This document shows positions 1 to 64,000 of a stretch of 64,000 bases of DNA, piece by piece. The DNA lies in the NCBI GenBank assembly GCA_977017645.1, contig OZ360230.1, positions 95,666,001 to 95,730,000 of the forward strand, in the 5' to 3' direction. The stretch is from Torpedo marmorata. Its lineage: Eukaryota. Under the pieces are notes generated by a model. It was not told the DNA's origin. It did no database searches and worked only from the letters and a program-made list of their open reading frames with translations. Position numbers and translations under genes: made by a program. Position 1 is the stretch's first letter. Every line of letters starts with the position of its first letter.

Positions 1-299
1 GATACATGGTACAGTTTAGACTTAATGCTCCTCTGTATAGTCACCTGATGGTGCTGAGGCAGCAGCACAAACAAAACAGCGTTTGTGCTTATCCTTGTGT
101 GCTGGCAGCCTGCTCTCTTTCAATGAATGCTAATTCAAAATATGTTAAGAATTGACCAACGATGACTTGTAAACCTGATCAAGTTGGGCAATAGTCTCTT
201 TCATTAGTGAATCCTGTAATTTTCACTTCCTTTTCAGATGCTAAACAAACTAATGAATAAGCATGCCAATTTAATTTTCATAACTTGGTACCCAGCACA

Positions 300-800
300 G
301 TCTAACCACTTACCCTTGGACTTTGACAAGTTCCTCCCCTCCCTGGTTTCATCTGCCATTCACTCACATTATACCTGGATTTCCAATTATCTCCCCCAAG
401 TGATTTCACCTGCCCACCATCCCTCCCTTATCTGGTTCTACCTATCGGTTCCCCTCGTTATCAGTTTCTGCATCCTCTTGTTTCCACATCATCTTCAAGC
501 CACCAACCTCACTTCCCTCACAAGCTCTGTCTGCCCCCTTCTCTCTTTCCTTAACTGTCTCTACTAAACACCCACCAGACTCTGACCCTAGACTCCATCT
601 CCCTTCTCACCTGCCTGCGATCCTCTAACCGCTCCTCGCACCTCTTTAAACTGACATCTCCCCTCTACACTCTCTTGTTTCTGATGCAGTCTTGACCTGA
701 AATGTTGTCTATCCCTTTGTCTCAACAGGGAGCTGCTTCACAACTGAGTTCCTCCAGCAGTTTGTTTTTGCTCCATATTCTGGCATCTGCAGTTTCTTGT
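300..800 (+). mobile_element. Degenerate Penelope-type terminal repeat fragment
   Basis: Pyrimidine-rich tract, then ctgatg..gacctgaaatgtt and ctgagttcctccagca motifs shared with 33870-33968. Confidence 0.55.
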
Positions 801-1776
801 ATCAATTTGGCAAGAGTTTGTTCTCTTCTGTTGATACTGAAGCCGCAAAACATTTTCCATGGCTGGTCAGAGATACGTATTGTCACACTGTACATTTGCA
901 ATCTAATTTCATGGCATTGGTTTACGTTTGGAGTCTGTGTGGTTTGAGACAGTTATGTGCTTAACTATAATTTTGAATGCAGTCAGATCTTTGCCAGTGA
1001 GGCATCAAGCACCAGCTTTGCGGACATTCTGCATGTTAGACAGATAACTTTACTGGTGCACATTACTGTGTAGGTGAATCTTGCGTGAATCGACAGTCTC
1101 AGAGGTGGATTTGGCACTTGAGCCATTTCTTTGTATCAGGGATGCTGAGACACTGCAGTACTGCCATGTATTATTTTTGTAGTTTGTATTAATATTAAAA
1201 ATTGTAAATTGAAAGGGGCTATCAAAAAAACTAGGTAACGTAAATTAAAGTTGATCAATTGTGAAGAAACTAGTTTGCATTGCAAGTGGAAAGTGCCAGC
1301 CTTCTGTTGATACTGAGATTTGCCTTTGTGCCAAACACACTTCAATAGGTCCTTTCGGCTACACACTGTGCCAAACAGATGATCAATTGAACTGGCTCTG
1401 TGCTGGGCAGCATAGTGGCTTGAGTAGTTCAATTCTGCAAGCAGCCACTCTACTGTATTCTAGTTGTTTGAAGAGGAAAGATTCTTGAATGATTTCTTTA
1501 CTTGGCTCCACAAGGTAATGATTGAGGTCTTTTGGAGGGTTCCTGTTTTATTCCACATGTGCCCCCAAATTAATGCGAGTATTTTTATTAATCGTTCAGT
1601 AAATAAAAAATCAGATAGTGTAGAATGGAATAGCACGGGAGCATCCTGCAGGATTGCTGGCCAAGTAAAGTCCTGGCATACTTGTGTTAACCAAGTACTT
1701 TCTTGAATGTGTGTGGGAGCAGCTACCTCACATTAGGTGATGACTCCCTTGAGTTTAAATGCTTCAAAATCAGGTA

Positions 1777-1973
1777 CAGGTATACCCCGCTTTACGAAAC
1801 TAGAGCAACCTTTCGTAAGCCGAAATGGTGTAAAGCGAAGACCCATTCACTACTATTGAAGGCTATTTTAGTAAAAGCAAAAACCCATTCAAATCTTTCG
1901 TAAAAGCGAACACAGGTTTCTTCATAAAAGCAAATTTTCGTAAAGCGAGTATTCGTAAAACGGGGTATACCTG
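1777..1973. mobile_element. Tigger/pogo-type MITE
   Basis: 22-bp TIR CAGGTATACCCCGYTTTACGAA at both ends; TA on the left. Confidence 0.85.
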
Positions 1974-2122
1974 TTGCACTTACTGTGCTGACAGATCATT
2001 GGCTTTCTCTTCCAAGTGTTCTTTTTGGATCTGATTCTACTCTGAAGTTGGCCATTGCATAGCTCATAACTTCTGTCACTTGTTCACTTTTTCCTTCAAC
2101 CTGTGCTTTTTTGCCTCCTCAG

Positions 2123-2188
2123 GAGACGCCAGGCAAAGCTGAAAAAGGATCTGGCAGAGGCTGCCAAAGAACCGTTGAATATTGATCC
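2123..2188 (+). CDS. ATG16L1: ATG16L1 coding exon (end of coiled coil; [21 protein letters not shown])
   Basis: ctcag acceptor, gtgagt donor; 66 nt; matches recalled human [21 protein letters not shown]. Upstream exons lie outside the window. Confidence 0.95.
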
Positions 2189-2654
2189 GTGAGTTACTTC
2201 TGTTGCAGCAATTCCTGTAGTGTGTGGGCAGAATTTCCTGTCTCTCTTCCAGTTCATGACAGTGGTTTATTGTTATAATTTCAGTCTCTCAAAGGTAGTG
2301 AAAATTTGAGGCAAATGGCGTGAGAAATTTTGCCTGCTGACTACAAAGTTATCTTTACTTTCAAAACTACTTAACAAATGAGAACAATGATGTTAGGGGA
2401 AAATTAATGGTATTTCCTTTGGTTGTAGCTGAGATTTTCATATTGTGTGCGCAAATGTCAATCTTTCTATCTTGGGGAATTAAAGAATGGTTCATGGTGC
2501 TTGGTGCAAATTGTTCAAGCCCACGTACTGAGCCCTTTTTAATACTATTGGTTATCTGCAGGTATGAGATTTGTGTTTTAGATCCCTGTTAATGGTGTCT
2601 TCTGGTACCAAATACAGACGGGTAAAAGATTTATGTTTGCTTTCTGATCTGCAG

Positions 2655-2738
2655 TGATGATGATATAGAGGTGATTGATGAAGATGGTCCTGACGCAGTC
2701 GAAGAAACATCAGTGCGAGCTAAGCACAGGACCCCCAG
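2655..2738 (+). CDS. ATG16L1: ATG16L1 coding exon (acidic FIP200-binding region DDDIEVIDEDGPDAVEETSVRAKHRTP)
   Basis: tgcag / gtgagt; phase compatible with neighbours; DDDIEV motif. Confidence 0.93.
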
Positions 2739-2844
2739 GTGAGTACCTGCTTAGCTGCGAACTATAGGGAAATACAATTACTTAAAAGGAGGCAAGGATG
2801 GGCGGGATATATTGAAGTTTGGATATTTGCATAAGGATTGTTTA

Positions 2845-3195
2845 CGTAAGTTAACACGGGATGCTTTAAGGATAGAAAAGTGACTGATAAATCATACTCA
2901 TAAATCATTTTGTTTTCGTGTTTATGTTAAAACCGAGATGAGGAGAAATTTATTTAGCCAGAGGGTCGTGGATTTGTGGAATTCGTTGCCACATACAGCT
3001 GTGGAGGCCCGATCATTGGGGGATTTTAAGGAGGAGATTGATAGGTATCTAATTAGTTCAGGGTATTAAGGGATATGGGGAAAAGGCCAGAATTTGGAAT
3101 TAGATGTGAGAACAGTTTAGCTCAGGGTGGAGTTGCGGAGCAGACTCGATGGGCTGAATGGCCTAATTCTGTTCCTTTATCTTGTGATCTTGTGT
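2845..3195 (+). mobile_element. CR1 LINE 3' end fragment
   Basis: QRVVDLWNSLP-type coding tail plus 3'UTR ending in a short repeat. Confidence 0.75.
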
Positions 3196-3344
3196 TTGCA
3201 TGATGTGAATTGAGACCATACAAGTTTATTCTACTGCTGTAACCTTTTTGTAAATCTATGCAATTAGAAACTAAGGTCCAAAAAGCTAAAACTTTTTCCT
3301 GTGATGCAGACAAAGGTATGTTAAGTTCAAGTGAAAAACCAAAC

Positions 3345-3556
3345 AGAGCAATTATAGGTCATGGTTCAATATTAATCTTAAAAATCAATGATAAAGATTT
3401 TAAAATATCCTTCCAAAATCTCTCCAAATTGGGGCATTCCCAAAACATATGTATCAGTGAAGCTTCAAAAATGTTACATCTCTCACACAATGGATCTATG
3501 TCGGAGTAAAAACGTAATAGTTTAAGTTTAGACATATGAATTCTATGTACCACTTT
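3345..3556 (-). mobile_element. L1-clade ORF2 C-terminal fragment
   Basis: ORF 3359..3553 CERC...HMFWEC zinc-knuckle motif. Confidence 0.8.
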
Positions 3557-4815
3557 AAATTGTAATAAACAGTGAGACGAGCAATTTTATTGAAATGGAA
3601 AGATGAGTTGTCAACGACACATAGACATGTGTATTATCAAATAAAAATGAGCAATGTTTCAATTTTGAAAGCCTAGAGAAACAATCAAGGTCTACTTTGT
3701 TGTAGCCTCGCAATGGGTCACATAAGTGTAAAAAACAAATGTTGAAGAGTCCGTGCAAATTGGGTATTGATTACCTTCTGCTATTTAGCTATCACTCTCT
3801 GATTCCTGAGTCTACGGTAAAATGCATTGTGTATAGAGGCTGGATGTCCTGATGACAGCAGTCCATGAACTTTCCTCATTAGCCATAGGAAGGTTTATCT
3901 TCTTCATTTTGCTTTCCTTTCATAATAGTCCACATGTTCCCTTGCTGTTGTGCATTACCTTGTGTACCATAAATTATTTGGCAGAAATAATTGCCCAAGG
4001 TGGTTAAAGAGTTGGGAGATGGAAATACCAGTGAATGACAATGACTCTTTCTTGTTGGACTTCACTTTTGCGTATGTTTCTTGCCAGTTATTAACCGAAT
4101 ATTATCTACATTCTGTTGGCTGCTCATTCTATCACATTGTTAATAATTGAGAGGAGATTGATTGGATGGTAATTAGCCAAATTGGATTTGACATGTCTTT
4201 GAGCAGGAAATACAAAGGCAACTTTCCATATTTTTGGGCAGATGCCAAAGTTGTTGTAATACTAGGACAGCTTAACAAGAAGTGCAACTAGTTCTGAAAT
4301 GCAGTTCTTAAATCCTACAACCACTTGTAACCTTGGCTCTATCCCATGCCTCCATCCTTGTCATCGTGTGGCACGAAGATTAACTTCTGTGATGGTGGCA
4401 GAGTGTTTAGATGTTTCTACTTGGCACTTTTAGCTAAACAAGAGTGCAATTGCTTCTGCCTTCTTTTGGTACTATGTGTGGATCTCTGCTATCTATGAGA
4501 ATGGGGGTGTCTGGTAACTTTAATTTCCCACTACCACAGAACTGGATGTGGCAACACTGTGCAGCTTTGATCAGATCTGCTGGTCTGTGGGTTTGCTTAG
4601 TGTTGTCTCTTCCCTACTGTTCTTTTGTTCACTGAAGTGGGTTTGGTTTTTTTTCTAGAGGGATGGGGGGTTGTCATTCTGTTTGGATTCTGGCACCATT
4701 TTTCTGTGTCTTTGTACAGTATGGACTGCTGGAGAGTGTGGTCTCTTGATTTGCAAACTAAAGGCAAGTGACTACCCTGTCTCAGTAACAATTATTTCTG
4801 TTTTTGTTTGCACAG

Positions 4816-4866
4816 AAGGACTTCACAGGCATCTGGACTCTTGGATTCTATCGGTAATATCTTTGG
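4816..4866 (+). CDS. ATG16L1: ATG16L1 beta-isoform-type cassette exon (RTSQASGLLDSIGNIFG)
   Basis: cacag / gtatgt; 51 nt, frame-preserving; matches human KRLSQPAGGLLDSITNIFG. Confidence 0.9.
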
Positions 4867-5379
4867 GTATGTTAAAAGCTTAGTTTCCCTGTTTCCTTTT
4901 TAATGTTTAATATATTTCAGATCTAATTTAGTGTGATTAAAAACTTAATCATATATAACTTTGGTTCTGATTACTGATGGATCTCTGCCAATCCAATTGC
5001 ATGCTATACAAAGAGCCTCTGCCCACACTCTCTGAAGAGGTCTGCGCGAATGATATTAGTGAGCACTTTGCTTCAGGGGCTGTGCTCCTATACCCCAACT
5101 GCAGCAACTAACTCAAGTTGTAGATTGGATACACCATCCTGAATAATAGAAGCGTTGAGTTAAGTTTGTGAAGTTATCAGTGGAAAACATTTTGTTGCCA
5201 ACTGAGTGAAACTGACCAAAAACCTTCAAATGAATTTTAAATTAACCTTCAATCCTGTGAAGATACCTTGGGCCACACTCCAAATACAAGCACTTGCCAA
5301 CATGTGCCAAGTCAGCCATTTCTTTCCCTAGTTATTCTCTTTTTGTTTGGTAGCAAAGTTTTCTGCACCCTTCATTTCT

Positions 5380-7005
5380 TTTTTTTTTTTAAATATTTTA
5401 TTTTGAATTTTAAATTTTTCACAGTAATACAACATACGTATTATACATTATTAATTCCAGTTAATAAAAAAACATAATTTGTATTACAGTGTGTCTAACC
5501 CCCGTCTTAACCCACCCTCTAAAAAAAATTACCCACCCTCCACCCTTCCCTCCCTTTAATTCCCTCCCCTTACTAAAAACTAAAAGAAAAACAGAAAAGA
5601 AGGCATTGATATTTCTTATCAAAAATAACTGAACGGATCGCTGCTGGGTCCACGGCTCGACGCGTGGTATTCAACAATATTTATTCTTTAAATTTGAGAG
5701 AGTCAGTAGGGTCCAGGATGTAGAGCAACACATTTAAATATTCAAACCCAATGATTGGATATATGGACGCCAAATTTGCAAAAATATCCCATATTTATTT
5801 CTCATATTATATGTTATTCTTTCCAATGGAATACAGCTCCGCATCTCTGAATTCCATCTATCCAAACTTAAATTTGTATCTGATTTCCAAGTTACTGCTA
5901 TACACTTCCTTGCTACTGCTAAAGCAATTTTTACAAATTTCAGTTGACATGTAGATAACTTCAACTTTGGTCTCGTTCCTTCCACATTTCATAATAAAAA
6001 TAAATCAGGATTTTGTGGAAATGTAACACCTGTAATTTGTTTTAACCGGTTCCCTAACTCTATCCAAAAACATTTAACTTTAGAACATAACCATGTTGAA
6101 TGTAAAAAAAGTTCCTTCCACTTCACCACACCTAAAACACCTATTTGATAACGTAGATTTTATCTTATTCAGTTTTTGTGGTGTAAGGTATAATTGATGT
6201 AAAAAATTATACTGTACTAACCTATATCTTACATTAACAGTATGAGTCATACTATCTTGACATAAATCCGACCATCTTTTTTCATCAATTGTAACATTAA
6301 GATCTTGCTCCCATCTTTGTCTAGACTTATGAAGTCCTCGTTTTAAAGTTCCCCTTTGTAGCAAAGAATACATTATAAGAAGTAAATTTTTTAATATTTC
6401 CTTTCCTAATAAGAATTTCTACCTCACTACAATCTTGTAACAACATATCTGGACCTAGTTTTTCTCTTAAATAACCTCTTAATTGAAAATAACAAAAAAG
6501 AGTGTTATTGGGTATTCCATATTTATTCCGTAGTTGTACAAACGACATCAGCTGGTTCCCTTCATAACAATCTTCTATCTTCTTTATTCCTTTCTGTGAC
6601 CATATGTTTAAAAATTGATTATCTTTTGTAAATGGTATGAGATTATTCTGTATCAAAGACATTTTGGGTGATATGTTTCCTTTCATCCCTATCTCATCAT
6701 TAATCTTGTTCCAAGCATTAATCAAATGTTTTAACAACGGCGTTTCTTTAGCACCTATCAATAATTTTGAGTTCCATTTGTATATAAATTCTTCTCGTAC
6801 CCTTTCTCCTATTTCACCAAGCTCTATTCCAACCCATGCAGGTCTTCCTTCACTTTCAAAAAAAGAAGTAACAAATCTCATTTGTGCCGCTCTATAATAG
6901 TTCTTAAAATTAGGGAGTTGTAGACCTCCCAGTTCCTATTTCCATGTTAGATGTTCCATAGAAACTCTTGACATTTTACCTTTCCAAAGAAATTTTCGCA
7001 CTTGT
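5380..7005 (-). mobile_element. 5'-truncated L1 LINE with poly(A) tail and 16-bp TSD
   Basis: Frameshifted ORF2 C-terminal pieces (6327..6881, 6080..6373, 5734..5985); T-run at 5380-5390; TSD TGCACCCTTCATTTCT at 5364-5379 and 7006-7021. Confidence 0.93.
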
Positions 7006-7472
7006 TGCACCCTTCATTTCTGAAGTTCTTTGCATTACAACAACTTTACTACAGGGAAATAACCTTGTGCCTCACAGAAAACATTTAACCTTCCGCAAAG
7101 ATTCTTGAAGTAATCAAGAATGTCATCTGGATTACCCCCGCCATGCTAACGACTGAGAACATTTATGCTCTGAGGTACAATTGGCCAATTCGTAAGGGAC
7201 TGGCAATGGAATTGGGCCTTCTCGTCAGTGCAGTTTAATATTTTCAGAAATGCAATTGTCCATAGAGCTATTCATATATGTAACTCAGTGCTTCATTTGA
7301 CCACAAGATTTCTGTATCTGTAGCACAATGTTTTTCACCTTGTTAGCTTTCCATGCCAGAGCCCTGTTATAAATACACACTTTATACTAAGTGTGTGTTG
7401 GCACCTGATTCTTTTTCTTACAGATTCTGAAGGTGCTGAGTAAATGAGATATTCTGTGTTTGCTGCCATTAG

Positions 7473-7575
7473 AAAACGATCACCTACGTTGCATGGGATT
7501 GCGACGGATGCCCCCAATGTCCGTGTTGGACCTTGTAATCAGATGCGATTGCCCACCACACCGCTCTACGTGTTT
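7473..7575 (+). CDS. ATG16L1: ATG16L1 linker exon, equivalent to the human T300 exon (KRSPTLHGIATDAPNVRVGPCNQMRLPTTPLYVF)
   Basis: attag / gtgagt; 103 nt; gapless 34-aa alignment to human RRSVSSF...VRVPATALCVF; phases fit. Confidence 0.88.
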
Positions 7576-9056
7576 GTGAGTATGCAAACAAAGGGGAGGC
7601 TGGCATTATACGAGGGGGCAAGTAATAAACTAGTGTACCAATGGAGTGTGTTGAAATGGGAGAAAGCACGCCTGGAACACGTACTTAAATCATTTTGGCT
7701 AATGGGCCTTTTTCCAGAACCTTACAATGCAGGTTCCTTGTAAGTTCTAAATAAATTAGTTTTTCATTGTGTCATTTGGAGACCTATCTGAAAACAGTGA
7801 AATGTGGGCTGTTTTCATTTAGTACTGGTGGTGCAGAATTGTAAAATAATAACATTCTTGTCATTTATTCAGGTTAGTTGTAAATTAATTTGGTCGAGGA
7901 AAGTAAAGGAAAATAAACATCACCAGAGTGCGCCAGAAAAATCCCAATGTCATATTGCATGGTAGCTCTCAACTAATAATTTAATTTTTTTCTTTTATAT
8001 GGAGAAAATGCGCACAATAGAAATCAAATGCAAAATCCTGAATCAGTATAAAATAATTTTTAAAATGTGGATAGAGCATGATGTGAGTAAACAGCATCTT
8101 TTAACATTACAAGATGCTTCACTCCTGAACGAAATGATTGCTTAATAATGTAGAATGTGTTCCATAATGTACTTCATTTTATACCATTTATTCTTTATGA
8201 TTGGAAGAAAATTTACATTTTTATTTCACTTCCAGGAGAAATCTGATTTTTGGGTCTGATAGTTGTTTATAAAGATGCAGGAGGAGGCCATTCAGCCCAT
8301 TGTTTAATGCTGGCACTCAGCAGTGTAATCCTCATGTCTCTTAACTCCAGTTTATTTTTCTATCACATGTTCATTAATTCCCCTTTGACCTTCCTGCCAC
8401 TTTCCTGCACTGAAAGACAATTTAGTCCTCAATTAACCTACAATACCCAGGAGAAACACACGGAGATATAGGGAGAACATCTAAAGTCTACACAAAAAAC
8501 AATCAAGTCAGGATTGAACCCAGACCCCTCAAGCACTTGACAATAGAGAGGGTGAACACCCAAATCTTGGTTTCTTATTCAACAGTAATTTTTAATCCAT
8601 GTTAATTTTTTGTATTTAAAGGGTAAACGTTGAAATAGAAATAGTGGTCTTGTTTACATTTTAATTATAACTCAAGTTTGCAGAAAGATACTGTTGAGGG
8701 GATCCATTTGGCTCGATTGTTCTCAGTTTGTTATCCAGCTTCTGAGTGATTCTTCTATCCTATCCAGGAGTTCTTTGTAGATGTTGATCAACTGACAGAC
8801 AACCTCCAGCTTTAAATTACAAATATATATTTTGCTAGTTTTAACCTGTGCCCGTTGTCACACTCCTGCAATTTAATTCCAGATTGTCTCTTCAATGCAG
8901 TTCCTGGTATTTTGAAAGCCCAAGATGATGATCCTGCTTTTACTGACAAGAACTAAAGGACTGACGATCAGTCTTGTGGCTTTTAATACCATGATTAATG
9001 CCTGCATGTGTTCTTTGTAATTTGGTTGCAGTTCCCAATGGACAAAATTGGGCATT

Positions 9057-9321
9057 GAGGTCAATGATGGATAAGTGGACTAATGGCACAGAGCACCATC
9101 CACACATCTGGGTTTCCAGAAACCCTGCATTTCCCATACTGCTTTCGATTAGCTGAGATGATAAAAGGAGTTTCTGACAGTAACTGACGACATTATTTCA
9201 GTTCTCCCGTTGAGAGAGTCTACGTGCGTGTACAAAGGATGTCTGACAGAGCTAATCATCCAGAAACATAAAATCATGCGAGTCTGTGAGGCGTGACTGG
9301 AATGTACAAGTTTGAGACCTC
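9057..9321 (+). ncRNA. Degenerate SCARNA5/6-family paralog (C/D boxes decayed, H/ACA module apparently retained)
   Basis: Terminal stem GAGGTC/GACCTC; box C ATGATGG, D' CTAA, D TTGA; H box ACAGTA 9177-9182, ACA 9246-9248; alignable to the copies at 12450 and 14547. Confidence 0.8.
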
Positions 9322-10426
9322 TGTTCGTGAGACTGAAATACATGGTTATAACCTGATTCATTACTGTTGTAGTATTACCAGAAGTAGTTTTGTGATAGAA
9401 TTTGCCTTTGTATTTCACTTTTCACCACAAAAAACTGTTCAAATCACATTGCTGTCATTAAGTACTTCTATTACACAGTCACTATTTTAATGTAAAAATC
9501 ATAGCAGCAATTAATACACAATATTTTCCCATAAACAACTATGAAAAATGACCACATTATTTTTGTGTTAGTGGATGGATAATAATGGGGTAAGTTACCA
9601 AAAAGAACTCCTCTTCACAACAAATATTTAACATTCAGTCATGAACTCAAATGGGGACTTGTTTTTGAGTTTCATTTAATAAACAGGGATTAGAATAAAA
9701 ATGGATCATTTTATATCTTAGTTGCCACATGAATTGGTGCTTGAATCTCGGCTATTTGTTATCTACACTTGGATTGATCCAAGCTTTTGGATAGTAAACA
9801 GCTAAGTGGGAAGAAAATATAAATTCTATGTGAAGGAACATAGACAGATTAAGCAGGAAGATGACAAATAAAAAGTAACACTGATCACAAAGTTGTCATG
9901 CAGGAGCGATTGAGCCTTTAGAGGAAATGGTGGTTAGCTCATTGAAAAGATTCTTGGAGATATTGATTGAGGTGTTGAACCAATTTCCTGTGCTTCAAGG
10001 TCAACCTTTCAGGACTGAGTTGAAATTTGTTCAGATGGGTATCAACCTTTTGAAATTCTGGATCACAGAAGAGTGAGCATGCTTCATTATATACAAAACG
10101 AAGGTTGATATCTGGAAGGTGAAGGAATTTGGGGATATGGAAATTGTACAGGAAAGCAGAATTGAGGAAGAGAATCATCCATCTCTCACTGAATAGCAGT
10201 GTAGCTCAAGGACCAGACGACTTACGATATGTTTCTTCAGTTTTGACAAATATCTCGTTGAAACTTCGTGATCAGAGTTCTTCCACATTGCACTGAACAA
10301 TCAGTCGCGGCACACTTGGATGGCCAGCGAAGGACTTGCCTCCATGATCTTTTGATAGGTGGTTGTGATGTCCACTCAATCAGGGCATTTTCAGTTGTAA
10401 CTTGTCCTTGTCAGGATACCGTTTTA

Positions 10427-10949
10427 TAAGGAGGCAAATTCAGATATTTTGTGAAACAAATCTAAACTCCGTGCCTGATAAATTTGTAATATGGGAAACT
10501 TTGAAAGTATATTTAAGAGGTCAAATCATAAGTTATTCTTCAAAAATTAAAAAGGAATATATGAGAGAAATAGACCAATTAGAAAAAGAAATAACAATTT
10601 TAGATAAAGATTTACAAAAGAGGAGCTCTGTAGATAAACGTAGACAATTAATTAATAAAAATCTTCAATATAACGCATTATAGACTTATAGAACGGAAAA
10701 GATTATTATAAGAACTAAGCAAAGATATTATGAGTTAGGTGAACGTTCACATAAAGTACTAGCATGGCAATTAAAAACAGAACAGGCATCAAGAACAATT
10801 AATGCAGTTAGAAGCGAGGCTGATGTTATTAGCTATAAACCTCAAATAATAAATGATTCTTTTAAAAATTTTTATTCTGATTTATATAAATCAGAGTCTC
10901 TGCAAGATGATAGTAAAATCGATGGATATTTATCACAGATAAATTTACG
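10427..10949 (+). mobile_element. Internal L1 ORF2 fragment flanked by 14-bp direct repeats
   Basis: WETLKVYLRGQIISY L1 motif; AGGATACCGTTTTA at 10413-10426 and 10950-10963. Confidence 0.88.
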
Positions 10950-11224
10950 AGGATACCGTTTTAGAAGGCAGTTGGGTCATTGATGTGTTGAGATGGTGCG
11001 GAATAATAGCAGGAAGGTTGTTGATTGGGATTCGCAACATAATCAAGTGTCAAAATGAGCAGATGCATGTTAAAGTGATGGAGCATGCGACTGTGGCTAG
11101 GTGTCTGGAGTTCAGAATTGTTACTGATGCACAGTAAGTGTGATTTTGCTTTTCTCCTCAAGTTGCTGGAACTTGCTCAAGTATTTGTACTTAATTTGTA
11201 CTTTTTCCTCATGGAAGTAAAACA

Positions 11225-11350
11225 AGAAACTCTGCAGACGCTCGGGTTCAGTGCAATACAAATGTGTTGGAGAAACTCAGTAGGTCCTGCAGCATCTCTA
11301 GAAAGTAAAGGGTACTCTTCTGAGTTTCTCCAGCACATTTGTGTATTGCA
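11225..11350. repeat. Short palindromic Penelope-terminus-derived element
   Basis: Imperfect inverted repeat 11252-11280 / 11320-11350, similar to the ends of the 31234-33968 element. Confidence 0.65.
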
Positions 11351-11413
11351 TTTTTCTCATGGTAATTTGCTTCACCCTTAGCTAAGGTACACTTCTGTTA
11401 CCTGAACCCCTGA

Positions 11414-11602
<189 letters not shown>

Positions 11603-11685
11603 TGAAAGGAGTTTATAATTTAGTCACTGCTGATTAGAGGGTAGGGAAGAAAGTTCCAAGTGTAATAGTGAATATGAATGGTGGA

Positions 11686-11890
11686 GGGTGGCATGATCAG
11701 TGTCGCAGTTAGCGTAGTACTAATACAGGACCAGCGACCCAGGTTTGAATCTGACGCTGACTAAGGAATTTGTATGTTCTCTCCATGATCGGGTGGGTTT
11801 CATTTGGGTGCTCCGGTTTCCTCCCAAGTGCCAAAGACGTATGGGGTTAGAAGGTTAATTGGTTATTTGAGAGGCGCGGGTTCGTGGCCG
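11686..11890 (+). mobile_element. tRNA-derived SINE (older copy)
   Basis: B-box-like GGTTTGAATC; core gggtgctccggtttcctccca shared with other copies. Confidence 0.75.
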
Positions 11891-12449
11891 TAATAGAGCA
11901 GAACCTGATTCTGTTGCCTCGGCCCACTTTCCTGTTTTTAATGGCATGGGTAAACTCTGAAGTTCTTATTCATTGGTAATGGCACATCCATTATGCTTGC
12001 ATTGTTCATGTACATGATGTACGCCTTGAGCCCAGCTGCATTTTTCTGATCTCTTTCCTGCTGGGTGATGACATTTGTTGGGGTGTGCTCGCACCAGGCA
12101 TTCTCCTAGCATTGAGTCCAATTGAAAGTCGAGTTTGTGAGCCATTTGGCAATCCTGTCACAAGGTTATGTTGTTGGGAAAGAAGGATTAGTCACATCTG
12201 GGTTTGGGTGCTGTCCTCGTTTCACAAAATAATATTATCCAGGGTAGTGATGAGGAATCTTAGCTGATTTCTGCATGAGCCTTGCACACCCCACTCTCAC
12301 ATCATTGCACCATGAGCTCGATGTACTTCCTACCTGAATAACAGGACTATCTCAGTGTCTTTGTTTGTTTATAATTCAATTGGTATTTGATGCAGACTAC
12401 AACTGCCATTTTTCTGTGTGCAAATGTGCTTTTATACATATGGAGTAAT

Positions 12450-12729
12450 GAGGTCAGTGATGATAAGTAAAAGGTCTGATGGCACTTAATTAAATGCCCA
12501 CATGCCTGCTCGTTCCCAGGAGATGCTACATTTCCCATCCTGCTCAAGGTGTGCTGTGATGGTAGTAGAGTTCCTGACAGTAACTTATGCCACTGAACTA
12601 CTTGACATTCTTGCAGAGGAATTTAGAGTGTTTTTTGTAGGCATCTCACACAATGGATAGCCCAGGAACTTTGAGTATGGTGGGCATTTATCGTTGGTGC
12701 ATGACTGCAAGTTTTCAAGCTGAGACCTC
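12450..12729 (+). ncRNA. SCARNA5: scaRNA U87-like composite C/D-H/ACA guide (U5 Um41, U4 Am65)
   Basis: GAGGTC/GACCTC stem; box C GTGATGA 12457; guide AGTAAAAGGT + CTGA complementary to U5 loop I; guide AAGTTTTCAA + G + box D CTGA 12720-12723 complementary to U4; H box ACAGTA 12577; ACA 12648; ATG16L1 is the known host. Confidence 0.92.
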
Positions 12730-13291
12730 CATTCAAACTTTGAAGTACATGTAAAGTTGATGTAATTGAAAATTATTGACAGCATTAATCTGGTTTGATT
12801 GCTGCTTGCCCAGTAGTTGCATGTGAATGCTCTTGACCAGCTAGTATGAGGCTCTTGAATCTACCTGGTAATTTGTTTTGATATTTTTGCTCTTGAACCC
12901 AATGAAAAATGTCCACTTTCTGGCAACCAGCGCCAGTGGTTTAGAAGATTGTTAGAGATCATCTGAGTGCTGTGGAACCATACTCCTGGCTCAGATGATC
13001 TCTTTTTTTTTTCCCCAAGTTCTTCCTTCTCCTTTTCTCCTTTTTAAAACTTATTGATCCTCACTAAACTCCTTGCCCTTCACCCTCTGTTGTCCTGTGT
13101 GACCATTCTTCATTTGTGAGACTAGGAAATGCGTGAGATGCCTCTCTGTCTCTTAGTCAGTAATTGAGGCTGCATCATCAGTTTGACATTTAGCTCCCGA
13201 ACCTGACTCGTTGAAGTAGTATTATTTTCTTATGACAGGACTTCAGCATGCTGATGCTGAATACTGACATGCTGCTCTTTATTCCATATAG

Positions 13292-13362
13292 GAAGGTGTG
13301 AACTGAAGGGTATTCTAACTGGCAGTAATGCTGGAATTACCAGTCTTCAATTTGACAGCACA
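13292..13362 (+). CDS. ATG16L1: ATG16L1 WD40 exon (GRCELKGILTGSNAGITSLQFDST)
   Basis: tatag / gtaagt; GSNAGITS motif. Confidence 0.96.
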
Positions 13363-14036
13363 GTAAGTGGTTCATCTGTTTTGTGACTTTATTTGCCAAA
13401 GCTCTGACACTTAAACTTTTGCTTTTCCCTAAAAAAGATGTTCTTTTATTTTCCCCCAACCCACTTGCACTCCCAGAAGTGGATTTTCCAACTATTTTGG
13501 CAACCCTATGTGTCAGCTGAGTACAAATTCCTCAATTTTGAGCCCAAGGAACAATGTGCAAACCTATTTTGCACTGGCATCATTGAGTGAGCCAAATCCT
13601 GTCCTTGCCCTCTGTCAAATCTTTGCGTTCACCAGGATACTTCATGAGGAAAAGTATGAAGAGCAAGAGTGTTTCACGAAGCAGAGAGCAGTTAATGGGA
13701 CAGAGTAGGCTTTACTCTGCCTCTAACCTGTGTTGTAACCAAACTCGGAAATCTCCTTTTGCTACATACTTTGCACAAGACTGTACAAACCGCTTTGCTT
13801 TCCTGGTTCAAATAACGTTGCCTGTAATGCAAACAGTGTTTTGCACCAACTCATTCTCCATGGTATCTCCATGACTGAGGAAGTTGAATCATCATTGTTT
13901 CCTCTTATCTATGCTCATTGTTTTATAAGCCTTTATGTGGTCACCCCTCCTCCTCCTCTTCTCCAGGGAAAACATTCCCAACCTATCCAATCCCTCCTTT
14001 AACTCAAGCCCTCTAGTCCAGGCAGCATTCTTGTGA

Positions 14037-14183
<147 letters not shown>

Positions 14184-14546
14184 TGAGCCCCTTCTCAGCC
14201 TGTTGTGATGTAAATCAGTGTGGCTACCTGTGCACCCTCACTGTGTTGTAGAACTTGATGAGAATTGAATTTGCAAGTAATGTTCAAAGGATGAGCCTAC
14301 CTGGCTTCTGAATGAAAGTGCAGTGCCAAGTAAATGCAGTGCCAAGTAATCTCTGGATAGTTTTGCCAGTGAACAATCGCTAATTTATAATCTTCACCCT
14401 CTGGTTCACCAGTCCATTACATCTTTCCTATACATCATGGCTTGAACAGCCTTACTAAAGTAAGGGCCAAATCTGATGACATCGTAAAGTGCACTTGGAC
14501 CAATGATTTGTGTAAATATTATTAATGGTTATGCTTAGCCAACATG

Positions 14547-14820
14547 CAGAGGTCAATGATGATAAGTAAAAGGTCTGATTGCACAGGACATTGATCCCAC
14601 ATCCTCACTCCCAGGAAACCTTGCATTTTCCAACCAGCTGGAGACTTGCTGTGTTGATAAAGGAGTTCCTGACATTAATTGATGCTGCTGCTTTTGAGCA
14701 CATTGAGAAACTTGGAGCACATCTGCAGTGAGCATTTGACACAGTTCATTACTCACGAGTGTTTGGTGTTATGGGTTTTGTCTCTGTTGCTTGACTGCAA
14801 ACTATAAACTGAGACCTCTG
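14547..14820 (+). ncRNA. SCARNA6: scaRNA U88-like composite C/D-H/ACA guide (U5 Um41)
   Basis: 8-bp stem CAGAGGTC/GACCTCTG; box C ATGATGA; U5 guide + CTGA; H box ACATTA 14672; ACA 14739; box D CTGA 14809 with no U4 complementarity upstream. Confidence 0.88.
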
Positions 14821-17186
14821 ATCAGAACCTTGTATTAAAAGGAAGTTTTGGATTTATAACAGACTTGTCTGTTGTGCCACAGCTCGATTTTTAATGGGCA
14901 TATTTTGCATCTTGTGTGTATCATGCACTTAGTGTAACACTTTCTCCTGTTATTTTAAATCCAATTCTGCGCAGTTCATCTGCAAGGAGAGCACTCTTTA
15001 ATAGGACTACATTCTCTAGTTCACTTCGGACAGTGCCTTGGGTCTGACAAATTCATTCCAGTTTCCCATGGTCATTCTTTTCTCTCCTGCTTTTTCTGTG
15101 TTACAGGAAGCAGTGTTATGTTTTGGTACATTTTTATAACTGTTGTGCAATTTTTTGTTTCTTGTTTCTCCCCTGTTGATTGTGAACTTTGCATCCATAT
15201 TGTTGAGCAGCTAAGTGAACTGATTATGATTGTTTTACTGACAATTTTAAGTTTTCTTTAAAAGATTGAGGACCCTCTGTGTGCTTGGAGAGATATTGCA
15301 GGTGGGTGTAAGGTTCAGAGCAAGAATGAGGGGTTTCTGGAGTTCCAACAGCAGTGATGAACTTGATGAGTATTTGAGGAAATGTGCTGCTGTTTCATTT
15401 ACAAATGTTAGGACTGTGTAAATGGTTATACAGTATAGGAACTTGAGCAAGGAAGAGGTTGCTGGATAGATGAATGCAGAAGAAGCGTGTGTAATTGTAT
15501 CCATGTTTTTATTTTTAAAAACAAGTGAATCAGAGAAGTGGACACGAGAGCAGAGTCGAGAGAGAGTTTACAAGGGGTGCTGCCTCCAAGTGTCTGGGCA
15601 CAATGGGATGTTTGCTAGATGTGGTGCTACTGATAGGTGGTGACAGAATGAGAAGATTGTGAAAGTGGACTTAAGTTTTGGAACTAGCTCAGGGAGTAGG
15701 AGTGGAGTTTTGGATTTGTTAGTATATTTCTTGATGAGAAATAATACATCTTTGTTACATTCCTGGTGGGGAAGGGTCTGGAGAGAGACAAGATCCCAAT
15801 TCAATTAATTTAATGTTCTTTGTAGAATTATAGAATTGTTTCAATAAATATAGGCTGTTGGCCCATTGAGTCCATGCAAGAACAATAAATGTTCATGGTG
15901 AGACCCTGCAAAACAAAGGACATTTTTATATCTTTTGGACCTACCATCGAGTGAAGGCAGGCAATGTTGATGAAAATCACCACTGGCTTCCTTGTGCCAG
16001 CATAACCTTTGGTCTACTGAGGAAAAAAAAATTGAAAATCAAGACCCCAGACCTGGCATAAAAGTAATCACCCTTTTGTTTGTTTCTGAGATTACCTAAA
16101 GCAGGCACCTCAGGGCACTGGGAAAATACCACTAATCCTGTCCACAAATTCACTGGAAAGGTAAGTGAACCAACATCACTGCCAGGCCAGCAACCCAAAA
16201 AAAAAATTTCTTGCAAGTGCCCATCCAATTCCTTTTTAAAGGGCATTTTGAGCACTTCTGTTTCTACCACGTTTACAAGCAGAGAAATCCAAATTAAAAT
16301 GACTGAGTAAAATACATTTTTGCTCACATTCCAACAGTATCTTATTTCCAACATTTTAAATCAGCATCCCTTGTTTCTTGAGCTAACTATGAATGTAAAT
16401 GGCTCCCCTCTATTTATCCTTGACTCAACCAATCATTTTTTTTAAATAAATTTTCAGTGGATGATTGTGCAAAGCTTTGCTGCCACCTTTGTAGATCTAA
16501 ATCAGGGTTTAAAAAATGTCTAATGTGAAATTAAGTATAAATGCCAAAATACTGTGAATGCTGGAAATCTGAAATATAACGGGAGAGGGATTCTGGAAAA
16601 AGAAATTAACCTAATAGTTTGAACCTTTAATGTAGCAGGAAAATGTAAAATGCTTAGAAATAGGACCAGATCTTGCTGACCTGTTTCCTTGGGACCCTTT
16701 TCCAGTTTCTGTACTTTACCTGGTCTGAGGAGGCAGTCCTATTTTGCAGGCTCTCCAGCAGGTTTGGATGGCAACAGGGCACTGACAGTGCAGTGGAGAG
16801 GCTGCAACCCTGAAACTGTTGTGGAACCTATGACAGCCAGCAAAAGCTTTGAGTAATATGTAGTAGTCTTTGAGATTCAGAGACATTAACAAACTCTCAT
16901 TGAAATAGGTTTTAAAAAAAAAAAAAAAAAAAATCTAAAAGCACTTTACCATCACTTACCCTAAAATATGCCTAAGATTCCTAGTGAAATCATCAGGGCC
17001 AAGGATCCTAAATAAAGTTGGTGCTCATGTTATGCTGGGAGATCTTCGCATGGTTGGGTTCTGCCTCATGCTGAGTCTCGTGAAGAATCTGAGACTAAAT
17101 CTGGAACTTCTGCTTTTGTTCCAGACTTCCTGTGGCTTTAAATAGCTAGCCGACAACTTTTCTATGGAGAATCACTGGAATTAGTA

Positions 17187-17811
17187 CAGGTCGAGTACCC
17201 CTTATCCGAAATGCTTGGGACCAGACATTTTTGGGTTTTTTCGGATTTCGGAACAATGGAACTAAGCAGCACAGTAGCATCAGCAGAATACCTGTATTAG
17301 CGGTTAAACAGCAACAACAAACAACGGCAGGCTTTTTGAGCGCTGACATGACGTCACAAGTGGAAAATTCACATGAAATAATGTTTAGTACTTACCAAAA
17401 AAAAACTTGATCTCTGCTTACAAAAGAAGACCACCTCCCCACTGCCGGTCCCCAACACCTCCCCACAGCCACCACCGGTACCCGACTACGGTCCCCGCTC
17501 CTGCCCGGGAGCCCGTGGCAACTTCTTCGATGCAGACGGCACCGCTCCCGATGTTGAGAATGGAGTCGCCGACTCCAGCTGCAGCCGATGCTGAAGACTT
17601 GGACCCAGCTCCGTTTAGCATCTTCCCGGCCAGAAGCAAAGATTTTTTTTATTTTATTTTTTTACTGTTATTGTAATCAAACTGACGCCAACAGAGCGTC
17701 AGAGCCCCACACGGGCAAGTCAGGTGTTGAATTTTTTTCCACTTGTGACGTCATGTCGGCGCTAAAAAAATTCAGTTTTTGAACCTCTTTGGATGATGGG
17801 TACTCGACCTG
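17187..17811. mobile_element. Tigger4/MER46-like non-autonomous DNA transposon
   Basis: TIR CAGGTCGAGTACCC; TA TSD on both sides; internal inverted repeat about 17340-17369 / 17731-17762. Confidence 0.88.
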
Positions 17812-18339
17812 TAATAGCAATATATCCCATAGATTTGACATGATACTGTCTTACTGAGAAAATGATATGGGATGTTTGCATGAAACTTTATAGATGTGTA
17901 ATAATTAATCTCACCTGGGAATTCGGAGAATAACTGGAGAATTTGAATAATTCAGAGAATTAAGAACAGAAGCATTGAGAACACAATGTTATCCCTTTTA
18001 ATGTATGAATGTGGTGTTTTTAAAATGGGTGCTGTGTATGAATTTGCATGTTTCTGATTTGGTTAAGAATTATTTGCAACGCTTTTCACTGATCTTTAGA
18101 GAATTTACTACTGTGTGTTCACATTTCCATTCATTGCCAATGGGATATTGATTGGATTGTCACTATTGTCTCTTTTTTTTCTTATGAAAGGAGTGACTAT
18201 AATAATCAGGTTTTATTTAATTTGTAAGTCAAAGGATCCTGACAATTGGATTTTTTTCTTTTCCATGGCCCAGTGCCTGACTGTCAGCTGATAACAGCTC
18301 ATGGTGTGAATCTCTCATAATCCCATACCCCCATCACAT

Positions 18340-21110
18340 CCACTTTGATCAAAACTTGGATCTTATTTGAGGCAGGATCTGGGGAGAGTAGATTGGGTGC
18401 AACAGTATGTGGTAAATCCACATCTGACATGTGGAAGTCCTTCAAAAGCCAACCAGTGTTCATTCTGGCGTGTTCCCGTGAGGATGAAAGATAAGGATAG
18501 TAAGGTTCAGGTGATAAGAGATGCTATAAATTTAGTCCAAAAGGAAAAGGAAGAGTGCACAAGGTTTAGGTAGCTGAGATCAGGCAAGCTCTTTGAGCAA
18601 TACAGAGGATGCAGGGGGAGCAAAAGGAGGCCATAAAATGTCCTTGGCAAGGAGGATTAAGGAGAATACCAAAGCATTTTATACATGCATTAAGAGTAAG
18701 AGGATAGCTGAGGGAAAGGTAGCTCCACACAAAAACTGAAGAGGGAATTTCTGCATGGAACCAAAGGAAGTGGGCGAGGAGGAGGAGGACCTGGAAGATC
18801 AGGAGGGATATGTTAATATTCTTGGGCATGTTGATATTCAAGGAGCGGAGGAGTTGGTGTCTTGAAAAATAAGATGGATAAGTTTCCAGGGTCAAATGGA
18901 ATCAATCCCAGGAGACAGAGGGATGGAAGGGAGGAGATTGCTGGGGCATTGACTGAGATTCTTTAATCCTCTTTAGCCACAGGCAAGGTCTCAGAGGACT
19001 GGAAAGTAGCCAAAGTTGTTCCTTTGTTTAAGAAGGGCAACAGGGATAAAGCAGGAAATTATAGGCCAGTGCTCCTTAAATCAGTGATCAGAAAATCATC
19101 AGAAAAGGTTCTTGGGTACAGAATTTTCTTGTATTTGGAAAAGCATGCACTTAATCAAGAACGTCTGTGTGACCTTTTACTGGTGAAGTCTGTCGCACAA
19201 ATTTGAGTTTTTTGTGAGGAAGTGAAGATGATTAACGAGGGTAGGTCAGAAGATGTGGTCAACATGAACTTTGGTAAAGCATTTGACAAGGTCCTCCATG
19301 GTAGGCTGGTCCAGAAGATGAAGTCACATGCGGTTTGCAGAGAGTTGGTAAGTTAGATACAAAATTGATTTGGTTATAGAAAACAGATATAAAATAGATG
19401 GAAGAGGTGAAGATCTCTGACTAGAGTTCTTTGACCAGTGGTATTGTGCAAGGATCATTGATGGACCTCTGTTTGTGATGTACATAAATGATCTGGATGA
19501 AAATATAGCGTGACTATAGTAAGTTTGCTGGTAACATGAGAATTGATGGAGATGTGGATAGTGAGGAAAGTTGTCAAAGGACACAGCAGGATGTAGATCA
19601 GTTAGAAGTTTGGGTGGAGAAATGGCAGATGGAGTTTAATCTGGGCAAAGAGGTCAAATGCAACAGGAAAGTACTCAGAAAATGCAGAAACCTTAGAAAC
19701 ACTGTACAAAGGGATCTTGGGGTACAAGTCTGATGTGTGAACCAAAATGGCATTGCAATTTACTAGCACCTTTGACAAGATTGGGACATCTCAAAGCACT
19801 TTACAGTCAATGCGATTCTTTTGAAGTACAGCCTCCATTGTAATGCACCAGCCAATCCAAGCACAGCAAAAACCCACAAACCGATGCATGATCCTGTCCA
19901 GACAATGTGTTGTTCATAACACTGAATGAAAGATGCATGTTGACCGGGACACCAGGAAGCACTCTGCAGTGATCGTGTGCCAAGGAATCTTCCAGGTTCA
20001 CCCAAGGGAGCTTTAAGTTTAACATCTCGTCCAAACGGATAGTACTGTGCGCATTTCTGGTCGCCCCATGACAGGAAGGATGTGGAGACTTTGGAAAGGG
20101 TACAGAAGAGGTTTACCAGGACATTGCCTGGTTTAGACAGTATTTTATGGGGAGAGATTGGACAAACTTGGGTTGTTTTTTCTGGAGAGTAGGCGGCTGA
20201 GGGGAGACCTGGTAGAGGTTTATAAAATCATGAGGGGCATTGATAGGGTGGATAGAATATTTTGCCCACTAGAGGCCATGCATGAGGGGAGGAAATTTAA
20301 GGGAGATGTGTGGGGCAAATATTTTACACAGAGTGCTGTGTGCCTGGAAGAAGGTACCAGGAGTAGTGGTGGTAGCAGATATATAGATGAATATGAAGGG
20401 GATAGAGGGATATCCATCAGGTGCAAACAGTTTTAGTTTGATTTAGACATTTGGCATGGGCACGTGGGCCGAAGGGTCTGTTCCTGTGTTGTGCTTGTCT
20501 ATGTTCAATGGAAGTCCATAGCTTCCTGAAAGTATAAGCACAAGTGGGTAAGGTGGCATGCAAGCCTTCTTTGGTCAGGGCATTAGTATAAAAGGAAGTC
20601 GTATTGCAGTTTTAAACTTTAGTTGGGCGAAATTTAGAGTACTTTGTGCAGTTCTGGTTGCCACATTACAGGAAGGAAGTGGAGGCTTTGGAGAGGGCGC
20701 AGAAGAGGTTCACCAGGATGTTGGCTAGATTAAGAAATGTTAGCTGTCAGGAGAAGCTGGATGAACTTGGACTACTTTCTCTGGAGTGTAAGAGTCTGAG
20801 GGACAACCTGATAGAAGTATATAAAATTATGAGATAAATGGAGACTTTGTCCCCAGGGTGGAAATGTCAAGTATCGGATGGTATAGGTTTAAGGAGAGAG
20901 GGGGGGAAGTTTAAAGGAGATTTCTGAGGCAAGTTTCTTTATACAGTGCTAGGAATATGTTGCCAGGGGAGGTGGTAGAGGTAGATACCATAGCAATGTT
21001 TAAGCAGCATTTGGAGACATGAATGGATAGAAAATAGGGGGAATCAGACTGCGTGCAGGCAGATGGATTAGTTAGATTAGCATCACGGTCGGCACAGACG
21101 AAGTGGACTA
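18340..21110 (+). mobile_element. Cluster of decayed CR1 LINE fragments
   Basis: FKKGNRDKAGNYRPV, EKWQMEFN and QFWLPHYRK...RFTRML peptides across broken frames; two 3' ends. Confidence 0.85.
19750..20045 (-). mobile_element. DeuSINE (SacSINE1/AmnSINE-like) fragment
   Basis: Resembles the recalled reverse complement of the Deu domain (caaagcactttacag...tttgaagt..gcagccaat..gcacagcaa..cccacaaac). Confidence 0.6.
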
Positions 21111-21239
21111 TTTTCCATAAATTATGGTATTTAAACATTTCTACAATTTTTTAAAAAAAGATATCCTATAAGAGTAGAACCACATTTCTGTATATTTGTA
21201 TATAAAGTTGACACATGGCTCCTTCTCTTTTAATAATAG

Positions 21240-21365
<126 letters not shown>

Positions 21366-22253
21366 TAGGGGCAATATGAAGGGGAACAGACAAGAAATAG
21401 CAGGGCTCTTATTTCCAGAACAGTCACAGACTGATTTTAAATTGATAAAATAATTAAACGCATCAGCTAAATGACTAAGTAGTGATGAGATAGAAGAGGC
21501 AGGTGTCATAGACTTCAGTCCCACTTGCTGCTGCCTACCACATCCACGTTGACCACAGGCACTCATCTGTATTAATCTCATCTTCTGGCACTTGGCCCAT
21601 AGCCTTCTATGCCTAGGCAATTTAAATGCTCATCAACACAATTATATGCTGTTAGTGACTCTATTTTCACTGTTCCTTCTGACAGGGCACACCTGGTACT
21701 TTCCACTGTGTGGGTGGAAAAAGTCCATCTCCGATCCTCTCATTTACCTGTATTTAATAATTGGGACCAAACCTGGGTTGGAGAGAAGAAAAACAGCAAA
21801 GTCCCTAAATTGGATTGAGCTCAACCATGACGCTCAATTGGACAGTATCCAGAGGCCTGGATTAATCATCTGGAGATGAGTGCAAATATCACTGGCAACT
21901 TGACAATTAAATTCATAAAATTAATATGAAATGTAAATTTGGCATCAAAGTGATGCATCTGTGAATATCTTGTTCACATGTTTTTTTTCGGGGAAGGAGT
22001 CTGCTGCCCTTCCTTACCCTCTCTTGTTTGTGTGTAACTTCAGACCTATATATTATATAGTTGATTCTTAACTTTCCTCTGATTATGGCTTGTCAAGTAA
22101 CTCCAGTTCAAAGGGGTTTGGGGCTAAGCAATACTGGTTGTGCCTTCAATGACTGGATTCTATTAAAATGCAAGCTAAGATCATCGGTGTCAGTGGAATA
22201 TTCCAGAAAGGAAGGGAAAAATTAGAAATTGGGGTAAAATGAAATTCGCAGTA

Positions 22254-23136
22254 CAGTAAAACCCTTGGTATTCGGCACCTATGGGGATTGGTAGAAGCCG
22301 GATAAGTGAATTTTTCAGTTGCTTGAGACCTACTCTTACAATTCCTAACCAATACACCTGCATTAAGAATAAATAGTTTAAAAGACAAAAATAGTATACT
22401 GTACTTGCACTGAACAAACTAACTTGCATGAATATATAAACCTTAAAGCATTTTACTTTATTTTCAGTCATATTCTTTGAAAACATTTAACCGTCGCTGC
22501 ATGTGCAGGTTCCTCCTCCTCCATGAAGCTGCCCGAAAGACGAACAATAACGTTATAGATAATTAACACCCCCCCTCTAAGTTTACAGATAAACCCTCTG
22601 ACCGGGGCGACTCTTACAAAGTAGGGATAAGGAGGCACCCCAACGGCGAGCGGCATCAACCAGCTCTTCATCCTGGGTGATGCCATTTTATTCAAGCACA
22701 ACTTTATTCAAGCACAACTTTATTCAAGCACAACTTTATTCAAGCACAACTTTATTCAAGCACAACTTTATTCAAGCACAACTTTATTCAAGCACAACTT
22801 TATTCAAGCACAACTTTATTCAAGCACAACTTTATTCAAGCACAACTTTATTCAAGCACAACTTTATTCAAGCACAACTTTATTGAAGCTATTCAAACAG
22901 CTGGTACGAGCAAAGCACAACCAAGGCACTCTGCTGGCTGAATATTTACTCCCATCTTCAACAAAAGTTTGTGTTACTTACTTCAGAGAACACTTACTTT
23001 TACAATATTAAACTTGCGTATTTTTAACCTATTTTATTCTTATTTATTTTAATTTTTTAAATGTATTTTCCTCTATTTTTTGCCAGTTGCTTGAGGCTGC
23101 TGGTTGTTTGAATTCCAGATACCAGGGGTTTTACTG
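22254..23136. mobile_element. Tigger-type MITE containing a minisatellite
   Basis: TIR CAGTAAAACCCYTGGTAT; TA TSD on both sides. Confidence 0.85.
22687..22889. repeat. Minisatellite: 12 perfect copies of TTTATTCAAGCACAAC (16 bp) plus a partial copy
   Basis: Direct reading of the sequence. Confidence 0.97.
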
Positions 23137-23800
23137 TATTGTAAAAATGTGTCAAGAGAAAAGACTTCAGCAAACCCTGGGAAGCTCATTGAAACATTAA
23201 CCTAACATTTGAAAAGCATATCCAATCATTTTTGCTTAGATTTCTGACAAGGGTGAATTTTTTTTAATGAAGACTATTTGTTATAACTGGGAGTAAAGTA
23301 TTGACTAAAGACCATGTGGCCTTTTTTCTTAACTCTCCACTCCTATCCCCTATCTCCTGCGCTGGGTAATGACTCGCACATCAATGATTGCCAATTGCTT
23401 GTCTGCAGCAGGCAGGGACCCAGTGAACAATATGCAGCTGAATAATTTGGGGAAACAGCACCTTTAGTAAAATGGTTAGTAGGGATTGGGAGGTTTAGGT
23501 CCAACCTGTATCGGATCTACAGTTCAAAAATATTTGTAAATTGATGCAATATGATATTGACTCTGCAGGTTTGGTGCATTAATGATACTTTCTGTATAGT
23601 GTTTCTTCAGTTTTCAAGAAGACTTCTTGGGTAACTAGACTTAGATATACTTGTCATTTATAGAAGCAGCAGTAACCTTGAAGTATGATGCTTTCGTGTG
23701 GTAGTTTTAGGTATATGAGAGTAAACTTAAACTATTTGATTTAAAGATACAGATGACTTTTTTAGGAAAAATATTGTCTGATTCCCACTTCCAATGTTGA

Positions 23801-23920
<120 letters not shown>

Positions 23921-24403
23921 TGAAATGGTTGTGATGGAATTATCTCCAGAATTGTATTGTTTAGAGGGCTGTTTATTTTGAATGTGAAAACTTTCAAGGA
24001 AATGCTGTTTCAGGTCCTTGAGACTGGAGCTCTTGAGTAATCTGAAAGCATTTGCATTTATCACCAACGTTTTAAAAAAAAAAAAAAAAAACAGGTTCTG
24101 GCCTTGAACTTAGAGCAAAGAGGGGCATAGATTGTTGTATAGATATTAGTAAATACGTGGAGCATACTGCTCAGGTGTTGGTGGACACAAAAGTTCTGGG
24201 GAAAAATACTTTCATGGAGATTTACAAAATGGGGCAGCTGAAATGCATTAGATTTGATGCAGTTGATCTGAAAAGTATCAATTCTACATCTTTCTATACA
24301 ATGGAGAACACAATATCAAGCATCATTACTGAATGGAATAGGGGGTGAGATGTCCAAGCTCTGGACATCTCTAACTTTTGGAATGTGCATTGTACTGGGA
24401 TGA

Positions 24404-24598
<195 letters not shown>

Positions 24599-24921
24599 TA
24601 ATTGGAATGGGCTGCCTAGCTTTCAATTCTTTATAATAGAAATTGATGATATTTACATTTAAGAACTCCATTTGTACACATACCTAAATTCTTTATTCAA
24701 TGGGTGTCTGTTTTCTTGGTCATACACTGAAATTACAATACAAGTGTGTTTGTTTTATAATCATTACTTTCATCTATTTGCATCCAGAAATTGGATGTTT
24801 CTCTCCTCTTGTGCATTTAGTATATCTCTGTCTGAGTCCCTTGATTGTTTGGTGACTCTTTCTTGCTCATACAGTTGAAGTAGAACTATATTGCTTCTGA
24901 CTGCATTCTTTTTCTGCACAG

Positions 24922-24969
24922 TTCGCAAGGATTCAAGTGTGGGTCAGATTGGACAAGAGTAACGTTCAG
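24922..24969 (+). CDS. ATG16L1: ATG16L1 WD40 exon (SQGFKCGSDWTRVTF)
   Basis: cacag / gtaatt; GFKCGSDWTRV motif. Confidence 0.96.
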
Positions 24970-25311
24970 GTAATTGGTCACAATCTGGCATTCATCTGAG
25001 AGGTAGTGAAGAGCACTGCATGTGCACCAGACATGTCTGATAAAGCCATGTCTTGTGTTGAGTTGCAATGGATTCAATTGTAGTGGAGGTTTTTAGTTTT
25101 CCAGTATTAAAAGCCTTTGAAACTTTGGTTTAACACCTTCCCAACCTCAGCAATATTGTTTTTCAATCTTTTCCTTTCCTCCACCAAAAGAAAAACCCCT
25201 TATCGCAATTGAATTTAATGTCATTTTTCAATGATATCATGGAATGGCAGTTCTCATTTCAGACAACCCATTTCCATTGCAGTTCGAAGCAGCTGGTGGT
25301 TGGGTATAAAA

Positions 25312-25478
25312 CCAGTCCTGGAATACTGGGACATTGCGTATATGCGCTTGTTGGTAGTCCAGCAAAAATGAGGACACGGAGTCTATGCCCTTGTTGGTAG
25401 TCCCGCAAAACCGGGACATGGAGTATATGGGCTTGTTGGTAGTCCCTGAAAACCGGGACACGGAGTCCAAAGAGTTAA
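25312..25478. repeat. Degenerate ~42-bp tandem repeat, 3-4 copies
   Basis: Recurrent cttgttggtagtcc...gggaca.ggagt. Confidence 0.75.
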
Positions 25479-25479
25479 A

Positions 25480-26010
25480 TGTTATAATTGTACCCACCTC
25501 TGCCACTTCTGGTAGCTTGTTCTATATACGCAGCACCATTTGTGTGGGTGGGAAAAAGTACCTCTATAAAGTCTCTCAGTCTCCTCTCGTTCAAGGAAAA
25601 AGTCCCAGCCTATCCAGCCTCTAACCCGAGCCCTCCAGTCCCGGTAACATCCTCGTGAATCTTTTTTGCACCCTTTCCAGTTTAATGACATTCTTCCAAT
25701 GGCAAGTTGACCAGAACTACATGCAGTATTCCATATATGGCTTTACTAATGTCTTGTACACCTGTCCTGTATCCATTGCTCTCGCTGATCAAGATAAGTG
25801 TGCCAAACGCTGACTTCATTGCCCTCTCTACCCGTGTCACCACGTTCGGAGAACTATGTACTATTGCCCCAAGGTCTCTACAGCACTCATGAAACCCCTA
25901 CCATTTACTGTGCAAGTCCTGCCCTGGGTTGACTGACCTGAATTAAATTCCATGTGCCATTCCTCATCCCACTGACTCAATTAATCAAAATGTTGTGTAA
26001 TCTCGTGACA
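25480..26010 (-). mobile_element. Decayed CR1 fragments
   Basis: Reverse-complement CR1 3' ORF2 motifs. Confidence 0.6.
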
Positions 26011-26207
26011 ATCACTACATTAGTGCAGTCCTTATCCATGTAAACTCTCCTGAAGTTTTCATTGAAAGAGAGGAAAATGGATATCATTGATGCTCAAATC
26101 ATGATTTAATCACTCATGGTTTTACACTCATCGTAAATTATTGCTTGAGCTGAGAATCATGGGTCCATAGCCCTCTGAAATCACAGGTGAATATCTTCTC
26201 TCTTCAG

Positions 26208-26309
26208 CCCAGATGGGAAGTTCATTGCTGCAGGGTCTTCAGTTGGAACTCTTTTTGTCTGGAGTGTCGAATCTGGGAAGGTGGAAAGATCTCTGGGAAA
26301 ATATCACAG
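26208..26309 (+). CDS. ATG16L1: ATG16L1 WD40 exon (PDGKFIAAGSSVGTLFVWSVESGKVERSLGKYH)
   Basis: ttcag / gtttgt; phases fit. Confidence 0.95.
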
Positions 26310-27024
26310 GTTTGTCGCAAATCAGTTGGTGAGGCTGGACTTTAATTTCCAAGTCGAGTCTACCTATGTATGTGCATATTTATCTGCGATCCCCATTAGC
26401 ACTCGGGCATTTTGTAGATGGTGCTAGCTATCTTGCATATGATGACATAGGAGGCCATTTGATCCAAAGGGTCCATGCCAGCTCCCAGTGGAACAATCAC
26501 ATTAGTCCAATTCTCCCTCTTTATTCACAGTACCCCAACAACCTATTCTTCTGCCAATTAACATATAGATGTGGAAGGAAACCAGCATCTGTGGAAATCT
26601 ACACTGTCACAGAATATGCAAAACTCAGAGTATTGAAGCCATGTCCCTGGAGCGGTGAGGCAGAAACACAGACAACTGCACCGCTGGGATGCTCATTAAC
26701 AGCTGCAGGACTGCTGACAATATCCTTGGGTGGTTGTAATGAATTCAGTGGATCCAAGAGTATTCCATGCCTTTTAAACTTCTGATATGTTAAATTATTG
26801 ATATTTGCAGGAGGTTGATGCCTCTGCTTTATTGCAGGAGCTGTTTCAATACTTTGGATGGGCATGTTTTTCCATCCTTCCTAAATAGATTTGTTGAAAT
26901 CTAACATAACCTTGTCTGACACTTGCAGAAATTGAAACAGCAGCGTTTGGGTAAACTTGTGTTTGAACATAGGGTAATGATGGCCATCACACCATTTGGC
27001 AAAGACTGATGAAATCTCTTGTAG

Positions 27025-27153
<129 letters not shown>

Positions 27154-30100
27154 ATTGAAACGACCAGAAGCCAGCCAAGTAGTGCCCTTGTACCCAACTT
27201 GCTGTCGAGCTGCACGGAGGAGATTGCCCATGACGTGCTTGGAATTGCAGCACAGAGCGTGGCACAGCAAGCCTTGCAGAACCTCCGTCTTGTATATCTG
27301 GCCTGCTGCAAAGGAGTTTAGACACTACAACGACGGACTCTTCTGTATTTACAATCATTCACAAGAAGCATGCTCTCTGCCTGCTGGGGTAAATCACTTT
27401 AGGGAAGATACACAGGGCCTTTATCATACCAGCTGCTGTGATGGATTTCTGGGCACAAAGCCACCTACTTGGCCTGTGTTTTCCACCTAAGGTGCCTAGC
27501 TGTCTCCTCACCCCACTGCTTCCTTTTTGTTGCTACCATATCAATGATGGGGTTTGTCGTCATATTATGTTTGCTTGGTGTCCATCCTTCTTACCCAAAC
27601 CTGGGTAAAAGTGTTGGTTTTCATTCTTTGGCAGACTTGGGAATAGAAAATTCTGAGAATGAGGAGTGGTTACCGATGGCACGAAACGAAGAATAGTTAT
27701 TGCATTGCAGTGACAAAGGAAAGATGAGTACTTTGCTTTTACTTTGGAGGAATTGTACACCATGTACAGTAATTTTGTGAGTTTTCCTTAAAAGAGCAAT
27801 TTGTTCCTTTTACTAAGAGAGCAGGTGTTTATTTTTTTTTAAATAATTTCTTCTTTGAATGTGGAAATTTCTGCATATGTAGCTTGATTGCACTGATATT
27901 GCTTGTTCCCAATAGTTGGTGGTGGGTGGCTGCCTTGAATCATGTGATTTAGCTCCCACAGTGCTGCTATGTGAGAGGATGAACTTCCCGTTGTTATTAA
28001 GCTCCAATAATCAGGAGTCTGGCCACAATTACATAATCATCAGCAGAGCTACATGATTACTCCTTCGCTTTGGTAAGCCAAAAGTGGGATCTCACTACTT
28101 TCATTATTAGTGCACCCTATTTTGCATAACTTGTTCTAAATGAACAATGTTTTCACTGGTAACTTGTTGCTTAATGTTTGTTTTTTGTTCCCTGTTTCCA
28201 TGCTCAATCTAGTTTTGCAGACAATATTCAGAGGATCAGCTTCCAAACTTTGCACTTTAAAATCTACATTTCTAGACCAGGATAAGCAGCGTTGAGCTTG
28301 TTATTCCAAGAGTCTCCTATAGAAAGAGCAGGCTACTGTTAGTGTCTCATGATATTGATACAGATAAATGCCAAAGATGGATTTCTAGTCTGCATTCTTA
28401 GCTGGTGTTTGAGAGTATGGCTTGGAGTGTAAAAATTGGAAAATTGGTATCAACACCTCTGGCAAATGAGAAAATAACCAGGATTACTGAAAATGATCAT
28501 TGCATTTGATTTGTGCTTGAAGGTATATGTTGAGTGGGAGCATAAGCCTGGTGATGCCCCTCCGTCACCACACCCTGGTCTGCCAATACTCACTGTCGTA
28601 GCACATATAGATTTAAGCACTTGATCAAGGCAGTAAGGTGGCATGAATTGAACCCCCAGCAGGAGCTAAAGCTTCAGAAGGCTGTACAGCTTTAACTGTA
28701 CAGTAAAACTAATAATCCACCATCCAAGTGTTTGAAAATCCCAATGGTTTGGCATGTAACTCAATAATGCACATGCTTGTTTCAACACACCAGGGCTTGG
28801 TGTCAGTATTCCATGAAGTACACTGAGGCCTGTGGCTCTCATTCTTCCCTCAAAGCACCAGGCTGCTCTTCCTGTGCAAAGCCCTGGGACTGCTGGAAAG
28901 TTTTATATAAATGTGTTGGAATATGAATTGGAATAACATCCAGTAGTCTGGAAAATCTGCTGGTCCAGTACCACTAAAGTCCAAGTGTGTCTGTTTACCA
29001 GAATATTTACTGCATGTGGATAGCAGTGTAATTACTGCATATCTTTACTACATTGTCCAAACATATAATACAAGCTAGATACTAGGCAGGAAACTTCAGA
29101 AGCACGCATTTGTTGTTCTTTCATCTGGCTTGTGCTCATATCCAAGCTTCAATTGAAATATCTAATTCATACTAGTACCAGCTCTCATAATTAAAAGCCA
29201 ATGCCAAACTGAAGAGGAGCCAGCAATCTGTTCTGCTACCAAATGGGGTTTTCACTTTTTAAGGAGCGTATCAAAATTGTATATAATGGTTTGTAGCTGT
29301 TCAAAGATGAGTACAATGAAAAACTACGCATGTGCAGCAAACCAATTGAAAGAAACCAAGTAAGAGAAATTGTGAACTCATGTGCTGTGATACCACAACA
29401 TGAAGAAGAAAGTGCTGACTATTCAGAAGGGCTCATCAGATCTAGTTTCAATTGGATTCTGACCCTACAATGAGAACAAGTCTCATATGCCTTGTGTAGA
29501 AAAGAACTCTCACTATAGTTCTTGGGTGGCTGCAAGATCACTTCCAAAAATGTGCACTGAATTGACCATCTCAGCGATGTGGTTCATGGGGTATCACTTT
29601 ACTCGTATGTAATAAGCTTGACCTAATCCGGGAGTACGTGATGGTAAAATAATTGCTGCAGATCTAATTTGTAACCCATGTAACAGATGTGAAAGCATTT
29701 GTATCATAATAACCCAGGTTGCGTGGAATGTTTTGAGGAAGAAATGTGAAGGAGCTGTACTTGACACCAAATGTACTGATACTTATTTCTGGGGTTTACT
29801 TTGACTCTGAATCTGATTCTTGCTGAACATGGTGAGTTTAAATTTGGATTAAATTTCTGTCAGAATCTGCTCCATCGTAGGAATGTTTTTCCTGTTCGAT
29901 AAAGACAAGCCATTAAGCCATGACTGTTCCTTGTCGTTCGAGGTAAAGCAATGAATCAAAATAAAACCTTTGGCAGTGTCGCCATTTATTATTCGAGAGG
30001 AGTATCTGACTTTTCAGCACTGTCATTGATTTTTAGCAGTGCTAAAGGGCCTTTCAGTCCTTGGCTGTTGTGCATGTGTAAAGTTTCTTGAATCAAACCA

Positions 30101-30985
30101 TTTTAGAGTTTTGTTTATAGCTCCTTTTTTTGCATTCTAAAAACCCCTGTTGAAAAATAACCCAGGTAAATTTAGGGCTGGGACTGGTGGATGGCGTTTA
30201 TTATGGATGCCCTCTGGAGGTCAAAACCTCATACTGTTCCTTCATGGCTGCAGATGAGATGCTCAAATGTTGCAGGCCTATATTTGCTGCTGTTGTGCAT
30301 TGAGAAAGAGTTCCATTTTGTTATTGTTTATTGCTTGGTGAACCTAAAGTCTGTGGCCACTCAAGAGTTGGGGATAGAACTGGCAAGCATCTCCTGACTT
30401 AGCCAAACCTTCACATGTAAACCTCCTTAGGTAATGTCGTTTTACCAAATGTGCTCTGGGTGACCCCTGCATTCGGGTTACAGAAATTCGTCCTGGCAGA
30501 ATTCACAAATTGCGACACAAAAATTTGACATGAGGAATAACATTTTCTCATTGAATTTGTATGGGGGGAAAAGGATATCAATACTTTGTTCCAACATGCG
30601 CTGTTTACAGAAAATGGTGATGTGGCCCATTTATTCAGAACTCAACCTACCCTGTCCACCCCCACCCCCCAACCTGTGATGCGTGGGCCTCCTGTATTCA
30701 TAAAATGTTGAGCTAACTGCAGACAGATTTGTGCACCTGTTCGTGTGTAGACAACAACATTATCTGATCTTTGTGTGTGCATCCAGTTAAGAAGCATGTT
30801 CCAATTACCTCATTTGTATCAATGCTCTAAGAGTGCTCTCCAGAATCTTATTTGCACTTTATGGTTTTTTTTCTGAGGAGCACAGCGTAACATCCTTGTC
30901 TTTTGGCAGAGATTTGGCCCATTCATTGCGGCTGAATCCCATGTAATCCCACCAATTTGCTCTGTAAATTGTTACAAATGTTTTT

Positions 30986-30995
30986 ATTAAATAAA
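30986..30995 (+). terminator. Probable ATG16L1 polyadenylation signal (overlapping ATTAAA/AATAAA); alternative AATAAA at 29960-29965
   Basis: Hexamers at the end of a ~3.8 kb largely repeat-poor stretch after the stop, just before the first large TE. Confidence 0.5.
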
Positions 30996-31233
30996 AGAAT
31001 TTTAAAGGATGCACCTGTCAAATTCTGAATTGCCATTTGTCTACTGCAATTTTAGTTGACTTGCCTGGATAGCATGCAAAACATGAAACATCAATTCAAT
31101 TCTGTTTATGTTTGCCCCTGCAGGTAGTGTTTTTTTTTAAAGTTGTAAATGTTTCTATGGTTTGAAACTTTTAAATTTTCCGCAATGCATCCTTATCATA
31201 TTTTCGCTCTGTATTGGACACCTAGTCTTTGCT

Positions 31234-33968
31234 GTGAAGCATACAAGTCTGCAGACTCTGTGATTGCAGTCAAACACAGAAATGCTGGAAGAACTCATCT
31301 GATCTCACAGCGTCCATAGGAGGTAAAGATATATTACCGCCGTTTTGGGCCTGCAGGTTTGAGTGAAGAAACACAGCGTCTGAATTAAAGGCTGGGGAAA
31401 GAATGGGAGGGGGAGGTGTACATACCAACAGACAAAAGGTGTAAATTGGATATGATAAAAGGAAAGGTGAGAAATGATTTTGGATCTGTGAAAGACAGAG
31501 GGATAACAGAAGAGAGAGAGAGACCGAGCTAGAGGCAGGGGGAAGATGGTGGGGGGTGACCTTCAGAAACTGGAGAAGTTGATGCTAATACCACCCAGTT
31601 GGAGGGTGCCCAGACGGAAGATAAGGTGTTGTTCCTCCAATTCGCGGGTGGTCTCAGTCTGGCAGTGCATGAGACCGTGGACCGACATTATCAGCAAGGG
31701 GATGGGGAATTGAAATCGGTGGCCACTGGGAGATCCATGCTGTTGAGGTGGACAGAACCGAGGTGCTCAACAAAGTGATGTGTAGAGGACACCACAACGG
31801 GAGCACCAGATGCAGTAGAATGATCCCTGCAGATTGACAAGTGAAGTGTTGCATAACTTGGAAGGAATGTTTGGGGCCCCGAATGGTGGTGAGGGAGGAG
31901 GTGTGGGCACATCTTGTGCGGTCACAGCGGTAGGTGCCAAGGGGGAGATTGGTGGGGAGGGAGGAGTGGACGAGGAAGTCACGGAGGGAGCGGTCCCTGC
32001 AGAAGACGGAGAGGGGAATATGTGTCTGGTGCACTGACCTCCATCTGGCCGAAGCCAGACAATAACTGACACCTCCTCTTACCCCCTCCAACAGGACCCC
32101 AGCAAAACTCATCAAACCACTGTATCGCTCACTTTCTCTGAACTCAGCACTTCCGTTCATCTCCCCAGCATGGCCTCCAACCTCATTGTTTCCCAACCCT
32201 GCACTGCCCATTTCTACCTCCTACCCAAGATACAGTATACAAACCAAATTGTCCTGGTAGACCAATCGTTTCCATGTGCTCCTGCGCCACTGAATTCGTA
32301 TCCGCTTACCTAGACTTTGTTTTGTCCTCCCTGGTCCAGTCCCTCCCCACCTACATCCGGGATACTTCACGTGTCCTCCATCACTTCAACACCTTCCAGT
32401 TCCTTGAACCCAACCACCTCATTTTTACCTTGGACATCCAATCATTATACAAATCCACTATACACCTCCATCCCCGATACCAAAGACCTCAAAGCCCTTC
32501 GTTTCTTTCTCGACAATAGACCCAACCAGACCCCCTCCACCACCACCCTCCTTTGGCTGGAAGAACTTGTCCTCACCCTCAATAACTTCTCATTTGACTC
32601 ATCCCACTTTCTCCAAGTCAAAGCTGTAGTCATGGGTACATGCCTGGGCCCCAGCTATGCCTGCCTTTTTGTTGGCTACATGGAGCAATCCATGCTACAA
32701 GCCTACACAGGCAAGGCCTGTCAACTTTTCCTCCGCTACATCGATGACTACTTTGGTGCTGCCTCAAAGTGGACTTTATCCACTTTGCTGCCAACTTCCA
32801 CCTTGACCTCAAATTCACTTGGTCTATCTCTCTCAACACTCCCTTTTCTCAATCTCTCTGACTCCATCTCGGGAGACAACTCTCGACAGACATCTTCTAC
32901 AAACCCACCAATTCCCACAGCTACCTCGACTACACCTCTTTACACATTGACCACTGACCCCTGTAAGGATTCAATTCCTTTCCCTTAATTCCTCTGTCTC
33001 TGTCCATGGTCTTCCATGCCAGATCATTATAGATGTCCTCCTTCAAACAATGTGGCTTCCCCTCTATCACCATCAACTCGGCCCTCACCTGCATATGCTC
33101 CACTATGCACACATCTGTCCGGGCCCCCTCCGCCACCATGTGCAACAAGGACAGGATTCCCCTTGTCCTCACAAAATACATTTCCGCCACCTACCATGTG
33201 ATCCAACCACCAGACACGTATTCCCCTCTCCACCTTCCGCCAGGACAGCTCCCTCCGTGACCCTCGTCCGCTCCTCTCTTCCCACCAATCGCTCCCTTGG
33301 TACCTACCCCTGTGACTGCAGGAGATGCGCCCACACCTCCCTCACCACCATTCGGGGCTCCAAACAGTCCTTCCAAGTGAAGCAACACTTGTCAATCAGG
33401 GATAATCATCTGCATACTGCATCTCCTGTTATGGTCTCCTCTACATTGGAGAGACTGGACGCAGACTGGGAGATTGCTTCGTTGAACACCTCTGCTCTGC
33501 TACAATAGCGTGGATCTCCCAGTGGCCACCCATTTCAATTTCCCACCTCATTCCCTTGCTGACATGTCTGTCCATGGTCTCATGCACTGCCGGACTGAGA
33601 TAACCCGCAAATTGGAGGAATAACACCTCATCTTCCGTCTCAGCACCCTCCAACCAGATGGCATTAACATAAACTTCTCCAGTTTCCGTAAACCACCACC
33701 ACCATATTTTCCCCGTCTCTCTCGCTCTCTCTCCTTTCACAGAGCCAAAATCAATTTTCACCTTTCCTTTTATCATATCCAATTAACACCTTTTGTCTGT
33801 TGGTCTGTACACCTCCCCCTCCCATTCTTTTCCCAGCTTTTAATTCAGACGCTGTGTTTTTTTCACTCGTACCTTGAAGGGCTCAGGCCCGAAACGTCAG
33901 AAATATATATTCACCTCCAATGGACTTTGTGAGACAGGCTGAGTTCCTCCAGCATTTTTGTTCTTTGA
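31234..33968 (+). mobile_element. Penelope-like retroelement (pseudogenised RT + GIY-YIG region) with inverted pLTRs and 12-bp TSD
   Basis: RT motifs MGTCLGPSYACLFVG and LRYIDD; about 31270-32040 is an inverted copy of about 33210-33968; CTAGTCTTTGCT at 31222-31233 and 33969-33980. Confidence 0.92.
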
Positions 33969-34461
33969 CTAGTCTTTGCTATACCTGTACATATGGTAAT
34001 AGGATTTTCAGAAGGTGTGACCAATGATAGGGATTGATCTCCAATCAGTCCTCGGATGTTACGTAGTTAGCACTTGTTATGACAAATCTGGCTGAAATGT
34101 TCATCTCAATTTTTTTTTGGCTGCCCAGTGGGACCTATAGTGACATCTGATGTATAAATGTGTTTTGTGGTCTTAGTTCTACAGGATTCTGTATTAATGC
34201 CATACAGAAGTATGAAAAGTAGGCACAACCTGCTCACAATCATTGTGAACATTCAGCGTGAAAGACTTCACCCTCATATCCAGCCTTGCTTCAGAGGATT
34301 ATTGCTTACTTTAAGATTAGCTGCCAATTTGTCTCTGTTGGTGCTATGATTTAAAAAAAAAAAATACTTTGGATGCTTTGTGGAGTTCTTTTAAAGTTTG
34401 TACAGTAATGAGTGATGTACCAATTGCTGAAGGACATTGGCTTGACTTTTATATAAAGCAA

Positions 34462-36159
34462 AAGGGATACCTTGTATAACACGGTTAATACGTTCCAAGA
34501 AAGTTCAATGTTATGGAAAACCGCACTGTTCAAAGCATAATTACAATGTATTTTAATGTAATGCGTTCCAATCCAAACGTGCATAAAATATTTAAAAGGG
34601 ATATATAAAACTGAAAAATAACATCGAATAGCATTTTGCAATTCTTGCCGAACTCTAATGCTTCTCTCGATGTTTGGTTTTACATCCATAAGGTAATCGC
34701 AAGCATCATTGATTTTTCCAATAAACGTTGATAATTCCCCTAAGGTGAATTCTTTCGTTGGCACTTCATTAACATCTTCATTTTGCAGCTGATCTTCATA
34801 TAAACATTGTCGATCCATTTCAATGAGAGTTTCATCATCAAGTTCATGAATGCGAATTGATGCATTGGTGCACATTGTCACAGTCCAAAGTTTCAAATCC
34901 CATATCTTTTCTAATCACAATGTCTTGAGAGACAGTTTTAATTTGCGCTTCAAAACTAGTGATATAATTTGCATTATGCAGTAAAAGATCACGCCAAACA
35001 GCTCTCATGTTGCTTGCAGTCACTTCAAGCCACGATTCACCGATGTTTTCGACTGCATTCTTGATGTTATAACCTTTCCAAAGCTGTTAAAGTTATTGAA
35101 TTTTCTCCTGTTGTAGCTTTAATGGCTTGAGAAAATGTTCTTCGTAAATAATAAGCCTTGAATGTGGCAATGACACCCTGATCCATGGGCTGCAGCAATG
35201 AGGTGGTGTTTGGCGGCAAAAAAATTATATTGACATTTTCATTCAACTCAGAAATACTGTAGCAGTTGAATGAGCTGGTGCGTTGTCAAACAACAAAATT
35301 TTGTCTGCAGTAATGTTCGGTTGCAGGACAAAAATAGGTTGTGAACCATTCTTCAAACAATTGTCACCCAGGCTTTTTTATTTGATCGCAATATTACAGG
35401 AAGTGCACTTTTTGCATAGCCTTTAAGAGCCCTTGGATTCTTGGAATGGTACACAAGCAGAGGCTTTAATTTGAAGTCCCCAGATGCACATCCGCGAAGT
35501 AGAAGTGTCAATCGGTCTTTCGATTGTCCAACAGAGGCTTGTTGCTTTGGCTTGAATTGTAATTTGACTTAATGGAATTCTTTTCTGGTTGCAATCTTCA
35601 ATCCAGATCATTAAAAGACGTTCCCTATTTTCCATTGCAGAACTTCTATGTCTAACAATCACTTTAGATGCTGTTACCATTCCATGTTCTTTAATTTTAT
35701 CTTTACTCTTGATTAGAGTTTGAACAGACGATTCATGCTTTTGTCTCGTGCTATTTTAGCAAATGATGCGCCATCTTCATGTTGCTTAATAATTTCCAAT
35801 TTCTTTTCCAATGTTAGCCATTTACGTTTATTACGTGTACCACCTTCACCGCATTTCCTTTTCCGCTCATATTGTTTGTAAGGGTGAACTTTTATACAAC
35901 ACAATTAAAATATTACAGAGCAGCCACGGCCTTCCTGCTCAGAGTCTAGAGTGATACTAAAACAAGTTAAGCAATAATGAAGTTGAATAAACGCAGCCGA
36001 GCGGAGAGCATTGTTGCTGACTCGTTAAATTATTGTGCCACTGTTGGTAACGCAATATTAATAAAATTAACAATTTTTGGTTATTACTATATTAAAATTA
36101 TAAACCGCGTTATATCAAAACCTGCGCTGTTCAAAACTGTGTTATACAAGGTATCCCTG
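34462..36159 (-). mobile_element. Tigger (pogo/TIGD1-like) DNA transposon with disrupted, internally deleted transposase
   Basis: 20-bp TIR AGGGATACCTTGTATAACAC; HTH RKWLTLEKKLEII, ERLLMIWIED and [20 protein letters not shown] motifs; frameshifts. Confidence 0.92.
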
Positions 36160-38169
36160 TATGCCAAATAATTGAAAACATACAGAAGATTCTGGAAATA
36201 AGGTTTTGAAGAAACAATGGCTGAAACATGAAATGTTTCTTGTTCCACAGGTATCCCTGACTCGATCATTTAGAGCACTTTTTATTTAAACTTTTGCTCC
36301 AGGACAATAGTGTATTTTAATGACAATACAATTTGTAGGCAGAATGGAATGATTGGACAACTCCCCAACTATTACGCCTGTTGGTCACATTGCTGTAAAA
36401 ACCTGAGGATCAATTCAAGAATGAAATTTGTACATATTTTTTGCACTTTGCTTTAATAATTATTTCATTCAAAGAAGTTCCTGAAGGTTCAGCTATGTTA
36501 TGTTTCTTCTATTCTTTGTATGCACAATTTCCACTGCAACCTCAATCTAAATTAAAGCATAAAAGGCCCTGACCTGAAATGTTGAGTGACTATTTCTACC
36601 CATGGATACTGTCTGACCTGCTGAGTTCTTTCAGCGGCTCATTGTTTGTTGATTATTCCAGCTTACCTGTTTCTAATTTAACTAAATAAACTAATTTCCC
36701 TTGTGGATTTCCACAAGTGTTTGTAATCTATGTGCCATTGTCCTTGCATTAAGACCAATTTCTTGTGCATAGAAATGTCTGCTGACATTCAATGGAGGAA
36801 GGCAGAGTTGGCTTTGATCTAAAGCAGGTTTAAGCCAGAAGGCCAGATTTCAGTCTAGCTACATGACAGACACAGGAGGAGAGGCTAGTGTGATGAACAT
36901 CATCTTCCTCAGAAAGAAGGGCTCATTTGTGCTTCATTGAACTGTTGCAACACTTCTAAAGTCTTGCCTTATCAAATGCAGTAATCTGTTGGGAAACAAC
37001 TGTGATTTGTAGAAAACCATCGTGATATCTGGTATCCACGGCCACAATGAAAGTTTGTGTGACTTTGCCTACTCTTTGCATACAATTTGTTCTCTTGTGC
37101 ATGCTTTGCCGTTCAATAAAATGAAAATTGGCAAAAAAAAATTCCGGCACTCACCACATAGTCAAGAATTTCTCTATTAAACACAAATGTGAAGCCTCCA
37201 TGACTGATGAATTCTAGACAGATTCATTACCCTTTGAGTTAAAACACTTTTTCCTCAACTCAGCCTTGAATCCCTAACACTTTGATTTGAGTCTGTGACC
37301 TCTGGTTCTAGACACCCCAGGAAGAATTGTCCCTGCCTCTATCAATTCCTGTAAGAATTTGTTTTCTTTTTGAGATCGCATAAATAGGAGGAGGACATTT
37401 GGCCCGTCAAGCCTGATCTGCCATTCACGAGATCGTGGTTGATCTGGTTGTGGACTCATTTCAATGTCTGCCCCTTCCCCATAGCCCTTAATTCCCCCAC
37501 AAATCTATGTCTTCTATACATGAGACTACTGCTCTTTTTGGGGGCAGAGAATTCCATAGATCATTCAAGCTCAATAGAATTGAAGGCTGCTTTCTGTGTT
37601 TAAACCATAATTTGTCTATCTCCCAGCTTGTTCCAGAATATTTACTGCAATCAAAATTTAAAGCTAGCCTGGATTACTGAAAGCAGCTCTACACCTTTAG
37701 GCTGGTTTAAGGGAGGCTAACCATTCACCATTGTGTGCAATCACTCAGCACAGCAGATTGTGCTTTGTTTCCTTCTCCAATTGCCCAGAAATAATATTGC
37801 ATCAGAAATAATGGTTGACACATTAATCATGCATCTCAAATTAGATCTAATTTGTCTCCATCTGCAAGTGAAATACGGACAGAAGTGAACATTATACTCC
37901 ACGTTTAAGAAGCGTGCCAGTGCATACCCCTGAGGCCTGCATTGGGACTAACTACTAAAATGTTGCAGTACAGATGTTGTTTTTGCCCACCAAGTCAGGG
38001 CTGATGTACTTCACCACAAGTCACTGAGGAATTTCACTCCCATTTGTTTCCTGTATATTTTAACATCAACCTTGTCTAATCACCGTGGTTTTCTTTTGCT
38101 CCCTGCCATTAAATTATTGACAGTTCTCATTCAAAAATGGGTTCTGATTCAGCAGCACTATTGTAGACT

Positions 38170-38420
38170 ATGGTGCTGCAGACTTGGGACATTCTTTATG
38201 TTGACGCCCACTGCTTGAAGTTGCCTCACTGCCATGTTCTTTCAACGGGCATCTCCTATTTCTTGTATTTAATTCAGGATGATGATGCTAATTCCAAAAT
38301 GTTTGAGATTGCACCCAGCAGTGAAAGAGTGAGATTGAGGTGCGTAGTTGTCATGCTTGTCCATGAGTGTCCTGATGTTCCTGGTCTTGAATTGGAATTT
38401 GCATGTGTGTGATTTTATTT
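38170..38420 (-). mobile_element. RTE-like LINE endonuclease N-terminal remnant
   Basis: FKTRNIRTLMD resembles the xTWNVRTL APE motif. Confidence 0.45.
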
Positions 38421-39136
38421 TAACATGGGTAGCAGTTGATACCAGCTGCCACGTGGGTTTGTCAGAGCATGCTATTGGAGGACCAAGATGATGGGAGACC
38501 AGACTTTGCTGCATTTTTGGAGCAGGACAGGACTTGACACGGTAAATGGCAGAGTATTGTTGAACAGAGACCAACAGGTACACTGTTCCCTGAAAGTGGC
38601 AACATGGGTAGATGGGGCAGTGAAGAAGACATGAAGCACAATTTCCTTTATTGGCCAGGACATTGAATGCAGGAGATGGAACATCATGTTACAGATGTAC
38701 AAGATGTTGATGACACTGGGAGTATTGTGTGTATTTCTGGTCACTAAACTATTGGTAGGATATCAAAGGATGCAGAAAAGATTTGCAAGGATGTTGCTAG
38801 GGCTGGAGGGCTTGAATGATTAGGTGAGACTGGATAAATTGGGACTTTTTTTTAATCCTTGGAGCATAAGCTGAGGGATGAATTTTATATGGTATTCGGA
38901 GGCGGCCATTGGTCGGGCGGGCCTACAGGAGAGCGTGTAGGGGTTAATTGGTAAATTGGGTAAAGGCCAATAAATAAGAGGGACAGCGAGCGGCCCAGCG
39001 AGTGAGTGGCACAGCGAAGGAGTGGGACTTCTAGGCTTTGGCTCATCAGGCTTCGGCGAGCACAGGCTGAGGACGCATCACTGAACGCTAAGGTAAGAAT
39101 CTTATTAGTCTTATTACGGTTTCATTGGGGTCCAGG

Positions 39137-40072
39137 ATGAGTGTTAGGGCTGTGTGTTGTTGGGAGTGCCAGATGTGGGAGGTCCTGGAGTCTTCCAGAC
39201 TCCCTGATGTCCATATCTGCACCAGGTGTGTAGAGCTGCAGAATCTTAGGGACCGTGTTAGGGAACTGGAGCTGCAGCTCGATGACCTCAGGCTGGTTAG
39301 GGAAACAGAGGAGGTCATAGATAGGAGTTACAGCCAGGTGGTCACGCCAGGGCCACGGGAGGAGGAAAGGTGTGTAGCAGTTAGAAAAGGGGCAGTAAAA
39401 CATAAGGTGCCAGAGAGGAGCCCTATGACTGTAACCCTCAGCAATAAGTACGCCTCTTTGGGTACTGTTGAGGAGGACAGCATGGTTGGGGGGAGCAACA
39501 GTGGCTGTGCCTCTGGCACGGGGTCAGCCCCTGTGGCTCAGAAGGGTAGGGAAAGGAAGAGGAGGGCAATAGTCATAGGGGATTCCATAGTCAAGAGGAC
39601 AGATAGGGGATTCTGTGGACGCAGCAAGGAGAACCGGATGGTGGTTTGCCTCCCTGGTGCCAGGGTCCGGGATGTTGCTGCTCGTGTCCCGGATATCCTA
39701 AAGGGGGAGGGACAGGAGCCAGAGGTCGTGGTACATGTCGGTACCAATGACATAGGGAGGAATAGAGAAGAGGTCCTAAAAAGGGAGTACAGGGAGTTAG
39801 GTAGGGAGTTAAAAAGAAGGACCGCAAAGGGGGTAATCTCCGGATTACTCCCTGTGCCACGTGACAGTGAGAGTAGAAATAGAATGAGGTGGAGGATTAA
39901 CACGTGGCTGAAGGGGTGGAGTAAGGGGCAGGGTTTCAAGTTTCTGGATCACTGGGACCTTTTTTGGGGGAGATGTGACCTGTACAGTAAGGACGGGTTA
40001 CACTTGAATCCCAGGGGGACCAGAATCCTGGCAGGGGTATTTGCTAGGGCTACTCAGGAGCCTTTAAACTAG
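39137..40072 (+). CDS. CR1 ORF1p: zinc finger / leucine zipper plus SGNH esterase domain
   Basis: CxxC..CxxC, heptad leucines, IGDS, HVGTND and DGLH motifs; intact. Confidence 0.93.
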   Translation: MSVRAVCCWECQMWEVLESSRLPDVHICTRCVELQNLRDRVRELELQLDDLRLVRETEEVIDRSYSQVVTPGPREEERCVAVRKGAVKHKVPERSPMTVTLSNKYASLGTVEEDSMVGGSNSGCASGTGSAPVAQKGRERKRRAIVIGDSIVKRTDRGFCGRSKENRMVVCLPGARVRDVAARVPDILKGEGQEPEVVVHVGTNDIGRNREEVLKREYRELGRELKRRTAKGVISGLLPVPRDSESRNRMRWRINTWLKGWSKGQGFKFLDHWDLFWGRCDLYSKDGLHLNPRGTRILAGVFARATQEPLN

Positions 40073-40077
40073 AAAGG

Positions 40078-43024
40078 TTGGGAGGAGGGAGCAAAATAGT
40101 ACCGAGCAGTAAGGAGAAGGTTAGAACAGGGAACGTTTGTAGTCAGAGTTTGAATATGGATGGGCAGGTGATAGAGAAGGTTACTAAAGATAAGGGCAAA
40201 CAGAGATTAAGAAGTGGGAAATCTCTGAAATTCATATATTTTAATGCCAGGAGTATTGTAAAAAAGGTGGATGAGCTGAAGGTGTGGATTGATACTTGGA
40301 AGTATGAGGTGGTAGCCATCAGTGAGACATGGTTGCAGGAGGGATGTGATTGGCAGCTGAATATCCCTGGGTTTTGTTGCTTTAGGTGTGATAGAGTCGG
40401 AGGAGCAAGAGGAGGTGGTGTTGCATTGCTTGTCAGGGAGAATATTACAGCGGTGCTTAGGCAGGATAGATTAGTGGGCTCGTCCACGGAGGCTATTTGG
40501 GTAGAACTGAGAAGTGGAAAAGGAGAAGTTACACTTGTAGGGGTGTATTATAGACCACCCGGAGGGGACAGAGACCGAGAGGAGCAAATCTGTAGGGAGA
40601 TAGTGGATATTTGTGATAAGCACAGGGTTGTTATTGTGGGAGATTTTAATTTTCCACATATAGATTGGGAAACACATTCTGTGAAAGGGCTGGATGGGTT
40701 GGAGTTTGTGAAATGTGTGCAGGATAGTTTTTTACAACAGTATGTAGAGGTACCGACCAGAGAAGGAGCAGTGTTAGATCTACTGTTGGCAAATGAGATA
40801 GGTCAAGTGACGGAGGTTTGTGTTGGCGAGCACTTCGGGTCCAGTGATCATAATGCCATCAGCTTCAATGTCATTATGGAAAGAGATAAGTCAGGGCCAA
40901 GGGTTGAGGATTTTGATTGGGGAAAAGCTAGATTTGAGGAGATGCGAAGGGACTTACAGGGTGTGCAGTGGGACAATTTGTTTTATGGGCAGGATGTAGT
41001 AGAGAGATGGAAGTCTTTTAAAGATCAGATTTTGAGAGTGCAAAAGCTTTATGTTCCTGTTAGGTTAAAAGGAGGGGCAAAAGGTTTGAGAGAGCCGTGG
41101 TTTTCGAGGAATATTGGAAACTTGGTTCGAAAAAAAAGGGAGGCGTACATTAAGTATAAGAAGCATGGAAAGGAGATGTTTGAAAAATACATTGAATGTA
41201 AAAAGAATCTTAAGAGAGGAATTAGGAAAGCTAAAAGAAGGTATGAAGAGACTATAGCAAGCAGGGTGAAAATTAATCCAAAAGGTTTTTACAAATACGT
41301 TAATGGTAAAAGGAAAGCGAGGGACAAAATTGGTCCCTTAGAGAATCAGAGCGGAAAACTGTGTGTGGAGCCTAGAGAAATGGGGGAGATATTGAACAGT
41401 TTCTTTTCTTCGGTATTCACCAAGGAAAAGGATATTGAGATATGCCAGATAAAAAAAGCAAATTGGATAAATATGGAGAATATAAGGATTACGAAAGATG
41501 TCGTGATAGGGCTTTTGAGGCATATAAAGGTGGATAAGTCTCCGGGACCCGACGGGATCTTCCCCAGGACCTTGAGAGAAGTAAGCGAAGAAATAGCAGA
41601 GGCTCTGACGGTGATTTTCCAAACGTCATTAGAGATGGGGATAGTGCCGGAGGATTGGCGTATTGCGCATGTGGTTCCGTTATTTAAAAAGGGTTCAAGG
41701 AGGAAGCCTGGCAATTATAGGCCTGTAAGTTTGACGTCTGTGGTAGGTAAATTAATGGAGAAAGTTCTCAGAGATAGTACTTATAAATATCTGGATAGAC
41801 AGGGTCTGATCAGGAACTCTCAACACGGATTTGTGAGCAGAAGGTCCTGTTTGACCAATCTGATTGAATTTTTTGAAGAGGTGACTAGGAATGTGGATGA
41901 GGGTAGCGCGGTGGATGTTGTCTATATGGACTTCAGTAAGGCCTTCGATAAGGTTCCGCATGGAAGGTTAGTTAGGAAGGTGCAGTCTTTAGGTATAAAT
42001 TCTGAGATAGTCAAATGGATTGAACATTGGCTGGAAGGGAGAGGCCAGAGAGTGGTAGTGGATAATTGTCTGTCAGGTTGGAGGCAGGTGACCAGCGGTG
42101 TGCCTCAGGGATCTGTATTGGGCCCGTTGTTGTTTGTTATATATATCAATGATTTAGATGATGGGGTGGTAAACTGGATTAGTAAATATGCAGATGATAC
42201 TAAGATAGGTGGAATAGTGGATAATGAAGAAGGTTTTCAAGGATTGCAGAGGGATTTGGGCTGCTTAGAAAAGTGGGCTGAAAAATGGCAGATGGAGTTT
42301 AATGCTGATAAGTGTGAGGTGCTTCATTTTGGTAGGAAGAATCAGGACATATGTAGTAAATGGGAGAGCATTGATGAATACAGAAGAGCAGAAAGATTTA
42401 GGAATAACGGTGCATCGTTCCCTGAAGGTGGAAACTCATGTGAACAGGGTGGTGAAGAAGGCTTTTAGTATGCTGGCCTTTATCAATCATTGCATAGAAT
42501 ATAGGAGTTGGGAAGTGATGTTGAGATTATATAAGGCTTTGGTGCGGCCTAATTTAGAGTTCTGTGTGCAGTTCTGGTCGCCAAATTATAGGAAGGATAT
42601 CAACAAGGTGGAGAGAGTGCAGAGAAGGTTTACCAGAATGTTGCCTGGGTTTAAGAATCTAGAGTACAAGGAGAGATTGAGCAGATTAGGTCTTTATTCT
42701 TTGGAGCGTAGAAGGTTGAGAGGGGATTTGATAGAGGTATTTAAAATTATGAAGGGGATAGACAGAGTGGATGTGGATAGACTATTTCCATTAAGAACAG
42801 GAGAGATTGAAACAAGAGGACATGAGCTAAGAATTAAGGGGCAGAGGTTTAGAGGTAACATGAGGGGGAACTTCTTTACTCAGAGAGTGGTAGCGGTGTG
42901 GAATGAGCTTCCGGGAGAAGTAGTGGCGGCAGAGTCAATTTTATTATTTAAGAAAAAGTTGGACAAGTATATGGATGAGAAGGAAGTGGAGGGTTATGGG
43001 CAGGGTGCAGGTAGGTGGGACTAG
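40078..43024 (+). pseudogene. CR1 ORF2p (APE endonuclease + RT) with a single frameshift near 42345
   Basis: NARS, SETWL, GDFN, SDHN, GVPQGSVLGP and YADD motifs; C-terminus continues in ORF 42302..43024. Confidence 0.93.
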
Positions 43025-43575
43025 ATAGGAATGTTTGGTTCGGTGCGGACTGGAAGGGCCTAATGGCCTGTTTCCGTGCTGTAATTGTTATATGGTTATT
43101 ATATGGTTAAAATTGAGGGATATGGAGCAAACTTGGGCAAATGCGACTAGGTCGGATAGACAACTTGGTCGGCATGGTTGGATTGGAATGAAGGGCCTGT
43201 TTCTGCTGTCTGGTTATGTAAAAATAGGTCACAGAATTTTTCCCTCGTGATATTTGGGTGTGATTTGTTCTGTATTTTCTCTTATCCACTTTTTAAGTAG
43301 TAGTGTTGCATTTTCTACCTTTCAATCTATGGCCACTGTTCAAGAATCCCTACATTTAAATAATATTAAAACGCATGCATGTCCAGTAGGTGAAATGTGT
43401 GGGGAGTAGGTGAACGGACTCTCCAGAAGAGGGGGGTTAAAATGGGAGGCTGGAGGTGCACTGGAAGGAGACCGAGAGAGTGGAAACAGGAGGTAAGGGT
43501 TACCTGAAATTGGAAAATTCAGTGTTTATTGGATTGGGTTGTAGGCAACCCAGACTGAATATTGCTCCTCTAGTT

Positions 43576-43951
43576 CAGTGGTTTTCAAACTGCTCCCCTA
43601 AACTCACATTCCACCTTAAGCAATTCCTATGCCATAAGTGCTCTGTGATTAGTAAGGGATTGCTTAAGGTGGTATGTGAGTGGAAAGAAAAAGGTTTGAA
43701 AACCACTGTTTTAATCATACTTAATTGACTCGTTATGTGCACGGTTTCATAACTCCAAAGGAAATGGGCCAATGACAATTTTTCTCAAGCAAAATATTTC
43801 AATAACAATTGGGTCTAGAGCAGTGGTTCTCAACCTTCCCTTCCCAGTCACATACCACCTTAAGCAATCCCTTACCAATCACAGAGCACTTATGGCATAG
43901 GGATTGCTTAAGGTGGAATGTGAGTTTAGAGAAGCAGTTTGTAAACCACTG
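43576..43951. mobile_element. Composite hAT (Charlie-like) MITE made of two inverted ~132-bp units
   Basis: CAGTGGTT TIRs at 43576, 43708, 43821 and 43951; 8-bp TSD CTCTAGTT / CTCCAGTT. Confidence 0.88.
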
Positions 43952-44516
43952 CTCCAGTTTGTGTTGAGATTCACCCTGGCAGTGGAAAATAGAGGAACAA
44001 CTGAATTTCAATTTATCTCTCTCTCCCCCCCCACCCACCACCCCCCCCCCTTTTTTTCTGGCTCCACCTGTCTGTTATCCTTCACCCTTCGGTCCACCAA
44101 TTACTTACTGGCCTCTGTCCCTCTCCTCCTCTCCCCCTCTTTATAACCGCTTTTGCCCTCTCCATTTGCAGTGCTGATGCAGGTTTCAATCTGAAATGCC
44201 GACAATTCCTTTTGTCTCAACTCTGCTGCCAGAACCACTGAGTTCAGAGGAGCACTGAGTGTGATAGCGCTGACAAAGAAAGAGACAAACTTTCAGCTTT
44301 TTACAGCTGCATTTCTATTGATGCATGATTGTTTACAATTGTCAGGGCTTTATGTTCTCATTATAATGGGTCCATAATACAGAATGATGAGTCAGGTTGA
44401 TTACAGGTAGGATTATTGAGATATTCTCTGCTTCAAGTGGAAAACAGCCTTCATGTAGGAATTTGCTTTATTATGATTATGGATAGATTTAACAAAACAA
44501 GTGTAAAAGTAAAATT

Positions 44517-44636
44517 ATTTCTACTGTGCACAAGGCCAAAAGCATTGTCCAATAATATGTGCCCTTCTTGAGTAAGATTTCTACTGTGCACAAGGCCGAA
44601 AGCATTGTCCAATAAAATGTGCCCTTCTTGAGTAAG
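44517..44636. repeat. 60-bp tandem duplication (2 mismatches)
   Basis: Direct reading of the sequence. Confidence 0.93.
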
Positions 44637-44934
44637 GTGCATCATTATTCTTGCAACCTCGGAAGGGTGGAAAATTCTGACCGTGAATTGCATATTGCAG
44701 GAGGGGCAGAGAGACGGTTAGCAGGAGGGAGAGAATGCTGGTGGTTGAGGACGAAGTAATTGAGCAGGAGGAGACTGGGAGGAACGAGGTGGGAAGGATA
44801 CGACCAATTGCAGTGGCTGGGATTGAAAGAATACTATCTATGTTGAGGAACAATTCTGGAGTGAGCCTCAGTGGTCCATTGAGACAGTATTCCAGGTGTA
44901 CCCTATTCAGAGATTAAAAATCATGCAAGTTTTG

Positions 44935-45300
44935 TCAGTTATTGAAGTTTATAAAAATCATGCGGCATGGATAAAGTAAATGTTCAATCATTTTCCCCAG
45001 AGTAGATGATTCTTGAACTGGAAGTCATAGGTTTAAGGTGAGAGGGGAGAGATTTAAGAGAGATGAGGGGCAACTTTCCACTCGTGGGTTATCCATATCT
45101 GGAACAAGTTGCCACAGGAAATTCTAGAAGTGGGTATAATTTTAACATTCGAATTATATTTGGACAGATATGGATAGGAAGAACTTTGAAGAATGTGGAC
45201 CAAACTGCAGGAAAATGGGTCTAGCCCAGAAAGTCAATATGGTCAGCATGGATTAGTTGGGCCAAAGAGCCTGTTCTTTGTTGTATGACTACGACTCTAC
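44935..45300 (+). mobile_element. CR1 3' fragment
   Basis: IEVYKIM-type motif and CR1 3'UTR. Confidence 0.7.
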
Positions 45301-45671
45301 ACATTGTATGCCAACTGACATTACACACCCAATGGCCACTCCATGTAAATGTCATACAGACAAGACTCAACCCAAATTCCTGGAAGTGCAGAGTGGATGC
45401 ATGAGATAAGAAATTACTTTTTTAAATGAAATGAAAATCACTTGTGTAGCACATAAAAATATTGAGCAATACAAAATACTGTAATTTTAAAAGCCATTGT
45501 GTTCAATTCATTCAGTTCTTTCTAATGGTTCCTGCCTAAGTCTGTATAGTTATCTCCTCACTTTTGGAAGGAATACCTTATGGATTTGAGATTGTTTCCA
45601 TCACGGACACCATCAATGTTGTTATATCAGATTTCATTTATACCTGAAAAGAGCTGACCACAGAGGTCACC

Positions 45672-45905
45672 GAGCGGTACGGTTAGCATATCAGTTAGCG
45701 CAACGCTGTTACAGCACCAACGACCGGGGTTCGAATCCGGCACTGTGTATAAGGAGATTATACATTCTCCCCGTGTCTGTGTGGGTTTCCTCTGGGTGCT
45801 CCGGTTTCCTCCCACCCTTCAAAATGTAGCGGGGTAGTAGGTTAATTGGGTGTAATTTTGCGGCACTGGCTCATGGGCCGAAAGGGCCTGTATGTCTTTT
45901 TTAAA
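45672..45905 (+). mobile_element. tRNA-derived SINE
   Basis: B box GGTTCGAATCC; same family as the copies at 54172 and 57409; LINE-like tail gggccgaagggcctg. Confidence 0.85.
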
Positions 45906-46229
45906 AATAAAAAAAACCAAGCTTGTTCTTAACCAATCCTCACACAAATGAACTTCCAACAATGATTAAATGCTCACTGTCTGACCCAGTGAAGGGCTGA
46001 CTAGTTGTAGATCCCACCAATCTTGCATAGGTGGCAGTCAGATCTTGTGGTAAAACTGGAGTTCAAAATCATGGCTATCTGTTCAGAAATTGGTACCTTA
46101 GTGCAGTTTCCAACTGAACCACCAAGGCTGCCAGTTCATTGACTGGTTCAGGCCAGGAGAACATTTCCTGTTATGCGTGAGGTCTTAATATATACATTAT
46201 TATGTATGTTGTACATTTGTTGAAGGTGT

Positions 46230-46455
46230 CAACAGATTAAATGTAGTTATTAAAAGATTTATTACAAGAGAACATGTAACCTTGATGAGAATCTGCTGTG
46301 CTGACAATACTTTGTAATCTGCTCAGGCTGCTAGTCTGCAGAGATTTACCAGCAGTTGTCACAGGATTTTAGATCTTGAACATGCAAATAGGAAAGAGGA
46401 ACCTCCCTTCAACAGCTTAAGGACGGACTCATTAAATTGCCTGACTATAAATGAT
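46230..46455 (+). promoter_or_regulatory. Putative SAG photoreceptor promoter
   Basis: TATAAA 46446-46451; CRX/OTX-type sites AGATTA 46234 and TAATCT 46315; NRL/Maf half-site TGCTGAC 46299-46305; lies upstream of a donor site at 46619. Confidence 0.5.
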
Positions 46456-46474
46456 TACAGTGTGTATATTGGTG

Positions 46475-46618
46475 TTGGGCTAACAACATCCTGGAGAGGA
46501 CGACTTCTTATTTGGAATGAGAGCTGGCTGAGAAAAGTTTTTGACCAAAGGGGCTTTCAAGAAGGTGCTGAAGAGTGTTGACGAGCAGTTTTCTGTACCT
46601 GTCCCAAAGCTCCTTCAG
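46475..46618 (+). other. SAG: Putative non-coding first exon of SAG (start approximate)
   Basis: CAG|GTAATT donor about 170 nt after the TATA box; mammalian SAG has a non-coding exon 1; next exon has an acceptor at 47940. Confidence 0.45.
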
Positions 46619-47982
46619 GTAATTTCATTAATATTGTTCTTGTTATAATTATTATTGTGATCAAGATAGTCTCTTGAACAGCTGCCAATGGATCTGTTCT
46701 TAATTTTTTTTAATTGCAGTACTTTTTTTTTAAAGCGCACACATTCTTTTGGTAGTAGCGGTCTTTGTGTTTCTGTGACACTAACAATTATGTATTTAGA
46801 ACTTGAACAGTATTTTAACTCTACTAATGCAATTACTCTGTCAATAACATTACAGTAGTTGATTCTATTTCAGCATCCACATTCAGCCAGTAACAGCTTA
46901 GTTCTCATCTGGCTCGTTTCTAGATCCATCCAGTTTTTTCACTCGAAAGCTTATAATATGTGATTCAAATCTATTACTGTGACTCAGGAACTAAAAATGT
47001 TCATTTCTAATGCAACACTTTTACACAGCTGCTAAGGTTGTCTAATTCAACACTGGTAGTAATAATAAGATCTAATGTGGTGATATCGCCAAACTTGTGT
47101 TAGTGTCTAATTCCAATGTAGGATCTTTGTGCACAGGCTCATAACATCTCATTTTAATTCAGCACTGCTATTTGCGCAGTCTTATCATGAATTTTTCCAA
47201 TTTGCTTCAAAGAAAAGCAGAAAATAGAAGTCTTCATTCACTTTGTAGCTGAAGACTTCTAATGCTGGTGACATTAATGTAAATGTCTGCACTCTCAATA
47301 AGGTCTTTTAAATTCATGGCCAAAATTGGTCACTTATATCCAGTAATTTTTAATGATTTTGTAGAATCTTTTTGCTTTTGAATTGAAAGCTGTTGTTTTC
47401 TCAATGTGGCCAGTCTTCTTCAAAGGGTTGTATACAAATGCAGTCTTTCTGTTCTTAGACATTTAAAAAAAAAACTTTTATTGTCTTTCTCACTTTTATT
47501 CTTCTGTAAATAGTCACTTCACATTTCTGTGTTAAGTTTAATCATGTACGTTATCTGCCCATTTCTCTCATCGGTCTATGATCCATGATATGTTTAAACC
47601 TTTTTTCTTTGCATTGGATTGTATGTAAACCCGCTGTCCCAGGGTATGAAAGGATAGTGTGTGACCCAGTCCCAGTGTGTGATAGGAGTGTGTTTGACCT
47701 TTTATACCCCATAGTGCCATAAATTGCCAAGGTTGAGCAATAAGTTAAAATTACATAATAGAATTGCCAACAATCAGTATGCCTGCACACCAGGGCCCGT
47801 TTGTCTCTGAAATCGTGTCTGATGATAATCATTGTCTGGTGCATGGTTCCATGTTGGTTCATTGTTTTATTATTTAATCATTCAGAAAATACCATGCTTT
47901 GGTGCAGTCAATCAAGCAGCTCTTTGCTTTGTCTTCTCAGCAACCCAGATCCTGCAACAACTGACCACCTGGTGTAGCAAGA

Positions 47983-48048
47983 ATGAGTGCAGACAGCAAA
48001 AATTCCAAAAAGCATGTTGTTTACAAAAAGGTGTCTCGTGACAAATCG
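47983..48048 (+). CDS. SAG: S-arrestin first coding exon (MSADSKNSKKHVVYKKVSRDKS); exon begins at 47941
   Basis: ctcag acceptor, gttggt donor; matches human HVIFKKISRDKS; syntenic downstream of ATG16L1. Confidence 0.92.
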
Positions 48049-48339
48049 GTTGGTACTTTCTTTTTATTGTCCTTATTCCTTTCCAGATACAAAAGGAAAC
48101 CACAATATTATCTCTGTCCACAGTCACTCTCATGAAGTGTATAACACATGCACTTAAGGTGCAGTCTGAAATAGAATGTTGGAAATACTCATAAGGCCTG
48201 GTAGCATCCACAGATAAAGATGCGGTTAACTTGTTTTGGTTTGTGACCTTTTTGTAAGATCTGTGAAAATATTTAAATGAAACCAGTTTTGAGAAGGCGA
48301 ATGGACAAAAAACAAAAGGGAAGTTGTCAAAAAGAGAGA

Positions 48340-48675
48340 CAGCATGGAAACAGGCCCTTCAGCCTGCCAACTCCTCACTGACCATCAACCATCCATTTGT
48401 ACTAATCCTACATTAATTCCACTTTGTCTTCTGCTCACCTTCTCATCAATTCCCCCACCTCAGGTTCTACCCCTCAACTACACGCTAGGGGTAATTTACA
48501 GCAACCAATTAACCTTCCAACCCACTCGTCTTTGGGATGTAGGAGGAAGCCGGAGTACCTGGAGAAACCCCAGCTGGTCACAGGGAGAACATGCAAACTC
48601 CACACAGACAAGAATGGATGTCAGGGTTGAGCTCGGGTATCTGGTGCTGCCGCCCAGCTGTTCCACTGTGCCACT
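48340..48675 (-). mobile_element. SINE, older related copy
   Basis: gaggaagccggagtacctggagaaaccca core. Confidence 0.7.
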
Positions 48676-49059
48676 CTGTGGTAGACGAGACCAAAAGAAA
48701 TTTTGATTGCATTCAAAATGCAACAAAAAACGGTATTAGTGGAATCGAGGAATATGGGGATAGGCAGGAAATTTATATTTGGGTTGAAGATCAGTCGTGA
48801 TGTTGATAAATGGTAGGTGGGTTGTGTGGTCTACCAACTGCTATTATTTCTTCTGGTCTTGTGTTTATTTTGTACTGAATCATCTCAACTTGAGAATGCC
48901 AAAAAGGAGGGGAAGTCACACTACTGATTAGGGAGAACTTCACGGCCATATTTTGAGGCACTGCCATGGAAAGATGATCCAATAAGGCCATATGGATGGA
49001 TTTTTAAGAATAACAGCATGCAATCACTTTGTAAGGGCTATATTGCCAATAGTTAGCAG

Positions 49060-50330
49060 GAATTAAAGAGACAGATAAAGAAGCAAATTGCAGAAATGTG
49101 CAAGAGTTATAGTAGGTGATATTAATTTTACCAATAGTGACGGGATTGCCTATTGCAAAGGACTTTGATGGAGTGGAATTTAAGAGTGCAAGAAAGATCT
49201 TTGAAACAATATATGAGTAATCCCATTAGAGCCCTCATCTACTTTATCTGAGGAACTGAGAAAGTGGTGGCAGTCAGTGGGGTACAAGTGACTATAATTC
49301 TGTAAGTTTCAGGCTAATTACGGAAAAGGACAACATTGGACCTCAAGTTCTTAAATGGGGGAGGGGGAAGGCTGATTTCGATAGTATGCAAAAAGACCTG
49401 GCAAAAGTAGATTGGGAGCAGATATTTACAGATAAAATTACATCTGACAAAGTCTTTTAAGAGTTCAGGATCAGCACATTCCAGCAAGGATGGCAAGTTT
49501 TATGAACTTTGGATGTCAAAGAATGTTGAAGGTTTGATCAGGAGAAAAAAAGGAGTGTATAACAACTGGGATCAAATGAGTCTTTTGAGGAATATAGTGT
49601 GAAGGGATCAATGGAAATATCCTTGGCAAACAAGATTAAGGAGAATCCCAGCACATTCTATCAGTACTGTATATAGGGAGCAAGAGGCTATCCAGGGAAA
49701 GAAGTAATCACTTCTTTCATGTTTGCCTTCAAAGGTCGGAGCATTGAATCTAAAAGTTGGGATATTATGTTGGGTGATACAAAATACTGGTCAGGCTGCA
49801 ATTGGAGTATAGTGGTCAGTTCTGACCACCACGCCTTTGGAGGTATGTGGTTGCACTGCAAACAGGGCAGGGGAGATTCACCAGGATGTTGCTTGGAGGA
49901 CCATTTTGGTTACTGGGAGAGATTGGATAGGCTGGGTTTGTTTTCCCCAGAGTGAAGAAGGTAAGGGGTGAACTGATAGAAGTATATCAAATTTTAAAAG
50001 GCATAGATAGGATAAATAGAATGTTTTCACAAGATAGAGGTATCAAAAATAAAACTCTGTAGGTTTAAGTTGAGAGGGAAGAGTTTTAGAGGATTTTTGA
50101 GAAATTGTTTGACAGAGTGGTCATTATCTGAAAGTTTCTGCCAGAGGAAGTGATGGTGTCAGACATAATGACTGCATTTAAGAGATATTTGGACAAGCAC
50201 TTAAACGGGCAAGGTGTGGAGGACACAGACTTAATGTGGGCCAATGGGTTTAGTTTAGATTGGCAAAAAGGTTGTCATGAACATGGTGGACCAAAGGCCT
50301 ATTGTTTGTGCTGTGCACCCTATGACTACG
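49060..50330 (+). mobile_element. Highly decayed CR1 fragments
   Basis: Residual ORF2 motifs and CR1 tail. Confidence 0.65.
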
Positions 50331-50571
50331 TGAAAATGCAGATTGTTTATGCAAACTATCCTCGTAAACCAATTACCTAAACCTTAGACTTATTTGAGCA
50401 AATCTCTGCTGTACTATCATCAAGGCTAGTTTAGAACTCCCTAGGTTCTGTGCCCCAAAACTCCTGAAGGCCAGAAGCTAAAGTGTATCCTCCTCCCTGT
50501 TATATTCCATCCCTCTTGATATCAATACAAATAAGCATTGGGCTTTTTGATTTCTCTTTATCCTGTGCTTC

Positions 50572-51803
50572 AGATTTATTGTCAGAGTACATAAATGACA
50601 TCACATACAACCCTGAGATTCTTTTTCTGTGGGTGCGGCAGAATTACCACTTATTGGTAGTGCAAAAAAAAATGTACACAGCGTATTCATGTAAACAAAT
50701 AAAGAACTGTAAACAGATAACAAATGTAAACAAACTGATTGTGCAATGCAGAGAGAATAAAAAAAATCAATAAAGTGCACAAGAGTCCTTAAATGAGTCC
50801 CTGATTGAGTTTGTTGTTGAGGAGTCTGATGGTGGAGGGGTAACAGCTGTTCCTGAACCTGGTGGTGTGAGTCTTGTGGCACCTATACCTCTTTCCTGAT
50901 GGCAGCAGCGAGAACAGAGTGTGTGCTGGGTGGTGTGGATCCTTGATGATTGCTGCTGCTCTCCGACGGCAGCGTTCCCTTTTGATGTTCTCGATAGTGG
51001 GGAGGTTTTGCCTGTGATGTCCTGGGCTGTGCCCACTACCTTTTGCAGAGATTTACGCTCAGGGGTATTGATGTCCCCATACCAGACCATGATGCAGCTG
51101 GTCAGCACACTTTCCACCACACATTTGTAGAAATTTGCCAGGGTTTCTGGTGTCATACCAAACTTCCGCAAACTCCCGAGGAAGTAGAAGCGCTGACGTG
51201 CTTTCTTCACGATGCCTTTAGTGTGTTCGGTCCACAAAATATCCTCTGAATAGTGACTCCCAAGAACTTAAATTGGTTCACTCTCTCCACCTCTGATTCC
51301 CCCAATGATCACTGGATTGTATACCTCTGGCTTTCCCTTCCTGAAGTCAACAATCAGCTCATGAGTTTTGGTGACATTGAGTGCAAGGTTGTTGTTGGTG
51401 CACCATTCAGCCAAGTTTTCAATCTCCCTCCTGTATGCTGACTCATCGCCTTTCTTTATACAACCCACTACCATGGTATCGTTGGCAAATTTGTAAATGG
51501 TGTTATTGTCGTACCGAGCCACACAGTCGTAGGTGTAAAGTGAGTCGAGCAGGGGGCTAAGAACACAGTCATGTGGTGCTCCAGTACTGATGGAGATTGT
51601 GGAGGAGATGTTCTTACCAATCCTCACTGATGGTGGTCTGGAGGTGAGGAAATCCATGATCCAATTATACAGTGGGGTGTTGAGTCCCAAGTCTTGGAGT
51701 TTGCTGATTAGTTTTGAGGGGATGATGGTGTTAAATGCCGAACTGTAGTCGATAAAGAGCATCCTGATGAATGCATCTTTAATGTCCAGGTGTTGCAGGG
51801 CTT
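50572..51803 (-). mobile_element. Rex1/Babar-like non-LTR retrotransposon, 5'-truncated
   Basis: [14 protein letters not shown], GAPxxCVLSPLL, KFANDT and KKARQR.YFL motifs in ORFs 51268..51762 and 50767..51237. Confidence 0.85.
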
Positions 51804-52449
51804 ATGATTTGTCATTTGTGTATACTGGCACATGAAGCCATTTGCTCCTCCATGGTTGCTCCATCTTTTCAGAACCAAAGAGGAAGATTACACACTCCAT
51901 CAGCCCCTGTTTGCCTCATGACCAGCCTCATATCTACTGTTGCTTTCATACACTTACTGACACCTTAGAGAATATCACATTCATTTAACTCTACACTGGT
52001 CCCCTCCATTCACGTTAATCAGTTGAAGTCTACACTAACTGCCAGTTACATCCCAAGTAGTTCAAACTCTGTCTCTTTAAACTGATTAGTTTAAAGTCAA
52101 TGTGAATCCTATTTCTAGTCTGTTATATCTCTACAACTTTGTCTTTATTCATTGATCAGTGTAATCTCTACATGTCCCTTTCACTGTACTCTAACCAGTT
52201 TAAGCACTGTCAGCCCTGAAGTCTTGATGAAAGGTTCCGCTGAAATGTCAACCATTTGTTTTGTCCCATGGATGCTGCTTGACCTTCCGAGTTCCTCCAG
52301 CAGATTTTTTGTTGCTCCAGTTTGAGCCCCATATGTTCCTGTCACCAAGCCCCAATCTGTTCTATACTCTCCTGCCTTTAGGTGCTGATTACTTTGTCTA
52401 CCCTATCTCTTGCTGTGCTCCAATCAATCTTAATCACAAGACTGAGATA

Positions 52450-54098
52450 TTTACTGAGGAAACTGGCATAGTGTTTAAGGAAGGAAGGGAAACAAGCAGT
52501 AGTGGCATGGAAGATATAGAGATTAAAGACGAGGAGGTGCTTGCTGCCTTACAGCGAGTAAAGGTAGATAAATCCCCCGGGCCTGACATGATATTCCCTC
52601 GGATCTTGAGGGAGACTAGTGTAGAAATTGCAGGGGCCCTGGCAGAAATATTTAAAATGTCCTTAGCCATGGGTGAGGTGCCGGAGGATTGGAGGGTAGC
52701 TCATGTTGTTCCGTTGTTTAAGAAAGGCTCCAAAAGTAAACCAGGAAATTACAGGCCAGTGAGCCTGACGTCAGTTGTAGGTAAATTATTGGATGGTATT
52801 CTGAGTGATCGGGTAAACAAGTATTTGGACAACCAAGGGCTGATTAAGGATAGTCAGCATGGCTTTGTGCGTGGTAGGTCGTGTTTAACGAACCTTATAG
52901 AATTTTTCGAGGAGGTTACCAAGAAAGTAGATGAAGGAAAGGCTGTGGATGTTGTCTACATGGACTTTAGTAAAGCCTTTGACAAGGTCCCATATGGGAG
53001 GTTAGTTCAGAAGGTTCAGACACTAGGTATCCATGGAGAGGTTGTAAACTGGATTCAAAATTGGCTGAATGGGAGAAGACAGAGTGGTAGTGGATGATTG
53101 CTTCTCAGACTGGAGGCCTGTGATTAGTGGTGTGCCTCAGGGATCAGTGCTGGAACCATTGTTGTTTGTTGTCTATATCAATGATCTGGATGCTAATGTG
53201 GTAAATTGGATCAGCAAGTTTGCTGATGACACCAATTTTGAAGGTGTTGTGGACATCGAGGAAAGCTTTCAAAGCTTGCAGAGGGATCTGGACCAACTGG
53301 GAAAATGGCCCAGAAAATGGCAGATGGAATTTAATGCAGACAAGTGTGAGGTGTTGCATTTTGGAAGGACAAACCAAGGTAGGACACTGAGGAGTGCAGA
53401 GGAACAAAGAGATCTGGGAATACAGATACATAATTCCCTGAAAGTGGTGTCACAGGTTGTAAAGAAAGCTTTTGGCATCTTGGCCTTCATAAATCAAAGT
53501 ATTGCGTACAGGAGTTGGGATGTTATGGTGAGGTTGTTTAAGACATTGGTGAGGCCAAATTTGGAGTATTGTGTGGAGTCCTGGTCGCCTAACTACAGGA
53601 AGGATATCAATAAGATTGAAAGAGTGCAGAGACGATTTACTAGGATGTTGCCAGGTTTTCAGGAGTTGAGTTACAGGGAAAGATTAAACAGGTTAGGACT
53701 TTATTCCTTGGAGCGTAGAATGAGGGGAGATTTGATAGAGGTTTACAAAATTATGAGGGGTATTGACAGAGTAAATGTGAGTAGGCTCTTTCCACTTAGA
53801 TTAGGAGAGATAAATACGAGAGGATGTGGCTTTAGGGTGAAAGGGGAAAGGTTTAGGGGGAACATTAGGCGGAACTTCTTCTCTCAGAGAGTGGTGGGAG
53901 TGTGGAACAAGTTGCCATCTGACGTGGTAAATGCGGGCTCACTCTTAAGTTTTAAGAATAAATTGGATAGATACATGGATGGGAGAGGTCTGGAGGGTTA
54001 TGGAATGGGTGCAGGTCAGTGGGACTAGCGGAATGATGTTTCGGCACAGACTAGAAGGGCCGAATGGCCTGTTTTCTGTGCTGTAGTGTTCTATGGCT
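52450..54098 (+). mobile_element. 5'-truncated CR1 LINE (RT, one frameshift)
   Basis: ORFs 52261..53097 and 53069..54028 with FADD motif; CR1 tail. Confidence 0.93.
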
Positions 54099-54171
54099 CT
54101 AAGTAAAGATTTCTTTACTTTGCAATTCTCCATTCAAGAGGGTGTCTGGATGTTCAGCTACAGAATATATT

Positions 54172-54436
54172 TAATTTAATTTTTTAAAATTTAGACATAC
54201 AGCACGGTGACAGGCCATTTTGGCCCACAATTCTGTGCCGCCCAATTTACACCCAATTAACCTACAACCCCGGTACTTTTTGAACAGTGGGAGGAAACCG
54301 GAGCACCCTGAGAAAACCCACGCAGACACGGGGAGAACGTAGAAACTCCTTACAAACAGCGCAGGATTTGAACCCCGATCCCAATCGCTGGCGCTGTAAA
54401 GGCGTTGCACTAACTGCTACGGCAACCGTGCCGCCC
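54172..54436 (-). mobile_element. Young tRNA-derived SINE
   Basis: Highly similar to the copy at 57409-57668; AT-rich tail. Confidence 0.9.
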
Positions 54437-55118
54437 TCAAAGCTGAGATTGGTTTTTTTTTGTATACGGATGGAATTACCTCTGTCTCTAAACTCTCCAC
54501 CACCTCCAGATCTTTATCTTGATCAGTTTTGCTGCAAATTATCTTTGTCTTTATACTCCAATTTAAACTCTATCATTTTCCAACCTCTGTATGAAGGTTA
54601 ATTTAAACGCTGTACTTGCTGCGATCGATTTGAGCCACATCGTTCTTGTCTCTATACTACAATCAGTATACCTCTGCACTGTTGTCTACATACTCTGATC
54701 AGATTAATCCTTGAATTGCTCCTGCTCTTCATCCAAATCATTGTAGTCACTCTGTTGTCCCTCTCATTGTATATGGGTATAATCACCACCTATACCTGAT
54801 GCAAACGTCCAATCAGTTTATCCTCTTCACGAACACATCAGGTTAGTCTCTATGTTGTCCACATACTGCGAACAGTTTAAATTCCTCATAATCCCTGATT
54901 CTATATCCAAGCATGTTTACACTCTAAACTGTCCCTATTCTACATTCTAATCAGTATGGACTTGTAAATTATTTTTGTTTCATTCTTTTAACTTGCATTC
55001 TTCTGTTACTTTCATGAATTTGTCTTTTATTACCAGTTAATTGTTGAATTACATTGATGGATATGGTAATATAATCCAACCTCTTTGGTTTATGATTTCC
55101 GCTTTTGATCTTTGATAG

Positions 55119-55179
55119 ATTGCTGCCTACTTGAGCAGAAGAGATTTTGTGGATCATGGTAGCCATATTGACCCTGTAG
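55119..55179 (+). CDS. SAG: S-arrestin exon (IAAYLSRRDFVDHGSHIDPV)
   Basis: gatag / gtaagt; 61 nt; arrestin YLxxRDF/YxDH motif. Confidence 0.93.
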
Positions 55180-56906
55180 GTAAGTGCGTATCACGTGCAA
55201 TTAATAGTAAATTTTAAATCTTACAAATAACTGTCTATTTTTCCCAACAATAATTCAGCGATTTACTTAGTTTGCAATCTCATCTCTCATTAAGGATGTT
55301 CCCCACAGAAAGTGAGTCTCTCTCCAATTGCAATAGCAGCATCCAATGATGCCTGTGTGGGATGGTATCTTTCACTCTTGAGGGTCTGATTCGTAGAGGC
55401 ATTAATCCAGACTGAGCTGATGTTCCTCAGGAGGGGGGTGGTCATGACCTTGACTGTCTGGCTTTGTGTGGTAGTCTCTCTCAGTTTGGGGGTCCGACTG
55501 TGCGATTATGTTCATTGGTGAATAGTTCTGCCTTAAATTACCCATATTGCATTCTATTGTTGATTAACTGTGAAAAATATTGAGGCCTTGGAGAGAATGG
55601 AGACATAATTTTAAGATGCCAGGCCTGAGAACATAGTGCCCTGGAAAGCAAGTATTGTCCAGCTTAGAGGTGAGAAACATATCATGAGATTTTCAGTTAC
55701 CTTGTGAGAGATTTTGTCAACAAATGGGGAGAAACCTTTACCACTGGCAAGAATGTCAATAGACAGAAGTCATGGATTCAAGGTAATTTGCAAAATACCA
55801 GAGGAGATGCGATCGATTTCATGTGGTGTTGCAATGATCAAATTGAATGCTGCTCAGAACATCACACAAACTTCCCTCCCCTCCATGGACTCCATCTACA
55901 TCTTCCACTGCTGAGGAAAGGTAGCCAAACATACTGGAGGACCCATAACACCCCAGGCGCACTCTCTTCCATCAAGAAGAAGGCTTTGAGTGTGAAAACA
56001 TGCACCAACAGTCTAAAAGACAAGTTTTTTTTCCCCTGCTCCTGAATGAACCCCACAGCAGGGCTATTGTGCAGTCCATGCTTGGTGCTAATTGATCTTT
56101 TGTAACTGTATCCCCTGCAAATTATGCTCCTCTACTTTCTGCAGCTGTATGAATGTTGGAGATAACCTGTTAGACTGCTCACGGAAGAACCCTTCTTGCC
56201 GTATGAGGTGTGAAAAATGATGTGACAACTAAGAGTGGTGGATTTAGATTTCATAAACAACACTTAAAGGGGAATTGGTCTATACCTGGAGCTGTAAAAT
56301 TGTAGGAGTTTGGGATAAAATTAGAGAGGTTTATTTGCTTTTTCCCTCTAAGAACCAGCACAGGCACAGTGGCTGGATGGTCTCCATTGCTGTGCAATTC
56401 TGTGAATGATTGTTTATTGCCTCAGTCTATCGGTATAAGAATCCAGTGGTCAATGTATATAGTTAACACAATTGCTTCATCAAGCTGTTTTTTATGTCAT
56501 AGGTAAATTCAATGTTGTCATCCTTTAGGTCCCTCTCATCCTAATCTGTTACCTGCCCCGTCACACACTCACATATTGTCATCGAACAAAATCAGATAGA
56601 ACTCTTGCTGACGTTTTCTAATTCTGTCAGCGTCTAACACTGTTCTTTCTAGCCACAGACAATTTGTCGACTAGGTATTTGCAAAATGTCCTCCTCTTTT
56701 CTTAAAATATTCATTTTTCGTGCATTTGAATCTTTTTTTCAATAATGCTGCACGGTCTGGAATGAACCATTGAAAGTTATAAGAAATGATTGTATCAGTT
56801 ACAAATGACTAGTTCCAAAGGTTTAACCCAAGTTATAAATTGCTGTTCTGGGGCATATGGCTTGTATGTAAAGTTGGAGTAACCTGACTTCTGCTTTCTC
56901 CTGTAG

Positions 56907-56951
56907 ATGGTGTGCTGTTGGTGGATACCGGTTTTGTGAAGGACCAAAAAG
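56907..56951 (+). CDS. SAG: S-arrestin exon (DGVLLVDTGFVKDQK)
   Basis: tgtag / gtaaga; 45 nt; DGVxLVD motif. Confidence 0.92.
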
Positions 56952-57408
56952 GTAAGATCTTTACCACAAGCATTATGAAAATTTAATTATCAATTATACA
57001 GGTTCTTTAAAATCTTAAAGTCCTCGGTTAAATTTTAGATACAGTAATTCTTGCCACATATATGAAAGTGGAGTGACCAGATTTAGGGTGATTCCTCAAC
57101 TTTAAAGAATTAAACCAGGGAGCACCTCTTTCTGACGAGAGGAGGCAAATAATTAACTCCCTCTTACATCTTTCTTTCATTTTTCATTTTGTGGTGATGT
57201 CGATCTGTTTGACTTGTATTCTTTCTCAACATGAGGAGCTATCTGATGTGGCAAACTTTTATCACCTTGATGCCCTTAGAAATTGGTGGCAGTTCTTCAT
57301 GAAGGAAAACTGCACATAGTACTTGGATAAGTAATTATAAATAGAATTTAGCCTCAAAGACATTTCCCTACTTCTCCATCAGTGACATCCGAAGTTTTAA
57401 ATTTATAT

Positions 57409-57668
57409 ATTTTTTTAAATTTAGATATACAGCACGGTAACAGGCCATTTCGGCCCACGAGTCCGTGCTGCCCAATTTACACCCAAATAACCTGCACCCC
57501 CGGTACGTTTCGAGCGGTGGGAGGAAACTGGAGCCCCCAGGGAAAACCCACGCAGTCACAGGGAGAACGTACAAACTCCTTACAGACAGCACGGGATTCG
57601 AACCCCGGTCCCGATCACTGGCGCTGTAAAGGCGTTGCGCTAAGCCGCTACGCCAACCGTGCCGCCCC
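57409..57668 (-). mobile_element. Young tRNA-derived SINE
   Basis: B box on the minus strand (GGTTCGAATCC); similar to the 54172 copy. Confidence 0.9.
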
Positions 57669-58563
57669 AAATTAATTCCAATTTTATCAGGATTACCCCA
57701 CATGAATAATATAATGTTGAAATTATTGCATTTGTGGCTGTGGTCAGTCATGGTATGAAAACATTTTAAGTCCTTGCACTTGGGTTGAATTTGGATTGGT
57801 CATGGTCAAGGTAGGTTCTAGTTGAAAGTTGATGAATAGGCATTGCTTGTGTTTGAACACTGCATTCATTTAGAATCAGCCCTCTGCTCTATTCCCACAA
57901 TTCTTTCCTTTTCAAGTATTTATTCCCTCTTTAGAAAATAGCTCTTGAATCAAATTCCTCCACACCATCAAACCGTGTATTCTTGTCCATAGAGAAAACT
58001 ACACTAAAACCTCACCTTTCCACTGTTCTTTGAGATTACATTTTAACCCTGTTTCCTCTGATTGCCAACATCCCTGGTAGTGTCCCTTACCAATTTTTGT
58101 CAATGCATCATAGAAAGTATCCTGTTCGATGCATCACAGCGAGGTACAGGAACTGTACTCTCTTTTACCGCAAGAAACTGCGGAGAGTTGTGAATGCAGC
58201 TCAAGCCATCACGAAAACCAACCTCCCCTCCATCGATTCAGTCTTTATCTTCTGTTACCTCATGAAATCTGGCAACAAACTGCACTTTGTGTTTGATTCT
58301 CAGGAAAAAAAAATGTGAACAAATTTCTGTAGCAAAGGCAAACCAATAATCTGAAATAGCAGGGCTTCAGGATAAATTCTGAGTCGCATGTAAGAAATTT
58401 TCAGAAGAATCATGATGAAATGATAATTTCCTCTGATCAGGTTCCCATATCTGAAAGATGCAGCAAAATGCCATGACTTTGATCCTTTATGGAACCAGCT
58501 TTATTTCCAGCACCTGACTCAAATTATTTGTCTCTCTAACTTTCAGCTATACCTTTCTCCAAG

Positions 58564-58760
58564 TTTATTGCAGACTGAAATGTACTTTCCACTATGGACC
58601 TGAAGACATTGAGATGATTGGACAGGCTTTTACAAGGGACCTGTATGTGTCCACAATCCAAGTATACCCTCAAACAGGCGACAAAAGGAAATCACTTACC
58701 AAGATGCAGGAACGCTTAATCAGGAAAATTGGAGACAAAGCTTTGCCTTTCTCCTTTGAG
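58564..58760 (+). CDS. SAG: S-arrestin finger-loop exon (VYCRLKCTFHYGPEDIEMIGQAFTRDLYVSTIQVYP...LPFSFE)
   Basis: ccaag acceptor, gtacat donor; frame joins flanking exons; aligns to human [20 protein letters not shown]... Confidence 0.93.
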
Positions 58761-59185
58761 GTACATTTTGCTTCACTGAGAACATTACCGTCTAAAAGGG
58801 ATATGAATTGTTGTGCATAATGGCAGGTTATGTGGAGAGGTGAGGGATGGGGGTTCAATCTTGTGATCCTATCAAACTGAGCCTCAATAATGGAGGCATG
58901 ACAGAAAATTTTCCCAGGGCAGGTCAGAGAATTCACATCTACTTGAGTTTTATAGAAATTGTACCAACTTATTAATTGACGTGTTTGGAATAAATGCAAT
59001 GGAGAATCCTGGAGAAGACTTTAGCAATAGAGGAGATGTGGTCATTCCTCCTGTGGTTGCAAATGTAGGAGATATAAATAAACGGATGTGTGAGGAATCT
59101 AGTGGAACAAAAAAAAGGTATGCCTTCCATCTATGTGTTATCTATAGTCTGCCATAATTAATATTTCTGTTCTTTCCCTTAACAG

Positions 59186-59245
59186 TTTCCAAACTATCTG
59201 CCCTGCTCTGTTTGTCTTCAGCCTGGTGTCAATGACCCAGACAAG
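59186..59245 (+). CDS. SAG: S-arrestin exon (FPNYLPCSVCLQPGVNDPDK); remaining exons beyond the window
   Basis: aacag / gtaagg; LPCSVxLQP arrestin signature. Confidence 0.95.
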
Positions 59246-59477
59246 GTAAGGTCTCTAACACCTGTCATGATTTTGGGGTGCTGAATGATCGACAGTAGTT
59301 TAACTGCTCCTTATTGATGCCATTAAAATTGCCTTCAATAAAGTTTATCAAAGTTGAAGCTGGTCCAAATTATAGTACTGATTTTAATTTTAATTTCCAG
59401 TTTAGTCTCAATGCTAATATACGCTCCTTAAATGGATTTTGGTTTTGCAGGGTAGGCTGGATTAAGGTGGTTCACAT

Positions 59478-60057
59478 TGTTACAAACTCAAACCAGCAAC
59501 GACAGAAGACGCAATGCAAAAGGGGTAAAATTGAAATTTATATTTATTAAAGACAATTAAACATATAATTTACTAACAATTAACCCCACCATAAATGTCT
59601 ATAAACACTATTCTTATCTAAATAGTGTGTGTAAAGCCCAGACCATTACAGTCTGTGCTCAACCCTCATGTAAAAATGGAAAATCTTCCCCAAAACTCCC
59701 AGGTCAGTCATAAAAATAAAGTCCCAAAATAAAAATAAAAATAAGTCAGTCCCAAAAATACGGTCCACAAAAATCACTCTCTCTGTTCAGGGTCCAAATT
59801 CAGCTCTGTGCGCTGGCACGAAGGACTTCTTAATGAACGTTGGGGAGAGACAATGACTGTTTAAGCTTACAAATGCTTGGCCTGCTTTTCTTCCCTGAAG
59901 GCTTTCCCTTTTGGTAGGTACATGAGGATTGCGATTCCAAATCAGTATACCACTGTTTGAGGTGTATACTTGGATCTCACGGCCTCTCGCTGATCTCAAG
60001 CCTGTTCTTCACGAAAGTTGCTTTATCTCAGGATTTTGCTGATTCAAGAAGTCATGT
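59478..60057 (-). mobile_element. Probable LTR (partial), interrupted by a Gypsy insertion
   Basis: Starts TGTTAC; TTTATT (reverse polyA signal) near the end; abrupt junction at 60058. Confidence 0.45.
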
Positions 60058-61160
60058 TGTAGCGGGCCGAGCGGCTGCGCGGTTAGACGAGCCGAATTGC
60101 CGCACCAGTCGGTCGGCACAAGGTGGCGCGGATCCACCTTCCCTTCTCAGGAGAAGCCCGCATTTAGCGACGCGCGATGCCTAGGGGACGTCACCACGCT
60201 GGGCAGGCAGTGGCTCCACAGCGTGCTGACGTCACTTCCTGGCTCCAACTCATCGGGCTACCGGAAGTGCGTCGTCCCAAGGCAAGCAGCGCGAGCTATT
60301 CAAATAATAAAACACAATGGTTCACTCTCCATCCATGTGGACGTACTTTATTTTGATAGCGCTGCCATTTGCAGCCGCTGCAGTGGTGACCCCGACGGTT
60401 CCAAGGTTTTTGTAACCCACCTCGAGCGCGACGATATGCAGACTGCTGCTACCGCTCCAGTCGCAACGGCTGCGACCAATGCTGTGGGCGTACATTTGCC
60501 GCCCTTCTGGGCCAACCAGCCCAGGACCTGGTTACATCTGGCCAAGTCACAGTTCCAGCTCAGAGACATTGTCTCGGAAGACACCAAGTTCTGGCACGTC
60601 GTCAGCGCCTTGGACGCCGCCACCGCAGCCAAAGTAAGCTCCTTCGTGGAAAATCCTCCAATGGAGCGAAAGTACGAACAATTCCAGCGTCTCCTCCTTG
60701 ACTCCCAAGAGTTCAGCCAGCACGAGCGCGCCATCCGCATCCTAAACATGCAAGGCCTGGGCGATAGAGCCTCCGAGCTCATGCATGAAATGGTGGCTTT
60801 AGCAGACGGGCACACAAACTGTTTCCTGTTCGAGGCCCTGTTCCTCTCCAAGCTACCGGTGCACGTTTCCTCGGCAATATTGAGCATGGATTTCAGCGTC
60901 CCACACCTGGTAGCCAAGGAAGCAGACAGACTTTTCCGCACCCCGCAGCAGAGCTCCATGCACGCGCAACCGATCTACGCCATTGGCACCTCCGGTTCAA
61001 CCCAGGTACCAGGGTTTGCCTCCCCGCTGGGTCCGCCAGCAGTAGCCGCGACCCAACCGCAGCACCACGAGTGCTCAGACAAGCAGAGCGATTACTGTTC
61101 CTACCACCGCAGATGGGGCCATAACGCCTGGCGGTGTGTTTCCCCCTTCTCGTACCCCAA
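60058..61160 (+). mobile_element. Gypsy/Ty3 LTR retrotransposon 5' part: LTR 60058-60382, tRNA-Trp PBS 60384-60397, gag from 60436
   Basis: TGTAGCGG...CCGCTGCA termini; PBS TGGTGACCCCGACG; gag LPPFW..P.TW motif and CxYHxxWGxxAxxC knuckle; interrupted at about 61160. Confidence 0.88.
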
Positions 61161-64000
61161 TACTAAGTATTACGGTGACTTCGATCCAACAATAGTCACC
61201 TGGAGGCTAAGTGAGATACTTTTGTCTTTGACGCGTTTTAATTAATTTACTAACAAAGTCCAATATGTTCAAAACCTTTATTTACACACATGACTTGCAG
61301 TAATCTTCAATACTTCAATATAAACAGTTCTTGAAATGATGTATGAAGAGTTCCTTTAAATGATTCTTTAAACAATTCCAAAAACGATATAAAACACTAA
61401 AATGATGTAAAAAGTTATAAAACGATCTAAAACGGTCAATAAAGATGTGGAGACCTCACTCACCCTCCTAACATCTCATTCCTTTCCTATTTTCTAGAAA
61501 ATTCCCGAATGCTCCGTCCCTAAACCACTGCGCACCCTACACCGCGCATACTACAATTCCCAGACTGCCCCGCGCCCAATGACGTCACTCCACACTGCGC
61601 ATGCACCCGTTGGCACTCCAGCGCATGCACAGAACGGGCCGAGGACGGCCCGACGGGCAATGCGAGCGCTCCACAAGCCGACGAGGCGCCGGAGCGCCGC
61701 AGCAAGGTAAGTACATGAGCCTACGGCTCTTACACCGGCCCCTAATTATTATAATTAGATGCAACGTCTTGAATAATAATTACACTATAAAATTATAATA
61801 ACAATAACCGTAACATTCAAACAATACAAATCTTCTTTCTTCCTTCTTCATAAATCTAGAGTTTACCATTATTCTGATTCAACAAAAGTCTGTAACCTGT
61901 GAAATATACAACAACAAATAAAGTCAGTTTACATTTATCAAAGTTCCTCTTTTGTCAACAAACGGCAGACCTTGTTAATAGGTCTGTTTAGAAAACCAGT
62001 CTTAGCTTTAATTCATACTTGATGCACAAGTCCCCTTTTGTCTTGAAAAGTCTCAATAATTTTTCCAAGTAACCAGGAGTTTCCCGAAGTTGAACCATCC
62101 ATAACAATCACAATGCCTCTTTAAAGTTTTTTATCTCTATAATCTTTGAGTTAAAACATCAACCAGTAAGCTTCAAATCTTCCTCAGATAAAATAGATAC
62201 AGTTTTTCTTTTGAATTTAACACAAGGCACTTCTTCAACATGTCGTTTCACTTTATTTCTTTTTTCAGTATTCCACTTCTCATGTGAAGAATTTAAACTC
62301 TTAGAACTAGAATTTGAATATTTATTTGATCCTTTCGATTTTAAACAGGTCTGTTTAACCACTCTGGTTTCTATTGCTTTTTCCTGCAATTCCAAATCCA
62401 ATTTTGCAACTTTAACAATTCGGTCTCAGTTCTTTCCGAGAAATTAATAATTTGATCTGAAGTCAAAATATCATGTGATACATTGATATTTCCATTGTCA
62501 ATCCTGTTGCGACAAACTTGAATTTTTTTAATTTCTTCATCTTGTTTGTTACATTTCTGCAATGCAATATCACATTCTTTCTGTATTGTTAATTGTTTTG
62601 TGTTATTAACCAATAACTTGTTCTCTTTCAAAACATTAATCTCTTCCTCCAACCTTTTACATTTTGATAATGCTGAATCTCTTTCCTCGATAACTGTATT
62701 CATTTCTTCAGCAGTTATTCTTTTCTTCCGCTTTCTGACTTTGCGAGTTTTACTTACAATTAAATCTTTCTGTTTACTGTTTTCTTGATTATCTAATATT
62801 TCCAATTCCCCTTTCAACATTTTGTTCTCTGAATTCAATTGCATTAAATTATCATTCACATTATTCTTTATTCCATCAGCACAATTTTCTGTGTTTTCCA
62901 GTTTTACATCACATTGTAATCTTTCTTCATTAGCTTTGTCTGTTGTAATCTCTGAACTACAAAATCTACATTCAGATTTGTTTTCAGTCACTTGTTTTAT
63001 TCCTGTATTTGATTCAATTACACATGAATAATCAATGGTATTATTTGCAACATCTTCTAATACTTCACTTTCATCCATTTCTGACGAAATTAATTCCTTC
63101 AATGTTGTTTTAAATACTATTGATTTATTTTCACATTGATCTGTTTTCCTTTCTTCAAAAGTGATTTTCTTATTCACGGTTTTTTGCTCTTCGCTTAACT
63201 CTTCAACTTTCACAACCGAAATTCTATTAATATTTGTCGCTACCTGTTCCTGAGCAATATCATTATTTCTTTCCATTGGTCCATTGATTGTCCAACCAAG
63301 CATGATTTTAACAGCATAAGGTCCATTCCTTTTACTCTCTATTACTTCTTTTGGTACCAAAACCTTTGGCACATCTGAACCAATCAGCATTTCTATCTCA
63401 GAATTAATTTCAGGTAAATAAACCTTCCACAGATAAGCTAAATGATGGATATCCCTTTGATGAGGAATATTTCCTTCATTCACAGGCATAGTCTTCTGAG
63501 TATATACACTTGGAAGATCACAACATTTTTTGTCATCCAATCCAGCAACCTCTAAGCCTGAAACAATGTTAGTTTCAACAACCTTTTCTTGTCCCATGGT
63601 TTTTAACATAATTTTTTATCTTTTTCCTTGAATATTAAGTTTATTCATTAGTCCTTCCGTGCAAAAAGATGCAGTGCTGCCTGGGTCTAAAAATGCATAT
63701 GTTTTAACTATTACATCCCCTTTCTTGGCCTTGACTTGTACAGGCACTATTGAAAGTTTGCCGTTATTCACACCGGCCCCAGTAAGACCACTTGTCTGAA
63801 CCGAGGTTATAACATTATTTTCTGTTGTTTCCTTTGTTTCTGTTTGCTCCTTTTCCAATTCCTTGTTTCTGTTATGGATATGCAAAATTCTAGGATGTTT
63901 CAAATTGCATATGTTACAATTCATTCGCTTCTCGCAGTTTTTACTGATGTGCCCTTTACACAGACAGCTAAAACATATTCCATTTTCCTTTAAGAAAGCA
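61161..64000 (-). mobile_element. BEL/Pao LTR retrotransposon, non-autonomous; 3' LTR about 61161-61734; continues beyond the window
   Basis: Gag Cys-His knuckles; protease AFLDPGSTASF; LGWTINGP; integrase C-tail SWLLGKI...RPINKVC; PPT AGGGGCCGG followed by TGTAAG; no RT motifs. Confidence 0.88.
62500..62940 (-). pseudogene. MIPOL1-like coiled-coil segment fused in frame within the BEL polyprotein
   Basis: RITAEEMNTVIEERDSALSKCKRLEEEI versus recalled human MIPOL1 RITAEEMSALIEERDAALSKCKRLEQEL. Confidence 0.75.

Follow-up and report, generated by a model that had tools for sequence, protein, structure and literature searches.

Acutely transforming retroviruses carry spliced host sequence fused to gag in place of pol, and they are helper dependent. 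Among LTR retrotransposons, the available part of Tan et al. 2016 (PMC5131818) describes reverse transcriptase (RT) switching onto co-packaged mRNAs, with multi-gene chimeras and secondary spread as the result. Dong et al. 2016 (PMC4897178) defined circRNA-derived pseudogenes by a non-colinear exon–exon joint and found 33 high-confidence circRFWD2 copies associated with an LTR element (MMERVK10C-int), for which the mechanism was left open. Exonic MIPOL1 circRNAs appear in the available parts of reports on mouse (PMC9888537) and human (PMC8783515), and their exon content may differ from the exons B–H described below. In the available text of a recent preprint (bioRxiv 10.64898/2026.06.26.734816), MIPOL1 is the first-named of the five most retrocopied genes in cartilaginous fishes, the other top parents of the lineage being SUDS3, SDF2L1, SLU7, and ZNF276; that text frames them by germline expression, non-LTR elements, and selective filtering.

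Here we describe a BEL/Pao LTR family of the ray Torpedo marmorata, starting from a 64,000-nt stretch of contig OZ360230.1 (hereafter, the window). It is probable, in our judgement, that the RT–RNase H–integrase region of a BEL/Pao element was swapped for in-frame, intron-free pieces of BRCA1, MIPOL1, and Elongin A (ELOA), with the MIPOL1 piece taken from a circular RNA through template switching inside the particle. The open-licence PMC and bioRxiv literature yielded no description of a BRCA1–MIPOL1–Elongin A BEL family.

Anatomy of the element and its family

A non-autonomous BEL/Pao LTR element occupies the minus strand of window positions 61168–64000 with its 3′ part; completed from the neighbouring genome stretch, the full element is 5.6–5.7 kb long. 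All features that follow lie on this strand. Positions 63184–64000 encode the gag C-terminus with its Cys-His knuckles, the aspartic protease (motif LDPGS, read in frame at 63690–63676), and the protease–RT linker; identity to the helper elements described below stops at 63184. The remainder of gag, with its start near 65865, and a 5′-clipped LTR (about 66880–66315) lie past the window end, and this clipping makes the target site duplication (TSD) of the window copy unreadable. The linker is followed by a captured BRCA1 piece (62760–63183), which has 233/298 identities to the host long exon over 63057–62760, and by spliced MIPOL1 exons F (part), G, and H (62507–62767; identities 93/104, 69/82, and 65/78), from which 45 nt across G/H have been deleted in frame. 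At 62506–62507, the donor of MIPOL1 exon H meets the acceptor of exon B in a non-colinear joint, the signature of back-splicing; parts of exons B and C (62360–62506; 43/55 and 64/70) lead to an Elongin A remnant (62142–62360), which consists of the end of the long ELOA exon and then exon 6 (123/152 and 51/61) and is accompanied by the terminal stop of the family (62161–62159). The integrase C-terminal tail of the young helper (61931–62119; 170/189), a polypurine tract (61735–61745), and the 3′ LTR (61168–61734), which has TG...TA ends and is 96.8% identical to the element's own 5′ LTR, complete the element.

An initial annotation of the window, made from the letters alone, had read a minus-strand polyprotein running from gag knuckles through the protease (LDPGS) to LGWTINGP, and all of these were found in frames 63616–63999 and 62371–63615. 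The two frames are parted by one in-frame stop (63616–63618), which the annotation had correctly seen in the window copy and at whose site the frame is open in other natural copies; the frameshift it had put near 62400 was placed near 62415. It had also reported the absence of YxDD and DDE motifs, and our search from 63300 to the LTR in the three sense frames likewise found no YxDD-like or integrase-core motif. Its view that only the integrase tail, polypurine tract, and LTR come after the host tract was right as to the presence of these parts, the tail being recognisable by DKRG/RPIN, but missed the Elongin A remnant (62360–62142) standing before the tail.

In a DNA search with the element, all of the best 40 of 1338 candidates scored were 98–100% identical. 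LTR pairs are 95.8–99.4% alike in 16 of the 20 young loci fetched. TSDs of 5 bp are perfect in 10 and match at 4/5 positions in 2 of the 12 loci with readable ends (16 examined). The gag of the family has three Cys-His knuckles followed by the aspartic protease in a single frame; DUF1759 was matched in gag at E = 6e-5, below the curated cut-off, and the Pfam match of the protease is weak. At the protein level, gag-protease of the young family is 86–94% identical to that of the helpers. With paired LTRs, 5-bp TSDs, and gag, DUF1759, and protease in one frame, and with autonomy lost, the window family is filed as a non-autonomous derivative of BEL/Pao. As for its termini, the LTRs end in TG...TA in the young family and the helper (L123–L130) and in TG...CA in the old family, and in the young family and the helper no TGG directly follows the 5′ LTR. 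The gag N-terminus of both passenger and helper carries a SAP domain (P0002 residues 30–63; L123) and then a variable glutamine/glutamate repeat. No env was seen in either.

Other features of the window include a 400-codon plus-strand frame with DUF7041 (60043–61245; PF23055, E = 5.6e-16), which lies tail to tail with the 3′ LTR and is probably a gag-like relic of another element, a 16-nt tandem array (22687–22894), and a long inverted duplication of a LINE-like stretch (31366–33862).

Helper elements and the replaced region

A search of the genome with PF05380 led to intact BEL elements, of which eight loci were fetched; open frames of 2018–2134 aa with RT, Pao peptidase, and integrase were found in four of them. 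The window family is 85–96% identical to seven of the eight, with 90–96% over long gag-protease blocks, and the eighth (L129) is a more distant BEL. Identity to the helper runs to helper position 4780 and resumes at 7971. A foreign cassette of ~1.07 kb, in frame with gag-protease, stands in place of the ~3.2-kb RT–RNase H–integrase region, so that RT, RNase H/Pao peptidase, and integrase, all present in the related helper, are missing from the window family. The longest old copies retain more of the RT start and more BRCA1.

Two readings of the cassette as native BEL sequence were ruled out. The acidic tract is missing from all eight helper loci and thus is not a native linker. The initial annotation had named as contrary to its proposal the case in which the MIPOL1 segment is a normal part of autonomous BEL elements, and the eight helper loci gave no MIPOL1 match.

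MIPOL1 exons and the back-splice joint

A protein search with the whole tract gave nothing at E ≤ 0.01, because low-complexity scoring masked MIPOL1 until the region was narrowed. With region 105–262 of P0001, all 42 protein matches (from 163 candidates) were MIPOL1, the best being a stingray protein (E = 1e-14), and the top three matches of an Atlas search were also MIPOL1; the Pfam set used contains no MIPOL1 models. The match to vertebrate MIPOL1 proposed in the initial annotation is thus significant homology, but the 'ANEER' flank was assigned elsewhere: it and the acidic tract come from BRCA1, and 'ANEER' was rejected as MIPOL1 on the ground that old copies and host BRCA1 read KVNEK at that site. 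The extent of the homology was also revised, since MIPOL1 goes on past the frameshift as the earlier exons B–C, out of order.

Stingray MIPOL1 found intron-free matches in the genome (best 90 scored of 40,391 candidates). In all 25 old-type loci fetched, which were chosen for likeness to MIPOL1, MIPOL1 residues about 345–452 come first, and residues from about 194 on follow directly (24/25 loci by tblastn, 25/25 at the DNA level). The host MIPOL1 gene is located on C40 of the same genome. We lettered its exons A–I for this analysis; exons B–H are 136, 106, 130, 34, 171, 108, and 95 nt long (780 nt in total), all with AG/GT ends. An old copy matches host exons F (part), G, H, B, and C at 93.6–97.1% identity without introns and extends about 18 nt into exon D. 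The match crosses the F|G, G|H, and B|C junctions in spliced form, which was a check that the initial annotation had proposed.

The order of the captured exons is permuted: F-G-H is followed by B-C-D. The H donor abuts the B acceptor exactly, with only a common AG ambiguous, in 25/25 old-type loci, and the joint is kept in the window copy at 62507/62506. In the host gene, exon B lies 206 kb upstream of H; linear splicing is thus unable to form the H|B joint. The exons present in the element are B, C, D (part), F (part), G, and H, which cover about 600 of the 780 nt of B–H, and exons A and I were not matched in the comparison of element copies with the host gene, nor was exon I in the window copy. 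H|B is the only joint with splice sites on both sides, the five other testable ends of cassette pieces being mid-exon. For a random jump, the probability of striking a splice site on each side is 2e-4. The ends of exons A and H have an AG in common, a 2-nt microhomology, and for an AG-guided jump the probability is 0.0014 (five AG-ending exons), or about 0.002 when the end of exon A is counted (six). Exons B–H are each single-copy within the 350 kb of the host locus read. The features of circRNA-derived retrocopies according to Dong et al. 2016, a non-colinear joint at donor and acceptor and the presence of circle exons only, were both found. The exact H|B joint makes it likely that the template of the MIPOL1 piece was a circular RNA, a circle predicted here from the joint.

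Contigs of three coded sequencing runs fall on the cassette; among the pieces listed, H|B is spanned by one contig of X1 and two of X2, and these may be DNA and are silent on expression and age.

BRCA1 and Elongin A pieces

The acidic tract is derived from BRCA1. With the tract of an old copy, three of four matches were to BRCA1 of skate, bamboo shark, and chimaera (best 68% identity, E = 5e-57), and the host BRCA1 long exon (C61) is 89–93% identical to all ten old copies compared and 78% to the window copy. Upstream of 63057, the match is to skate BRCA1 at the protein level, the host comparison covering the long exon. The element crosses the start of the long exon without an intron. At this start, element copies retain 9 nt missing from the present host exon (L144), and the skate protein has those residues; the BRCA1 capture is likely older than the 9-nt deletion in the host.

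Downstream of MIPOL1, an old copy matches Pfam Elongin_A (E = 6.7e-16), and the host ELOA exons (C41) match in order and in spliced form at about 83–98%. Up to five spliced ELOA exons are retained in old copies. Exon 5 was lost at a short repeat in some lineages, and the Elongin_A domain is gone from the young family. A second, exon-split Elongin_A match of the genome (G000:C25:175318134-175337048) is possibly a paralogue.

All three parent genes were found in the same genome, the captured pieces lack introns, and BRCA1 and ELOA were captured colinearly. The best database matches for MIPOL1 and ELOA are batoid. No annotated chimeric protein was found in the best 120 of 627 matches (lengths 326–1040; none above 26% query cover). 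The pattern agrees with LTR-mediated retrocopies as described by Tan et al. 2016, in that partial spliced host sequence is LTR-flanked, has no poly(A), and has switch points common to the copies. The initial proposal of a non-autonomous LTR family that transduced spliced MIPOL1 mRNA accordingly stands in one part: a non-autonomous BEL/Pao element swapped RT–RNase H–integrase for intron-free host sequence including MIPOL1, in frame, and was amplified. Its other part does not, since the source was not one linear MIPOL1 mRNA but three genes, with the MIPOL1 part non-colinear across a back-splice joint.

The joints between the pieces differ. BRCA1|MIPOL1 has a microhomology of only about 2 nt, and MIPOL1|ELOA (L051/L102/L104; deleted in the window copy) has a 15-nt spacer whose best match is the left end of the LTR: the computed agreement with the LTR start is 13/15 for L102 and L103 and 12/15 in the helper, and agreement with the L104 LTR start, read by eye from the sequence, is 14/15. 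Therefore, not every cassette joint is a simple RT switch; the spacer is either a run-off template jump or the scar of a nested insertion. Later deletions in the cassette have clear microhomologies of 6–8 nt.

Copy number and lineage history

The spliced F|G joint has 20,375 exact matches in the genome, and its pattern is present in 20/20 young and 20/25 old loci examined. The H|B joint has 4,993 matches for the young and intermediate types (including most of the 178 of an earlier pattern) and 185 for the old type, which gives at least 5,178. The RT motif of the helper has 499 exact matches. The reversed controls gave 0 in every search. These counts are floors for exact matches, some of which may lie outside elements; their unequal breadth makes the resulting ratio of 40:1 rough. 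The F|G count shows that the element is not single-copy, a possibility raised with the initial annotation. If most copies are full length, the family could, at about 5 kb per copy, occupy roughly 100 Mb of the assembly (1.6%).

Five cassette matches at an exact spacing of 4964 bp (G000:C1:1498347-1518227) represent a tandem array of the element. Four cassette-bearing copies lie in the introns of host MIPOL1 (G000:C40 64.34-64.50 Mb); a special meaning of these was rejected, four in 350 kb standing against about 1 per 305 kb, an average that is exceeded here but is itself an exact-match floor.

Old copies have LTR pairs that are 85–92% alike where both remain, LTRs that differ from those of the young family, and a gag-protease only 64–79% like that of the young helper. 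Compared column by column, old copies and host exons differ by dS 0.038, which places the capture shortly before the burst of old copies. In a protease tree of 35 rows (6/20 young loci kept, duplicates dropped, no formal clade test), young passengers group with helpers (98/96), two intermediate copies branch below, and old passengers stand apart (100/100). The integrase tail is longer by about 65 nt in the young family than in the old one. The tree and this longer tail suggest that the cassette shifted to newer backbones by recombination.

Open frame and selection

A continuous frame, for which the initial annotation had proposed a test, was found in 3 of the 20 young loci fetched, where it runs open from gag to the cassette end over 1264–1344 codons; two of these three loci have common flanks and are probably one insertion. 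From the old to the young lineage, no stop was fixed in 262 codons, compared with 8.9 expected, and 0/5000 simulations gave none; the stretch ends at the first fixed stop, a boundary chosen by the analyst. The common deletions of 24, 120, 45, 81, 195, and 3 nt (17–19 of 19 copies) are all in-frame, for which the chance is about (1/3)^6, with the reservation that some were split by the aligner and that L106 has a private indel there. The first deletion beyond the stop is 22 nt. The frame has stayed open through about 20% divergence. Seven of 19 young copies have early breaks before the normal stop, three of them with one common stop, and a sub-lineage may have moved with this early stop.

Amino acid conservation followed a different course. 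Over the 262 codons, dS is 0.32, dN 0.18, and omega 0.56, and neutral simulations with the observed A/T-biased spectrum gave omega 0.46–0.97, of which 201/1000 were as low as 0.56. The test of protein-level selection on the captured part that had been suggested at the outset was therefore negative. Omega is about equal by part (BRCA1 0.57, MIPOL1 0.58, ELOA 0.49). A per-exon dN/dS against the host was set aside, as it mixes constraint on the host branch with alignment noise at deletion edges. G>A (43), C>T (39), and C>A (21) predominate among the 142 fixed changes between old and young cassettes; the host-derived sequence is drifting to the A-rich composition of the element. We read these results as selection acting on the open frame, with amino acids not detectably conserved. 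Because the frame was kept (0 stops) and the amino acids were not (omega in the neutral range), the cassette is most likely a passenger and not a working fusion protein. The comparison with oncogene capture made in the initial annotation holds for structure, that is, gag fusion and helper dependence, and fails for selection on the cargo sequence, which in gag-onc transduction is expected and was not detected here.

Origin of the cassette

According to the explanation that we favour, host RNAs, including a 780-nt MIPOL1 circle of exons B–H, would have been co-packaged, and RT would have switched onto them. Minus-strand synthesis would run from the integrase tail onto ELOA mRNA, past the 15-nt LTR-end-like scar, then for about 600 nt round the B–H circle and across its joint, and then onto BRCA1 mRNA and back near the RT start, in one round or several. 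Because B–H amounts to 260 codons, the frame would be kept on crossing the joint. The helper would supply RT and integrase in trans, and recombination with co-packaged helper RNA may have carried the cassette from an old to a younger BEL backbone, after which deletions trimmed it. An early stop followed by a long 3′ UTR destabilises RNA through nonsense-mediated decay; such a stop would destabilise the genomic RNA, and the frame was most likely kept by selection at the RNA level.

Trans-splicing, exon repetition, or a tandem duplication since lost would produce the same exon-exact H|B joint. An origin of the joint by the spliceosome acting on linear RNA or from an ancestral B–H duplication, captured as mRNA, also agrees with the colinear capture of BRCA1 and ELOA, but we find it quite unlikely: exons B–H occur once each in the 350-kb host locus, the capture is confined to B–H and spans about 600/780 nt, as in a partial pass round a circle, and MIPOL1 circles are reported from mammals, as far as the available parts of those reports go. 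A chance RT jump between two sites of a linear MIPOL1 mRNA could have been helped by the AG common to the ends of exons H and A. It is very improbable, as an exon start and an exon end would both have to be struck (P about 0.002 even when AG-guided) in a cassette whose other five testable ends are mid-exon. Assembly at the DNA level, in which a BEL inserted into an earlier retrocopy-bearing element and deletions fused the parts, would explain why the MIPOL1/ELOA spacer resembles the LTR left end (12/15–14/15). It accounts for one joint only, still requires RNA templates for three pieces that are all spliced and in sense orientation, and predicts a scar that would also result if RT ran off the terminus of strong-stop DNA; as a full account we consider it unlikely, and as an additional step it is compatible with the circular-RNA explanation.

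The remaining alternatives concern what the cassette does. The fused host peptides might serve the element in the manner of gag-onc proteins, with either the coiled coil of MIPOL1 or the basic tail of Elongin A aiding Gag-protease to co-assemble with the particles of the helper. This would account for passengers being in excess over helpers (20,375 versus 499 matches). The open frame speaks for such a role, as do the retention of the F-G-H coiled coil through every trimming and the survival of the cassette through a change of backbone. It is nevertheless doubtful, given an omega inside the neutral range and about equal across the three parts, the loss of the Elongin_A domain in the young family, and the trimming of MIPOL1 by the 45- and 81-nt deletions. 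Moreover, shorter, RT-less elements may outnumber their helpers without any cargo function. A stronger form, which we hold to be rather doubtful, is that a BEL particle took up and reverse-transcribed a germline circRNA whose 260-codon frame contains no stop, and that the BRCA1–MIPOL1–Elongin A tail became a hijacking module, with which the passenger out-replicates its helper about 40-fold and moves between helper lineages. If so, it would be the most amplified circRNA fossil that we found described.

Comparison with known systems

With a back-splice joint in a defined LTR family for which helper, intermediates, and parent exons are all at hand, capture of a circRNA by an LTR RT becomes traceable, and a MIPOL1 circle of exons B–H is predicted in the ray germline. 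Hypothetically, piRNAs could be directed to the host genes by the BRCA1-, MIPOL1-, and ELOA-like sequences, which number in the tens of thousands.

The family resembles gag-onc retroviruses in that pol is swapped for spliced host sequence on gag and in its helper dependence; unlike them, it showed no env in either passenger or helper, and no selection on its cargo was found at the level of amino acids. Each ingredient has precedent, and the combination, frame retention, and scale are without precedent in the open-licence PMC and bioRxiv literature.

As far as the available text of the preprint allows comparison (bioRxiv 10.64898/2026.06.26.734816), its MIPOL1 'retrocopies' contrast with the ray family, which is one capture amplified by an LTR element. 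The family probably explains the first place of MIPOL1 among the retrocopied genes of cartilaginous fishes, and it illustrates how, under 'selective filtering', a single transposon-amplified capture can be taken for retrocopies in their thousands. SUDS3, SDF2L1, SLU7, and ZNF276 may likewise be transposon passengers.

Mouse circRFWD2 (PMC4897178) is alike in its non-colinear joint, its restriction to circle exons, its LTR-element context, and its many copies. No fusion frame was described for it, whereas the ray MIPOL1 piece is internal and in-frame and belongs to a defined family whose joint is matched at least 5,178 times; conversely, the circRFWD2 circle is known from RNA-seq, and the MIPOL1 B–H circle is predicted here from its DNA joint. 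Maize Bs1 and other LTR-mediated retrocopies, as described in the available part of PMC5131818, resemble the ray family in that an LTR element contains parts of several genes without their introns, in common switch points, in sense orientation, and in secondary retroposition as a non-autonomous element; the number of parental genes is three, as in Bs1. Bs1 has 1–5 copies with one gene out of frame, whereas in the ray all three pieces are in frame with gag-protease and counts exceed 20,000. The ray family is a vertebrate case of three-gene exon shuffling, including BRCA1, and its scale exceeds that of Bs1 by a factor of thousands. It differs further from Bs1 in having one non-colinear donor and in being carried by a vertebrate BEL/Pao element for which an intact related helper exists.
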